Origin: Podarcis liolepis | Taxonomy: Eukaryota | NCBI GenBank assembly: GCA_965112155.1 | Contig: OZ218103.1 | Strand: one strand, 5' to 3' | Length of the DNA: 64,000 nt | In this document: positions 1 to 64,000 of the stretch, piece after piece | Numbering within the stretch: the stretch's first letter is position 1 | Layout: the number at the start of each line of letters is the position of its first letter | The notes under the pieces: generated by a model | The model's database searches: none | Told to the model about the DNA's origin: nothing | What the model saw: the letters and a program-made list of their open reading frames with translations, nothing else | Translations under genes and position numbers: made by a program

Positions 1-203
1 TGTGCACTTGGCCGGCTGCCGATTCTTAGCTGGAGTTTTGCTTTTTAAGGTTTTTGCTGGTGCTGTTGCATTTAACCCAGAGTAGGGACACAGGAAGCTG
101 CTTGAAAGCAGGTTGGGATGGGGAAGAGTCCTGCCTGAAACCCTGAAGAGCTAGCTTAGTATTATGTGCATCAGGAGTGAAGGACATTTTTTAGCCCACA
201 GAT

Positions 204-496
204 TGGCGCTGTGGGTTAAACCACAGAGCCTAGGATTTGCCGGAGTGAGCTCCTGTTGCTCGGTCCCTGCTTCTGCCAACGTAGCAGTTCGAAAGCATGT
301 CAGAGTACAAGTAGATAAATAGGTACCGCTCTGGCGGGAAGGTAAACGGTGTTTCCGTGCGCTGCTCTGGTTCGCCAGAAGCGGCTTAGTCATGCTGGCC
401 ACATGACCCGGAAGCTGTACGCCGGCTCCCTCGGCCAATAAAGCGACCCCACAGTCGGCCACGACTGGACCTAATGGTCAGGGGTCCCTTTACCTA
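204..496 (+). mobile_element. Sauria SINE (internally deleted)
   Basis: tggcgctgtgggttaaaccacagagcctagg head, ctagcagttcgaaagca / gcgggaaggtaaacgg core and ccttta-cct tail, shared with the copies at 6904 and 57140. Confidence 0.85.
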
Positions 497-623
497 TCCT
501 TCCAGGAACTACATTCCAGTGATGGGCAGAGCCAACAGAAAAAGTGGGTGGGACCAAAACAGGAAGGACTGGAGCTGGCACGCATAGAGCAAATACCCCA
601 TGTACCCCCACTTTTTATATATA

Positions 624-798
624 CAGTGGACGCTCGGGTTGCGAATGCGATCCATGCAGGATGCACGTTCACAACCCGCAGCGTTCACAACCCGCAGCGG
701 CGTGTCTGCACACGCACAGGTTGCAATTCAGCAATTTTGGCGGGTCCGCAACCCGTAAAAATGCAACCTGAAGCATCTGTAACCCGAGGTATGACTGT
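624..798. mobile_element. Tc1/mariner (Tigger-like) non-autonomous element
   Basis: Imperfect TIRs cagtggacgctcgggtt ... aacccgaggtatgactg, flanked by TA on both sides. Confidence 0.65.
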
Positions 799-1669
799 AT
801 ATATAAAAAGTACCAAGGAGCTTGTATGCCAGTAGTGACTGTGGATGCATACAAGGCTCTCTTGACTTCTCAGATTACCTTACCTAGCAATTTGGAATAT
901 GTTTATTCAGAAATAGGTCTTGCTAGGTGCAATGGCCTTTATTCCAACATTAGCATGTTCAGACCGGTAGCACTGGTGTCATTTAGGCTTGCCTGTCTCC
1001 AAATCATCACCAGTTTTTATTGGTCAGTCAAATACAGGTTATAGCAAGCAAACAAACAAACAAAAACAGACAGGTCTCATAAACATAGCATATGTAGTTT
1101 AAAACATATATATAATACACATCACAGATATACACAAATAATGGAAAACTCAGGGCGCAAGAAAGGAATCTTGGGCTTTCCTGAATTGAGAGGCAGTCTG
1201 TTTGAGGTATTACCACCATACCTTTTAAAAAATAGATCGATTTGAGTAGGAGCTGCTGCAACAAAATGTTGCAGTGCAGAGTGCTCCCAAGTTCCAGCCA
1301 ACTATGGCCTTTTCTACCCTGCTCCCCCTTGTTTTCTGTGCTCACTCCTAAGAGTTAGCCAGCCTTCCATGGGCACTGAGCACACAGAGTCCTCATTAGG
1401 ATGTACTTGGGGTTCCTCTGGCCATGTTTTTCCTTTTCAAGTTTTGTGTAATTCTGGGGGGAGGGGGTTTCCCAAACCTATTGTGTGTGGATGGTGGTGC
1501 CATTTTGATTACATAAAGATAGGAACTTCGAGAGTGGATTCATTCTTAGGCTGCATATACACCATATGTTGAAAGCACATTATTTCCTCAACAGAATCCT
1601 GGGAGCTGTAGTATGTTAAGGGTGCTGTAGATTCTAGCTCTGTGAGGATCAAACTACAGTTCCCAGAAT

Positions 1670-1673
<4 letters not shown>

Positions 1674-1728
<55 letters not shown>
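1674..1728. repeat. (TC)n(TG)n compound microsatellite
   Basis: Directly visible. Confidence 0.95.
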
Positions 1729-1729
<1 letters not shown>

Positions 1730-4574
1730 TGGGGTGGATGGGTAACATGCTTCCAATGTGCTTTAAATGTATGGTGTATGTGCAGCCTTAGTATAAACTA
1801 GTTGGCAGACCACAACACAATATTGCAGTATATTCCTGCCATAGGGAGGGGTGTTACCTGAGCCTGTGGTTGGGGGCAGGGGATTAGCATGGAGGCCCCT
1901 GCTCTAACTTGGATGTTAAGCCGTATACAAAATGTATTATTTTTTTTTAAAGTTTTGACCGGTTAAAAGAGCAAACAGTTTGCACGCAAGTCAACAGAGC
2001 CTGAGGTTTCAGCATGCAGCCTGAGGAGGCAATTTAAGTAACCTGACCTTTGCTGCAACCTGAGAGGTGTGGGGTGTTTTTTGACTGGGAATCCAAATCA
2101 GCCTCAGCGCCACCTCTGACCTGCAGCGTTAACAGTGGAGCGCAGTTGCCTGGCTAGTGGAAGCTACTTGCGGCACAGGCCTCCAGCCTGCCAGAGGGGT
2201 GTAACAATGAACAGCCCTGCTGGATTGATGCACACTGGCTCAACCTGCAGCATAGGGATAAAAAAACAGCAGATAGCATTGCCAGATTTCTGGATTCTCC
2301 CAGTTTCTGCCCAACCTGCAACAGGGTACTGCAGAGTAACACTGCCAGGGTATTGTAAAGCACCCAGCACCTGCCCTGCAATATTCAGTGTGAACTACAC
2401 GGTTCAGTGTGGATAATGAACTGTATTTGCTTTGAAATGTACATTAGCAAGGTTTTTTTAAAAAAAGAAATAACATTAAATAATCAGTGAGTTCGAAAAA
2501 GCAGGATTTTTACCCCTTTTGCTGCTACCTTACGTTTTCGTTTAGTTTTGATTTATGAGGGGATGGGGGATGCACACTGCGGCCCAATCCTGGATACGTG
2601 AATTTCTCAATTGATTTGTATGGACAGTTCTCGTTTCCATCCCTCGGGACATTTGAAAACAACTTTTCACTGTGAGCCAAGAAACAATCTATCAGTAGAG
2701 ATGGAGAGCGGGTCATTCCACACTTTCTATCATCATCTCTTCTTTCTTCCGACCATCCCAGTCACTTCATTCTATTCCCACTTCAACCCAGATACCAGCT
2801 TTCCCCCCCTACAGACATTATATTTATCCGTATTGGGATGTTTTAGGATTCTAGCCCCAATTTATACTTTTTTCTCCTTATTTTGTGTCCCTACAAACTT
2901 TGGGCCTCCCCCAAGTCTACTAATACCTCTCACTTCTGCATGGGTAAATGTTTTTGCCCTATTCTTGTGTGTTTTTTAGTCTTGCACCCCGTGAGATGTG
3001 CATGACCACACACACACACACATTTGCTTGTCATAAAATCATAGAATTTAGAGTTGCAAGGATCAACCCAGATGATCAACTAGTCCAACCCTTTGCAACG
3101 CAGGGATATGCAGCTGTCCCATACCTGCATCCTTGGCATTTATCATTACCACACTCTAATCAACTGAGCTCTCCAGGCTTAGTTCTCTTTAATAAACAAA
3201 AAAGTAATTCAAAGCTGAACAAGAGAATGTAGCTATGGCGGCGAGAGCATCGCCTGGAGCATTTATACTGCCGAAAACCATATGCTGCTCTCTGTTTAGA
3301 TGAATGAGAAGGGTTATACTGCGGTATGAGCCAGAACAAGTCGTCGCCATCATCATCACCATGTTTCCAAACCCACTCCCCTTCAAAAAAAAGTTTGTAA
3401 AAGTTGTACAAAAGACTGTGGATTTATCTTTGCAGTTTTATACGAGAGCTTGAAGGGGGAACCATTTCTGTGGCTGTATGTATTTCGTCATTTGCTAATT
3501 AGGGAGTATATTCATGAGCTGCATATGTGCAGTTTCAGTAATATACATTGAAAGGCTGTAAAGCCAACAGAAAGAGAGGAAGAGGCAGAGAGAAGGAGAG
3601 GAAGAGAGAGAGAGAGAGAAGTAAAAAGCTAGCAAGCAAGCAAAGTCCAAAGCTTAAACTCAGACTGCCTGGAGGCATATGGAATTCTACGTCTGTTTAC
3701 TCTGCCATGCAATTAAACAAATGAAATATTTCACATATGAGTCACAGCTATGTTAGACATACACATAGTGGTTTTAAAGTGGGGGGGGGAGTATTTCTTT
3801 ACCGAAACCAGAATGGGCGGGGGGGGGGGGAACCCTTTATGAGCACATAAGTTTATTGCTTGCATATGCAACGCCAGTGCTTCTGTGCCAAAGCAAAGGG
3901 CTGGAAAAGCATTTTAGGTATCAAGAGTATAAATAGTTGCACAGAAAGTCTTTTGTGTGTGCAGCAGGGTAGCTTCTAAGAACAGATAGCCATTTGTATT
4001 GTACCCTTTTAGGGAGTTCACAGCTCTTCAAATACATTATCTCCGCTCTCTTTACAACAGCCGTCAGTAGGCCAATGTTATCACCTCCGTATCACAGAAG
4101 AGAAGCTACGAATGATAAAACATTTTGCTGCCTATAAGGGCTCCTTCTGAAGTGATGGCACAGTTGAGATTTGCACTGGGGCTTCAGAGTAGGGTTAAAA
4201 GAGGACAGTGCTGACCTTATTAGTTTATGGCACGTGGCTCATTTGTGCTGACCTTTGAGGGGTTTGCTAAGGCTAGGTCTCTGCTACTGAGTTGCCAAAT
4301 ACAACACCGGAGAGTGTTCGTGTGCTTTTGAAAGCTGCATTTAAAGGAAAAGACTGAACAGGGAAGCTTCTCCCATCAGAGTGCTGCAGTGCTTTGCAAA
4401 GCAGCACCTGTCAGAAGTCCCCTCTTTGCAACCATTAAAAGCATTTGAGCTCCTGCTCCTTTTACTGAACCCCGGTACCCTAACACATGGCAATCAACTA
4501 ATTAAAGAGCTTCTGCCTAAGCAGCTCTCAAATCATGGAAATAAGAGTCACAATAGAACAACGCGCACACACAT

Positions 4575-4941
4575 TTCCCTTCCAACATTTTTCTGATGAA
4601 AATAGGGACGGCCTATTAAACAACCACCACCATCACAACAACAACGATGTTATTATTTATACCCCGTCCATGTGACTGGGCTGCCCCAGCCACTCTGGGC
4701 AGCTTCCAACATATATAAAAACAAAATGAAACATTAAAAATTTCCCTATACACGCCTTTGGGTGTCTTTGAAAGGTTGTATAGTTAATTATCTCCTTGGG
4801 GGTTGAAAAACTCCTTACCCTCCAACATTTCTCTGGTGGAAATAGGGATATCCTAAGGACATTCTGGGATCAAATCAGAAACCGGGACGTCTTCTGTAAA
4901 TCTGGGACTGTCCCTGGAAAATAGGACATTTGGAGGGTCTG
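4575..4941. mobile_element. Non-autonomous repeat with ccctccaacatttct subrepeats containing an L2 3'-end fragment
   Basis: Reverse-complement homologue at 22056-22423 has the same internal L2-like segment (ccccagccactctgggcagcttccaaca). Confidence 0.6.
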
Positions 4942-6420
4942 CATGAGAAGCGGGAAGCAACGGCATTAAGATTTTCCATCCTAGATAAATATATTTAGCT
5001 GACTCTGTTGTATACATGCAATCAGGTCTGTGAAGGGTTCTGTACCCCCCGCCCCACCCTAACCTCACAGTAAGCCTGGTCTTCAGATGGTGATTGCTGT
5101 TGAGAATTTTTAAAGGTCAAAGATATTCAAAATATTTGCATTCCTCCTATGGATAAAAGCACTGGTTTATTCTAATCTCTGCTCTAATAGTTTGATTTCC
5201 CAGACATCTCTCTTGGCATAATCTTTCCTATTCATTCCAAAAGCACTGGCAACATTTCAATAATTTTTTTGGGGGGTGGGGAGGAGGCAGGGAAATACCA
5301 CATATGCACTAATTTGTTTATAAACTCATATGCTGTTTGGAAGATTAGGGTTGGAGTCCAGAAACCGCAAGCTCACAAACGGTCCACTTTGCCTCACTGC
5401 TGAATAGCTTGTTTCAGGCTTGCAACAGCTGGAATATTTTTAGAACGTCTCTTAATACTAATAATTAAAACCCATTTCTTAAGTTTTTCAAAAAAGCAGG
5501 TCTCCCTTTCTGCCAAAGATGGAAACAGATGGGTTAGGAAACGCTGACGGTCGTTTTTGAAAAATGGTTTGTCATCTGTGATCCGGAGTGCATATGGTTG
5601 CTTCTAGTGCTGTTTAACCCTTCAGCAGGCAATGTATAATGCTGAACACAAACACTGCTCCACTATATTGCCTTCTGAGGAGGTGGTGGGGTGAAGCATG
5701 GCTTGATTTGAAAGCAAATAGAAACCCTAAGATACAGGAGACCTTCAGACTGAAGAATGCACCTGGGAATCACCCAGGGGTGTGGGTGTAAATTTTGCCC
5801 TGTAGGGACCCCCAACCAGCCACCTGCCTTCTTAATTTGCCCAAAGTCCTTTAAGAACTGTAGCAACACCCCTGCCTGTATAACTTGATCTGGGGTGTAT
5901 AACTTGTATAACTTGATGTGGGGTGCAAGAGAAGTCCTGATCCCAAAACTGACCTCTACGTTTGCTGACCACGTCAACTTGTGGAGCATAAGAATGGGAA
6001 GGCTGGTTTTAAAAAAATTGCAATTAGAGGGTAGCATTACAGAAGGAAATCCCAAATGGTATCTGGGTGATACTTGTGGGGAATGAGGGTGATGTTATTG
6101 TTTTCTTTGGACCCGAAGCCACAAAAGGAAAAGAATGTCGCATAGGCCACTGTGGCACAAAACCTGATTTTTATTTTTATTTTTACTAAGGGTTGTCCCT
6201 GCTGTCTTATTGTTTAGGAAGTTCAAAAAACTTGCTGGGATGAAGCGCAGGTAAGAGCAGAGGCATGATATAAGAGAAATCATAAGCAGCCTGGTTCTCC
6301 AAGAATGTTCTTAACACATCGGGGGGGGGGTGTATTGGACATCAGGTATGAGAATTCCTGCAGTTTACAGAGCCGTATGAAAAATACAGAACTCATTATA
6401 TGATGTATATTGGGATATAT

Positions 6421-6556
6421 CAGGCTTCCTCAACCTCGACCCTCCAGGTGTTATGGGACTACAACTCCCAAGATCCCTAGCTAGCAGGACCAGTGGTCAG
6501 GGATGATGGGAATTGTAGTCTCAAAACATCTGGAGGTCCAAAGTTGAGGAAGCCTG
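6421..6556. mobile_element. hAT MITE
   Basis: TIRs caggcttcctcaac / gttgaggaagcctg and perfect 8-bp TSD ggatatat (6413-6420, 6557-6564). Confidence 0.85.
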
Positions 6557-6589
6557 GGATATATGATATACTATGAGAATATAACTCAT

Positions 6590-6903
6590 TATATGATGTA
6601 TAATGAAATTAAAAAGATGTTCAAGTTGATGATTCCCAAGAAACCCAAAGCTTTTCTTTTAGGAATTATAGATAACAATGTAGTAAAAAAGTAATTTATT
6701 CATGTATATAATGACAGCGGCATGAATACTGTATGCCCAAAGAAAGGAGGACGGAGAAGTTGCAACAAAGGAAGACTGGCTTTTGACAAGGATGGAATTC
6801 GTGGAACTGGCAAGGTTAACAGCAGAGACGCAAATGATGAAAAATTCCTTGAGGACTAGAGACCTTTTATTGTGTATTTAAAGAACTACTATGGTGAGAT
6901 GAA
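6590..6903 (+). mobile_element. Degenerate L1 ORF2 C-terminal fragment
   Basis: Translates in pieces to YNEIKKMFKLMIPKKPKAFLLGII...LFMY...EDWLL..MEFVELARLT, typical of the squamate L1 ORF2 end. Confidence 0.6.
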
Positions 6904-7259
6904 GGGGACGCGGGTGGTGCTGTGGGTAAAACCTCAGCGCCTAGGACTTGCCGATCGCATGGTCGGCGGTTCGAATCCCCGCGACGGGGTGCGCTCCTGT
7001 CATTCGGTCCCAGCGCCTGCCAACCTAGCAGTTCGAAAGCACCTCCGGGTGCAAGTAGATAAATAGGGACCGCTTACCAGCGGGAAGGTAAACGCCGTTT
7101 CCGTGTGCTGCGCTGGCTCGCCAGATGCAGCTTGTCACGCTGGCCATGTGACCCGGAAGTGTCTGCGGACAGCGCTGGCTCCCGGCCTATAGAGTGAGAT
7201 GAGCGCACAACCCTAGAGTTTGTCAAGACTGGCCCGTATGGGCAGGGGTACCTTTACCT
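6904..7259 (+). mobile_element. Full-length Sauria SINE inserted in the L1 remnant
   Basis: B box ggttcgaatcc, tacctttacc tail, TSD at(g/a)gtgagatgaa (6891-6903 / 7260-7272). Confidence 0.9.
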
Positions 7260-8281
7260 ATAGTGAGATGAAATATGAGCAATAGTGTGAATTATTAAGA
7301 CAATTTGGTTAAATAGTATATGTGAAATATGCAGCATTCAAGGGTAATAAATATGGAAAGGGAGGATGGGAAGTCAATGCATAATGTAATTTACAATCTA
7401 TGTTAAAAAAATGGGGGGGGGGAGAGACAAAGAAAAATACAGAACTTATTCCACGCTTGCCAGCTCTTGGGTTAACAACTCTAAACACGTTGTTCTAAGC
7501 ATATTCCAGTTGTGTCACACGGTTATTGAACAGGCTGTACTGTGCGATAAAAGAGGCAATCCCTACATTGCAAGTCTTTCTGACTGGATGTTGTTGCATA
7601 TTTGTGTGATGGATAGGTCCCTGTTTGGGCACCTATTAGCAGGTCAAAGCCTGCAGGCCTTGAAAGGAAGAATCTTGGGAGACACACACAACTGTCTTAG
7701 GCAGTTGTAACCTGCCGGGCCTGTTTGGTAGCTTCCCTCCTCCTAACTGTTAGAGCAAGCAGAGAAAACTCCCCAGGAGAAGCCAACCACCTATGTCAAC
7801 AACAAAAATCCCTGAAATAGTAAGTGTGGCTTTTGAAAACCTTTAAGCAACTGCTGGTTATTTATTTTTATTTTTGAAATGGCATATGTTCTAGGCAAAT
7901 CCCTGTGGTGGTTTGAGGGGAAATGATATTGATAAGCCATATCCCGCACCCCAAATGCTTTGCTTTCAGCTGAAGAACACTCAGAGCAAGGAAACCATTT
8001 TATTTTTTTACAACTGACTCAGGCATGGTTTTCCAAGAATAAGGTTGCTCCTGCAACGATCTTCGGATAAACACATTACGCAAACGGATTCCCTAACAAG
8101 CCACACTCTCTTTGGAACCAGAGCCTGAGATTTGCTGATAAGAAGAAATTGGTAAAGATAAATTTATTCTGCATAGAAATGTCCATTATGCGATATAGTC
8201 AGGCATTTTACAGGGCTTCATGTAAATGCAACATGCACACTGGCTCCTACTGCCATGCGAGCTGGTCTTTGACCGTAATAA

Positions 8282-8283
<2 letters not shown>

Positions 8284-8328
<45 letters not shown>
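8284..8328. repeat. (TATC)n microsatellite
   Basis: Directly visible. Confidence 0.95.
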
Positions 8329-9695
8329 GGCTCCTACTGCCAAAGGTTATATCATCCCTGCCCAGGGGCGCCGACTTATAAAAAACATTGGGGGAGCCCG
8401 CGAAAGCTCATGAATAATAAATAAGCTCATGAATATGCAGATAAAGTGGCGCCGCCTCCTCGTGAGCGAATAGGGGAGAACGTGCTGCGCCTATTAATCA
8501 GCTCCGAAGGAAATTGGGTGGAGCTTTTGCTCGGGAGGGAGGGCAGGAGGCATGCAGCCCGACCCTGTGCATTTTGGGCTGGGGGAGGGGCGGCGGTGGC
8601 GCTCTGCTGGAGGGGCGCCCGAGATTATTGGGGGGGCAGAGCCCCCCCAAACGAATTTTTGAGGGGGCTCGGGCCCCCTCAGGCCCCATGGAGTCGGCGC
8701 CTATGTCCCTGCCCTAAAGGCAGAATCCAGCCTTCAGCAACCCAGTGTTACACTATACAATATGCCACATTGCCATGAGGACAGAGATGGGGTGGGTGGG
8801 AATCAATCATCAAACTCATCAAACTGCAGCATGCCAGAATCAGAAGATACCAGCGCTGTCTCATGCCAGATAAGTAACACAATGCAATTCAAGGAGCAGT
8901 TCAGTTAGCCACATGCTCTAAGAGAAGATGACAAGGGGCTGGGGTTTTTAGCCACCCAAGCCAACCAGGGGAAGATGCCTTTATTATCCAACATTGTGAT
9001 GAGTGTGGAGCCACAGAGAATCTTCTAGAGCAGCCTTCTCCAACCTAGGATCTTACAGTTTGGGGCTACAACTCACGACCACCAGCCTTAGCTGTGCTAC
9101 CTGAGACGGACGGCAGTCGTAGTCCAAAAAAAGATCTGAAGAGTGCCAGTTTGGGGAAGGTGGCCTTACAACAAATATTTTGAGGGCCTCTTGCATTCTA
9201 CAACATCCATATCTCATCTCAGAGGCTCTCTCAACCTCTTACTGCCAGAGATAAGAGGTAAGCCAACCTAATACTAGGTTGGAATACTAGGCGAAGAAGA
9301 ATCCTTCTGGACCCAGGTGCAGTGTCAGGGAGACACCGATGAAAATGGAACCAAAGTCATCACCTGTATATATTGAAGGCCATGTGGCTCTCTGCTTCTG
9401 TGACATCACCACTGTTCAGAAACCTCTTCCTATTCTCCATCTGAAGCTTATGAATGGACAGCTTGAAGTTACCATTTCCCATACCAATATTCTTCATTAA
9501 TACTGATTGTTCTCTCCACTCTACTGAGTTTGTAGAGTGCCGTCATGACCCTCTCTTTCTAATCAAACCCACTTGTTCCGTGCGAATACTTTATTTCAAG
9601 CATTGCCCTCCCTGTTCCACACCGTGATTCTGAAACAACCGAGAATAATCCAATGCACCTTCCAGGCTCTCTATTTTCTGTGCAAAAATGCTGAT

Positions 9696-10120
9696 TTGTT
9701 GTTGTTTAGTCGTTTAGTCGTGTCCGACTCTTCGTGACCCCATGGACCAGAGCACGCCAGGCACTCCTGTCTTCCACTGCCTCCCGCAGTTTGGTCAAAC
9801 TCATGCTGGTAGCTTGGAGAACACTGTCCAACCATCTCGTCCTCTGTCGTCCCCTTCTCCTTGTGCCCTCCATCTTTCCCAACATCAGGGTCTTTTCCAG
9901 GGAGTCTTCTCATGAGGTGGCCAAAGTACTGGAGCCTCAGCTTCACGATCTGTCCTTCCAGTGAGCACTCAGGGCTGATTTCCTTAAGAATGGAGAGGTT
10001 TGATCTTTTTGCAGTCCATGGGACTCTCAAGAGTCTCCTCCAGCACCATAATTCAAAAGCATCAATTCTTCAGTGATCTGCCTTCTTTATGGCCCAGCTC
10101 TCACTTCCACACATCACTAC
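9696..10120 (-). mobile_element. BovB/RTE LINE 3' fragment
   Basis: Minus-strand peptide RVPWTAKRSNLSILKEISPECSLEGQIVKLRLQYFGHLMRR (BovB ORF C-terminus) and a (CAA)n tail. Confidence 0.9.
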
Positions 10121-11541
10121 TGATACAAATATGCAAAAATGCAGCGACACAGAAGTGTGGCTTAAGAGCATGATGTCCTGGTTATAATATTAATCCCAAG
10201 AGTAATTACACAAAGAAAAGACAGAAGCATGTAACAAAAGTAATAGTCACCTCCTAACAACTCTCAGCACCCTTGGCAAACTACAGTTCCCAGGATTCTT
10301 TGGGGGTAGCCTGCTTAAAGTGGTAGGATATCTATTTAGATGTTTAGTGATGGGGGGCACACAGTTTTACTGTTTCTTCTTGAGGTGGGGAATATTTCTT
10401 CCACAAAGGGGCAGGGAAGTGGTCAGCAGGGGGTACAAAGGCAGAACTCATTCACACATACATATGTCATGCCTCATTCTCTGACTCTCTCTCTCTAAAC
10501 GCCCCCCTCCCCTACGGGTACACAAACAGCTGCAGAAAAATTCAGCGAGGCTTCAAGTGAAGAGTTCACCTACACTAAACATACATGTGGTATTTCCTGT
10601 TTATCTTCTTTCTGGGCCACAAAGAGACTTGCAATTTTTCAATTCCCCGAATCCCACTAGCTTCCACTGTCTGGGTGAGGACTATCAGTCAAGTGAGAGG
10701 AGTGGAAGTTCTTTCCTCCCCTTGTATCCCAGTTCCCTCAACTTTTGATACTTCTCCCAAATTCCTTTCCCTCAGACCTCCCACCACAGACAGAAGACGT
10801 CTATAACTGCTTTCGGCTAAGTTTATCTTGTTCCAAGACTGCTCAAGTAGCCCGACAGGGAATGCTTTGCGAGGGCAGTAGAAAGGGAACAAAAAGAGGC
10901 AACGACTTGTTCATACTCTCTCCCTCAGGGCAGACACAGAGGGCACCATCATCACCATACTGTAATCACAGTGAAGTCTCTAAATGTTGAGAAATGTGGG
11001 AAAGCCGTGGAATCTAACGCAGAACACAGAGCCTTGTGCTGATTCACAAAACCAACTGGACCCTTCGAGTTTTCCTGATGAATGCTGAAAAACAATTATC
11101 TCAACCTAGTGAGGACCTTTATGGGTCTTTATCTTTAAACTGGACTTGGACTCGGCAGCCCTTTAAACAGGGGACTGTCCTCTGTAAAATAGGACACATG
11201 GACACCCCAGCAGTTAGTAGAGAGCTAGGAGGGGAAATAGAATTGAACACAGGAAAAAGGGTGGATGTCAAGAAGCAGGGCTTTCAGATATCAGACTGAA
11301 GCAACTATTTGGCTGCAAGCTTCTACTGTGGTTTCTGAAACTTCTAAAAACTGTATAGCAAATAGATAAGAGTGAGAAATCCCTACTCCCACAAAGAACT
11401 GAGAGGGCCAAAAAGACAACACATTCCAATTTACTTTTAAATATAGATTCTGGCTGCGATCATCACCCATGCTTTCGTTTGCATGTTACATTTTGGCAAC
11501 GTATCCCTAAAATCTCTGGGTTAGTCTGTATCCAGGCAATA

Positions 11542-11767
11542 CAGTGGTACCTCAGGTTAAGTACTTAACTCGTTCCGGAGGTCCGTACGTAACCTGAAAC
11601 TGTTCTTAACCTGAAGCACCACTTTAGCTAATGGGGCCTCCTGCTGCTGCCGCGCCGCCGGAGCACGATTTCTGTTCTCATCCTGAAGCAAAGTTCTTAA
11701 CCTGAAGCACTATTTCTGGGTTAGCAGAGTCTGTAACCTGAAGTGTATGTAACCTGAGGTACCACTG
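11542..11767. mobile_element. Tc1/mariner (Tigger-like) MITE
   Basis: TIRs cagtggtacctcaggtta / taacctgaggtaccactg with TA flank; sister copies at 18849 and 33932. Confidence 0.85.
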
Positions 11768-11768
11768 T

Positions 11769-11967
11769 NNNNNNNNNNNNNNNNNNNNNNNNNNNNNNNN
11801 NNNNNNNNNNNNNNNNNNNNNNNNNNNNNNNNNNNNNNNNNNNNNNNNNNNNNNNNNNNNNNNNNNNNNNNNNNNNNNNNNNNNNNNNNNNNNNNNNNNN
11901 NNNNNNNNNNNNNNNNNNNNNNNNNNNNNNNNNNNNNNNNNNNNNNNNNNNNNNNNNNNNNNNNNNN
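11769..11967. other. Assembly gap (N run)
   Basis: Run of n. Confidence 1.
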
Positions 11968-13196
11968 AAAGAAGTAATTGACTGAATGAGAATATCCTTA
12001 CGGATTTCTCAAGACACAGTGTCCACTTCCCCATAAAGAATGAATCCGTAGTATTCCCTGTAAGTTGCCCTTGGCCAGAAAATAAAACAGTACAGTATTA
12101 AGGGTATTTTTATTGCCTGAAGTAAAAAAAAGAGTCCCCTTGGAGGAACAGCAAGCTACATCTAACTGTTAAATCCTTCACTCTTCAGAACAAATGAAGG
12201 GAAAGAATGCCCTGAGGTAGAACGAAGACTGCCACCACAAGCGGAAGAGACTGGCAGATTTCCAAATACGGATGGACCACAGTTCATTTGCATAAAAATT
12301 AAGTCACTTCCAGCTGTCCTCCTCTTCAGTGGTGCAGGTGCAGACTCAGCGTGCAGCCGCCTTTGATGAGCTCAACCAATGGCAATGGAGCTTTTCAAGG
12401 ACTGGGACCTGTGAACTCCCCCAACAAAAATCAAATCAGGGCACCATGTGAAGAGTCATGTTTCTCAGATACAGAAAACAGTTTGAAAGCATCTGGGAGT
12501 CAAGGGAATTCCTGTGGTTGTGCACTTAGAGCACTGTTTGGGTGTGGACGCTTCATGTTTGAACCGCTGCTCACTTTGTGGCCTCGTCTCTCAGCCTAAC
12601 CTACCCCTGAAGACCTTCAACTTGTTTGGGTAGCGCACTGGCGGCCAGTGCAGTTCTTTCGGCAGTGGCATTGCGCATTGTTCAAAGGACCACCGCTTCT
12701 GCGATCTCATTGCACCCTTCTGCACCGGCCGCAGCTTCCAGATCAGCCGTAAGGAGAGTCGCACACAGTGTCCTGGTTGGAGGTAGCTGAGCAGTTCTGA
12801 CATAGAAAACTCCCAGCATGCTCGCTGTCCACACACACCTGACTTCTGCAGGTTCTTAGGCTGTCCTCCATCGCTGTACCAGGGTAACATCCTAGATGCT
12901 GGGATCGCAAGCCATGTCACTGTACCAGCCACTGCACCTGGTAACGTTTGGCTTGTGGATGAGGCCGGACCATCTCAGGACGAGAGTATCTTGTGAGACC
13001 CAGGTGGTAGGATGTAGTTGGGAGCACGTGACCAGAAAACCAAGGACCCAGCATCAAAAACCAATTCCGCAGCCGGCGTCTGGTGCAATGACAGCGGAAA
13101 AGTGACTAGTCATGTTTTAAAAAGGAAATAATATGTACTAGGACATTGGATATGGTTCAGCCCAAACCTCAACGTCCAGTAATCAAACCATGGTTA

Positions 13197-13408
13197 TAAT
13201 CATAGAATCATAGAGTTGGAATAGACCACAAGGGCCATCGAGTCCAACCCCCTGCCAAGCAGGAAACACCATCAGAGCACTCCTGACATATGGTTGTCAA
13301 GCCTCTGCTTAAAGACCTCCAAAGAAGGAGACTCCACCACACTCCTTGGCAGCAAATTCCACTGTCGAACAGCTCTTACTGTCAGGAAGTTCTTCCTAAT
13401 GTTTAGAT
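13197..13408 (-). mobile_element. CR1 LINE 3' end
   Basis: aatcatagaatcatagagttgga... is the reverse complement of the CR1 (ATTCTATG)n terminus, followed by the typical CR1 3' UTR. Confidence 0.85.
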
Positions 13409-14014
13409 TGCCTCCTCTCTGCCATTTAATGAAATCATCAACAACATTGCTGAAATTTTAACAGTTGCGTTTTTGTTGTGTTTACAAGCCGTCAAACAGC
13501 GAGAGAGGTGCAGAATAAAAATGCTCAGTCAATGAATGGATTTCTTTAGTCCTGGCTTGTTTACATGAACCTCAGTACCTAAACCCATGTGACTCAAATA
13601 ACCTGATTACAATTAAGTGCTCGTTTTATGGACTTTAAAAGGAAGCAGACTGGCTTAAATCTAAATCTAGTTCATGGTTCAGGAACACGCAGAGATTTAT
13701 CTAACATTCCACAGTTGCTTCTTGGGACATCTGGTGGTGAGACATTTGCCCCAGGAGGGGTGAACTGCTTTGGTTAACCTTTGGCCTTTTAAGTCGCAAC
13801 ACAGAGGCAATTTCTCTCACGCACATTTCTTCACATCGAGTGAGGCAACTTTACTCCAGGGTGAGAGAACCAGAATGTGCCAACTGCACATGCATAGCTG
13901 AGGCACTGAAGAGGGGTGGTGCAGGAAATGCCCAAAAGAACAAAATTTGGAGCAAATATTTTGAAACAGTATAACAACAACCCCAAATTTAAAGCTATCC
14001 ACAAATAGAATGTA

Positions 14015-14270
14015 CCATATTTTTCGCTCTATAAGACGCACCAGACCACAAGACGCACCTAATTTTTGGAGGAGGAAAACAAGAAAAAAAAATTGAATCT
14101 CAGAAGCCAGAACAGCAAGAGGGATCGCTGTGCAGTGAAAGCAGCAACCTCTCTTGCTGTTCTGGCTTCTGGGATAGCTGCGCAGCCTGCATTCGCTCCA
14201 TAAGACACACACACATTTCCCCTTACTTTTTAGGAGGGGAAAAGTGAGTCTTATAGAGCAAAAAATACGG
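14015..14270. mobile_element. Tc1/mariner (pogo-like) MITE
   Basis: TIRs ccatatttttcgctctataagac / gtcttatagagcaaaaaatacgg with TA flanks; sister copy at 26045. Confidence 0.85.
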
Positions 14271-15325
14271 TACGTTTCTATCTGGTATTAGCTGCAGTTC
14301 AAACTTTGGATGCTCCAGTTGCACAAATAGTTTGTGCAGGACAAATTGTCAAGAATGATACTTTGTGTGCGTGCCTCTTCTTTCCCCCAGTGTTGGTTTT
14401 ATGAGCACCCAGCTGTGCCCTGACACTAAATAGAAGATGTAAATAAGGAGTTCAGGTCTGAACCCCCAAAACACAGTTTTCAACCTCCACAAGTAGCCAT
14501 AACTTAAGGCTGACATGGCTATTTAAACATATTTATTGGGTGAAGAAATACAAACACAGCCGCTTGAGACACACAAAAGCCATTTCATGCAACTGGCTAG
14601 AGCAAACAAAAAAAACCCGGAACGCTGCAAAGACCGTTAAGCAGAAACAAAAGCTCCAGGTCAGAGGGAGCACAGATTCAAGACAGCAGGTGTGCAACCT
14701 TCCACAAGGAGTTAGTTGAGTGGAAAGTTATTTTCCTCCCCTCAGTCAAAACAAATTCCTGCCCTATTAAAAGCACCGCTTCAAATGGGAAAACATCAAT
14801 TTAGCACCTCCTAGTGGACTCTCAAGGAAATACAGAATAAAAACTTTGTTTTCCTGGCCAAACTATGGATGATGATGATGATAACAACCACCCACCCTTC
14901 ATCCAAAGGTCCCAGAGCAGGTGATAGCAATTTAAAATGAAACATTAAAAAAAGAAACAGTTCAAAACAACTTAAACTCATGAAAATAGGGTGGGTCCTC
15001 AAATACATACCTCTCAGGGCCAGGTAAGTGGTACATCTTCAGCATTTGACAAAAACTGCATAGTGAAGTTGCTAGACTGACTTCTGTGGGGAAAGAGTCC
15101 TACAACTTAGGGGCTGCTTTTATCAGCTGTTTTTTTCAGAAAGGTTTGCTTATTCAGTTCTCATATTTAATTGGGAGACTTGGTCTGCAGCTTGCCTCGT
15201 TATAACTCAAAGGGGATGATGCTTCAACATGCTACAATACATACTGCAGTCAGAACTGCAACAGGGAACAAGGGCTGAGGCCACTGTCTTCTGCCAAGTG
15301 TGACAAATGGCTTATTTAGCTCAGA

Positions 15326-15714
15326 AAGTTAAAGGTAAAGTAAAGGAACCCTGGACAGTTAAGATCAGCCAGATCTGACTATGGGGTGTGGCACTCGTCT
15401 CCACTTTCAGGCCAAGGGAGCCAGCATTAGTCCACAGAGAGTTTTTCCAGGTCACGTGGCCAGCATGACTAAACGGCTTCAGGTGCAACGGGACACCGTG
15501 ACGAGTGCCAGAGTGCACGGAAACACCGTTTACCTTCCCGCTACAGTGGTACCTATTCATCTACTTGCGCTGGTGTACTTTCGAACTGCTAGGTTGGCAG
15601 GAGCTGGGACAAAGCAATGGGAGCTCACTCCGTCACAGGGATTAGTACCACCAACCTTACGATCTGCAATCCCAAGAGGCTCAGTGGTTTAGACCACGGC
15701 ACCACCCTTGTCCC
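15326..15714 (-). mobile_element. Sauria SINE
   Basis: aaaggtaaag tail and reverse-complement core ttaccttcccgc / ttcgaactgctaggttggcagg. Confidence 0.85.
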
Positions 15715-17909
15715 CATAGAATTGTCCACTACACAGAAGGAGAAAAGCTCTCCAGGGCTTCAGATAGATTTCTCTGTTGGTTGTACCTGGAGATGCTGAG
15801 GACTGAACCTGGGACCTTTGGTAGGCAACTTTTGTCCAGAGCCTCCTTTTCGTGTCTGTGAGGGGAGAGACGTCTGCTTTCCAAGCTGACTGGTGATTCT
15901 CATTTGACGCCTGAAAGCACACAAGGATCTGGGTTATTTACTACATTCATTGTTCTCCGAGAACACAGACTGCTCCTGGAGAACATCTGTCACTTGCAAA
16001 CATACTGAGGGCAAGCAGTCAGCACTTTTTTGTGTTGGCGAAAGCTCCCAAGTTAGCTCTTAAAAGTCAGACCCATTTTTATCTATCCTTTTAGCCAGAG
16101 CATATGCTGCACGAATAAGCAGCACCTCTGAAGACAGGCACCCAATTAGCATTTCTTCTTACTCCTGGATACCAGATGGAGGAGCAATTGTGGGTTCATC
16201 CTAACAAATGCTTGCAAGAAACTGCAACTCAAGTGAAGAATTTTAAAGTGTTAAAATGTCATAGGTACTAAGCAATAACCAAAAATAAAAAAAAATATTC
16301 AGAGCTTGCAGCTATGTCTCTTGAAGAGACAAACTGAAGGAATAGTTTCCTGTCACTTTTTCTTCAAACCAAGGCCACAAGAGTAGAGCATGGGCAGAAT
16401 TGGCTTTCTGTTGGATCAGGGCCATCTCCTTGTCAATCTCCTGATGCTGTATCACACCAGGAGATTTTTATTTCAATCTGAAGCAGACAAAGCTTGAATG
16501 GAAATGAACTCAAGTGCCAAATTGGAAAGGCGGTGACTTCAAGCCATGGCTGCCAAAGAAGAATATTTCCTTTTGAATTCATCTTCACCGTAGCTTTACC
16601 TATTCCGCACCTGAGATCAGGTGATGAGACAGGTAGGTGTGGCTTGGCCAAAACAGCCTCGTGAGCCAAATGTGGAGGCCTAGAGGCTCTCACGAGGCTT
16701 GCAAAGCTAAAGGTTCTCCACCACTGTACTACAAAGTATTATTTTTTATTCACTTTATCATCTTGTGTTAAAAAAAAATCCTTTACAATCTGAATGACTG
16801 AGAGATGACAGAAATCTAAATACAAAAGGGTCGTTGCTTTTTTAATGGTTCCTACACTACTCAGGATAAAGTGTAACTATTGTCTGATTCATATAATCTG
16901 CCTCACTTTCCTCGTTGTTCTCAGAAAAGAATATGCAGACATGTTATAAAAAATGTTGTTGCTGCTGCTGCTGCAGAGATGCTTGATGGCTCTCAAAAGC
17001 TTGCAACACCATTTAAGGCAACTAGTTGGTTAAATTCAAAGAAAGCAAGGCGGGGCTAGACTTACAATTAGGCAGAGTGAGGCAACAGAGATAGCAAATG
17101 TCAGATATTTTGGAACACTGTGTGTTTGTCAAACATTCTGCTGTTTTCTTGCTTGCGTCCCAACAATGCCTTCTTGTAGACAAAGTCCTTTTCTGAGTCT
17201 GAGGAAGAAAAGTCAGATGGCACATCTATGGTGGTAAAAATGAAAAATGGCAAGAAAAGTACAACTCACCAGGGGGCAGGGGCATGGCGAAATCCCATTA
17301 AAAACATATACAAAGCTTTGTGTGACTCAACACAGATATTCTTGATTTATAGGAAATTATGGAGTTTTTTATTAAGCACATTTTTGTCAGTTTTGGAGTA
17401 AGGATACCAGATACACTTCCAAACATATAGTTTTATTTCAGTGACCTATTTACATATTTTACATACATTTCAAAATAGCATCACTATCACCACCACAATA
17501 CATTGTTGAAAACTTCACCCCTTTAAAATGTCATTTCTTGATTTTAGAAACAAATATCTTCTACCCCAATGGTAGTTCAGTAAACAATTCTCACATTTTT
17601 TTCAGTTTCATGAATGAACAGAACACTCTGAAATTCCATAGCCCGCACAAATATTTACCACAATATTCTAAAAGGTTGTGTTTTCATTAAAAGGGTTCTA
17701 ATTGAAACATTGTGGGTTTATAGACATGACATCTAAAACAATACCAATCAATGCATTCTATAATTTCCTGTATAATAATAGAGTCCATAAATGTGCTGTA
17801 TGGTTGGCAATGCTTTTTGCTCCCTGGTCCAGTGGTGAAATCAAGGTTCAGTAGACGTTCTACGTGTTCAAGAACAACATTGTCAGCAGTCAAACTTTTG
17901 TTCAATTCA

Positions 17910-17989
17910 TCACTGCTTCTTTTTTCTCATCTGCTCCTCAGGGTCTAGCTTGCGTTTCTTAAACGAAGCAGGTTCATCTTTTTCATCAT
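17910..17989 (-). CDS. C1orf52: UPF0690 protein C1orf52 homolog, coding exon 3 (last)
   Basis: (D)DEKDEPASFKKRKLDPEEQMRKKKQ*; AG acceptor at 17990-17991; phase 1 matches exon 2. Confidence 0.9.
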
Positions 17990-18059
17990 CTTCAAATAAA
18001 AAAGTATTTATAAATGCAAATATATGCATAAGCTGGAGGTTTTTAAAGCCCCATTTACA

Positions 18060-18370
18060 AAAGCTTGGCTTCAATTCATCTGGCATAATGCGTTCAGTTC
18101 TTGGCAACACACTTTGGAAGAAGGATATAGAATGGTTCAGAAGGTGGCAACAAAAAATGATCAAGGGTATAGAAAAAAGTTCTATAAGGAAAGGTTGAAT
18201 GAAGGAGTTGGATATTTTTAACCTGGAAAAAATTGAGGAGGGACTTGATATTCCTTGAAGTGTGTGTTTTCTGATTTAGCAGACTGTAGGATTACATCCA
18301 ATAGGCTTAATTTACAGGAAAGTATATAGTTGAACATCAAGTGGTAATTAATGGTAAGAGCAGTTCAACA
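18060..18370 (+). mobile_element. Ancient CR1 ORF2 C-terminal remnant in C1orf52 intron 2
   Basis: Decayed match to the CR1 VQFW..HFKKDIE..VQ..ATKMI.G...Y.ERL..LG.F.LEK region. Confidence 0.6.
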
Positions 18371-18848
18371 ATTTTTAAAAACAAAGTGTTTGGTACAGGG
18401 AGGATTGTGCTGGCACATCTCTGTGGCCAGTAACGGTCTACAGTCTAGTAGTTTCTACTTGTGAGCATCACCAAATAAGCATGGGGTAGAATGGAGGCAT
18501 ATTTTTATATATTAAACATTCTAGTCAAAGCTTGCATCTTTAATAGGAATAGCAGTCAAACCAAAAGGACACACGGAAACAAGGGTCCAAAAGAAATCTA
18601 AAATAGCAAGTTAAACCATTTATTAGAAGCAGCAATATCCTCCAGTGATTTAAGCGATGAAAAACTCAGAGTTAGTATCAGAATATTCAGGGATTGTCCT
18701 GAGGAAGAAACTACTTAAAATACCTCAGAACATGACACACACCTTCATTATCAAAACAGAAACTCCCGCGCATCAGTAAAAGCCAACAGACAAAAGTGGC
18801 TTTGAACGTTAGGAAAGCGAAGGAGGAAGAAAAGAAATAGATATTATA

Positions 18849-19090
18849 CAGTGGTACCTTGGGTTAAGAACTTAATTCGTTCTGGAGGTCCATTCTTAAC
18901 CTGAAATTGTTCTTAACCTGAAGCACCACTTTAGCTAATGGGGCCTCCCACTGCTGCTGTGCCACTGCTGCGAGATTTCTGTTCTCATCCTGAAGCAAAG
19001 TTCTTAACACGAGGTACTATTTCTGGGTGAGTGGAGTCTATAACCTGAAGCGTCTGTAACCTGAAGCATATGTAACCCGAGGTACCACTG
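18849..19090. mobile_element. Tc1/mariner (Tigger-like) MITE
   Basis: cagtggtacc...ggtaccactg TIRs, TA TSD. Confidence 0.85.
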
Positions 19091-19552
19091 TAGTCTGAAA
19101 ATACAGGAAGATACAGCCTTGCTGATGCTAAGCAAGTCTGGATCTGATGCCTTGTGACTACCTGGAAACCACATGTATGCCATCTTGGATTCCATGATAA
19201 TAGAAGAAAAGTTGGACATAAACATAATGAAAATGAATGTCTTCCACTCTCCCACCCTGTTATTTCCTGCACTATTCAATCCCCATCTTGAGGGGAAGAT
19301 GCGAAGATTCTGTTATAGGTAAGCATGCAAAAACAGGAAGTGCCTTGTACTTCCTGTGCCCCCGCGTTCCATGACAAACAACCCAAACTACCTTCAGGTG
19401 TAAAATTGTAACAGCAAAACTATGCTGCTTTTATTATTACATCGCTGAAAAAGCCACGGGATGTATTGCTGGCTAAAAGTATGCCTGGATTCAAAACTAC
19501 ACTATACAAATTGGCATTGATGGAAGTATCTAACTGGCACGGGGGAGATTTA

Positions 19553-20014
<462 letters not shown>

Positions 20015-20573
20015 TCAAAATGGTTTAAGCAAATAAGCCAAGCCACTCATTACAAGGATAAATGGAGGAGGAATACAAAACAAGTAACCCTGATCTAGGA
20101 GAAATACTCCATCTTCATCCCAAATAGGATAAATAAGTTCCATATTTTGGATACAAACAAGAAAGCAAACCCCACTGACCAAGGAGTTCCGTATCTTTAA
20201 TGCTAGGCTTTAAAGCAGCCTCTGGCTCTAGGGAAGGATTGGGGACCTGAAGCTCTCCAGATGTTTTTCGGTGTCAACTCCAACCAGCTCCAGACACCAT
20301 GGCTAATAGTCAGGGATGATGGGAGCTGGAGTCCAATGTATCTGGAGGTCCACAGAATCCTCATCCCTTCCCCTAGAAGGATGGAAGGACCAACACAGGA
20401 TTTTCATTAAAAAAACTAATTATTTTTATAATTATAAAAAATTTAAATATTTAACACCGAGAAGTTGTAAAGAGACAAGTGCTGCTGGGGCAATTGTTGT
20501 TGCCCTATGGCTGGACCTTCAATGAGAGCCCTTTCTGTTCCCAGACAAACAGTCAATACCAGAATATTTAGAT

Positions 20574-20788
20574 CTGTGGTTCCCAACATGTGGCACACGC
20601 CCCACAGGGGGGCAATTTGATTTTAAAGGGGGGCAATTTGAGAATTAGTTAAACCAAGTTAATGTCCTTTTAGGCTTCCTCCACATGACTAGGAGTTCAC
20701 TTTTTGAATAATAAGAATTATCGTATATGTCACAGGATTTTAGAGATGCCTAGGTGGGGAACGACCAAAAAAAGGTTGGGAACCACTG
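20574..20788. mobile_element. hAT MITE
   Basis: TIRs ctgtggttcccaac / gttgggaaccactg; 8-bp TSD atttagat/atctagat. Confidence 0.8.
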
Positions 20789-21351
20789 ATCTAGATACTA
20801 TTTTAATGTGTAGCCATCAATTATGCATAGCCATCGATTATAATGTAATTAACATCACACACAACTTTTCAGCGTTCCATATGCACCTGAAACTCAGGAT
20901 AACAGATCCAATGAAGCAAACCAACACTCAAGATAGATTTGTGTGTGTACATGTGTGTATATGCTCAAGGTGGGGCCTAAAAGTCTCAAATACCCTCTCC
21001 AGCCAGGGTCTCCAATAGCCCTAAACCAACCTTTTTAGGCCACAAGCCTCCCTAATAAAATAAATTTAGGACACAAGAAACACAAGTATAGACTGCCAGG
21101 GGCACCAGCAGCCGGAAAAGCTACAGGCCCCGGCAGTGAGGCACACATAGGAGCCAACTCCTAGGGGCCAAAGTCCCTTCAGCCATCCCAATAAAATATG
21201 TGACCCCCCTCGCAAGTTGCCATTCAAATAGTGTGCGTGTATGCAGTGTTGTGGTCGGTTATGGGGGAGCTTACCTGTCCCCCCAAACATTTTATTTACC
21301 CCTGGATGCACATCATGCGTGTATCTCTCCCTTATACAACTCCGCCCTTTA

Positions 21352-21930
<579 letters not shown>

Positions 21931-22055
21931 AACTCTCCTCCTCTCTGCTGCTGCCCCACTTGGGGGAAATATACAGTATATATATCCAGTGTTAATATAT
22001 CACTTGTGTTGAGGTCGATGGGGGCTCTCACGCGCAAGTGAACGTGTAAGGGATT

Positions 22056-22423
22056 GCAGACCCTCCAAGTGTTCCTATTTTCCAGGGGCATCGCTGATTT
22101 AGAGAAGCTGTCCCGGTTTCTGATTTGATCCACTTTTCCTTAGGATGGCCCTACCTTTACCTTGGAGAAATGTTGGAGGGGATGGAATAGAACTTCCCTA
22201 TTGTCGTTGGAGAAATGTTGGAGGGTATGGAGTTTATGCGACCGCCAAGCGGTCTGAAGGCAATCCTGTATAGGGAAGTTGTTTTTTTTAATGTTTTTAT
22301 ATCTGTTGGAAGCTGCCCAGAGTAGCTGGGGCAACCCAGTCAGATGTGTGGGGCATAAATAGTAAAATTATCATTATGGAATGGAATGTCCCTATTTTCA
22401 TTGGAGAAATGTTGGAGGGTATG
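22056..22423. mobile_element. Second copy (opposite orientation) of the composite repeat at 4575-4941
   Basis: gagaaatgttggaggg subrepeats, with the L2-like segment in the same relative position. Confidence 0.6.
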
Positions 22424-22887
22424 GGATTGTAGTCTAGGGAGTTGCATCCACACATTTAAAGCACATGGGCCCCCCTCCCCTAAATCCTGGGAACTTTAGT
22501 TTGTTAAAGGCTCTAGAAATTGTTGCTGAGTGTGGAGTAAAATAGAGTTCCCAGGATTCTTTGGTGGCCAGGAACCATGTGCTTTAAATGCCTCCTTTAT
22601 GGGCTGATGTTAATATGTGTTGAATTATTTGAAGTCGTTCTACTGGGCAGTGAAGTTGAGGATGCAATGGAAGATAAAGTGGGTTGCTTTGCCTGTGACT
22701 GCTACACAATAGGCATGGTAACATGCTCAAAGGCATGTTCACTCACCTTTGCAACAGGTCTTGTCATGGGCATAGCCGGGGGGGGGGGAGTGGGGGCAGC
22801 TGCCCCCCCCCATCAATAAAAATCAGTAGCCAAGGTTCTGCCTCCTTAACAAAAGGCATGCCCCCCCCCCAATCTGCCTCTTTGGGC

Positions 22888-23227
22888 CAGGGGTCAGTAA
22901 ACCTTTTCAGCAGGGGGCCGGTCCACTGTCCCTCAGACCTTGTGGGGGGCTGAACTATATCTTTGGGGGGGGGATGAATGAATTCCTATGCCCCACAAGT
23001 CTAGAGATGCATTTTAAATAAAAGAACACATTCTACTCATGTAAAAACACCAGACAGGTCCCACAAATAATCCAGAGAAGCATTTTAAATAAAAGGACAC
23101 ATTCTACTCATGTAAAAACATGCTGATTCCGGGACTGTCTGTGGGCCAGATTTAAAAGGCCATTGGGCCAGATTTAGAAGGTGATTGGGCCAGATCCAGC
23201 CCCCAGGCCTTAGTTTGCCTACCCATG
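22888..23227. mobile_element. hAT non-autonomous element
   Basis: Ends caggggtcagtaaac / gtttgcctacccatg; internal duplication of cattttaaataaaag.acacattctactcatgtaaaaaca. Confidence 0.65.
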
Positions 23228-26044
23228 ATCTAGGCCCACTCCAAGATACAGGGCTTTCTTTGTGATGGGAGTCTCTCTGGACCACAGCAATGCCTCATCA
23301 CCCCAGTCTGTATTAGTATAGCACCAAGTACCTGGCTGAGCAGAACTACACTCAGCCCAGCTCACAATGCTTTATAAACACACATGCCAACCAAGGATCA
23401 CAATGCATGCATGTGATGAAATGGACTCTGGTCCACAACGGCTTGTGCTGTAATAAATTTGATGTATAAAATGCTACAAGACTTTGCTATTCTGTGTGCA
23501 ACAGGATATAAAAGAGCACAGACCTGGTTACTCAAAATGCTGTAGTTAAAGGAAAAACTAAGCTTCAAAGAGCAGCACATTACTGGAGGCTTATAAACCC
23601 CTGTACTAGCTGTGTGGGTCCAAAGTTATCCCAAAGCCTCTCTTTTCCAGCAACCATCAACAGCTGAGATTTTACTCTGGTCACCTACAGCAGATCCAAG
23701 CTTTGGCAGCCATCCATTTTCCAAAGCAACCACACATTCAAACACTGGTATCTTCCACCCAAATATTTCTCACCTTATATTCCAACAGAGAAAGGCAGAG
23801 TATGGTCAAAACATTCTTTCATTTTAAAATTCATTCTTACATAATTGACTGCAAGGACAACAAAAGCCATTACAGGGAAGGAAGAAAATATTTTAACACT
23901 CACTGCCAAATTCATTGATGACCTATCCCAACAAGTATTCTGGTGCAAAATATATTTACAAACATATTAAATAACCTTAGAGTTCATGCCTTATGTAGCC
24001 ATATAGCCTTACTTGGATATAAAGCTTTTGTTATTTTACACCCTTGCATCACCATAACAATCTGCTAGAATGCATTTGTTATGTCATTTGGCTAGCATCA
24101 ACTGTGGTTTCTATAGTATTCATGAAAAGTTACAATGTTAGAAAGAATTGTGACCAAACCAATCTCAGCCCACTCCTAAGAGTAATGCCTTAGGCCAATA
24201 GTTACGGGTAGAATTAAGCAGAAACAAATTATCATATTAGAAGAAAAATATTCTGCCCAGAGCACCAAAACATTAAGAATTGTGTGAGACCAGGGTCTCT
24301 CTTCCAGCACTTTTTCCAACAGCAGGCAGCCAGATTCTTCCCAGAAGTCTACAAGCCAAGTATGAAAACAAGCCCATTGCAGTACACACACAAGCCTCTA
24401 ATATGCAGAAAACACGGGTTCTGAACATGGATGTTCCTTTTCATTATCATGGCTAATGTATCAGGGCCTAGTGCTGTAAAGGAACCTGTTGAAGGCTACA
24501 ATGATCCTCCAATTTGAAATGCCACAAAGATATAACCTGATCTAAATGTATTTTATTGTCAGGTGTCAACAACCCTTGAACAATGCTGCTCAGCAAAGCC
24601 ATTAAGAACACAGCTGCCACTGAATAGAAAGCAAACTTAGCACATGTGAGGTGTACTTTAAAAAAGAACAACCCACCTAATGACAATTTATTAGAAATTA
24701 ATGCTTCTCAGGTTGCTTGTTTCAAAAGTTTAACTCTACAAGAGAAATATTTTTGAACAGTTGAGTTTAGAGTTTCCAAACATTTTTTTCAGTTCAGCAT
24801 TGTTTTATACTGGTTGTACCTTTCTTTTTTTTGGGGGGGGGGGGTAATACAGCAGTTGTGAACAGTCCGCAATTTACACAGTAGAACACATTATGGTCAG
24901 AAATAGTCACAGAAATAGTGGCAATTTCCACACAAATAAATTTTGGATTATAGGGGATCACATACTTGGGAGAGGAATAAACCCTAGTGCAATTTCAAAA
25001 TCTAGAAAGCCATAAAGCTTTTCAGGGGAAAACATCACACAATATTAAATGTTCAGTTCACAGTTGTGTGAATACAAGGTTTTGTTTAACACAGCAACAT
25101 CTAGAGTAGGTAATCAGATAAAAGAACTTAATGCCCTGTAAATCACCAGCATGGAAGTTTGAGTTCAGGCAAGCTACATGGCAAGCAAGTACTTAATACA
25201 CTGCGACAGAACCACCACCAGATCAGTTTGTGCTTAAGATCTACTGTGTTCTGCAGACAGTGACCAGTGTAATTGACCCATTACCATCAGATCAAATGTT
25301 CTTAAAATATTTGCCTGTAATTCTAATACAGTGGGACTTACTTCTGAGTGAACATGCATAGGAGCAGGCTGTAAATTAGTGTAATTTATTGCACGTTTTA
25401 ATCCAAGGGCTTGTGAAAGAAAGATGCAGGCACATTTCAATACGTTGGTATTTCTGAGACAACTTATTTTTGACTGGAAATAAAAAAGGCACTGCTTCCC
25501 TGAGGTTTAAAGTAGACATACAGTTACTACAGAAGACAGCAAAAGACACACTACATCCCTGATAATGCCCAGAGCGCAAATACTTTTTAAAGTGTATACA
25601 TTTGGAATTTAAAAGAATATCATGTTCGTTTAGTTGTACGTTCGCAAATGTTGAGAAGTACGCATCTTTAGTAAAGCTAAGCAACAATAGTATTAGAACA
25701 GAAAAGAGGTTTAGAAAAAAATAGTATTAAGAGTAGAAAAGAGGTTTAGAAAAGTTAATAAAAAATGGCAAATCCTGGAAGTACACAGGAAAGTAAGGCC
25801 CCTCTTTACTGCCATCTTTCTTTTGCTGCATCTTTTCCCTGTTAGTTAGCAACAAAAAATCCCTTTAGTGGCTTGTAGCTAATTCATATTTGTGACAACC
25901 TGTTTCACTTTGAGAAAGTAATTAAGCTGTTAATTTTAGATATATATTCAGTATTGTAAAGGAGCCCAAGGCATATGTACTAAAACGAAGTAAAATGCCT
26001 AGAAAGTTAATGTTTTGATAGTGAATAAAAATGAATTTGATCCA

Positions 26045-26315
26045 CCGTATTTTTCGCTCTATAAGACGCACCTACAGACCATAAGACGCACCTAGTTTTT
26101 GGAGGAGGAAAACAAGGAAAAAAAAATTCTGAATCCCAGAAACCAGAACAGCAAGAGGGATTGCTACGCAGCGAAAGCAGCGATCCCTCTTGCTGTTCTG
26201 GCTTCTGGGATAGCTGCGCAGCCTGCATTCGCTCCATAAGACGCACACACATTTCCCCTTACTTTTTAGGAGGGAAAAAGTGAGTCTTATAGAGCAAAAA
26301 ATACAAAAAATACGG
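26045..26315. mobile_element. Tc1/mariner (pogo-like) MITE downstream of the BCL10 stop codon
   Basis: Near-identical to 14015-14270. Confidence 0.85.
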
Positions 26316-27140
26316 TAATTGCTTTTGAAGATCAGCGGCAATAGAGTATTACTCAGAAGATCATGTCTTACTCCAAAAGAAGGCACTTAACCCTACAGCC
26401 AGGAATTTGTTCATGTCACACAAAAACTGGACAAGGCAGGCACCCCATGATACATTACAAAACAATCGTATAAAGTACTTGGGTTGCAAACCAAAGAATA
26501 CGTCTCCCTAGGTTCCGAGGCTTCTTTACTTCCTGTCAATAGTAACTAAGCAGAACTTACCAATGTAATGCCAACACCCGTGAGATGTAAGACTCACCAC
26601 CCTCATTCATGACTACTATGTTCAACTCAAAACTTTCCTCGGTGCAAACTTCCCTCCTCATGACACTTCATCAGCACGAATTGGGAGAAAACTAGAAAGT
26701 TCTCAGGAATCAGCAAGCTCAAAAAATCACCAGATTAAATTTCTCTTACAATGCAGAAGAGGATCAAATTATGCTTTCTCGGTGTGAATTTTATGCAGAC
26801 AGTGCATATAGAAAACAGTAGGAAAAACCTCCTTAAAATGTTCAATTGAGCATCATTTTGCCTATATTGTTTTTGAATAGAAAATACCATTTAAAAGCTT
26901 TTACACTGCCAAAAAAAAAAAAAAAAAAAAAGCAACCAATAAAAGCATACAAACAAACATTTGAAATATGAATTAGTGGGGGAAACAGTTCAGATTTTTT
27001 TTATAAAAAAAAACTTATAAGATGCAGTGAGCTGTCAAGCTATTTCTTGATCTATTGTGACTTTACAGTTAGACACTTTTTCCTCACCACCCAAAACTGT
27101 TCAAGGCATCCATCATGATAGTACTCAAGGAAAAATATCG

Positions 27141-27499
27141 CTACGGAAGAAGAGAGCGGGATCTTAAAGGCAGGAAAGGACTGTCACTCGAAGTCGTACA
27201 TGTTTCCTCTTGTTCATTTTGCAATTGCGGCGGAAGAGGTGGGGCTCCAGAATCTCCAGGGCCGGGAAGCGTGGCTGAGAATACAGAGTTTTCTGTACTT
27301 CCAACCTCAGTAATCGGCAAATTCATTGAATGAAGAGAAGCGGCGGATACAAAAGCAGATGTACTAAACTCTTCTGGATGAAGGTAGGTGGTTTCTCTGT
27401 CTTTTTGTTTCTCAAAGAGATTAGATTCATTCGACTGTGATCTGGAGAGATTGTTCGATTGGTCATACCCTGAAGCCATGCAGTTGCTACAGTTCAAGC
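27141..27499 (-). CDS. BCL10: B-cell lymphoma/leukemia 10, coding exon 3 (Ser/Thr-rich tail)
   Basis: (G)LNCSNC...NNLSRSQSNESNLFEK...FSATLPGPGDSGAPPLPP...FLPLRSRSLLP*; AG at 27500-27501. Confidence 0.93.
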
Positions 27500-27619
27500 C
27501 TGTAATAAAGACATAAAATGTATCATTTGCATACAATTTACACAGTGTGGTGGTTTGTTTGTTTCTTTAAGTCTACAACACTACCTCTTGAGTCCATGCA
27601 TGCAGTGTTACGAGTACTG

Positions 27620-27682
27620 GTTCTTATTTTTAAAAATTGGTGTTACGCTGACCACTTTCCAATCCTCAGGTATAGAGGCATG
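27620..27682 (-). mobile_element. Short CR1 ORF2 fragment in BCL10 intron 2
   Basis: IPEDWKVVSVTPIFK resembles the CR1 motif VPEDW..ANVTPIFKKG. Confidence 0.55.
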
Positions 27683-28129
27683 TAGTTGACCACTGTGAGA
27701 ACAGGGTGCTGCAGTAGATGGGCCATTGGCCTGATACAGCAGGTTCTTAAGAGGTAAAATTAAAAGGCAGAAACCAATTACCAATATAATCCAATGCAAC
27801 TACCCAGGCCAGACATAAAACACTCAAATAGAAACATTACATTAAGTTCTTCCACATATCCCCTTTCCAAAGGACACCCCCACCCTAATGCTATCACCTG
27901 ACTTTGACCAAACTAATTCTGGTCAGTAGCTTGTGCCTTGGGTTTATTCATCTTAAGTACAAAAAGAGAACCAAAACCCACAGCTGACAACTGAAGTTTT
28001 ACCTGGCATAAGTCCCCCAAAATCAGCGGAACACACTTTTGAGCAAACACGCACAGAAGCAGGTTGCATGAAAATTAATTTTTACAAAAACCTTTTGGAA
28101 TAGATTCAAATGCATGTTATTCCATTTAC

Positions 28130-28418
28130 CTTTGAGGCTTTCCAATTTTTCATTTTTTGCCTTCAAGACAGCATCGGTTATCTTTTCTAACAGGAAGGTC
28201 TGTGTTTTTTCCCATCTAATAGATTCTATTAGTGCATCCAGTCCTTTGGGATGTTCTGCTAAGTAATCCAGCAGCTTCCCAGCTTTCTTCCTACTTGAAG
28301 ATCGACAAGAGATTTCTTCAGTGTCCTCTCTGCTGAGTATTTTTTTTGAACGTAGATAATCAAAGTGTCTTTCTGCAATAATTTTGTCACACAGATAGCG
28401 GCGCAATCGTTCCAAAAC
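28130..28418 (-). CDS. BCL10: BCL10 coding exon 2 (CARD)
   Basis: VLERLRRYLCDKIIAERHFDYLRSKKILSREDTEEISCRSSSRKKAGKLLDYL...; 289 nt with AG/GT boundaries. Confidence 0.96.
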
Positions 28419-28570
28419 CTAGCAAGAAGAAATGACGAAGTTAGCAACAGATGAATTTTTCATATTGTATGTTGTGCTATGAATATATGTGTGGTAGTTC
28501 TTGGTGCACATTCAAATACTCATCCTAGCTTTCAAATTGTAACAGATTTCATTAATCGCTATCATTGACC

Positions 28571-28572
<2 letters not shown>

Positions 28573-28605
<33 letters not shown>
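28573..28605. repeat. (CA)n microsatellite
   Basis: Directly visible. Confidence 0.95.
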
Positions 28606-28606
<1 letters not shown>

Positions 28607-29409
28607 AGAAAGGAATCAGATGTTTCAAGTTAAGGTAAAGTACCTGTATGTTGACTACAGAAACAAAAAGGAAATTGCCAGCAAGAGGTTACCAAAGGTG
28701 TTTCAGCTATTTCTCGCTAGAGCTCCCCAATCAGCATGAAAGGGGAATTTTTTAGCCACCGAGAAGAGGTCTTCTCACCCTTTGTGCACACTGGAGCCAA
28801 TCCAATTGAAAGGAGGAAAGTCAGCCTCTGAAGATTGGCTCTTAGGGTCACTCGGGTGAAGGTCTATGGAAATAAAACTGAGGTGTATACTCCAAAGCTT
28901 AGCATTTAGGAACACTGAAAACACAAAGTGCTTCAGCTTCAAGAGAATGGTGCTCAAATTCTGTTAAGTACAATGGAACTTGGAGGAAAGTCACTGTGAA
29001 ATAAAATATTGCAGCACTCCAAATCATTTATTTGTATACATGCATAGAAAAAATTGTATCTAGCTGAAAAGCAACAAGTGGAGATCTGCATTGATGATTG
29101 CAATGCATCCCAAATTATTACTATATAATTACGTATATTATGGTGCAATCTAAGAAGACGAGCGGCTACAACATCATGAAGGGACCTGCACTTCCTAAAT
29201 TTGTCATTACACTACTGCTGTGAACATAAACTGTTATTACCCTCTGGCCCAGCATAAAGTAATAACGTACTGAGAGGACTCTTAGTCCGCCTTCCCACTT
29301 TTATGTTTTTAGGCTTCTTCTTGTGAAGTGGGTGTATTCTTTGGTGGCGACGCTTCTTTTTAGGTGGGGGGGTGTGACTCGACTGTTGGTAGACATGGGA
29401 GTGGCTCTC

Positions 29410-29880
29410 TTTGGGACCTTCTCTGAGATGTTGGGCAGATTTGAGGGTAAACCATATACAGCACGGGTCTGCCCTTGTGGCTCGTTGGAAGTTGAAACTG
29501 CTCTACATGTACTATTACGTTGTCGTCTTTATGAGGATATACGTTTGACTTTTATTACACCTGTTTTGCAAAAGTCCAGGAAAGAATCAGAACTCTATAG
29601 TTTAAAACTACTGCTAGAGGATAAGAATCCCAAGACTACATTAAATGTAGCCAAATTCTGTGTGTTTGCAATCAATCACAGGAAGCAAGTGGTATCCCAT
29701 AATGACCAAACCCCCAAATGTTAACTACAGGGAGCACGCTAATAATTAATTTTAATTTTTATATTTAAATCCTTGTTATACTCATATTGTCCTTTGTATT
29801 TCTGATATTTTTATGATCTGTGATATTGTGTTTGTTGATGCTGCTCTGTGACCGTATTAATAAATTCATTCATTCATTCC
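29410..29880 (+). mobile_element. 5'-truncated non-LTR retrotransposon 3' end (RTE-X-like CCHC region) in BCL10 intron 1
   Basis: GRFEGKPYTARVCPCGSLEVETALHVLLRCRLYEDIR, then AATAAA and an (ATTC)n tail; family assignment uncertain. Confidence 0.65.
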
Positions 29881-31209
29881 ACACATAGTATGTGGACTTC
29901 ATAGCAGGAAAAAATAGAACTAGCAAGAACTAATTTTATTGACTCATACATGTGTCAAGCTCAGAAACAAAAGAGGGGAATTCCTATAAACACTCCAAGA
30001 GAAACTCCTACGTAGAAATTTACAAACGGGGGCAGAATGCATGCGATTTAGTGGACCTTCCTTCCTCCTTTTTAATGTTCTTCTAGGACAAGAAAGGGCA
30101 CTCACCCAGAGACTTTTCTGCAATTCAGAGAACCTCCCCTGCCCCCCAACAGTGGCATTCCTGTGAGAACATGCCTCACTGCTAGGAACTGCGATTGACA
30201 TGACTCACAGCTCTCACCTAGTACAGTATATTTTACGTTCTAATACAGCCCTTCCAATGCAGGTTGAGCAGTGGGGTGGGTGCACAGAAGCAACCAACTC
30301 AAAGGGGCTGGGGTCTCTTTGCCCCTCCCCCAATAAAATATTTAAGGGGGCCAGCCCCCCTCAAGTTGATGGACATGGCCATTCAAGCAGTGTGTGAGCA
30401 CCACATCATGCGATCCATTGTGTGGGGGCGAGGCTTACCTGGCTCCCCCCACCTAATATTTTATTCAAGTCGGCACCCCTCGGTGGGTGGTGCACTGGGG
30501 ACCAAGCGTAGAAGGGGTGGCGGTGGTGAAAGGAACACAGAAACCTCCATTATGCTTATTATTATTATCAACTGAATTTATATACCACCCTATACCCAGA
30601 GGGCTCAGGGGCAGGTGGTTAACAGAATAAAATACAAAATCGCAAAAGACACAATCAAAATAAAAACAACCCAATAACTACCCCACCCAAAAAAACCCAC
30701 ATTTTAAAAGGGCATATGATCTTCACACCATTACCCCAGGACAATATCCATCTTACAAGGCAGAGCCAGGATCTTATCCAGGACACCCGCAGGTATGCAT
30801 TTCCTCCTTCTCACCCTCTTGCTACAGAGCATGGGGTTTTTGCTGGGAGTAGTGGGGCGGGGGGCAGACTTTAGTTAGTGGGGGTGGGGCAGGCCCTCCA
30901 TGTTAAGTATTTTTATTTATTTTTATTGATCTGGTGGCGGGGGGGGGGGGGGGGGGACGGCAGCTACTACGCCCATCCTACAGAGGCAGGAAAAGGCATC
31001 TCCCCTTTTCCAGGAGAGAAACAAACAAACAAAAAGGCGGGAATCTTGGCACAGAGGAGCCTTAAACAAACCAGCGCTTTTTGCTTTTAAAGAACACGGC
31101 AGCCTCGGCATTCACTGCCTTATAAACAAGCACCCGGCCACACGCCACCTCCCCAAAAGCTTTACCCCTCCCCACCGCTCTCCCCATTCCCCACGACACG
31201 CTTTTCCAT

Positions 31210-31670
31210 TCACACGATACGAATACCCCCCCCCCGCTTTCCCTCCCTCCCCGCGTGTCTGGAGGGGCAGAGGCTCCTCTCCCCGTTCTCGCGGTCCTTA
31301 CTTCCTTCTTCACCTCCGCCATTTCGTCGTCGGTAAGCGGCCGCCCGGCAGCCGGGAGCCCAGAGTCGGCCATGGCGGAAACGGCTTCGGAGGGCGACGG
31401 TGAGAGGGCGAGAGAGGGAAGGGAAGAAAGGAAGGGAGGGAGGAGGGAAAGAGAAGGGAGCCGCTGCCCCCCTCTTCCTCAGCGGCCCTTCAAGCCCGAC
31501 TCCCCCGGGGAGATGCCGAAGCTTCCGGCGCCGGGGTGAGAAGCCCCGCCCACCTCTCTCGAGGCCACGCCCACTCTCCGCCGGCCGTGGCGAGAGACCG
31601 CACGCAAGGCTTACCGCTGGCGCAGGCGCGCGCGCGCCCTTCCGGGCACTGCTACCTCCCTGCCAAATCG
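31210..31670. promoter_or_regulatory. CpG island / BCL10 promoter
   Basis: CpG-rich; GC box ccccgccc (~31543), ETS-type cttccgg (~31522, ~31639), gcgcgcgcgc run (~31626). Confidence 0.8.
31302..31373 (-). CDS. BCL10: BCL10 coding exon 1
   Basis: MADSGLPAAGRPLTDDEMAEVKKE; Kozak GCCATGG; donor GTAAGG; exons 72+289+359 nt = 239 aa plus stop. Confidence 0.93.
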
Positions 31671-31673
31671 CAG

Positions 31674-31809
31674 GATCATACCATTCGAAGGGACCGCCGG
31701 GGGCCATCCAAGTCCAACCCCCTGCAAATGCAGGGATCCTTTTGCCCGGCGTAGGGTTCGAGCCCATAACGCTGAGATAAAAGAGGCAACTCGCTCTACC
31801 AACTGAGCT
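31674..31809 (-). mobile_element. tRNA-derived SINE with CR1-type 3' tail
   Basis: Minus strand AGCTCAGTTGGTAGAGC (A box) ... GGGCTCGAACCC (B box), then a CR1-like ggttggacttggatggcc tail; related partial copy at ~34670-34776 (+). Confidence 0.7.
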
Positions 31810-32413
31810 CTTAATCTTATCTATCTAGGCAACTGCCCCCCCTCCAAAAAAGTAAATCAATAAAAAAATAATTAGCTGATGTTCCGCGCCCTAATAAAAA
31901 TCGTGGCAGCGCTCTTTAACTATTGCTAATCGTTTCTGCTTGGTTTTTTAGTGCTTATTTTGGCTGCGTTATTAATATTATTATTCTTTCTATATTTATC
32001 TACATCTCGCTTTTCTCACAAAACCAGGAATGTTCTGTTTTACAATTTAGAATACTCATTTAAACATCCTTAAAATACCAGTGACTTCCCTTCCTCTTTC
32101 CATGGTTCATTTGGCGTATCATAAATCCCTGCATATTTTACGCAAACTAAGCCATTCAGTATTCCATTATTACATCCATCAAAACTTATTTACACTGTTG
32201 AATTTATCTTAATGCTGCCAACGTTTTCAAGTGTACACAATTCCCGCCGCCCCAGTCAGATCCAGGATTCAAAGTGGCTCAAAACTAATCTAGAGATAGA
32301 ACACATATAGCTTAAAACATATAAGGTTGTGGTTAACCATTGTTAACTAAAAAAATGTAAAAATCAAATAAAAATCATTTGTTCATTTATTCGCCATTAG
32401 TTTATATCTACAT

Positions 32414-32542
32414 CAAGCTTCCTCAACTTCCAGATGTTTTTGGCCTACAACTCCCATGATCCCTAGCTAGCTGGACCAATGGTCAGGGATGATGGGAATT
32501 GTAGTCTCAAAACATCTGGAGGGCCGAGGTTGAGGAAGCCTA
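32414..32542. mobile_element. hAT MITE (same family as 6421)
   Basis: TIRs caagcttcctcaac / gttgaggaagccta; perfect 8-bp TSD atctacat. Confidence 0.85.
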
Positions 32543-33078
32543 ATCTACATCCATAGACTTGCACAGTACAGTCATGGATCTGCTGCTTCATGGCACAAAA
32601 ACGTGAACCCAAGGCATAAATCCCTAAGAATTTGTGTTTGATACACACACCCTCTGCATCAAACCGCATAATATACATGGATGCAGATGTGCTCTGTGAT
32701 TTGATGGTGGTTTGCCGGAATCACGTATAAAAATTCGGAGGATGCGTGAGGATCTGTCCTTAAGCTCCATACTGGTTCCATAGTGTTATTTTTACTGTAC
32801 AGTCCGAGGACACGGGTGTAACCTTTTTCTTCACCCAGGTTTGGGGAGATGCCAGGAGAAAATCCCAAGTATTCCGTGAGGATCCACACCCTGTAATCAT
32901 GTTTTTGCACTATGACGGTGCCAGGAACCAGTGCCACACCTGTGATTTTCCCAGTCTAGTCTATGGATATGGAAACGATCTCTAATTTTATAGTGGTTTT
33001 GCTGGGAATCTGTACAAAATCATGCAAATTCTTTGGGATGCATGTCTTAGATTTGTGTATTTGGGTGCAGTGAATCTC

Positions 33079-33278
33079 CGTAGTGGCACCCGCCCTGTGG
33101 AACACCCTCCCACCAGATGTCGAAGAGAAAAACAACTACCAGACTTTTGGAAGACATCTGAAGGCAGCCCTGTTTAGGGAAGCTTTTAATGTTTAATAGA
33201 CTATTGTATTTTAATATTCTGTTGGAAGCCACCGAGAGTGGCTGGGGAAACCCAGGCAGATGTGCGGGGTATAAATAA

Positions 33279-33338
<60 letters not shown>
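33079..33338 (+). mobile_element. L2 LINE 3' end with (TTA)n tail
   Basis: gtggcacccgccctgtggaacaccctccc...agacatctgaaggcagccctg...ggggtataaataaa(tta)n; homologous to 60630-61026. Confidence 0.75.
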
Positions 33339-33339
<1 letters not shown>

Positions 33340-33931
33340 CTGTGCAGTCCACAGGTACAAGCATGAACTATAATCTGAAGGTAATTTTAATAGGATCCCT
33401 TGTAAAAAAATCTTTAAGAATTGTACTGTACGTACTTCATTCCACCTGAGACAGCAAATCTCACAGACAACTCTCATTCCTCTGGCAGCAAATATACAAC
33501 AATAAATTAAATAATGAATTAAACAGCTAACCTTTTGTGACACCATCACACTATAAGCTTCTTATGGTGGATCTAGCCAGGCCCTGAAGCCATTTTTAAG
33601 AAAGACATGTTTTTTAGTTTCGTCTTTGTTTCTTTTCTCCCTTTTTTACAGTCACATTCTATCATTCTATCAAAGTAATCACTTGTGAAAAGACCCTTTA
33701 AATAGATGTTCGTTTTAGCTAGCTAATGTTAACAGATATGGGAAACACAGAACTACCTGAGGAAACTATTGTGGGATTTCCCTTTGTATGCCTACTTGCA
33801 AGGCCTTAATCCTGTATACATTTAAGTCAGTTAGACTTGCTTTTGTGTAATCATGTGAGTAGGATTTCACTGGTAATAATACTTTCTTCACTATAGTCTG
33901 AGGCTAGCAGTAATAATATAATATTGTCATA

Positions 33932-34177
33932 TAGTGGTACCTCGGGTTACATACGCTTCAGGTTACAGACGCTTCAGGCTACAGACTCCACTAACCCAGA
34001 AATAGTGCTTCAGGTTAAGAACTTTGCTTCAGGATGAGAACAGAAATCGTGCTCCGGCGGCACGGCAGGCAGCAGTGGGAGGCCCCATTAGCTAAAGTGG
34101 TGCTTCAGGTTAAGAACAGTTTCAGCTTAAGTACGGACCTCCGGAACGAATTAAGTTCTTAACCTGAGGTACTACTG
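33932..34177. mobile_element. Tc1/mariner (Tigger-like) MITE, reverse orientation relative to 11542
   Basis: (c/t)agtggtacctcgggtta ... taacctgaggtactactg with TA flanks. Confidence 0.85.
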
Positions 34178-34182
34178 TATTA

Positions 34183-34323
34183 CAGTGAGTGAAAAAAATA
34201 TTTGATCCCCTGCTAAATTTGCCCGTTTGCCCCCTGACGAAGAAATGACCAGTCCATAATTTTAATGGTAGGTTTACTGTAGCTGTGAGAGACAGAATAA
34301 CAACAGGAAAAACCCCAGAAACC
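34183..34323 (+). mobile_element. Terminal fragment of a Tc1 element
   Basis: TA|cagtgagtgaaaaaaatatttgatcccctgc... is a Tc1 IR/DR-type end; only one end is present. Confidence 0.65.
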
Positions 34324-35992
34324 ATTTTTTTTAGTAGATGGTGGAGACTGTTATTTCCACAAAAGTAAAACATGTTTTCGATAATGTCAACCTTCCTTCA
34401 AAATACTGACTGTTATACTAAACTATGGGAGATACAATGCTGAAGCAAATTTGCGGCAGTGCTATTTATTGAGTTCCCACTAGAGGTCTCTGCTGTTTAA
34501 CACTTTCACCCCAACAAATCTCTCCCTCCCCCCAATCATTTCCAGCATTACTTTAAATTCTTATAATTTATAGCTACTAGATTGAAATTTCCACCTACAT
34601 TGTAGAGAAACGGGATAGAAGTGTATGGAGAAAGTGGCTAGAGAAGTTTCTCTCTCTCCTAGCACTGGAACTCGTGGACCTCATGGGTTCAAGTCCCACG
34701 TTGGGCAAAAGATTCCTGCATTGCAGGAGATCGGACTAGATGACCCTAGTGTCCTTTCCAACTCTATAATTCTATGAATTCATGGCACAAAAACAAGGCT
34801 TGGGGTAGGAGACAATGCTGAAAGAGATATCCTCTCAAGTCATCGTGTTCATGATTTGATGCAATTGTGTGCATACTTGTGTTGTGTACGTCTGTGTTGA
34901 GTAAGGAACTAGGAACCAGGAACCACGTTCAGTCTTGTAACACACAGCCCCCCTGCCCCCTCCTTTGATACCATATCTGAAAAACTCTCTCTCCGTGTAA
35001 GCTGTCGCTTGATGAAATCAGTTTTCCTTATCAGGAAGAGGAAGATTTCTCTCTCTTCCTTCTGAAGGAGCTCTGAAAGAAGATCGCTCAGAATGATTGC
35101 TGTATCCAGGTCATCTACATGTGACGTTCATAGCTCTTGACTCTTTAGCGCTCTTCCCAGCTCTCTCTGCTGTGCAGGTAGTGGTTTTATTACCACCCCG
35201 TTCCTCTTGCCGTCGCATGATTAATCCTTGACAATCTGAACTTCTGTTGGCTTGCAATCATCAAAGGTTACCTTGAAATAGGTGGCAGACTTTTAAGGAA
35301 AAAACACAGCGTGCATGCAAATGTCTTCCTAAATGCATGTAACATTTATTACCTTTTACTGTTCTGCCAGAGATGTTTTCTTGGAAATGTGGCAACAGCA
35401 TTCATCCCTGCTTTTGCCATGGCTGTTGTCTGTTTCCTTCCACATTTAACTTGGCTTCTGCATCATGAAATGGACCTTCTGTTTTTTATTTACTCCCTAA
35501 TGCAAAACTCATCTTTCCGCAAGGGGACTGTCTTCAGGCTTATGCTTTTCCACGGGCCAAGATGGGAATTTGCAGAAAGTAATTTTGCAATCTTTTACCT
35601 CTCACCTTTTACCTTCTTCTATTCAATGTTATAGCAAACCCAGTAGAAGCCTCCTTGGCATAAGACTGCTTCATATGTTCTTATCAGCGGAAGAATGATA
35701 CCCCACAGGTTGAGCCTGCCTAGATCAATCTCATCGATCAGACCACATTGTGGCAGAGAACAGCTGCCATGCGAAAAAATGCTTGCAGGACACCTCTCTC
35801 CAGGAAAGCCAAACCCATGTATTACTGCAGAAGGTAGGCCAGGATCTCTGGTCAGTTGGGGTACAATTTTGTTCCCTCCTTGAAATACCATTCTGAAATT
35901 GAGCAAAAAACCCTGCATATTGGATGGCAAGGGAACACAGCAATATACCAGTCCCCAACTGAAATCACCAATCTCCAAGTGTTTTTAGTTGT

Positions 35993-36784
35993 TGTCAGGG
36001 GTTTAGGAGCAGAAGCACGGGCAAGGGAGGAAACAGAGAGCGAAGGGGAGGAGGCAGAAGAAAAGATGAGTGACGACGACGACCCGAGATCTCCTAGTCT
36101 TTCCAGTGAATCAGAGGATTCACAGAAAGGAGCACCAGTGGCGAGGGCAAGGGGGGAGTCTAGGGGGGCACCCCAGGAAGACAGAGCCAGAGAGGACTCA
36201 GGGGGGAGCAGCTGGAAATCGGGACCAGCGTCACCGCCAGGAAGCAGGGAAGAGGAAGGGAGCCAGGGGGGAAGCGCTGGCAGCTCACCACAGGAGGGAG
36301 GACATGAGTCAGGAGTGGCCACACCTCCACAGGAGGGAGGACATGAGTCGGGGATGGCCACACCTCCATCGGGGAGCGAAGAAACGGTTGAGAGGAAAGT
36401 GGAAGGTTGGGCGCGCGCGCCAAGTTCAAATGCAGAGGAAGGCGGCGCAGTAAGCAGCCCCGAAAGAGAGCCAGGTCCTAAAGCCCGGCGCAAGGAGGCA
36501 GGAGGGTCTGGGTCAGCGTCAGAAGAATCCCGGAAGGAAGAAGCCCCGGGGGGTAGAGGGACCCAGAGGAGGACAGTCAGGAGGAAAAGGTGGAGCAAGG
36601 CTAGGATATTAAGTTGGTGCACACAGGGCGGAGACTCAGACGGAGCTTCGCCGACCTAGCTACTAGGCGTAGAGTTGCGCGCAGCAGCGTGAGAATGGAA
36701 ACTGTAATTCAATAAAGACTTTTACTTAATGACCGCTGGCTAGCGTGATCCTCTGTGAGCTAGGATCTTCAAGCAGCTCTGACA
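35993..36784 (+). repeat. 5' LTR (792 bp)
   Basis: Direct repeat of 41823-42614; TATTAA 36607-36612, AATAAA 36711-36716. Confidence 0.97.
36607..36648 (+). promoter_or_regulatory. LTR TATA-like box and predicted transcription start (~36638)
   Basis: TATTAA lies 31 nt upstream of agacggagctt, the segment complementary to the PBS. Confidence 0.7.
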
Positions 36785-36786
36785 GT

Positions 36787-36797
36787 AAGCTCCGTCT
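36787..36797 (+). other. Self-priming primer binding site (11 nt)
   Basis: aagctccgtct is the exact reverse complement of agacggagctt (36638-36648); no TGG-starting tRNA PBS. Confidence 0.85.
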
Positions 36798-36874
36798 CCT
36801 CTTGTGGGCATCTACAGCCTCGAGGAGGGGAGAGACACAGGTGCCTACTAGCAAGCTCACGAACGGCAGACGAC

Positions 36875-37939
36875 ATGACGGCTGAGCAGCAGATAGAGGA
36901 ACTCAGAAACGCGGTGGCACAACTGAACGCCGAGGCTCTAGCATCCAGGAAGAGGGAGGAGGAAGCAGCCGCAGCCTGCAGGGATCTCCAGGTCAGGTTA
37001 GACGTGCTGACAAAGCAGACACCCCGGCAGGAGGGCATTGGGTTGGCGAGACGGACAGGCGGGCTGGTCTCTCACTTCGATGGGAACCTGCAACAGTATC
37101 CCAACTTTAGAGCCGACGTACTGTGCGCACTGCAACTGCTGCATAAAGACTTTAGAAATGAACAAGAGAGAGTGGGGTTCATCATGTCCCATCTGCATGG
37201 GGATGCGAGAGCATGGCTACGCAATTTATGGAGAGATAAGGATCCGGCGCTACAGAATGCAGATGCCTTTATTAAAGCAATGGATGGGTGTTTTTTATCA
37301 AGTATTGACGTGGATCTTGCACGGAAGGAGGTGCATGGGCTGAGACAAGGGAGGGCCAGCGTCAGGCAGTACCATGCCCGCTTTTTCGCCTTGGTCAGTG
37401 CCCTGGAATGGGACAGAGATTCGGCTCCTGTAAGAGACCTCTTTTGGGAGGGGCTGCATAACTCGATTAAAGATGAGATCGCCAGGGGGGAGAGACCCCG
37501 AACCACCCAGGAGGTCGTTCAGAGGGCACTGGCAGTGGGGGTGAGGCTGGAAGGACGTCCGTGGAACAGGGACGAAGGGCGTGGAGGGCGCGAACCAGCC
37601 GGGGGCCCCTCTTTCTTTCCCAGGGAAGCAGCGCGGGCGCAATCCACGCCTCCGCCAGGAGGAGGAGCCGAACCTATGGAGGTGGGAGGTGCAAGGGCTC
37701 AGTCAGCAACCAGAGCCCTAGCACCAGCAGCAGTGAAAGCGAAGCCTCCTAGAGGGAACAGGAAGTGTTACGTCTGTGAGGAGCCAGGGCATATGGCGAA
37801 AGAGTGTCCCCAGAGGCCCCACAAGCTCACTGCAGCCTCAGCAATGGTGACTGCAGCAACACAGCAAGGAGGACCACAGCAGGGAAACGAGGCTGTCTGG
37901 CTGGAGGAAGAGGCACTGGGGCCCAGCCAGACGTGTTAG
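36875..37939 (+). CDS. gag: Retrotransposon Gag (coiled coil, capsid, CCHC nucleocapsid)
   Basis: FDGN..Y..F capsid motif, FWEGL...IKDEI, EPMEVG motif, CYVCEEPGHMAKEC zinc knuckle; 354 aa. Confidence 0.93.
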   Translation: MTAEQQIEELRNAVAQLNAEALASRKREEEAAAACRDLQVRLDVLTKQTPRQEGIGLARRTGGLVSHFDGNLQQYPNFRADVLCALQLLHKDFRNEQERVGFIMSHLHGDARAWLRNLWRDKDPALQNADAFIKAMDGCFLSSIDVDLARKEVHGLRQGRASVRQYHARFFALVSALEWDRDSAPVRDLFWEGLHNSIKDEIARGERPRTTQEVVQRALAVGVRLEGRPWNRDEGRGGREPAGGPSFFPREAARAQSTPPPGGGAEPMEVGGARAQSATRALAPAAVKAKPPRGNRKCYVCEEPGHMAKECPQRPHKLTAASAMVTAATQQGGPQQGNEAVWLEEEALGPSQTC

Positions 37940-37954
37940 TGACGCAGTCCCCAG
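37882..37954 (+). promoter_or_regulatory. -1 ribosomal frameshift signal (G GGA AAC plus pseudoknot)
   Basis: Slippery heptamer in the gag frame, 6-nt spacer, 10-bp stem 1 and 6-bp stem 2; pol is in the -1 frame. Confidence 0.85.
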
Positions 37955-40900
37955 CGATTTTACAGCCCGTGAACCCCCTCCCGCCCAAACCAGTAGTGAG
38001 GCTCACAGCGTCTCTCCAACTGCCCAATGGAATCACCATGGACGTGCCAATCACCATTGACTCAGGCAGCAATGCGGACTTTATAGGGCAGGACTTTGTC
38101 GACAGGCACGCTGTGCAGTTGCTGCCGGCCACACTGCCCCTGCAGGTTGTCACGGTGGATGGCAGGGAGCTGCTCGGGGGGCAAGTGGTGAAGCAGACGC
38201 CACCAATGGTGATGCGACTTGGGAATCACAGAGAAATCATCAGCTTCAACGTCACTCGACTATCTGACACGCCCATTGTATTGGGCATGAGTTGGCTGGA
38301 CAAGCACAGCCCAGCGATGGCTTGGTACCAGAGGCAGCTGACCTTCGGCTCTTCCTTTTGTGCTGAACACTGCATCGTGCCCAGGCAGGAAGGAGAGGAA
38401 GAGGAGTCACAGCTGCTGCTAGGCACGCTGCAAGCGATTCCACACAAGTACGCTGAATTTTTGGAAGTTTTCTGCGAGAAGGAGGCAGACAGGCTACCCC
38501 CTCACAGACCATATGACTGCAAAATTGACCTGCTGCCGGGGGCGGCGCTGCCTAAAGGGAAACTGTATTCCATGTCAGAGGACGAACTGCAGGAACTCAA
38601 AGAGTTCATTGACCATAATTTGCAACGCGGCTTCATCCGGGAGTCCAGGGCAGTGGGGGGCAGTCCCGTATTCTTTGTTAAGAAGCGGGACACGCCCCAG
38701 AAAAGACTGGTAGTGGATTACAGGATTTTGAACAGTCTGACTAGGCCATCGGACTTCCCCATGCCCCGTATTGACGACCTCCTCGCAAAGGTACGGAAGG
38801 GCAGAGTGTTCACCAAGTTGGACCTGCGGGGGGCGTACAACCTCATTCGCATGCGGGAAGGAGATGAGTGGAAGACAGCCATGTTCACGCCACTGGGGAC
38901 CTACGAATATAGAGTTATGCCTTTTGGATTGCAAAATGGCTCCCACGTTTTTCAAGCGTTTATGCATCACGTGTTGGCGGGACTTCTCTACAAGACGTGC
39001 GTCTGTTTCTTAGATGACATCCTGATCTTTTCGGAGTCGCAGCAGGAGCATGACGGACACGTCAAGGAAGTGCTGAGCAGGCTAAAGCAACATAGGCTCT
39101 ACGCCAAGCTGGAGAAGTGCCAATTTGACGTGCCGGAGGTGGATTTTCTGGGCTACAAGCTGTCTGACAAGGGGCTCGCCATGGACAGCGCCAAGGTTCG
39201 AGCGGTGTTGGATTGGAAGAGTCCGCGCAACCGGAAGGAGGTCCAACGGTTTGTCGGCTTTGCGAACTTCTATCGCAAGTTTATCAAGGGCTTCGCGATG
39301 CAGACAGCGGCCATCACTGACACGCTTAGCTCCAAGAAGAAGAAGTTCGTTTGGACAGCGCAGGCGGAGCAGTCCTTTCAGGCACTCAAGCGTCTCTTCG
39401 CGTCGGAAGAGCAGCTGCTTCATGTCAACCCCAGCAAGCCGATGAGGGTGGAGACAGACGCCTCGGACAGAGCCGTGGGGGCGGTCCTGTTGCAGAAAGA
39501 CCCGCAGGGGGTGTGGCGACCGGGAGCGTTTTACTCCAGGAAGCTCAGCAAGTCCGAACAGAGCTACACCATCTGGGACAGGGAGTTGCTGGCCATTCAC
39601 GCAGCGTTCAAGGCGTGGAGGCACTTTCTGATCGGCGCCAAGCACACGGTGCAGGTTTGCACGGACCACAAGAATCTAGAGCACTGGCGCACGGCACAGT
39701 TCCTGAACCAGAGGCAGATACGTTGGGCTGAGTTCTTTGCAAACTTCGACTTCCGAATAGAGTATGTCCCGGGGGACACCAACATCATGGCAGACGCTCT
39801 CTCCCGTAAGCCACAGTATCTGGAGGACGCAACGCCAGCGGCCGCCATGCACATCTTCGCACCAGCAGTGTGGGCGTGCGCCGCGGCGACCGTGGACCTA
39901 GAGGCGGTGCGACGTGCGTTGCAGGAGGACTCCTTCGCACAAGCAAAGATGGCAGAGGTGCAAAGGGGCAAGGCAGCGGCCGACGGTTTCCGGTTACGAG
40001 ATGGATTGCTCATCCGAAAAGGGGCCATCTACGTGCCGGGAGACGAACTTCGAGCCAAGGTGCTGCAGCAGCTGCACGACGCGCCCACGGCCGGGCACTT
40101 TGGCAAGGAGAAGACGGTGGAATTAGTAGCCAGGGATTTCTGGTGGCCTGGAATGAGAGGGGAGGTCGCAGACTACGTGGCGAGGTGCGACACCTGCCAG
40201 AGGGCCAAACCAGTGCACAAACCGCCGGCCGGACTGTTGGAACCGCTGCAAACTCCGGTCGAACCTTGGGAAAGGGTGGCTCTGGACTTTGTCACGGATC
40301 TGCCCAGCTCAAGGGGCAAGACGGCAGTGCTGGTGGTGGTGGACCTGTTTTCCAAGATGGCGCATTTCATTCCGTGTGCGAAGGTGGCCACTGCGGAGCA
40401 AACCGCCAAACTGTTCATAGACCACGTGTTCAAGGTTCATGGTCTGCCACGGTCTATTCTGTCCGACCGGGGGCGGCAGTTCATCTCGAATTTCTGGCAG
40501 AAGCTGATGGGCTTCCTGAACGTCAAGATCAACCTGGCGTCGGCGAGACACCCGCAGACCAACGGGCAAGCGGAGCGGGTCAATGCCATCATGCAGCAGT
40601 ACCTGAGATGTTATGCAAATCAACAGCCTGCGACGTGGGTGGATTACCTACCGCTTGCCGAGTTCGCCTACAACAACACGAAGCACGTGTCCACGGGGGT
40701 CACGCCGTTCTTCGCCAACAACGGGAGGCACCCCAGAACCTTCCCGGGACTGGAAAGAATGGGGGAGGGGGAGCCGCAGACAGCAGATGCGTTCGCGTCG
40801 GAGCTGCAGGAGGTCCACGATCAGCTGAGGCGCCACCTGGAGCTGGCCAAGCACGCATACAAGGTACAAGCAGACAAGCACAGAAGGGTTGGAGAAGAGC

Positions 40901-42489
40901 TCCACGTGGGAGACTGGGTTTGGTTAGCAGCCCACGCAGTGCCGGCCAGGTCGTTGGCCAAGAAGAAACTAGGGCATAAGCAACTGGGGCCCTACCAAGT
41001 CGAAGAGCAGGTCAACCCGGTAGCTTTCAGACTGGCACTTCCGGAGGGTTCCAGAATGCATCCGGTATTCCACAGATCGGTGCTCACTCCCTACAAGGCA
41101 CCGCACAGGTTCCAGGAACCCAGAACAGCGCCGAGTCCGGTCAGAGACAGAACAGGGCACGCGGAAGTGGCACAGAAGGAGCGCATCAACGAAGTCACTG
41201 AGATTTTGGACTCCAGATGGGGGGAAGAGGGGGTAGAATACTTTCTCGCCAAGGAGGGCACCCCGGCCAGTGCGAACAGCTGGGTGCCGGGCTACGCCTT
41301 GGACGAACCTCTCCTCAAAGACGAGTTTCATGCCCTCTTTCCCCATAGACCTATGCCAGCAGAATATTTTGACGACTGGCTTTTCACGCCCACACTTTCG
41401 GCCAGCACTTTCCGGGGGTTCGACTCGGACGAGGACCCGACACAAGACGTCCGTTCCCCGGAGGGGTCACCCTCGGGATCTGCATCAGAACCCTCGTATT
41501 GGTGGGACGATAGGCCAGAGGAGCAGTGGCGCAGACGGTGGCTGGAAGGCCCAGGACGAGCAACACCGACAGGAGGAAGTGAGGGAGAGACGGACATGGA
41601 CGTTTTCGGGGACGACCCTGGTTTCGAGCACGGCGGCACAGAGATGGAAGCGGAGGTGACTGTCGTCGACGAGAGCGGGGAGGAAGACCCGGGAGACTTC
41701 AGATGGAGGCCTGCCACGGGAAGCGACCGATACCCGACGTTCGTCCCTTTGCGACAGCAGCCCCCAGCTCCAGCACCGGAAGGAGGGGAGGGGGGAATGG
41801 GGGGCTTCGAGGGGGGGATGGATGTCAGGGGTTTAGGAGCAGAAGCACGGGCAAGGGAGGAAACAGAGAGCGAAGGGGAGGAGGCAGAAGAAAAGATGAG
41901 TGACGACGACGACCCGAGATCTCCTAGTCTTTCCAGTGAATCAGAGGATTCACAGAAAGGAGCACCAGTGGCGAGGGCAAGGGGGGAGTCTAGGGGGGCA
42001 CCCCAGGAAGACAGAGCCAGAGAGGACTCAGGGGGGAGCAGCTGGAAATCGGGACCAGCGTCACCGCCAGGAAGCAGGGAAGAGGAAGGGAGCCAGGGGG
42101 GAAGCGCTGGCAGCTCACCACAGGAGGGAGGACATGAGTCAGGAGTGGCCACACCTCCACAGGAGGGAGGACATGAGTCGGGGATGGCCACACCTCCATC
42201 GGGGAGCGAAGAAACGGTTGAGAGGAAAGTGGAAGGTTGGGCGCGCGCGCCAAGTTCAAATGCAGAGGAAGGCGGCGCAGTAAGCAGCCCCGAAAGAGAG
42301 CCAGGTCCTAAAGCCCGGCGCAAGGAGGCAGGAGGGTCTGGGTCAGCGTCAGAAGAATCCCGGAAGGAAGAAGCCCCGGGGGGTAGAGGGACCCAGAGGA
42401 GGACAGTCAGGAGGAAAAGGTGGAGCAAGGCTAGGATATTAAGTTGGTGCACACAGGGCGGAGACTCAGACGGAGCTTCGCCGACCTAG
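37888..42489 (+). CDS. pol: Pol (protease, RT, RNase H, integrase with GPY/F, chromodomain, long acidic extension), expressed as a ~1,871-aa Gag-Pol by -1 frameshift
   Basis: IDSGS protease site (38059), FLDD RT site (39007), ETDASD RNase H, H..H/CDTC zinc finger, D-D-E (LDFVT, SDRG.QF, GQAERVN), LGPYQV, chromo-like EILDSR..VEYF..NSWVP; no stops or frameshifts. Confidence 0.95.
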   Translation, partial: RGCLAGGRGTGAQPDVLVTQSPAILQPVNPLPPKPVVRLTASLQLPNGITMDVPITIDSGSNADFIGQDFVDRHAVQLLPATLPLQVVTVDGRELLGGQVVKQTPPMVMRLGNHREIISFNVTRLSDTPIVLGMSWLDKHSPAMAWYQRQLTFGSSFCAEHCIVPRQEGEEEESQLLLGTLQAIPHKYAEFLEVFCEKEADRLPPHRPYDCKIDLLPGAALPKGKLYSMSEDELQELKEFIDHNLQRGFIRESRAVGGSPVFFVKKRDTPQKRLVVDYRILNSLTRPSDFPMPRIDDLLAKVRKGRVFTKLDLRGAYNLIRMREGDEWKTAMFTPLGTYEYRVMPFGLQNGSHVFQAFMHHVLAGLLYKTCVCFLDDILIFSESQQEHDGHVKEVLSRLKQHRLYAKLEKCQFDVPEVDFLGYKLSDKGLAMDSAKVRAVLDWKSPRNRKEVQRFVGFANFYRKFIKGFAMQTAAITDTLSSKKKKFVWTAQAEQSFQALKRLFASEEQLLHVNPSKPMRVETDASDRAVGAVLLQKDPQGVWRPGAFYSRKLSKSEQSYTIWDRELLAIHAAFKAWRHFLIGAKHTVQVCTDHKNLEHWRTAQFLNQRQIRWAEFFANFDFRIEYVPGDTNIMADALSRKPQYLEDATPAAAMHIFAPAVWACAAATVDLEAVRRALQEDSFAQAKMAEVQRGKAAADGFRLRDGLLIRKGAIYVPGDELRAKVLQQLHDAPTAGHFGKEKTVELVARDFWWPGMRGEVADYVARCDTCQRAKPVHKPPAGLLEPLQTPVEPWERVALDFVTDLPSSRGKTAVLVVVDLFSKMAHFIPCAKVATAEQTAKLFIDHVFKVHGLPRSILSDRGRQFISNFWQKLMGFLNVKINLASARHPQTNGQAERVNAIMQQYLRCYANQQPATWVDYLPLAEFAYNNTKHVSTGVTPFFANNGRHPRTFPGLERMGEGEPQTADAFASELQEVHDQLRRHLELAKHAYKVQADKHRRVGEELHVGDWVWLAAHAVPARSLAKKKLGHKQLGPYQVEEQVNPVAFRLALPEGSRMHPVFHRSVLTPYKAPHRFQEPRTAPSPVRDRTGHAEVAQKERINEVTEILDSRWGEEGVEYFLAKEGTPASANSWVPGYALDEPLLKDEFHALFPHRPMPAEYFDDWLFTPTLSASTFRGFDSDEDPTQDVRSPEGSPSGSASEPSYWWDDRPEEQWRRRWLEGPGRATPTGGSEGETDMDVFGDDPGFEHGGTEMEAEVTVVDESGEEDPGDFRWRPATGSDRYPTFVPLRQQPPAPAPEGGEGGMGGFEGGMDVRGLGAEARAREETESEGEEAEEKMSDDDDPRSPSLSSESEDSQKGAPVARARGESRGAPQEDRAREDSGGSSWKSGPASPPGSREEEGSQGGSAGSSPQEGGHESGVATPPQEGGHESGMATPPSGSEETVERKVEGWARAPSSNAEEGGAVSSPEREPGPKARRKEAGGSGSASEESRKEEAPGGRGTQRRTVRRKRWSKARILSWCTQGGDSDGASPT
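41809..41822 (+). other. Polypurine tract
   Basis: gagggggggatgga immediately 5' of the 3' LTR. Confidence 0.85.
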
Positions 42490-42614
42490 CTACTAGGCGT
42501 AGAGTTGCGCGCAGCAGCGTGAGAATGGAAACTGTAATTCAATAAAGACTTTTACTTAATGACCGCTGGCTAGCGTGATCCTCTGTGAGCTAGGATCTTC
42601 AAGCAGCTCTGACA
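41823..42614 (+). repeat. 3' LTR (792 bp)
   Basis: No differences from the 5' LTR seen by eye; translations identical in several frames; AATAAA 42541-42546. Confidence 0.97.
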
Positions 42615-42842
42615 GTTGTAGAGGGCAAAAACATTGCACCTGTGCAATATTAGCTGCAGTACTGCAGTCCCAATCCAACACATACATACCCAGCTACTAT
42701 TTAACTTAATATATATATATATATATATGTGGGAGATTCTGATCATGGGCCCCGTGTGTTACACCTGTGCCTTACGTATTCATTAAACTGTGCCAAATTA
42801 GCTAAAATCACGCTTATAGTGATAGTGGTATAGTGGTTAGAA

Positions 42843-43039
42843 CAGAGCTTTCCAAACTTTTCATGTTGGTGACACACTTTTTAGACATGGATCATTTCAC
42901 AACGCAGCAATTCAGTTTTACTAGCAAACCGGAGGTTAAACTAACCCCTTTCCAGCCCCAAGAGGAGAGTTCACGCAACACACCTACATGTTGCAGCCGA
43001 CACACTAATGTGTCGCGACACACAGTTTGGAAAGCTCTG
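42843..43039. mobile_element. hAT MITE
   Basis: TIRs cagagctttccaaact / agtttggaaagctctg; 8-bp TSD ggttagaa/ggttagca. Confidence 0.85.
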
Positions 43040-44012
43040 GGTTAGCATTAAGGCTGGCAGACAGGATTAAAAAAAACTACCATTCTGCCATGAAGCTAAA
43101 GTGATTAATTGATAAATAAATCTAAATATGAATAAAGAAATGAGAATAGCCTGCTGGATCAGGCCAGTGGCCCAGCTAGTCCACATCCTGTTCTCACAAC
43201 GGCCAACTAGATGCTTGTGAGAAACCCACAAGAAGGACGCAAGCACAAGAGCACTCTGCCTTCCTGCAGTTTCCAGCAAGTGATTAATGCAACCTTTACT
43301 GTAATATATCAACTATTTATATATGTGTGTGTCTGTGTGTATAGATAGATGGATGGATGAATTCATTCATTCACCCCCCCCCCCAAAAAATACAAATTTA
43401 TATATTGTATTACATAATGTGATTTATACTATGGTAAATGTTACATGTCATGTAGACTTTAATCTTGCATGTTAATAGTCATACCAGCCTCCAGCTGTCA
43501 CTAGATGGTACTACACTGCTGTGAAAAACTCTTCTCTCTAAATATATCCTCTATATGCTGTTCTTTTTTAGACACACACACGTTTTAATATTATCATATA
43601 TAATAATCAAATGCAGGTATAAAAATATAAGCAATATACGTAGAACAATAATATAACTATTATTTCTGTAACCTAAATGGTTTTGCTATTTTAAATAATG
43701 TAAGAGCATTATCATCTCTTTAAAGAAGCAATCCTACACACAGAGTAAGTTCAATCAATTACAGTGGGATTTACCTCCAAGTCAATATTTGTAGAGCTGA
43801 GCTGCAAAGTTCTCTGGACTTAGCACAAGATGCTGTCTCAGTTCAAAAGATAACCCATGAAATCAAGGGACAGGGAAGCTGATGCTGATGAAACATTGTG
43901 ACTTTAGGGCACCGTCTTCATGGATGTTTCTCTCTCCTTCTTGACTCTCTGCTTCACAAAAGCTCCAGTTAGGTTCAAGTACTTACAAATGACACACCAG
44001 TGATTAGTGGTG

Positions 44013-44236
44013 GCCCACCTAGCAGTTCAAAAGCACGTCAAAGTGCAAGTAGATAAATATTCCCACTCCGGCGGGAAGGTAAATGGCGTTTCCGTGTGCT
44101 GCTCTGGTTTCGCCAGAAGCGGCTTAGTCATGCTGGCCACATGGCCCGGAAGTTGCCTGCAGACAAACGCTGGCTCCCTCAGCATACAGAGCGAGATGAG
44201 CACCGCAACCCCAGTCAGGGGGTACCTTTACCTTTT
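44013..44236 (+). mobile_element. 5'-truncated Sauria SINE
   Basis: cctagcagttcaaaagcacgtc core and tacctttacct tail. Confidence 0.8.
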
Positions 44237-44511
44237 TAAAGTGTTAGAATAAGTGGAAATGAGAGATGCAGGATATGGGGGTGAGGTGCTCATCATGATC
44301 TTGCAAATTATCTCCACCTGAGCACACCAAAGAAGATACGGTGGCTAGTTATTTCTGCTTTGCATTTTCAATATTGACCTGTGTTTTTTTCAACAGTATT
44401 CACATTTATGCACTATTTTATATCAAAATACGATTTTAAACTGCATTTTGCTCTGTTGTTTTAAATTAAGCACCTTGTTGCATAATTCAGTGCATGTGAA
44501 AACCAAAGGTA

Positions 44512-44512
<1 letters not shown>

Positions 44513-44563
<51 letters not shown>
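44513..44563. repeat. (AAT)n microsatellite
   Basis: Directly visible. Confidence 0.95.
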
Positions 44564-44565
<2 letters not shown>

Positions 44566-46977
44566 TAACCCAGCCACTCTCGGTGGCTATGTTCTCTTCT
44601 GTACAGGTACAAGTCTGGGAGGCACTGATCAAGTCAGTTCATAATCAGAATCTGAAATAAATCAAATTTATCAAACATCCCTACCTGCACCCTCACCTAC
44701 AATAAGGGGATAATAACACAGACCCATCTTACAGGATAGATGTTAAGGACTGCAATAATGGTTTATTAAAGTAGTGTGGACATTGCTATATAAGCATTAA
44801 GTACTCAAATTATCTAAATAGCATTACCAATATAATAGTTGGGAATATTTTGCTTTTATGAACTATGGGTTTGGAGGCTACCAAATGGTCCAAGCAAAGC
44901 TAAGCTAAGCTGGATCCTATGTTGGCCCCATTGCCAAGTGAGGGGGGGGGGGCAATATGCCTGGAGCTGGTGCAGGAAAACAACAACAACAAACCAAGAA
45001 AACCACCACCCCATTCTGCCTTGAGAGACTTCTGATGCAATGGTGGTTCTGCCACTCTGATCATCCCCACCCTGCTCCATGCAGGGTTAGGATTGCTCTG
45101 CCCAGCAGCGATCCTGTGCAAACTTAATTTGGGACTAGGTGCTACTGAGCTCAAACAGACTCAATTCTGTATAGAACAGAGCCAGCCCTACTGTTGGGAG
45201 AGTGAGGCAACTGTGTCAGGCAACTAGTGCTGGGGCGAGCGGGAGCAGCAGGAATGAACCTTCTGGGTCATACCCTCCTATTAAAGGACAGGGCTTTGTA
45301 TGCCATATGGCCTGTTCTGCACCCCGCCCCCATAAGTAGCCCATTGCCTTCAGGCAATATTCCATTGCAATTATTGAAATAAGTTTCCATGGCCATTCTA
45401 GTCAGCTTCTGAATATAGAATTGGGGTGGAATCTTGTCCTTTGCCTCAGGCAGCAAATTATTTGGGTCTCCCCTAGAGTAGACACTGCTAGTTCCCATTA
45501 AAATTAATGAGACTTAAGTCATGACTAATTTTTTCACATTGATTTCACTGTGACCTAAGTCACAAACGAGATTTGTCAGTATGTTTTTTTTAATGTTTCA
45601 ATTATGTTTATATCATTGATGTTCTGTTATGTGTTTTTAGTGTTGTACACTGCCTTGGGATCTTCTGATAAGAGGTGGTATATAAATTGAATAATTATTA
45701 TCATCATTATTATTATTTCCAACCCAATGTTAAAAAGTAAGGTCTGTTACTAATCTCCACTTCTGCATGGCTGGCAAAATAATGCAAACTTTTGTGTAAA
45801 CCCAAACTAAGCAGAAAATTCAAGTCGTCTACTGGAACAAAGCACACATGGTCCAGGTGCAACTGACACTTTATTCCATAGTGATATGTGTACATGAAGT
45901 ACTGAAACTGCAGAAGACGAAACAAAATGGAAAATCTGGATCAACTTTTTCCAGTGTTAACAGACTATGGAATGCGTGGATGTTTGGCACAAAAAAGTGG
46001 GCAACAATATACTGGATTGTAATAAAGGTCTCTCAAAGGTAACAGAGTCTAAAATACTGTGGTAATTTAGTAGTCATATCTGTGCATAGTAAAGGAACAC
46101 AATGCACTTGATTCATAGTAGATCTCATACAAGCTACACCATCAAGCATCCAGTGTCAAGCTTTCTGGGAGTTCAAGTAAGGTCCCTGATATTTTGCTCA
46201 CAGCTTCTAACAGATGAAAAAATGCTCTTCAAAAAACAACAACACAGTCTCTCTTTTGTATGGATATGTACCAACTCCTGAGAAACATTTGATTATTACT
46301 CAAATGGATTCTGCCCTGCCTATATTTAAATAAGTGCCAAAGTTGTACCAGAGATTGCTTTCAGTGAGGGAGAAGACAGGGAGGGGGAGATTTTGACAGT
46401 TCTTCACTAAGCTGAACATGATGTTCTGCCTGAGCTATGATCCCATCTTATGGGACTGCTGTGTTTCGCCTGTCCTTAACAAAAAATGCCACAGTACACT
46501 TCTAAAACGGGGCATATCTGTGAAATATTTCAACTGAGTGTATACTTTGTGGTGTGGGTGGGAGTGGAAAAATGCCAAGTGTAGCAATGTAAGGTACATC
46601 ATGTATACAAACTTCTTGTTGGCATAAGGAGGGGAACCTTAGATGACACCAATCACATTTTGTCCAACAAGGAAACCCACAAGTTGCATCACTTTCTTCA
46701 GCCCCAAAATAAACTAAACAACACAAGGATAAAAAGAAATGAAATGGGAGAGCTTATCTGGTGCTTCCAATTTTGTAACCACCAAAGTGTTTGGGGGGAA
46801 AGTGTAAAGTTCTGGGCAGGTCATGGATCACAGAGGAAACAGTGGGACAAAGCAAGTTGCAGAATACAACAGTGCTAGGCTTGCCATCTTTTCATTTAAG
46901 CAGTTCCGAACATTGAATTGGGTAGTGCAAGAGAGGTCATTTTAGATTTTATCAGAAGTTAAGGGCCAGTTTATGTC

Positions 46978-47263
46978 GCTTTGTCCCAGCTCCTGCCAAC
47001 CTAGCAGTTTGAACACATACCAGCGTGAGTAGATAACTAGGTACCGCTGCAGCGGGGAGATAAACGGCGTTTACATGCACTCTGACTTCCAGCACAGTGT
47101 CCCGCTGTGCCAGAAGTGGTTTAGTCAGGCTGGCTACATGACCCGAAAAAACTGTCTGTAGACAGGTGGAGGCTCCCTTGGCCTGAAAGCAGAGATGAGC
47201 ACCGTAACCCATAGTCAAATTTGACTGGACTTAACTGTCCAGGGGTCCTTTACTTTTACCTTA
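46978..47263 (+). mobile_element. 5'-truncated Sauria SINE
   Basis: gtcccagctcctgccaacctagcag core and cctttacttttacc tail. Confidence 0.8.
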
Positions 47264-50200
47264 CCAGCTGAATCAACAGGTGGCAAATGGACTCTTACCA
47301 ATCTAGACTACACTTCAGGGAAAGGGTGTTGCATTTTTTTAAAAAATGCTCCCAACATACATGTTGAAGAATTTTATAACATATCAGGACTGAGAGGAGG
47401 CCAGGCTGAACTACCCTCAATGGAAATAGCAGTTTTCTAAATAGATGGTTATTTTCTATAATGGAATATTCAATAACAAAATTTGAAGCAGTGGTGTGTA
47501 AGAAAGGTCTTACCATTTGCGTCTACTGATTGTACAACGGGCAATCAGATTGTACAACTGCCAAACATAGGCTTAAATAATTATTTAGATAAAGTTTCAG
47601 TGCTTCAGGCCAAAATTAGGAAGATGCGGGCAGTAGCTGAAAGCAACAGCTCCATACCCTTTTTCCTTTTCCCCAACCCCACCCATAACATATAAGGATA
47701 CTCATTGTGATTATGTTACAAACCACTAGATATTGAAGGGGAGAATTGGCTTTGGCAACAGCTCTGCATTAGCTGTAGAGTCTAGTTCCAGCCTCAGAAA
47801 GGAATTTGCTATGCTACAAAGTTGAACTGCAAACATTGATTCTGGAGCATAGATTTCCAAGTGTTTACTTATACTTCCATGTGGCACACGATAACGAGAA
47901 GGGAAATGTACCTGCTGAAAGAATACAAAGTATGCACACATATAAAGATCTAAATGAGTCTCTCTCACTCTACATTAACATCCTTTAAATTCTGAAAATC
48001 CCCCCATTGTGGAGGGGTGTTTCTTGATACCGGGCGTGATAGTAACTTCCTGGACCATAATGATAAAAATCAGGAAAGCTGGCAATCCTAGAACTGTTGC
48101 ATAATCAGGTATAGCAATCCATTTTTGTTTGTTTGTTTGTTTCGGAAACAATACAGAAACTGGTTTTGGAGCGCAACATACGAATTTATCCATAAATAAA
48201 ATTAATTAAACTACGTGCCCAAAAAGCCTTCAGTGAACTATCAAAAGCTCAGCAGAGGCAACCCATCACACAAATTTATACACAAAAAGCAGATGAGAAA
48301 CATAATCTACAAGTCTTCAATTAGAAAGATATATGCCTGGCGTACTGACAACACAGCTCTGAAGCTGGAATGCAGAGACAAAAGAAAGCATCAAAGATGA
48401 AGACCCTTTCACAGGAATTTGCAGATTTTACTTCTGTGGCAAGGGGTCCCTGCATGCCAGTAAAGGAGATTGATTGATTGACTGATTGGCAGGGCGTCCA
48501 CTGAAACATAACAAAGCAGAACTCTCATCCTTTGGGCTGTGATGCTTGAGTTTGGGGAAGATGACTTCATACCTCTTCCTCTTTCCTCCTTCAGCTGGAG
48601 AGATGATGACTTCTTGAAGAGTGGGTTTCTGCAGCTGTTTTTATTTCATTTTTCCTTGCAGGGATATATTGTCACAAAAATCACTGCAATTCTTCCACTA
48701 TTTTCTCTCTCTCTTATAAACTGAATTCCAAATGGTGAAAGAAATGCATTGCTTTCATATTAATTCCCTTTACCGCATAAAACCCTTCCCATATGAATCA
48801 GCTCTGCCTCTTTCATGAATGTTTATTTCACTTCACAAATTTCATGTAAACTCATTCTAAGGCTTCTGGCTTGATGGAACATGAGCAATACCTGACAAGT
48901 GAATAAGACGCAGTATAATTTCTCATCAAAAGGGAGAAATGAAAGGGCAAAAGAATCACGAACCAGAGAGTTTTTAAGTATACTTAATCCTTCTAAAAGG
49001 CAACAGGATGATATTGGTAGCATTTTCCAGTTTACATTTCTTGGATTCCCTACATGGTTCAATAGTTTCAGAGATTCTTTCCTTATTACTCAGCTACCCG
49101 ATCTTTCTTCCTTCCTTCTATGACACCTCAGCAACTAGACAGAATTAGCATTGGAGAATAGTGGCCTTAACCAGGAAGTTGATAAAATACTCAGACCGTA
49201 TGTCAGCCCTTGGAGAGTTCCTAGCGCTACTTGAGCTAGATAGTATCTCCATACTTTGAAATGACATAACAGGTTTCAAGACAATGCAATTGTCTATATT
49301 CTTTGTGTGTGTGGTGAAAAAACATATGACTAAGGCCTTAAGCGTGTTGCAGAATTTACCATAAGAAATATTTCTTTCAGCTGAATTCCATAGTAAACAG
49401 TCACACAATTAAAAGTTAGAAAAATCATCCAAGATATTCATCGTTCCGAGCACAACAACCTGAAAGCTTAGACAGAGTAGTCATGGCAGCCTGTTGGAAG
49501 ACAACTCTCTTCCTTATTCGAAGGAATACACCACAGTAAAAAACCAAAGCAAAACTTCTGCAGCTAGAACTCCCGCAATCTCTTTCTCACTACCGAAACT
49601 TCCCAGGAAGTTCACTGTTGGCTCTCAGAAGCACTCTGATCAAACGAAAATTCAAAACAAAAAAAAACACATGAAAAGTAAAGCAATATTGGTGAAGGTG
49701 AGATGAAGAAGAAATTTGTTAACATCATTTGTTAAGGCCGACTGTACGGGTGTCAGAACATTAAGTTTGAGATTCACATGAACACGTGGATTATTCTTAG
49801 AACAAGATTGATATAAGATTTATTTATGAGCTATCTGCCTATCCAGTGGATAAACAAAGAGACCATTGTCTCAGCTTCTAGGATACACTAGGATAAACTT
49901 ACTAGTGGTTTAAGCCTTGCTGAAATTCAAGACTATCAGAATGAAATCCCCCTGAGAACCCTCCTCTGCAGTAACACTTTTTCCCTAGGTGCCACCCGCC
50001 GTTTGCAATAGATTCTGCTCACGATTCTCTTCTAATGCACTTCCATGGCATGAGCAGCAACACAATACTGTGGAATAATAAAACACAGTACATTTCACAC
50101 TGCAGCTGGTACTCTAAAAAGGACTACACAGGAGCCCAGGTTCATGGTGTTATCAAATTTCTTTTGTTTTAGTTACCTATAATAGGGATTTCTGGAAGAG

Positions 50201-51803
50201 AGAAGACAAGAGAAATGGAAGGCAAAGGTAGAAGGGGAGGAAGAAGGAGAAGAAAAAAGAGACACAGAACAAAAGAGAAAAAGTCAGGGATGAATAAAAC
50301 CGAGGCTGATTTCTGCATTACTCTTAATGAGCACAGACGTCAGAACCAATGTCAGCTATAGATGTTCATTAGAGGCCTTTGCAACATGAGTATTGTGGCC
50401 AATGTAGATTTCACATTTACATTAAAAATGGATTGAAGCAAGAACTAATATAAGCCTCATGCGTGATGGCACGCTATGTAAATTTCAATCCCAACAGATG
50501 CCTTCAGCAAAGCACAAAAGCAACCCACCTAGCACAGGCGCAAAGATCTTGCTTTAATGAGAAAGCATCCCAAAATTCAAGGGGAAATGACTAGAGGCCA
50601 CCGAAGTGTAACAGTCTGATTTGAGGGCGTGAAATCCATCTTAATGCATCCCCAGTTAAAGGCATTGGTATTACTCTGAGCCCTTTATGTCCCAGCTATC
50701 GCTCAAGCCTGAGGTTATAGAAGTTACATGGCAGAAGTTACACGGCAGTCACATGTAGTCCTTTTGTAAAGAAAAACAGCTGTGGATATCTTCAAGTCCA
50801 AGTGGAGGAATAAGCAGGGGAGGGGTTGCTAAAGCCTTTCACATCTAACCATTCCCCTCCCCAAATCCTCCTCAAGCTCCTTTTTTACACACGGGAGAAA
50901 ATATACAGTACCATAACTTTTCCCCAGTAGGTAGAAAAGATGCTTGAAGACCAATATTTAGTTAAAAAGTGGTCAGGAGGGAGAAGAGATAATTAGCCCC
51001 TTCCTTCTGCCATATCTCTTTTCTAACATGAAGATAACCCATAGCTTTGTTGTTATTTCTAAAGGTTATTTTTTTTGGCCATGAATACCTGGGATGGAAG
51101 ATAGGCAGATCAATGGGGAAAGAAGACGAGAAAGCCCTTATGGGAACAAATTTGAAATTCCCGTGACAAAGTCAACATCAGCAGAAGCAAAGAGTTGGAC
51201 CATCAGCCCCTAACCCCTGTATTACATTGGGGTACAAGGTAGGCAGTCATCAGCATACTGCTGGACACAATACAACAATAAAGCTGGCTTGTGTGAAGGG
51301 AGGCTAGATTCTAAAAGTTATACTTTGTCTAGCACCTGTCCGCATGTGCCATTAAGGGGACTTGACTTGCTTCATCCATTTGGAATCCTGCACCTAAAGC
51401 ATGCCTTGGGAGTGAAATGTACACAATATGCACCTGAGCACTCTATAAAGTAGCATTTAAGACCTGGGTCATAAGGTTTGTGTCAGTTAAAAGTAATGTT
51501 AGATGTGGCCCCCTACGTCTGCTTTCTAGATCAGTTTCACACCAACTATATAAACCACTAATCGTCATAATGGTCTTCGGTTAAGTCCAGACAAACATGC
51601 AGCAGAGTCCTTTTACATCAGAAAAAAAGCAGATATATATATACACACACACCTTAATTACCACCTGAAAGGGCACCATTGTAAACAAAGGTTAGTAGCA
51701 CAGTGGTACAGTAGATTGTCAAGGGAACCAATAAAAAGTGGGTACAGATTCGTCTGCCTTGCATGTACGTTATTGCCAGTTACATGGGAGGAAGTCTGTA
51801 AAC

Positions 51804-51920
<117 letters not shown>

Positions 51921-52849
51921 CTATGGGGGAGGGAAGAAACAAGAGGGAAATGGTGTTATATTTGCGAATTTCTTACTTTCACAGAAACGGTTTCTAAGTA
52001 TTTAAAGAAGAGGTTGCGCTACTAAAATTGTGCTTTGGTTCCATATTCACTTATGCCTCCCCCCCCCCCCGCTGTTCTGACTTGGAAATCTCTCTCTCAC
52101 ACACACACACACAAGTCTACAGCTCCCAAATCACACTGGGAGCACATATTTCAGTCTGACGAGGGCTAAAAAGAGGCCTTTAGGGGGAGCGCTTTCTGGA
52201 GGCCTGGTTAAAAACCTCTCTCGGTCCAACGAATTGTTAAAACTGGAAAGGGGATACAGGGAAATGATTCATCGGAGCAAAAAATGCAAGTGCACTAATG
52301 GCGCGAACCAAGGAAAGACCTGCACAACTATCAGGTGGTTAAAAATCGCAGCATGTGTCGGCATCACTTATAGAACTGATTAAACCAAACAGTACTACAG
52401 TAGCAGCAAGTATCCCAAACCTGCACCCTGAATCCTTTACAGAGCAGAGATGATGGAAAACTTAAAAGCGCTACAAAGGATCGACTTAAGCATCAGGAAC
52501 TGTAACCAGGTCTCCTAGGCTTGAGGTATGAAAACACATATGAATGATACAAAAATGCTCTGCACTCAGGTACATCCTTGAAAATCGCAACCTTTGTGCC
52601 ATCACCTGGAGCAGCTAAGAAAAGCTGTTGGAATTCACAGCACAAGACCCATTGCTTAATTTTTTTTGCTAGCACCATGCACATAAAACTTTCACCTTTC
52701 CACTCCTTTTTCCCTCTTTAACGCACAGTGCAAGGGGGAGTGGAAATGGCTAGTATTTGAAGGCACGGCTAAAGTAACGTTCCGCACCTTCCCTTACACA
52801 GCCACTATTAGTTTAGCATTGATCGGCACCTTATAAGAAGAAGCTTTTA

Positions 52850-53014
<165 letters not shown>

Positions 53015-54316
53015 TTATGGAAAGTTAAGGTGGAGACCTTTAGAGCAGGATTTCATCAGCTGTAAGGGGGGGGGCTCTTCTGGGGGAGGGGGTTACAAGA
53101 AATAATTGCACCAAGGTACTGTTTCCGCAGAGAGGTCTCTAATGCATACCACGCACTTCCAAGTCCCAAACGTATTAGCACAAAGCAAAGTCACAATGAA
53201 TTCCATTTGTACAATTTAGGACTGCATACTTTCCAAGATGGCAGAAGGATTTCTTAAAGCAAGTCTCTGAAAGTAAAGCCTGCTATTGTCTCTTGTGCAT
53301 TTCCATCAGTTTCTAGGAAAGAGCTATGGCATTTACAGGGCAAGTCTGCTGTACGTGTTTACTCAGAAGTAAACCAGCTGAGTTCAGTGAGATTTACCAG
53401 TAGCTAAGTGTGTATAGGATTGCAGTTGACAATAGCACATGCCCTCTATGGAAGTTTCAACCCTCAATTTCAGTTACTCAGAATGAAGTGATAAACAAAG
53501 CTGGATTGTTTCACTTCAGACTGTAGGCAGAAGCAGTGATACTGTACTTTTGATTGCTTGACCACTATAGGATAGGGAACATTGAACTAGATGATCTTTG
53601 CAAGATTCATGCTCTTCTATGCATTTGGCACCAATTAAATAGATAAATCTCAAGATCAAACAGGTGGCAGGAGGATGAGTTCTTTTGCAAATACTGTTCC
53701 TTTGCACAATATTTGGATTACCTTGATTGAGAATTAATTTAGTTTGTGCTAGATCTGTTCATAGTAAACCTGTCTAGGTTCCATTTAAGGTATATAATTT
53801 ATCGTAGCATCATTTTCCTGGTATCAGTGCAAAAAGAACCTACAATTGGATATGATCTGACACAAATTGGGTGCCTCACTCTTGAAGGGAAAAGGAAGAT
53901 AAATCCCTGCTATTGTACTTTTTTATGGAAGCAGTTGCTCAGCTCTCAGGAATGTATTTTGAGTCGGTTGCAAACAATCATTTAAACAGAAGGCACAGAA
54001 ACCAAACACCTTTTGATTTTGTTTACAGTATGCAACGAATCCTTGGAATATGTAACCTTATACTGAGCGATACTTTCTGAGAGATGTAAGACCCCCAAGT
54101 GAAACAGCAAATTAAACCAAGACCAAACTCTGGAATAACAGAAGGCATTTGGAAATCACATAGTAGATTACAAAACCAAAGATGTGAACCAAACACAAAT
54201 ATAGAAACAGCAATCTCTTGTGTTGTATACTATCCCATAGTTTGTGCACATAGTGTCTGTGGAAGAATATCAAACGAACCATTTTAAGCTCTTTTATTTA
54301 CCTTAATAGTCTAAGT

Positions 54317-55001
54317 CTGAGGTCTTTAACCTTTTTGAGTCCACTGATCCCTTGCCCAACTGCATTCTTTCTTCGGCACCCCTGTGGGGCTCAGGAGCTC
54401 AGATATGTCACCCCCTGCTTGCAGAGCTGGCAGCCTCTTACCCTTTTTATAAACACTCTCCTTTGAGGAGTGTTCCCTCAGCCTCTTCTCCTTGAGAGTC
54501 CTCCGGGCAGCCACTGCTGCCGCCCCTGGTCTCTGAGCTGCCCCCCTGCCACAAAGAGAGGTGCCTCCTCACACTGCCCCACAGGGGCCTGGGACTTTTC
54601 TGTCCATTCCCAACAGCAAGGGCTGGTGGACTGGCTGGCTGGGCTCCCTCGCCTGCTTGCTTACTCTGAGGTCACCTCTGCTCCTGGCAACCAGCACCCC
54701 CTGGCCAGCCCCAGAGGCACCATTTGCCTGGGGAGCTTGTAGCAGGGCTGCTGCAACAAACAGCTGTGCAAGCCTTTGGGAGGCAGAGANNNNNNNNNNN
54801 NNNNNNNNNNNNNNNNNNNNNNNNNNNNNNNNNNNNNNNNNNNNNNNNNNNNNNNNNNNNNNNNNNNNNNNNNNNNNNNNNNNNNNNNNNNNNNNNNNNN
54901 NNNNNNNNNNNNNNNNNNNNNNNNNNNNNNNNGCCTGTGGCACCCCTGACCATCATTCAAGGCACCCCAGGGTGCCACAACACATTGGTTGAAAACCACT
55001 G
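54317..55001. mobile_element. hAT non-autonomous element spanning the second assembly gap
   Basis: 8-bp TSD gtctaagt (54309-54316 / 55002-55009) and degenerate TIR ...gttgaaaaccactg. Confidence 0.7.
54790..54932. other. Assembly gap (N run)
   Basis: Run of n. Confidence 1.
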
Positions 55002-56291
55002 GTCTAAGTAACTAACATTTAAAAAGAGGGTATAAGGATGGACCCACAGCTGTGATTTGAGGAGTCACATAGGGACAATGGAATCTGACTTATACCAGAT
55101 CACATTATTTCTCCATCCATACCCTGCGGCATTCCTTAGATGAAAATAGGGCCAATAGAAAAAGAAAGAGCCAAAACACTTTAGAATGACTAAATAGTAG
55201 TGTTTTGTCTCTAATGTGACAACCTACAGGTCTATGCAAAAGGAGTCATAGCCATGTGGTGCAGGGATGGCTCTGCATTTGAAGTCAACAATGAGCCAAC
55301 TCCCATCAGCTTGACTGGGAATCAAACCAGCAATTTAAAGCATTATTGGAGAATCTCTCTCTCTGTGTGTGTGTGAGTGTAATAGCTATTAATATTTATA
55401 TTCATATAGTCTCAGAATACTTTTTGCATGTGACCCTTTATACAAGGAAGTTTAAAAGATGCATGCATGTTCTTCAACACCATTAAGTGTGGGGGACAGG
55501 AAAGTCAGCACGGTCTCTGGCAAGAGGTTTCCCTCAGCCATACTGCCCACCTGCACACAAGCCCACCTGCATCTATTCCTTGCTCGTCTATTATTTGCCA
55601 AGATTGGGCTGCATGCAGGACATGTATGCTCTTGAGGTATACATGACTTTTTCAAACTTGGAAATTCCAGGTGCAGTTGACTGCTCACAACTGGAGCCAA
55701 GGTACTGCTCTGTAAATTACATTTCCATTTTTTAAAGTTTTAGTCTATAAACCAGAGTGTCATCAAGATAAGGATCAAAGAAATTAACTTCTGAACATGT
55801 ACCAACATCGCTGCTGGCTTTGAGTGCCTAACCTAATGAATGTAAGACTTCATTTAAATTCCATGTAGACAAAGGATTTCAGGACAAGTGAGATCTTCTT
55901 GGAATACATCTGGGAACTGTGAGCTGGGAAAATGCATATTCAGAACCTTTATTTTTTTTCAAATTTCAGCAGTATCAGTGCTGCTGACAAAGTGCTCCAA
56001 ACGAGACATCTTCCACAATGTATTGATAGCACAGCAAATTGCAAATTTATGCAGATAACTGAGAGAACCGTCTGATGAAACGCTGTTTCGTGGTGCCCTA
56101 AAACTGCAAAACAAGTAGGATTTCATTCTGGGGCTACTAATGGGAAGAAGCTGCTCCATTTACCATTTAGATGCAAACCAGTTTTCACCACAATGCACCA
56201 AAAGGTCTTCCTAGAGCAAATGAAACCCTTCTCTTCCTAAACCTCTCTTTTAGCTAGCAGTTAAAAGATGGTAGTGATGGATTGGAAGAGT

Positions 56292-56458
56292 TACCTCGAG
56301 TTGAGAACTTTGCCCCAGGATGAGAACAGAAATCGTGTGCCAGCGGCACAGCGGCAGCAAGAAGCCCCATTAGCGAAAGCACACCTCTAGTTAAGAACAG
56401 TTTCAGGTTAAGAACGGACCTCTGGAATGAATTAAGTTCGTAACTAGAGGTACCACTG
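56292..56458. mobile_element. Partial Tigger-like MITE
   Basis: caggatgagaacagaaatcg...gaggtaccactg|ta, same family as 11542. Confidence 0.75.
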
Positions 56459-57139
56459 TATTTAACTCATTGCAAATGTCTGTATTATAGAAAAATTAAC
56501 ATCCATTTCGCCAGTGCGTGCTGTGTTTAAGATGTACTACAGGGGGAAACTTCATTATTGACAAAGATTAAAACAGTCACAAATTCAGTATGTGTGAATC
56601 TGGATTCCTGCCCAGAAACCTTTGCATGGCCATCTACACTACGAGCCTGGCATTTCCTTCATGCATAATTTTTCTGGGAAATCTGTCCTTCCTGTGCAGG
56701 GCAATTTTTGGTCCGCATTCTCCAAAGCCTGAGTCACGCTTTCCTGATGTCAAACAAAGAAATTTCCAAAGCCCCCAATCTCATTTTTTCCAGTTGTGTT
56801 TTACAAGGCATACTTTGCCAACTGAAGTCTAGGATAACAAGTAATGCAATTAAATGTGCCCAGCAAAGACCCTAAACAGACTGAGTATTCTTCATTCACA
56901 TGCTGTCATCCCAGCTCTCATTGTTCCATTGTGCCTCGAACCCCATTCCAGTCAAATCTCTGTTATTATTTTTTTATTTTTTAAATGAGACATCACATAT
57001 TTAGTTTGGTGTTCCTTTCAACTGCTGGAGACCTTATTTTAAACAGATGGTGTTCAGGGAAAGAGTGAATACGGAACAGCCAACTTAACATGTGGTAGAT
57101 ATGTGGAAGGCTTATTATGGGTGGCTAACCTTTACCAGC

Positions 57140-57497
57140 AGGGATGCGGGTGGCGCTGTGGGTTAAACCACAGAGCCTAGGACTTGCCGATCAGAAGGTC
57201 GGCGGTTCAAATCCCCGTGACGGGGTGAGCTCCCATTGCTCGGTCCCAGCTCCTGCCAACCTAGCAGTTCAAAAGCACGTCAAAGTGCAAGTAGATAAAT
57301 AGGTACCGCTCCAGCGGGAAGGTAAACGGTGTTTCCGTGCGCTGCTCTGGTTCGCCAGAAGCGGCTTAGTCAAGCTGGCCACATGACCCGGAAGCTGTAC
57401 ACCAACTCCCTCGGCCAATAAAGCGAGATGAGCGCCGCAACCCCAGATTCGGTCATGACTGGACCTAATGGTCAGGGGTACATTTACCTTTACCTAA
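57140..57497 (+). mobile_element. Full-length Sauria SINE
   Basis: gggatgcgggtggcgctgtggg head, ggttcaaatcc B box, tttacctttacc tail. Confidence 0.9.
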
Positions 57498-59135
57498 CCT
57501 TTCCCAGCAGGCTTCCATCACTCGCACCCACATGTGCATTCATCACACATACGGCAAATATACACTCACACCAGCACCATGCATGTTGCACACAACAAGC
57601 ACATATACAGCATGCACAATGACCACACATGCAGGCACAAGGCACTCTCTCTTTAGTGTACCTCACCACCACCACTGCTTCCCCACCCTCGCAAGAAAAT
57701 AGGTGCCAGAACTCACCATGAAGTTGTTACAGTAAGTCGCCAGGCTACTGGGGCAGCCCTGAAAACGTGCCGGTTTGACAACAGCTGCATTCACCGCCCA
57801 TGGAGGTGCTAAAAACTACAGAAAGCTGGTTTGGGGGTCGCCCCTGATTCTGGTGTAGGTCGAATAAATGCACTCCTTCCTCATTCGTTCTCTTAGATTC
57901 AGGCGGATGGCTAGGGCAGCTTTGAAGGGCCCTCGCGCAAACGTGCGTATGGGCAATGGTGGAGGCCTGGCCAAAAAGCTTAAAGCCTTCCACCACTACA
58001 TGGGAGATGGGTTGAAGAAAAGGAAATACAAATTGGCCCCGATCCATAGCTTTGCTAATCACAGCTAGGAGTTGCTGGCAGCTAGGTGGAGTAATAGATT
58101 TTAAAGAACACACTGGCCAGCTGCGATTTTGACTTGAAATGTTCATCTGGGGCTTCTCAGAAGTATGTAAAGGCACGAAGTGGGGGGGGGGGATGGAGTG
58201 CTGGCCTACAATGGCGCCAACCTGAGAGGTGCTGGAACTGCACTCTGGTGCGTTGCGGCTGAAAAAAAACCACAGGATACTCCCGCTATTATTTTACTTT
58301 GGCCTTTCAGTGGCAGTTAGGAATCTAACTGATAACCAGGCTGTAGATTTGCACTACTCTTGACACGGTGTCCCTGAGCTGCTCTGCTGCCTCTTCTGAT
58401 ATAACCTTGAAACAAGGCGGCACTGGGGGCATAGCTTCAGCCATTGCATAGGAACTCCTGCAGAAAGCAAAAAACATGTCCAGGAAATGGCTCAAACTGC
58501 TGTTGCATTCAAGAAATTTCGGAGAATGAACATCCTGTCTTTTGGAACACGAGCAGGGGAAGAGAAGGGAAGTTGGTCCTCAGAAAAGCAAAGGAAAGCA
58601 AACAAGAACAATAACAAGGGAAGCCAAGTTCCTATTTACGTAAGCCAAGCGGACAGCTTCCCCAGTCACAAGAGCTGGCAAGCTCCGGGTGGCCAGAGGT
58701 ACATGATTAGAGGAGTCCCAAACTTTTAACACACATTTGTTTACTAGCTTAATTTCTCTGCTAACTTTTCTTTGCTATGGTTAATTGCTGTACTCTCAGC
58801 ATTTCTGTGGTTAGCTGAACTCTTTCGCAATCACAGATTCGCCCAGTTTATTATGCAACTGCAGCAAAAGAGAGAGAGAAATCTGAAAAAAAGTTTCAAA
58901 AAATGTATAAGGGGACAGCGCTTCAGTGCCTGCTAGATGCTGGCGTAGCGAGGCAGCAACCCGGCTCACCCAGTAAAAATGGACCCCAAAGCCTGCCTAA
59001 AGTGACCTGCAGCTTAATAAACAATATCTCTTGCTTGCAGTAGAATAGTGGGGAAAGGCAGAACTGATAACATGAGGTTTCAGCATACTTTAAAAGCTGA
59101 AGGTTCTAGGAATGCTGAAAGCTCTGAAAACAGCA

Positions 59136-59400
59136 TCAGCCTTCATTAGCTGACTTAATTGTTTCAGGAGTTGTTGGAACTTTCAAATATTTTGATCCTA
59201 ATACTGTCCACCCAACCAAAAGTGTTGTACCGGTATATGTATGCTCTAGGGTTGCCCAATTCGGGAGATTAAGACCATCAGCAGGTCTCCAGTGTCCGAT
59301 AACTGCCAATACATAAGCATGATGGTATAAATTCCAGATCTGGAATTCCAAATCCGCCTTCCTTAATCTGTAATTGCATTTTCTGCAACAATATTCTTGG
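59136..59400 (-). mobile_element. Degenerate L1 ORF2 fragment
   Basis: Minus-strand pieces KMQLQIKEGGFGIPDL / LYHHAYVLAVI..W...W..LE match the post-RT region of L1. Confidence 0.55.
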
Positions 59401-59479
59401 TACATCTGAACCCCCAAAGACATTTCTTAAACAGGGAGTTCTCCTCCCAAGGAAGCCCCGATAACGTTGGCAATGCTGA

Positions 59480-59900
59480 CTAATGCAGCAAAGGGGGAGT
59501 TATTGCAACAACATTCATCGTTTAAAGAGGAACTTGAAAGATTGCTGGGTGACAACGCTAGACAACAAGCCAGACGATCTGAGCGAGTGTGTGGATTCAG
59601 TCAAAAGCAACACCACTGAAATAGTGGAGAAGGTTAACCTGGCAGGAGAACGAATTAAACAAAAAACCTAGAATAACTTCATTTGAATAATAAACTTAAG
59701 CTGGAGGAACACAGTAGTAGAGCAGGAGATCAAACCTGAGAATTCAAGGGGTGGAAGACAAATGGCTGACAATTCTCCAATAGCCCCAGGAGATGTGGAG
59801 CAGGTACACTACTGAGCCGTGGGCCCAAGAAGGTCCATGAGATGCTGTGTTGCGTTTTAGCAGGTTCTCAGAAAAGGTGCAGCTTGGTCTTGGAAGCCAG
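59480..59900 (+). mobile_element. Degenerate L1 ORF1-like fragment
   Basis: Pieces KLEEHSSR...NLRIQGVE...DVEQVH resemble L1 ORF1 (coiled-coil/RRM junction). Confidence 0.45.
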
Positions 59901-60629
59901 GTGGGCGAAGCCTAGAGAGCCTAATTATGCATGAGTGCCAGTAGTTCTCCACACTTGCACTAAACTTTGGCTTGTTATCTTGCACCTAATTGCCCTTCTT
60001 AGAAAAGCAAACCTCAAGTCAGGGTACACTGTGACTCTTGGTTATACATACTTATGTGTGTTCCATCAGTGTGTATGTCTTGCATACACATATGTAGACA
60101 AGGACACATTGTGCCGTCCTTGACTCTTTGTGGTTATACCCAATGCTAGTCCTATTCAGAGGAGACCCACGGAAGTTAATGAACATGACTACCTTAGGTT
60201 CACTCATTTCAACAGGTCTACTCTCAGCAGGACTAACATTGGATACAGCTCTCTATGTCTCGGGTTGTTGGGCTCGTACTCAATTGCCCTCAGCACCAGT
60301 GGTAAAATTATTAAATGGCTGCTGTGCTCTCTCCTACAGTCAGAATGCTCTTGAGAAATTGTGCTAATTTGCTCTTTACAGATATACTTGCAGCTAATTA
60401 GTGTTATTTCAATTACTTTGATATCCCATGACAAATGTCTCACTAGGAGAGTAATGTGTCAACTACAGCTATGCAATTAAGAACGATCAACATCTACTAT
60501 GCTGAAGTAGTAGAAAACTACCATTACTTCCAAAATTAACACAGCGATATGTTGGGAATACATATGAAACCCAGGATGAAAAGCATTTTCACCACATGCC
60601 GTTTAAAACAGCATTTCCAAACATTTCAG

Positions 60630-61026
60630 AGAACAATTCAAAGTGCTGGTGCTGACCTTTGAAGCCCTAAATGGCTTCAGCCCTGTATAGCTGAAGGAGT
60701 GTCTCCACCCCCATCATTCAGTCCGGACACAGAGGTCCAGCTCTGAGGGCCTTCTGGCGGTTCCCTCCCTGAGAGATGTGAGGTTATAGTCAGAGGACTT
60801 TCTCGGTAGTGGCACCCACCTTGTGGAACACCCTCCCATCAGATGTCAAGGAGATGAGTAACTATATAACCTTTAGAAGACATCTGAAGGCAGCCCCGTA
60901 TTGGGAAGTTTTTTAATATTTAATGTTTTATTATGTTTTTGTATATGCTGGAAGCTGCCCAGAGTGACTGGGGCAACTCAGTCCGATGGGCAGGTACAAA
61001 TAATAAAATTATTATTATTATTATTA
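60630..61026 (+). mobile_element. L2 LINE 3' portion
   Basis: caattcaaagtgctggtgctgacctttgaagccctaaatggc (FKVLVLTF.ALNG) through to a (tta)n tail. Confidence 0.8.
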
Positions 61027-64000
61027 ATCCCTGTTTAGATCTCTGTGTAGCAGTCCTCACAGAATCTACCCAGGAAATGTTATATGGCTCTACCTATTTG
61101 CTCCATTATAATACCCTCAAGATAGGGTTTTAGATGCTAGAGAAATTTGCAAGCTGCTGCAGTTCCACCAAACCTGTGGCTATCTGTGCCCCTTGCAGAC
61201 CCTCCCTCCATCTCCCTCTCTCCCAGCTGCCGAACACACTAAGTTCTGTCCAATATACGTCTGCACCAAGAACCCAACCCAATCAAGAGGAGAATTCAGT
61301 GGCACACAATGATCAGCACCAGCCAGAAGTCTCAAGTGTAAAGCATGTTACCTCTTCATTTCTCTGTAAACTCAGCAGTTAGTGAACTGGAAAATAACTA
61401 GTATACAATATTCCAGAAAATATGCACAAAGTTTTGTTTTGTTTTTTTGCTGGCGCATATGCAATAGTACTTAAGCCTGAATGGGAATACAGATTGTCAT
61501 GTACAAAAGCCTTTTGGAACTAAGGGGAAAGCTCTGAAGTGCCTGAAAATGACAGATGGCTTGAAGCAGGACTCGATATTGAATAAGTCAGAGCCTCTGT
61601 CCACCTACGGCAAGCAGCACAGAAGTACATTGCCTGGTAAAGTTGATACAAGCTCTAGAGGATTAGACAGAGCCTGGTAGCTGGACATTCATGTTTGCCC
61701 AGCCAGCTAAGTAAACAAGCAGAATCTTGGGATTTACATTTGAAGGAAGGGATGAGAAGGAGAGCATAATAGGAATAAAGTGGGTTTTTGTTCTTCCAGT
61801 AATTCCTAGTGGTGATTTTGTCTAGCCTGTGTCCCCAGGGCTAATGAAACTTTAACTGAATTACATCAGAAATAGGCATCCGTTCAAGTATTGCCTCAGC
61901 AGGACTCTAAGGGCTGCTAAAAAGTGACTCGAGAAACAAAACACAGGATAGTGAGGCCATTTAAAGCATAATACTTAGATAGATATCTATTGGCTGACGT
62001 GGAAATCTAAGTTACACGGAGCATGCTCCAGACTTCTCAGAGCTAAAGTTCCTGATGGAAGTCAGAAGCACTACTGGCCTACTGGAAGAGGATTTAGGAA
62101 GGGAGTGCAAGTTACCTCATTTTTTTTTCTTTCTTTCTTCATAAAAACTAGCATTAGCCACTAAAATAAATCTTGGACGAAACACCGTTACTTACTGATC
62201 CTATTAAAGACTCTTTAGATGTTGGAAGGCATGGATATTTATCGGGGCCAGACCATGCCATTTTGCTGTCTGAGGCAAAAGACAACATGTCATCCCTATT
62301 TTTTTAATCCAGTCCATTCCAGCTGGACAGATCATTGAATCTTACTTCAACACTGGTGACCTGGGGGCAGGAGGCTAGCCTAGCGGTGCAGAGCAGGCCA
62401 CATGGAATCCACAGCTCTGTCCTCTGCTGCTTCATTGTGGCCACCCTGTCCCCAGCATCTGCCACCTGAGGAACCTGCTTCACTCTGCCCAACGGTAGCA
62501 CCAGCCCTTAACGTTTAGGGTATATCTCCTCTCTCTTGACTTTGGGTCTTAGTTGTGGATCCCATCCAGAAGAGGAAGAACTACTAGTTCTACCAACAAC
62601 CTGCATCAAGCAAGACGAATATTAAACTAAGACCAGCAGCACCATCCTATGTGTGATCAGTCAGAAATACGTCCCAACCCATTCAATGGCACTTATACTT
62701 TTCCACAGGATTGCAGTCTAATAACTCTTAAAGAGTCCTACTACACCAGGAATGGGGAACCTATGACCATTCAGATGTTGCTACACTACATCTCCTGTCG
62801 TATCTGACCACTGGTTATACTGGTGGAGGCTTACTGGAGTCCAGCAACATCTGCAGGACCACATGTCCCCCATTCCTCTTCTATACCTTATGCAAAATAA
62901 GGTAGTAGATTCTGTACTATACCTCCTCAAGTCTTCAGTTTTCTCTCTTACAATCACAACCCATGTCGTTAAACCAGCAGATCAAGGAATTTGGGGGTAA
63001 AAACGTTTCAAACAAACAAACAAGTACAAACAATCTGAGTTACACAAAATCTCAGCAATTATAAACAGGAGGAAAAAGCAAAACAAGAGCCATTCACAAT
63101 AGCCTTATTCAGTTTGATGCCCCCAGCAACATCTGCTCATCTTAATAGAAACCATTTTTCTCTTCTGTTTTCAAACAGAGAAAATGAGGGGGAAATCCTC
63201 TGGATCTTGCTGGGAAGTCACTAGATGGAGCTCTAGGTAGTAGATCTGATTTCCATTACAGGCTGAGCTGCAGTGTAACCTTTGCATCCTTAGGACCAAA
63301 CTTTATTTCACTGAAAAGAGCTATTATTCAAGCCCTTTGGGTACAGCTCCTGCTCTGCTGTACATCAAAAGCAGCAAAAGAAAAACAGAACCTACTCAGG
63401 CTACAATGGGGGAATTCTACAAAGGGATCTAGTGTCAGAAATCTGGCCGTGACATCACCCTGATGATTGCAAACCTTTCAAGAAGCCCATGTCATGTAAG
63501 TGATGAAATGGACTCTTAGTACGTGAAAGCTTACATCACAATATACTTGATAGTCCTTCAGGTGCCACATACTAATGGAGCTACGGTATATTTCCAGAAT
63601 TTTTTAGTTTCCAGAATTTGTGGAGTGATTGTAAATTCAAGCCTGTTTCTTCATGCCCTGGGATATTCCTGTTATTCTTTTCTCCTATCGTGGCAGGGAA
63701 TGCAGTAATTAGGCTATATTTTCATCTTCATCTTACTTGCTTCTTCTTAGTTGAGCTCAGAGCTCCCCAAAGGGTATCCACTTAAGTTTGCGTTTTCGGC
63801 AATGTCATTTGTCCTGACGTTAATTATGTGAATGCAATGAAGGTGCGTGTTTTTCGTTATGTAAAATAGTGGTCGCAGGGAAGCCTGAATCACCTTTGCC
63901 ACGCTCATTCTCTCTTCTATGGTTTGGACAAAACAAAACGAAAATCCCTGCTATTTGTGCTTCAGGTGAAGCCTCCATTGGCTAGTCCGACCCAGAGTGA

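Follow-up and report, generated by a model that had tools for sequence, protein, structure and literature searches.

In the lizard Podarcis liolepis, a complete Ty3/gypsy LTR retrotransposon very probably primes its minus-strand DNA in the manner of Tf1, using the 11 nt with which its own RNA is predicted to begin. The element lies at positions 35993-42614 of the window, by which we mean the whole 64,000-nt stretch of contig OZ218103.1 (assembly GCA_965112155.1) that was analyzed. This reading was drawn from sequence and combines the element itself, an exact pairing, a 2-nt offset, the distance to a TATA-like box, two-sided changes and the lack of a tRNA-type site. The first-pass annotation had arrived at the same mechanism, which now gains support from the two-sided changes, a 2-nt offset and a 31-nt TATA distance that are both fixed, a control lineage that lacks the pairing and a search of an incomplete tRNA set that proved negative. 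The parts of the element are as follows.

35988..35992, strand not assigned: left target-site duplication GTTGT, repeated at 42615-42619
35993..36784, + strand: 5' LTR, 792 nt, TG...CA, identical to the 3' LTR
36711..36716, + strand: AATAAA polyadenylation signal, probably used in the 3' LTR copy
36875..37939, + strand: gag, 354 aa, with DUF4939, Ty3 capsid / Retrotrans_gag and a CCHC knuckle (Pfam)
37780..42489, + strand: pol frame, 1569 codons from stop to stop, with protease, RT, RNase H, integrase, an SH3-like domain and a weak chromodomain, continuing as an extension across U3 in the 3' LTR
37882..37888, + strand: GGGAAAC, candidate -1 frameshift site by sequence in the gag/pol overlap, pol being in the -1 frame
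39427..39747, + strand: RNase H domain (PF17917, E 7.6e-33), predicted by analogy with Tf1 to cut the primer
41191..41331, + strand: chromodomain-like segment below the Pfam cut-off (PF00385, 19.1 bits against 25.1, E 0.0013)
41809..41822, + strand: polypurine tract
41823..42614, + strand: 3' LTR, 792 nt, identical to the 5' LTR
42615..42619, strand not assigned: right target-site duplication GTTGT

Because the 792-nt LTRs are identical and a 5-bp target duplication is present, the insertion is, to all appearance, recent and the element young. The domain order is gag followed by PR-RT-RH-IN, without env, and both gag and pol are free of interruptions, in agreement with the earlier description of the element as intact. 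The role of GGGAAAC is presumably the one it has in PEG10, from which we have taken it over. The best solved-structure match of the element's proteins is Ty3 Gag-Pol (E 4e-135), and gag weakly matches the PEG10 structure 7LGA (E 0.00096). The nearest full-coverage RT-RH matches are found in Podarcis muralis (85-93%) and then in Anolis (53-57%), as befits an amniote example. The five closest Podarcis proteins (85-93%) have no Pfam chromodomain, while those at 68-70% carry one. A 341-nt query of the same genome returned 1959 candidates, and all 40 that were scored proved full-length at ~100%; the family is young and large.

The pol frame continues for ~370 codons beyond the chromodomain-like segment (41371-42489), crossing all of U3 and stopping just past the primer sequence of the 3' LTR, and a Pfam search matched no family to this C-terminal extension. 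A 39-nt tandem duplication within U3 (36253-36368 and 42083-42198) is in frame with it. About 14 kb from the element, two host-gene exons with DUF4660 are located on the minus strand (19550-21867), presumably belonging to a C1orf52-like gene.

The following features bear on priming.

36607..36612, + strand: TATA-like box TATTAA, 31 nt before the 11-mer, putative in function
36638..36648, + strand: predicted first 11 nt of the RNA and predicted self-primer
36785..36786, + strand: 2-nt spacer GT between LTR end and primer-binding site (PBS), the offset being the same in all three related families
36787..36797, + strand: PBS, complement of 36638-36648, without TGG

The 5' LTR is followed by GT and then by AAGCTCCGTCT (36787-36797), which is the exact reverse complement of AGACGGAGCTT (36638-36648), 31 nt after TATTAA. 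This perfect 11-nt pairing had been noticed in the first-pass annotation, whose coordinates were all correct on re-examination, and the match cannot be extended on either side. The first TGG downstream of the 5' LTR is at 36805, 20 nt off, which bears out the earlier observation that no TGG-type tRNA site is present. With position left free, the match in a single copy is statistically modest: of 20,000 dinucleotide-shuffled versions of the LTR, 349 matched the 20 nt immediately downstream over 11 nt at some position. With 11 start positions and 5 offsets allowed, the chance estimate is ~2e-5.

To the window we added 75 stretches around gag or RT matches in the same genome, and LTR ends were called from LTR pairs and target duplications, independently of the PBS. 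An LTR pair was found in 46 of these 76 stretches, and 30 had none around an RT; one call (L145) was left out as a nested mis-call, and the ends of two others (L159, L241) were called a few bases off. Among the 33 elements with RT identity of at least 52%, 29 carry a 10-12-nt Watson-Crick match to their own LTR 2 nt past the LTR end; at the equivalent site of the remaining four, a mismatch or wobble interrupts the pairing. None of 12 control gypsy elements (RT identity 32-34%) matches its own LTR over more than 7 nt (range 5-7 nt); in 11 of them TGG occurs within the first 6 nt, and three match tRNA-Ser(GCT) over 15 nt at the tRNA 3' end. Because 29 of 33 related elements match at that offset as against 0 of 12 controls, the pairing between PBS and LTR is not due to chance.

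The 33 related elements make up three families, A, B and C. Family A has primers of the window type, AGACGGAGCTT, and of a sister type, AGAGGGGACTT; the primer of family B is GCGGGAGCAA, and those of family C are ACTGTCGGACT and ACTGTCAGAAT. At least seven different PBS sequences occur across the three families, each matching the LTR of its own family or subfamily over 10-11 nt and the LTRs of other families over 5-9 nt. In an RT tree built by quick search only, families A, B and C join reptile proteins (Anolis, gecko, snake) in a clade with support of 94 that is sister to frog and fish elements, with fungal rows outside this group and the TGG control gypsy families separate. By its grouping in this quick tree, the window element appears to be a chromovirus of the Tf1/sushi (V-clade) type.

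Several features of these families were observed in passing. Families A and C carry FLDD as their catalytic RT motif; family B has YLDD instead, and the controls have FFDD. For each of families A, B and C, the copies with the longest frame have a pol that runs into the LTR and ends 300-670 nt inside it; pol of the control families stops before the LTR or no more than 65 nt into it. A subset of L191-L210 together with L221-L233 has neither LTR pair nor motif match and is probably a further family. Six family-A2 elements with an LTR pair (L122, L124, L131, L135, L136, L137), and likewise L083, are inserted in telomere-like repeat arrays (23-50 hexamers per 400 nt of flank). Such arrays do not flank any element of family B, family C or the controls; a preference of family A2 for such target sites is possible. 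Most of the best A2 matches are located on one 40-Mb contig (G000:C20), in mirrored duplicate pairs, and this contig may be a repeat-rich sex chromosome. Two copies (L010/L011, G000:C4:35.20-35.21 Mb) stand in tandem 5830 nt apart with a shared LTR, forming a PPT-LTR-PBS junction, and similar spacings recur in the match lists of other families. In L022, the 12 nt preceding the 5' LTR equal the family's own leader stretch (window 36801-36812), and the farther flank is unrelated.

Conservation of the two 11-mers was assessed in a family-A census of 84 loci, many of them non-independent or near-identical, with 29 belonging to the window's young subfamily. The set came from a motif search that presupposes part of both sites, yet missed none; L141-L149 were left out for overlap with L061-L090. 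All 11 pairs form in 60 loci, the first pair alone is broken in 15, G-U pairs occur in two and the helix is broken internally in seven. Pairing of 10-11 bp is kept in 75 of the 84 loci, and position 1 is mismatched in 17. Among 22 distinct sequences, both sides have changed at three of the 11 pairs, and 97.5% of cells pair, as compared with 38-58% in slid controls; in number, the changed pairs do not exceed a shuffle control (340/500) because the events are few. Three of the positions with both-sided changes belong to one A1-to-A2 switch and one more is seen in L084, while two such changes occurred within family C and one in family B (L174). Compensatory changes in both 11-mers, which the first-pass annotation had proposed to look for, were found in this way within and between three families; the independent events behind this covariation are few. 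Across contigs from four other organisms, 36 substitution sites are listed in 36590-36880; the stretch 36627-36653 is free of them, and a single one, opposite position 1, falls in the PBS.

The 11-mer also keeps a fixed place relative to the promoter. A TATA-like hexamer precedes it by exactly 31 nt in 83 of 84 family-A loci, and in 26 of 29 family-B loci GATAAAA lies equally far upstream; family C shows no clear TATA box. Position 1 is a purine preceded by a pyrimidine in all three families, which is the initiator pattern, and the helix goes beyond position 1 in only two of the 84 family-A loci. Folding predicts the helix with a probability of 0.94 for an RNA that starts at 36638, and of at most 0.01 for RNAs from 36607 or 36500. 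Assembled contigs from eight sequencing runs, none of them recorded as RNA, cover U3 and R at even depth. By analogy with Tf1, we infer that transcription starts at A36638.

The steps proposed here are modeled on those of Tf1, as given in PMC7175516. RNA polymerase II would start at A36638, and the first 11 nt of the RNA would fold back on the PBS. As in Tf1, the element's RNase H would then cut between nucleotides 11 and 12 to free the primer, whose new 3' end RT would extend across GT and U5. Plus-strand synthesis would copy the primer back into the next PBS, and such re-copying would explain joint change at positions 2-11 together with tolerance at position 1. The 2-nt spacer would be trimmed by integrase; the Ty3 integrase trims its spacer likewise.

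Folding of R-U5 and the leader gave these features.

36655..36667, + strand: small predicted hairpin in R, with 96.6% of cells paired and one two-sided change
36670..36781, + strand: predicted long-range stem of 36670-36678 with 36773-36781, which closes R-U5 and ends 3 nt before the LTR end, with 99% paired and one two-sided pair
36747..36767, + strand: predicted U5 hairpin of 36747-36752 with 36762-36767, whose loop holds GTGAGCT (36755-36761), with 100% paired and two two-sided pairs
36854..36860, + strand: leader AGCTCAC, complement of the U5 hairpin loop, both partners being present in 78 of 84 loci

Overall, 98.3% of cells in the family-A R-U5 stems are paired and seven pairs show both-sided change, the paired fraction being inflated since the structure was derived from the same sequences. 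Folding and covariation together predict that R-U5 forms a closed domain, which would set the 5' end beside the PBS.

The first-pass annotation had also suggested a U5-leader pairing between GTGAGCT (36755-36761) and AGCTCAC (36854-36860). In one copy this match is at chance level, with 142 of 1000 leader shuffles reaching 7 nt. Loop and leader motifs are kept in 78 of 84 family-A loci, in leaders that are otherwise unlike and 56-112 nt long, and no both-sided change was seen in the match across the 84 loci. The match is invariant in family A, extends to 8 nt in one of two family-C copies and is absent in the family-B copy tested. As a nested stem beside the PBS, the pairing has a folding probability of 0.00 when the RNA starts at 36638. 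Because GTGAGCT sits in the loop of the U5 hairpin, the pairing would instead be a contact from loop to leader.

The primer helix itself is not predicted equally well everywhere. Among 23 folded family-A copies, five have a helix probability below 0.35. The family-B helix spans just 10 bp and has an equilibrium folding probability of 0.00 in all eight copies, and the U5 repeats offer pairings that compete with it. The R-U5 of family B (L031-L060) contains a tandem repeat of variable copy number, which places primer and PBS 168-336 nt apart.

Of the other explanations, the one that survives best, though still improbable, is that the paired segments form a conserved structure of the 5' leader that serves packaging, dimerization or translation control, priming being achieved otherwise, for example from a nick in the RNA or with a second molecule of RNA. 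Covariation reveals a helix and not its use, other R-U5 stems covary as well, and the failure to predict the helix in family B fits this view. However, the 3' strand occupies the required place of a PBS, 2 nt past the LTR, in three families that have no other primer site there, and the helix ends at the predicted first nucleotide. If a partner RNA primed in trans, this would itself count as a form of self-priming, indistinguishable from it by the present data.

It is less likely still, and by our estimate very unlikely, that a host tRNA, a tRNA fragment or another small RNA primes the element and that the LTR complementarity is secondary. Half-tRNA priming is known in copia lineages, according to PMC6317226. 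Our host tRNA set was incomplete, with 59 distinct ARAGORN calls from 64 loci covering 17 amino acids (Arg, Trp and Tyr missing). Comparison of host tRNA 3' ends with the PBS, as the first-pass annotation had proposed, yielded a best match of only 7 nt to the PBS region among these 59 genes. We also searched the genome for a 9-nt core no more than 60 nt before a B-box, for which the B-box consensus was used; this pattern gave 14 matches (7 for a reversed-pattern control), none of which was called as a tRNA. One of the 14 (L267) looks like a decayed tRNA-Ala-type repeat and has 10 letters in common with the primer, a point in favor of a small RNA. Against it, TGG is missing within 20 nt, so that a full tRNA 3' end cannot pair, and each of at least seven PBS sequences would require a separate small RNA identical to the element's own LTR segment. 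Chance complementarity, despite the 11-nt match somewhere in the LTR in 349 of 20,000 shuffles, is scarcely credible: the position is fixed, 75 of 84 loci keep 10-11 bp, changes are two-sided and the controls lack the match.

Tf1-type self-priming is a mechanism known in yeast and proposed for vertebrate sushi elements, and the lizard element reveals no new one. PMC6317226 describes self-primers 'from yeast and vertebrates' in the Tf1/Sushi group, and PMC4600332 likewise ascribes the signature to the sushi group in vertebrates, as the first-pass annotation had said. The V-clade occurs in fish, amphibians and amniotes (PMC2774666), and the literature consulted, which also took in PMC3601003, PMC4340606 and PMC2864245, counts a full-length Anolis element among its amniote members. 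Our literature search, which covered sources other than subscription journals, returned no report of lizard self-priming and no experimental test in a vertebrate.

With Tf1 and Tf2 of Schizosaccharomyces pombe and Tj1 of S. japonicus, the window element shares the type of a Ty3/gypsy chromovirus with a Tf2-type SH3 domain. In Tf1 the start site and cleavage are proven, whereas both are predicted in the lizard element. Tf1 has one ORF, no spacer before the PBS and a U5-leader stem adjoining it; in contrast, the lizard element has gag and pol overlapping in different frames, a 2-nt spacer before the PBS and the U5-leader complement in a hairpin loop. Like the vertebrate sushi or V-clade elements, it is a vertebrate chromovirus, and in the RT tree it clusters with elements of Anolis, gecko, snake, frog and fish; a sushi-type gag is seen indirectly (DUF4939, PEG10 match). 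It differs from them in its FLDD RT motif (YLDD in family B), a chromodomain below the Pfam cut-off and a pol that runs through U3. The tRNA-primed Ty3/gypsy elements (Ty3 and the control families of the same genome) are alike in domain order and fold family, but have a TGG-type PBS of their own (15 nt to tRNA-Ser(GCT) in three controls) without LTR complementarity.

A more specific proposal, which we put forward tentatively, is that the sushi elements of lizards prime themselves by a vertebrate variant of the mechanism. Here a closed R-U5 domain and a pseudoknot-like or inter-molecular contact between loop and leader would replace the U5-leader stem of Tf1, and the PBS would be re-templated from the primer in each round.

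The mammalian genes of the PEG10/RTL1 type derive from the sushi group, and the finding bears on this group of origin. Self-priming has been demonstrated in yeast Tf1 and, in the parts of the literature available to us, is only 'implicated' in vertebrates. Three young lizard families offer paired natural changes and a negative control within the same genome, and they yield exact predictions of start nucleotide, cut site and primer sequence. Annotation based on the PBS would miss such elements, and a self-complementary PBS explains why. If the vertebrate-variant reading is true, several young families that differ in primer within a single genome would amount to the first natural-variant evidence for self-priming in an amniote.

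Follow-up and report, generated by a model that had tools for sequence, protein, structure and literature searches.

The pol frame of a very young Tf1/sushi-type retrotransposon of Podarcis liolepis passes through the whole U3, and its youngest copies cluster at chromosome ends

The window, a stretch of 64,000 nucleotides from the lizard Podarcis liolepis, contains a complete LTR retrotransposon whose pol frame continues past the chromodomain, through the polypurine tract (PPT) and through the entire U3 of the 3' LTR, and this long tail is almost certainly coding sequence. A sequence-only reading of the same DNA had recognised the long frame; new relative to it is that the youngest copies are clustered at chromosome ends, mostly with target-site duplications of their own. 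Besides this concentration, the earlier reading had overlooked the precedent of the plant CRM elements and the loss of the aromatic cage in the chromodomain. Here is a vertebrate LTR in which the whole U3 is protein-coding, with measurable selection at the protein level and a small block constrained at the DNA level, promoter and integrase thus evolving on one sequence. Furthermore, a single genome offers a natural comparison of the end-clustered subfamilies A (terminal satellite) and B/F (telomere repeats) with the dispersed young family S, and the choice of telomeric or centromeric chromatin by retrotransposons becomes testable in a vertebrate.

The element and its open frame

After the residues EFHALFP, which end at 41343, 381 codons follow until the TAG at 42487-42489, and 221 whole codons of this tail lie inside the LTR; both figures agree with the earlier estimates of about 380 and about 221. 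The stop had been placed just inside R, and it stands 20 nt into R, since the RNA-supported start site is placed at 36638/42468. The features of the element are the following.

35993-42614 (+): whole element, complete LTR retrotransposon, very young Tf1/sushi-type chromovirus
35988-35992 (no strand): left target-site duplication GTTGT, 5 bp (sequence)
35993-36784 (+): 5' LTR, 792 bp, identical to the 3' LTR letter for letter (sequence comparison)
36638-36648 (+): transcription start and 11-nt self-primer, complementary to the primer-binding site, PBS (RNA loose ends; complementarity)
36787-36797 (+): PBS of the self-priming type (11-nt match to 36638-36648)
36875-37939 (+): gag, with Ty3 capsid and zinc knuckle (Pfam PF19259, PF03732, PF00098)
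37882-37945 (+): predicted -1 frameshift signal, a G GGA AAC heptamer followed by a stem of -21.6 kcal/mol (sequence pattern)
37780-42489 (+): pol frame with PR, RT, RNase H, IN, SH3, chromodomain and tail, 1569 aa stop to stop (ORF, Pfam)
41191-41343 (+): remodelled chromodomain, aromatic-cage positions N, K, T (PF00385, 19.3 bits)
41344-42486 (+): C-terminal tail, 381 aa, acidic, G/S/P-rich (ORF; no Pfam match, no predicted fold)
41371-41400 (+): conserved motif DDWLFTPTLS, invariant residues with varying codons (copy comparison)
41494-41529 (+): conserved motif SYWWDD.PE..W (copy comparison)
41806-41822 (+): PPT, read in frame as G-F-E-G-G-M-D, DNA-level constraint (invariant codons)
41823-42614 (+): 3' LTR (sequence comparison)
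41823-42467 (+): U3 of the 3' LTR, fully coding (dN/dS 0.35)
42247-42262 (+): 16-bp block coding APSSN, candidate dual-coded promoter element (invariant in 10 diverged copies)
42397-42450 (+): basic stretch and (I/L)LxW motif, common to families S, O and P0054; putative, likely import signal
42468-42614 (+): R-U5 of the 3' LTR, with the pol stop 42487-42489 and AATAAA at 42541-42546
42615-42619 (no strand): right target-site duplication GTTGT

The pol frame lies in the -1 frame relative to gag, and the G GGA AAC heptamer at 37882, a candidate frameshift signal, together with the stem downstream suggests a -1 frameshift between the two. The start site was located with short RNA reads of a related organism, all of one sample and amounting to about 12% of two runs: adapter-like loose ends, whose letters we presume to be those of a template-switch oligo, were found just before 36638 in 46 and 33 reads of the two runs, exactly where the 11-nt PBS-complementary segment begins. 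Loose ends at 36019 were rejected as a start site, being likely an adapter artefact at a place where the genome resembles the adapter end. In the same RNA the start site of family S was not seen.

By domain order, chromodomain and self-priming the element is assigned to the Tf1/sushi chromoviruses, and not to the CRM group. Pfam gives the order PR-RT-RNase H-IN with an SH3 (GPY/F) module, a chromodomain of degenerate form stands at the integrase C-terminus, and the PBS is complementary over 11 nt to the 5' end of the element's own RNA, where RNA 5' ends were in fact detected; this self-priming layout is the one described for Tf1/sushi elements (PMC4600332, PMC6317226). PBS and self-primer change together in subfamily B and in family S.

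Among 5000 dinucleotide shuffles the whole tail remained free of stops in 2, its pre-LTR part in 154 and U3 alone in 49, the T content of U3 being 9.6%. An antisense frame (41328-42485, 385 aa) is also open in the window copy; it was rejected as a gene and is regarded as a shadow of the sense frame, since it carries 21 stops across 10 diverged copies and is not conserved. The Pfam search of pol gave no match to the tail, and a single-sequence AlphaFold prediction of chromodomain plus tail yielded no usable model (mean pLDDT 46.5). Four other long stop-free frames of the window, at 21066-22139 (-), 21232-22041 (+), 31210-31824 (-) and 57745-58293 (-), had no Pfam match either.

Selection on the tail and its relatives

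The family is very young: between the window and the 29 other best-matching copies there is one differing site in 1416. The same 1569-codon frame was present in 125 of the 150 copies that scored best among 2230 candidates, a sample drawn with protein queries, which favour open frames. Near-identical copies of this subfamily A are uninformative on selection, therefore diverged copies were sought. With the tails of Podarcis muralis proteins, subfamilies B to F were found in the Podarcis liolepis genome, down to 62% DNA identity to the window. The tail is also present, with 54-79% identity, in named Podarcis muralis proteins, and among 29 that reach the end of the chromodomain 13 continue to the same C-terminus, the others being cut or shifted. 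An in-frame 39-bp tandem duplication in U3 (42122-42199 and 36292-36369) is specific to subfamily A.

In ten real copies, one or two per subfamily and chosen for their open frame (L003, L099, L105, L095, L082, L061, L065, L084, L031, L052), dN/dS was 0.07 in the integrase core, 0.07 in the chromodomain, 0.48 in the linker, 0.35 in the pre-LTR tail and 0.35 in U3 (0.348, IQ-TREE). U3 departs from neutrality (dN/dS 1) with 2dlnL 118, both of its halves lying at 0.32-0.36, and the other frames gave 2.49 and 1.19 (sense) and 1.75, 0.47 and 1.57 (antisense). Third codon positions vary more (permutation p 5e-5). The aligner-free comparison of five equal-length copies led to the same picture, with 41/44/92 variable columns by codon position and dN/dS of 0.21-0.35 in 10 of 10 pairs. 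Of the residues invariant in the ten copies, 24% in U3 and 31% in the integrase core also keep one and the same codon, compared with 82% at PPT/att (9 of 11).

The earlier reading had asked of related copies a U3 frame open and in phase, indels in multiples of three and dN/dS below 1. The last was borne out by the values above, and the first by most copies of subfamilies A to D and family S: the tail reaches its usual end in 30/30 A, 22/30 B, 21/25 C/D, 9/22 E/F and 25/25 S copies, three E/F loci being unanchored and five loci being present in two sets. For indels the outcome was divided. The net lengths of coding U3 (667, 631, 670, 658, 652 and 349 nt) share one phase, a property partly built in by the choice of open copies, but only 10 of 21 single U3 gaps in pairwise DNA alignment are triplets, so the frame argument is one of net lengths; 3' of the stop, 11 of 12 gaps are non-triplet. 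Codon variation at invariant residues, dN/dS and the shared phase together indicate that U3 is constrained mainly as protein, and the idea that it is at once promoter region and coding sequence stands with this purifying selection.

More distant relatives were also recognised. Family S (P0047), 44% identical over the integrase C-terminal region, has a shorter LTR that codes 101-116 codons in the same phase, with the stop just past the self-primer. Family O was recovered with a tail-less query and still has the tail; among 30 of its old copies 19 keep the end motif and 7 the frame open to the end. The unnamed protein P0054 has the same layout as the window element, and as query for further tail relatives it returned only itself (352-1120 aa band). 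The subfamilies, S, O and P0054 all end in a basic stretch plus (I/L/V)LxW, although these families are only about 44-56% identical in the integrase region. As the earlier reading had stated for sushi/Tf1 Pol, ending near the chromodomain is the rule: in most of 58 other chromodomain-bearing representatives, drawn from the best 150, no more than about 50 aa follow it. Coding through U3 is older than end-clustering and not sufficient for it, because family S codes through U3, yet is dispersed.

Chromosome ends, the chromodomain and a possible role of the tail

Of the 150 youngest subfamily A copies 60 lie within 0.5 Mb of a chromosome end, where 1.3% were expected (31-fold). The corresponding numbers are 26/66 for B, 17/51 for C/D and 3/103 for S, leaving out copies on C20 and on small contigs (33 B, 63 C/D, 47 S), and 7/54 for the old family O, which means that retention contributes to the clustering. 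The copies counted are the best-scoring ones of capped searches. Subfamily A nearly always occupies one end per chromosome, and 60% of its copies are interstitial, including the window copy, 30 Mb from an end. Family sequence was matched by 21 of 40 terminal 6-kb segments and by 1 of 40 segments of 10 kb taken 0.8 and 1.6 Mb inward; 11 of 15 samples from element-rich ends consist of 78-95% family sequence, versus 0-8% in five samples from opposite ends. GC is lower at the element-rich end in 10/10 chromosomes (0.448 vs 0.493, p=0.002). These observations suggest that one end of many chromosomes of Podarcis liolepis is built largely from one retrotransposon family, and since lacertid chromosomes are mostly described as acrocentric (PMC7290949), the end preferred by subfamily A is probably the centromere-side one.

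Telomere repeats (TTAGGG) directly 3' of the LTR were found in 11/30 B and 8/25 E/F copies, and in none of 30 A, 25 C/D, 25 S and 30 O copies. Telomeric B and E/F copies stand in both orientations, and subfamily B is also present in telomere arrays at the opposite ends. An own 5-bp duplication flanks 5 of 6 telomeric B copies and 25 of the 33 end-proximal A copies that have both LTR ends, 24 of the latter duplications being different; the other 8 of the 33 show no matching duplication. The telomeric B copies L236-L240 share one hexamer target phase (CTAAC or its complement GTTAG) in both orientations.

Several side observations concern these ends and other parts of the genome. Head-to-tail copies 5830 bp apart with shared LTRs were seen at C1:139.387-139.399 Mb, C4:35.21 Mb and C7:16-22 kb. 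A satellite of ~500 bp is interspersed at element-rich ends, and its 40 best hits are all terminal; it forms tandem repeats at L189:6360-10000, L195:6100-8231 and L160 (ends of C14, C5 and C21), with a ~1968-bp higher-order repeat at the start of C21, and is a candidate centromeric or subterminal satellite. A 185-bp satellite (L150, C10) fills small contigs up to about 1.5 Mb; used in the search for centromeres, it gave best hits only on small contigs, not on the large chromosomes. C20, which makes up 2.6% of placed sequence and is likely the W chromosome, holds 56/114 C/D and 45/150 S copies, many O copies and 0/150 of the youngest A copies.

The chromodomain itself is altered in subfamilies A to F. 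With PF00385 the window copy reaches 19.3 bits (E=0.001), under the cut-off of 25.1, and family S, with a near-normal domain, 43.3 bits. Type I chromodomains, which bind methylated H3K9, are described as having three aromatic cage residues (PMC3059260), and in 9/9 copies shown these positions are N, K/R and T/A, so A-F are not of this type; family S keeps two of the aromatics and family O one. The nearest clusters in the Atlas search were chromodomains only, all with scores under 0.9. Since conservation of the cage-less domain equals that of the catalytic core, a new function is likely. The HxLxP at the end of the chromodomain, presumably a shelterin-docking pattern, was rejected as a discriminator, as it also occurs in family O (0/30 telomeric flanks) and in 4/58 distant relatives.

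We lean towards the explanation that the tail forms a disordered arm of the integrase, which bears an import signal as well as binding motifs and acts together with the remodelled chromodomain in steering insertion to chromosome ends. The tail would be translated as part of Gag-Pol via the -1 frameshift and would remain on the integrase as a long arm, to which the single-sequence model gave no fold; its basic/LLxW end would serve nuclear import across the whole clade, and the extra tail motifs of A-F and the altered chromodomain would tether integration to terminal chromatin, that is to telomere arrays for B and F and to the terminal ~500-bp satellite domain for A. The separate steps differ in strength: the tail probably remains part of the integrase, and its own contribution to targeting, for which the distribution gives a correlation, is conceivable but somewhat doubtful. 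Chromodomain change and tail motifs are confounded within one clade. Were the explanation right, promoter changes in U3 would also alter the targeting arm.

Alternatively, the tail could be a real protein with a housekeeping role (import, solubility, particle or pre-integration complex), and the end-clustering could be an effect of the altered chromodomain by itself, of copies landing in older ones, or of gene-poor ends in which copies are kept and duplicated. Families S and O, which have the tail while S is dispersed, would fit this, as would the chromodomain, the clearest difference of the A-F clade and conserved like the IN core. It would also fit that many end copies are inserted in older family copies, that some arose by tandem or segmental duplication (a flank is common to L012 and L013; 5.83-kb spacings occur), and that family O has its own share near ends. 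Nevertheless young S copies of the same genome were not retained there, most end-proximal A copies bear their own, different duplications, and telomeric B copies come from scattered branches of the B tree and occur in both orientations. Moreover, with nearly the same chromodomain and tails 62% identical, subfamilies B and A differ in their immediate target (11/30 vs 0/30 with a telomere-repeat flank, p=0.0003). We consider this alternative rather unlikely.

A separate accessory protein, Nef- or Sag-like, released by the protease or expressed from an mRNA or start codon of its own and acting on the host cell, is less likely again. The earlier reading had left the choice between a long disordered integrase extension and such a protein; the former accords with the absence of a predicted fold, and no sign of the latter was obtained. 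Its location in U3 resembles that of nef and sag, an in-frame ATG stands at the PPT edge in A-F, and in sense RNA the depth of U3 and of the pre-LTR tail exceeds that of pol several-fold. However, no splice joints across the element were listed in the RNA (short reads at low depth), S has GTG and O has Val in place of the ATG, the frame runs on from the integrase without interruption in every multi-copy family examined, and 3' bias and solo LTRs could account for the higher depth. The same reads contained two further observations. At the 5' edge of the LTR (41802-42028) antisense reads pile up to about 74-fold depth and do not run on into pol; they may reflect outward promoter activity or host transcripts. 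At the family-S insertion L137:2560-8026 the RNA of the related organism shows an empty site (243 and 164 joining reads), situated just before a poly(A) site of a host transcript; this is a recent insertion into a 3' end.

That the open frame is a mere by-product of T-poor composition or 3' UTR shortening, with irrelevant residues, is scarcely credible and was largely refuted: U3 is T-poor and opens in some shuffles, and about two thirds of tail residues are variable, yet this idea, which the sequence-only reading had named as its own refutation, is contradicted by dN/dS and the third-position excess, by motifs kept while codons change and an end motif common to distant families, and by the T-rich U3 described for the Sushi clade (PMC3601003), against which the T-poverty here is atypical.

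Comparison with known systems

Like Sushi-ichi, Amn-ichi/ni/san, Tf1 and Tj1, as these are described, the lizard element has Gag, PR-RT-RH-IN-SH3-chromodomain, a self-priming PBS, TG..CA LTRs and a 5-bp duplication. Unlike the Tf1/sushi elements, its Pol passes the chromodomain, its U3 is coding and T-poor, and its chromodomain cage is lost.

HIV nef and MMTV sag overlap U3 and are separate genes expressed from their own mRNAs. The overlap of coding sequence with U3 is shared with them, whereas the lizard frame is an unbroken extension of pol, and at the low RNA depth available no spliced form was listed. That U3-overlapping frames are known mainly from retroviruses, as had been stated before, is not supported, since plant elements precede this one: in CRM group A chromoviruses, which are centromeric, a CR motif is described as encoded in the 3' LTR (PMC3059260), and the coding region of beet Bingo1-4 and 7 is likewise reported to extend into the LTR (PMC3605345).

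Targeting by the integrase C-terminus has been described in copia elements: that of Ty5 leads to telomeric silent chromatin via Sir4 (review PMC4700185), the disordered integrase half of Ty1 to Pol III genes, and the C-terminus of Arabidopsis Tal1 to CENH3 chromatin. A long or disordered integrase C-terminus is common to these and to the lizard element, but the copia tails lie between IN and RT, outside the LTR, and targeting was established there by experiment and is approached here by distribution. The telomere-specific non-LTR elements of silkworm and fly, which insert at or in telomeric DNA according to the same review (PMC4700185), resemble it in this insertion preference; in contrast to these insect elements, the lizard family has LTRs, inserts by way of an integrase and is found in TTAGGG arrays of a vertebrate, many of its copies lying elsewhere. 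The literature search returned no report of the lizard family, nor of any vertebrate LTR element residing in telomere arrays; outside its range were subscription journals and repeat databases, in which the long ORF could be described.

The closest parallel is with CRM group A (CRM, Beetle) and Bingo1-4 and 7, which, as described, share with the lizard element coding through the PPT into the 3' LTR and an altered integrase C-terminus coupled to a restricted chromosomal location. The differences are that the lizard PBS is self-complementary and that of CRM matches tRNA-Met; that a degenerate chromodomain stands upstream of the PPT where in CRM, by description, the CR motif replaces the chromodomain; and that the host is a vertebrate and the whole U3 is coding. 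The lizard element is not a CRM member but likely works like one. More tentatively, a vertebrate clade of integrase-based retrotransposons might home to TTAGGG arrays and centromere-side ends by a repurposed chromodomain and a U3-encoded tail, building terminal arrays of 0.2-0.5 Mb that may belong to lizard centromere-telomere domains, and would then be a convergent animal counterpart of plant CRM and yeast Ty5.

Follow-up and report, generated by a model that had tools for sequence, protein, structure and literature searches.

Introduction

TND-interacting motifs, the ligands of TFIIS N-terminal domains, are described as an obligate helix followed by an acidic or phosphorylated linker of 8-16 residues and an optional FxGF, the latter being reported for all known LEDGF/HRP2 partners (PMC9987994). 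The consensus around FxGF is given as S/E-x-F-x-G-F, with a phospho-Ser at the first position raising the affinity of DPF3a (PMC7337902), and in MLL1 the helix residues F129 and F133 are placed upstream of F148-x-x-F151 (PMC8022399). Here, we analysed a window of Podarcis liolepis DNA (the whole 64,000-nucleotide stretch; assembly GCA_965112155.1, contig OZ218103.1) containing a retrotransposon whose integrase tail, with a predicted helix, a linker of a length in the 8-16-residue range and S/E-x-F-x-G-F, resembles host motifs of MLL1, IWS1, JPO2, POGZ, ASK, DPF3a and fly JIL-1. JPO2, ASK and IWS1 carry tandem copies, as do sister families of the element. In contrast to the host motifs, that of the window is found on a mobile-element integrase and has a Ser/Thr-rich rather than acidic linker; the likeness is judged by published layout and consensus, and binding is putative.

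The closest described elements are the chromoviruses of the Tf1/Sushi group, which share with the window element a gag, the PR-RT-RH-IN order, a GPY/F SH3 domain, a chromodomain, a self-priming site (PMC6317226) and a 5-bp target-site duplication (TSD). Compared by description with the named reference elements of this group, the window element differs in the loss of the chromodomain cage and in a tail of ~380 residues that carries FxGF and runs through U3. Fish relatives have 37-40% integrase identity to the window element, and the fish and fungal-like relatives collected here keep the aromatics and lack FxGF. The HP1-type cage consists of Y24, W45 and Y48; the first and third of these are lost in the group II chromodomains of plants (Tekay, Reina, Galadriel) and in CRM, which are associated with heterochromatic repeats, and as of 2012 no group II chromodomain was known outside plants (PMC3350952). 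The window clade differs from group II in being vertebrate and in having also lost the central W, and the accessible description of group II contains no FxGF tail (PMC3350952).

A short motif in a disordered tail that binds a host chromatin factor, as proposed here, is described for the integrases of Ty1 (AC40) and MLV (BET). The Ty5 integrase tail motif binds Sir4. All three host partners differ from LEDGF/HRP2, and to our knowledge neither Ty1, Ty5 nor MLV has a chromodomain beside the targeting motif. HIV integrase docks through a surface formed by its folded core and N-terminal domains, not via a linear FxGF, and HIV favours gene bodies whereas the window family is satellite-biased. The proposed tether and the step at which it operates, integration-site choice, are nevertheless those of lentiviral integrase with LEDGF/HRP2 (PMC9987994). 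The integrase tail of this chromovirus is of a new kind. No FxGF on a retrotransposon was found in the literature searched, in which subscription journals are thinly covered, the one paper that turned up (JASPer/JIL-1) dealing with a host kinase; titles and abstract openings from the chromovirus, squamate and LEDGF literature yielded no such motif, the viral-mimicry passage of a TND review names only lentiviral integrases (PMC9987994), and a word search of a 2026 centromere atlas preprint returned no passage on lizards or chromodomains.

Element architecture

The motif singled out by a first-pass annotation of the window belongs to an LTR retrotransposon that is intact and spans 35993-42614 (Table 1). 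This is a very young Ty3/Gypsy chromovirus, and its integrase tail is the stretch under study. The element shows the chromovirus hallmarks of TG...CA LTRs, a TSD and gag before PR-RT-RH-IN, with the chromodomain located behind the GPY/F SH3 domain. At least 144 copies with 99-100% identity over a 267-residue query are present in the same genome, and the closest named proteins are Podarcis elements. The 3' LTR contains a TATA-like ATATTAA at 42436 and AATAAA at 42541, and the LTR partner stretch of the primer-binding site lies 30 nt past the TATA-like box. The pol frame overlaps gag, and the hairpin downstream of the candidate slippery site GGGAAAC does not exceed shuffled sequences in stability (z = -0.09).

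At its 3' end the pol frame enters U3 of the 3' LTR, crossing the polypurine tract and 221 U3 codons (window 41824-42489) without a stop, while the other two frames contain 10 and 4 stops (P ~0.015 by Markov simulation). The pol frame is also open to a basic end in the relatives P0001, P0129, P0133 and P0134.

Table 1 Features of the element and of its integrase tail (window coordinates).
Feature	Position	Strand	Detail
Target-site duplication GTTGT, left copy	35988..35992	.	identical 5-mer at 42615-42619
5' LTR	35993..36784	+	792 bp, TG...CA, 100% match to 3' LTR
Self-priming primer-binding site	36787..36797	+	exact 11-nt complement of 36638-36648 (presumed R start)
pol frame	37780..42489	+	1569 codons: protease, RT, RNase H, integrase, SH3, chromodomain, long acidic tail
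gag	36875..37939	+	Ty3 capsid and CCHC zinc knuckle
Candidate -1 frameshift slippery site GGGAAAC	37882..37888	+	in gag/pol overlap
Integrase GPY/F SH3 domain	40909..41094	+	Pfam SH3_Tf2-1, E 4e-15
Chromodomain without aromatic cage	41188..41337	+	N 41188, K 41251, T 41260
YFDDWLF, predicted short helix	41365..41385	+	candidate first-pocket anchor of TND-interacting motif; last F invariant in 11/11 rows
Linker TPTLSAST	41386..41409	+	8 residues, 5 Ser/Thr, no acid; acidic in sister families
FRGF followed by DSDED	41410..41436	+	S-x-F-x-G-F, S at -2
DVFG	41599..41610	+	present but unconserved, excluded from motif
Polypurine tract	41809..41818	+	in-frame read-through
3' LTR	41823..42614	+	U3 codes final 221 pol codons
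Target-site duplication GTTGT, right copy	42615..42619	.	same as left 5-mer

Chromodomain fold and cage

The first-pass annotation had described a chromodomain without its aromatic cage, followed by several short words. Alignment with HP1 confirms the loss, the cage positions reading N, K and T, and each word was found where it had been placed (NEVTEILDSRW from 41188, EYFDDWLF at 41362-41385, FRGF at 41410-41421 and DVFG at 41599-41610), all of them within the pol frame 37780-42489. The Pfam Chromo match of the window domain scores 12.8-15.8 bits, under the cut-off of 25.1. The domain adopts a chromodomain fold in AlphaFold2 models (pLDDT ~88), and the best Foldseek matches of the model are the chromodomains of CBX1, HP1 and CDYL2 (E ~0.007, rmsd 1-2 Å over 43-51 columns).

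Lacking Y24, W45 and Y48, the window domain falls outside the methyl-lysine-reading group I. It also falls outside group II, in which the first and usually the third aromatic are lost and W45 is kept, as it has K at W45. The sister families do fit group II: in all 53 readable copies the first cage position is occupied by a residue other than F, Y or W and the third by E or A, while W45 is present in 52, the remaining copy having a stop codon.

The FxGF motif and its conservation

FRGF pairs, as judged from layout and conservation, with the upstream YFDDWLF block and not with DVFG. The window S-T-F-R-G-F satisfies the S/E-x-F-x-G-F consensus, and a spacing of 8 residues separates it from the helix with its invariant F, although the helix itself is only a low-confidence AlphaFold2 prediction (41359-41382, pLDDT ~56). 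The linker, with Ser/Thr at 5 of 8 positions and no D/E, is invariant within the window clade. The spacing between the chromodomain and FRGF is fixed, and FRGF is disordered in the model (pLDDT <50 over model residues 69-86); the DSDED that follows it is presumably a CK2-type site. In shuffled tails, FxGF occurs in 3-6%, D-[VILM]-F-G in 0.6-1.4% and F-x(6,7)-[SE]-x-F-x-G-F in 0.04-0.14% of cases, for patterns that were picked after the sequence had been seen. As a lone FxGF arises by chance this readily, the case rests on conservation.

Five Podarcis relatives with 66-83% identity keep F, G and F, with R, H or Q at the variable position. The DVFG of the window is replaced by DMFG, DVLG, DVWG or NTLG in the same relatives or is frameshifted, and its counterpart in P0129 is NILG. 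The conservation predicted for both words thus holds for FxGF, among Podarcis relatives and sister families alike, and fails for DVFG. We reject DVFG as a second docking motif, since it is unconserved and lies 3' of FxGF whereas the MLL1 helix is upstream.

When 1.84 billion representative sequences were searched with a profile, 13 matches were returned, 7 of them below 1e-10. P0131, P0132, P0133 and P0134 combine W/F-x3-F with FxGF across an acidic linker of 8-9 residues, twice in tandem in P0134, and these four families are also present in the genome under study. There, 72 loci gave 62 distinct rows, 53 of them sister-family copies with a readable chromodomain frame. FxGF occurs twice in 43 of these 53 copies, once in 9 and not at all in 1. 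The nine unread rows comprise three outgroups with a cage-type chromodomain (L106, L107 and L125), three degraded copies and three pattern misses, two of which (L077 and L080) do carry both motifs. In an 11-row alignment the window motif falls on the first tandem motif without a gap; invariance extends to the F of the helix, one T of the linker, and the F, G and F of FxGF, and the F and G codons of FxGF differ synonymously across families. The second motif of the sister families lies 40-47 residues further out. The window clade retains the first motif only, while P0133, P0172 and P0173 have only an intact second motif.

In an integrase tree of 37 rows, built from sequences collected in this analysis and omitting L106, L108 and L120 as short matches, all motif-bearing families form one clade (support 100/98) whose named members are all from Podarcis, a sampling that independent origins would lie outside. 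The window clade and its sisters have ~55% integrase identity. FxGF is absent from the cage-intact outgroups P0006-P0008 and L106, which keep the aromatics. At the site of the lizard FxGF, the fish relatives P0006 and P0007 have an Arg-Gly-Arg-Pro stretch, which we take to be AT-hook-like.

Selection was estimated against five of 20 fetched copies, from one subfamily 82% identical in integrase; the five pairs are non-independent and synonymous sites are near saturation (pS ~0.55), and within these limits dN/dS is 0.02-0.04 for the chromodomain against 0.07-0.09 for the integrase core; the 29-codon helix-linker-FxGF block has 0.08-0.11, against 0.21-0.27 for the other tail and 0.20-0.27 for the U3-coded part of pol. 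The chromodomain is thus under strong purifying selection and is not a relic despite its missing cage. Nor was it simply abandoned, being more constrained than the integrase core; the earlier suggestion that methyl-lysine reading was swapped for docking is unsupported to that extent. Because of the low dN/dS of the block, the motif is judged to be maintained at the protein level, and the U3-coded stretch is a predicted LTR-encoded extension of the integrase.

Prediction of a complex between the LEDGF domain of Podarcis (P0011, residues 401-489) and the window peptide gave a score of 0.02, in a run without alignments and with a tool unproven for peptides, and is given no weight in either direction. 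None of the solved structures matched by motif profiles is a fusion of LEDGF with a ligand, the PDB matches being chromodomains or chance, and in the ESM Atlas P0132 retrieved chromodomain clusters alone, under 0.9. A further aromatic-acidic block, SYWWDD...W...W (window 41494-41550), is kept in the window clade only and is a candidate for the source of satellite preference. Compared with the CENP-C motif pattern, SYWWDD has no arginine anchor and an acidic context, and it was rejected as CENP-C-like. EYFDDWL was compared with the FFAT motif pattern and likewise rejected, as it is not present in the sister families.

Insertion sites

Of 147 window-family copies fetched, 145 had a flank. The flank is one satellite in 34 of these, telomeric repeat in 7, their own family in 10 and other DNA in 94 (nine of the flanks defined the reference for the satellite and match it by construction, but also match one another). 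In contrast, forty 10-kb control segments (39 random and one hand-placed on C19; 400 kb) contained no satellite or telomeric repeat. Among 131 chromosome-placed copies, 45 are no more than 600 kb away from a contig end, where 1.6% would be expected. Both flanks and a TSD are available for 73 copies, among which there are 63 different TSDs; these are therefore mostly separate insertions, and array expansion does not explain the distribution. On each of 12 chromosomes, satellite-flanked copies are found at a single end. A centrophilic retrotransposon would show independent young insertions in centromeric (CENP-A) satellite; the window family shows this satellite enrichment and distinct TSDs, the centromeric identity of the satellite being putative.

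The satellite has units of ~255 bp and a higher-order period of 505-540 bp (for example in the flanks of L004-L007, L016, L021, L162, L181-L185 and L214-L218), and is possibly (peri)centromeric. C2, C6, C9 and C14 start with telomeric repeat, at the end opposite to the satellite. The seven copies inside TTAGGG arrays are L057, L143, L144, L147, L154, L155 and L174, and the ten own-family cases are nested or in tandem. The 94 dispersed copies have flank GC at background and a CpG o/e of 0.32 vs 0.24 (p 0.02). Post-insertion selection may have contributed to the distribution.

Two further young families were compared by position, using best-scoring copies only. A P0129-like second subfamily of the window clade, without W45, has 25 of 79 copies near ends, whereas a dispersed P0173-like family that keeps both W45 and the acidic motif has 1 of 34; relative to the latter, the end bias is significant for the window family (Fisher p 8e-5) and for the P0129-like subfamily (5e-4). 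The W-like contig C20 holds 5 of the 131 window-family copies, which argues against a general build-up in non-recombining DNA. On this 40-Mb contig (loci L064-L135) older sister families accumulate, which is in keeping with a W chromosome. Many of the copies there have identical broken frame lengths, a sign that segments may have been amplified. C20 was not accepted as a target of the acidic-motif family, its copies being older or having common broken frames. Three of the 40 control segments (L236, L239 and L261) hold element matches of 485-758 bp, and related LTRs or fragments must therefore be very abundant.

The window also contains the host gene BCL10 (~23800-31470, minus strand), exon 2 of which (28129-28416) matches BCL10 structures with E 6e-44. 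BCL10 is transcribed, with splice junctions in reads connecting 31300 with 28416 and 28129 with 27498. Its first exon is ~4.5 kb away from the element, which lies upstream of it and outside the gene body. RNA reads from a related species cover the element on both strands, mostly at 90-95% identity, which marks them as transcripts of relatives and makes them uninformative on the window copy.

Integration near active genes, as the first-pass annotation had proposed, is unsupported for the window family, given that 41 of its 145 flanked copies are placed in arrays of satellite or telomeric repeat. Heterochromatin-type insertion, which it had held to be incompatible with its proposal, is seen in part, in these 41 copies.

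Discussion

We put the probability at roughly 0.55 that the helix-linker-FxGF block is a clade-wide mimic of the LEDGF/HRP2-binding motif that acts as an integration cofactor. The YFDDWLF helix and FRGF would fill both pockets of the LEDGF/HRP2 integrase-binding domain, with phosphorylation of the Ser/Thr linker replacing the Asp/Glu charge of the sister linkers. A host PWWP domain would then hold the integration complex on chromatin, such that the tether would operate during integration. Genes for both LEDGF and HRP2 are present in the genome. HRP2 is reported to prefer silent-chromatin marks and to have CBX1, POGZ, HP1-alpha and MPP8 as partners (PMC4797281, PMC9856275), and a LEDGF/HRP2 tether therefore need not mean active genes. 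Indeed, the tether does not appear to confine window-family insertions to these. Satellite preference most likely stems either from the remodelled chromodomain or from HRP2 docking on silent chromatin; the contrast between families points to the chromodomain, or to the clade-specific tail, as its source. We suggest only tentatively, and at less than even odds, that the LEDGF/HRP2 mimicry represents an independent convergence on the tether of HIV, in which the window subclade became phospho-switched, remodelled its chromodomain and shifted to centromeric satellite while the acidic-motif sisters remained genome-wide.

Several features speak against a LEDGF/HRP2 mimic. The window linker, clade-invariant and without an acidic residue, resembles a segment that is structured or regulated by phosphorylation more closely than a flexible acidic linker. 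The helix is predicted with low confidence, and D rather than a hydrophobic residue stands four places upstream of its last F. The bias to satellite (34/145) and to contig ends (45/131) is not predicted by a LEDGF/H3K36me3 tether alone. Acidic-aromatic motifs, moreover, have many other receptors. A different explanation, doubtful in our view, is that the cage-less chromodomain itself targets satellite heterochromatin, in the way suggested for the group II chromodomains of plants, with FxGF folding back on the chromodomain or binding a partner other than LEDGF/HRP2. This would account for a chromodomain more constrained than the integrase core, for an end enrichment that tracks chromodomain type (frequent in the two families without W, 1/34 in that with W) and for the constant distance of the motif behind the chromodomain, and group II chromodomain fusions are reported to localise to heterochromatin (PMC3350952). 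It sits less well with the disorder of FRGF in AlphaFold2, with the close fit to the published helix-linker-FxGF grammar, and with tandem motifs of which either copy may be retained, as expected of a linear motif.

The original proposal, in which the motif takes the place of methyl-lysine reading and directs integration into or near active genes via LEDGF or elongation-factor domains, draws on the same motif evidence as the LEDGF/HRP2 mimic. The dispersed majority with background GC and raised CpG o/e, the small share of copies on the W-like contig, the dispersal of the acidic-motif P0173 family and the proximity of the window copy to transcribed BCL10 are all in line with it. We consider it improbable: over a quarter of the copies lie in arrays that the 400-kb control lacks, with TSDs that are largely distinct, the chromodomain is still strongly selected, DVFG is unconserved and the window copy lies outside the BCL10 gene body. 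Overall, the first-pass annotation is partly supported, in the loss of the cage and the conservation of FxGF. That the motifs are random words of an acidic tail of low complexity, or a DNA- or RNA-level signal, is highly improbable. A lone FxGF does turn up in shuffled tails, and other conserved tail words coincide with the polypurine tract, the LTR start and the TATA-like box. However, F, G and F are invariant while third codon positions are free and linkers altered across families, the motif is duplicated in tandem, and dN/dS is ~0.1 at pS ~0.55. For FxGF a chance or DNA-signal origin is thus largely refuted; for DVFG it stands.

LEDGF and HRP2 are already known as lentiviral integration tethers. 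If the LEDGF/HRP2 mimicry is true, a retrotransposon integrase copying the host FxGF would represent an independent route to the same tether. The Podarcis genome offers a natural comparison, with related young families that differ in their versions of chromodomain and motif and have very different insertion maps. The finding bears on the recognition targets of retrotransposon chromodomains that lack the cage, and on the ways in which vertebrate elements come to invade satellite arrays.
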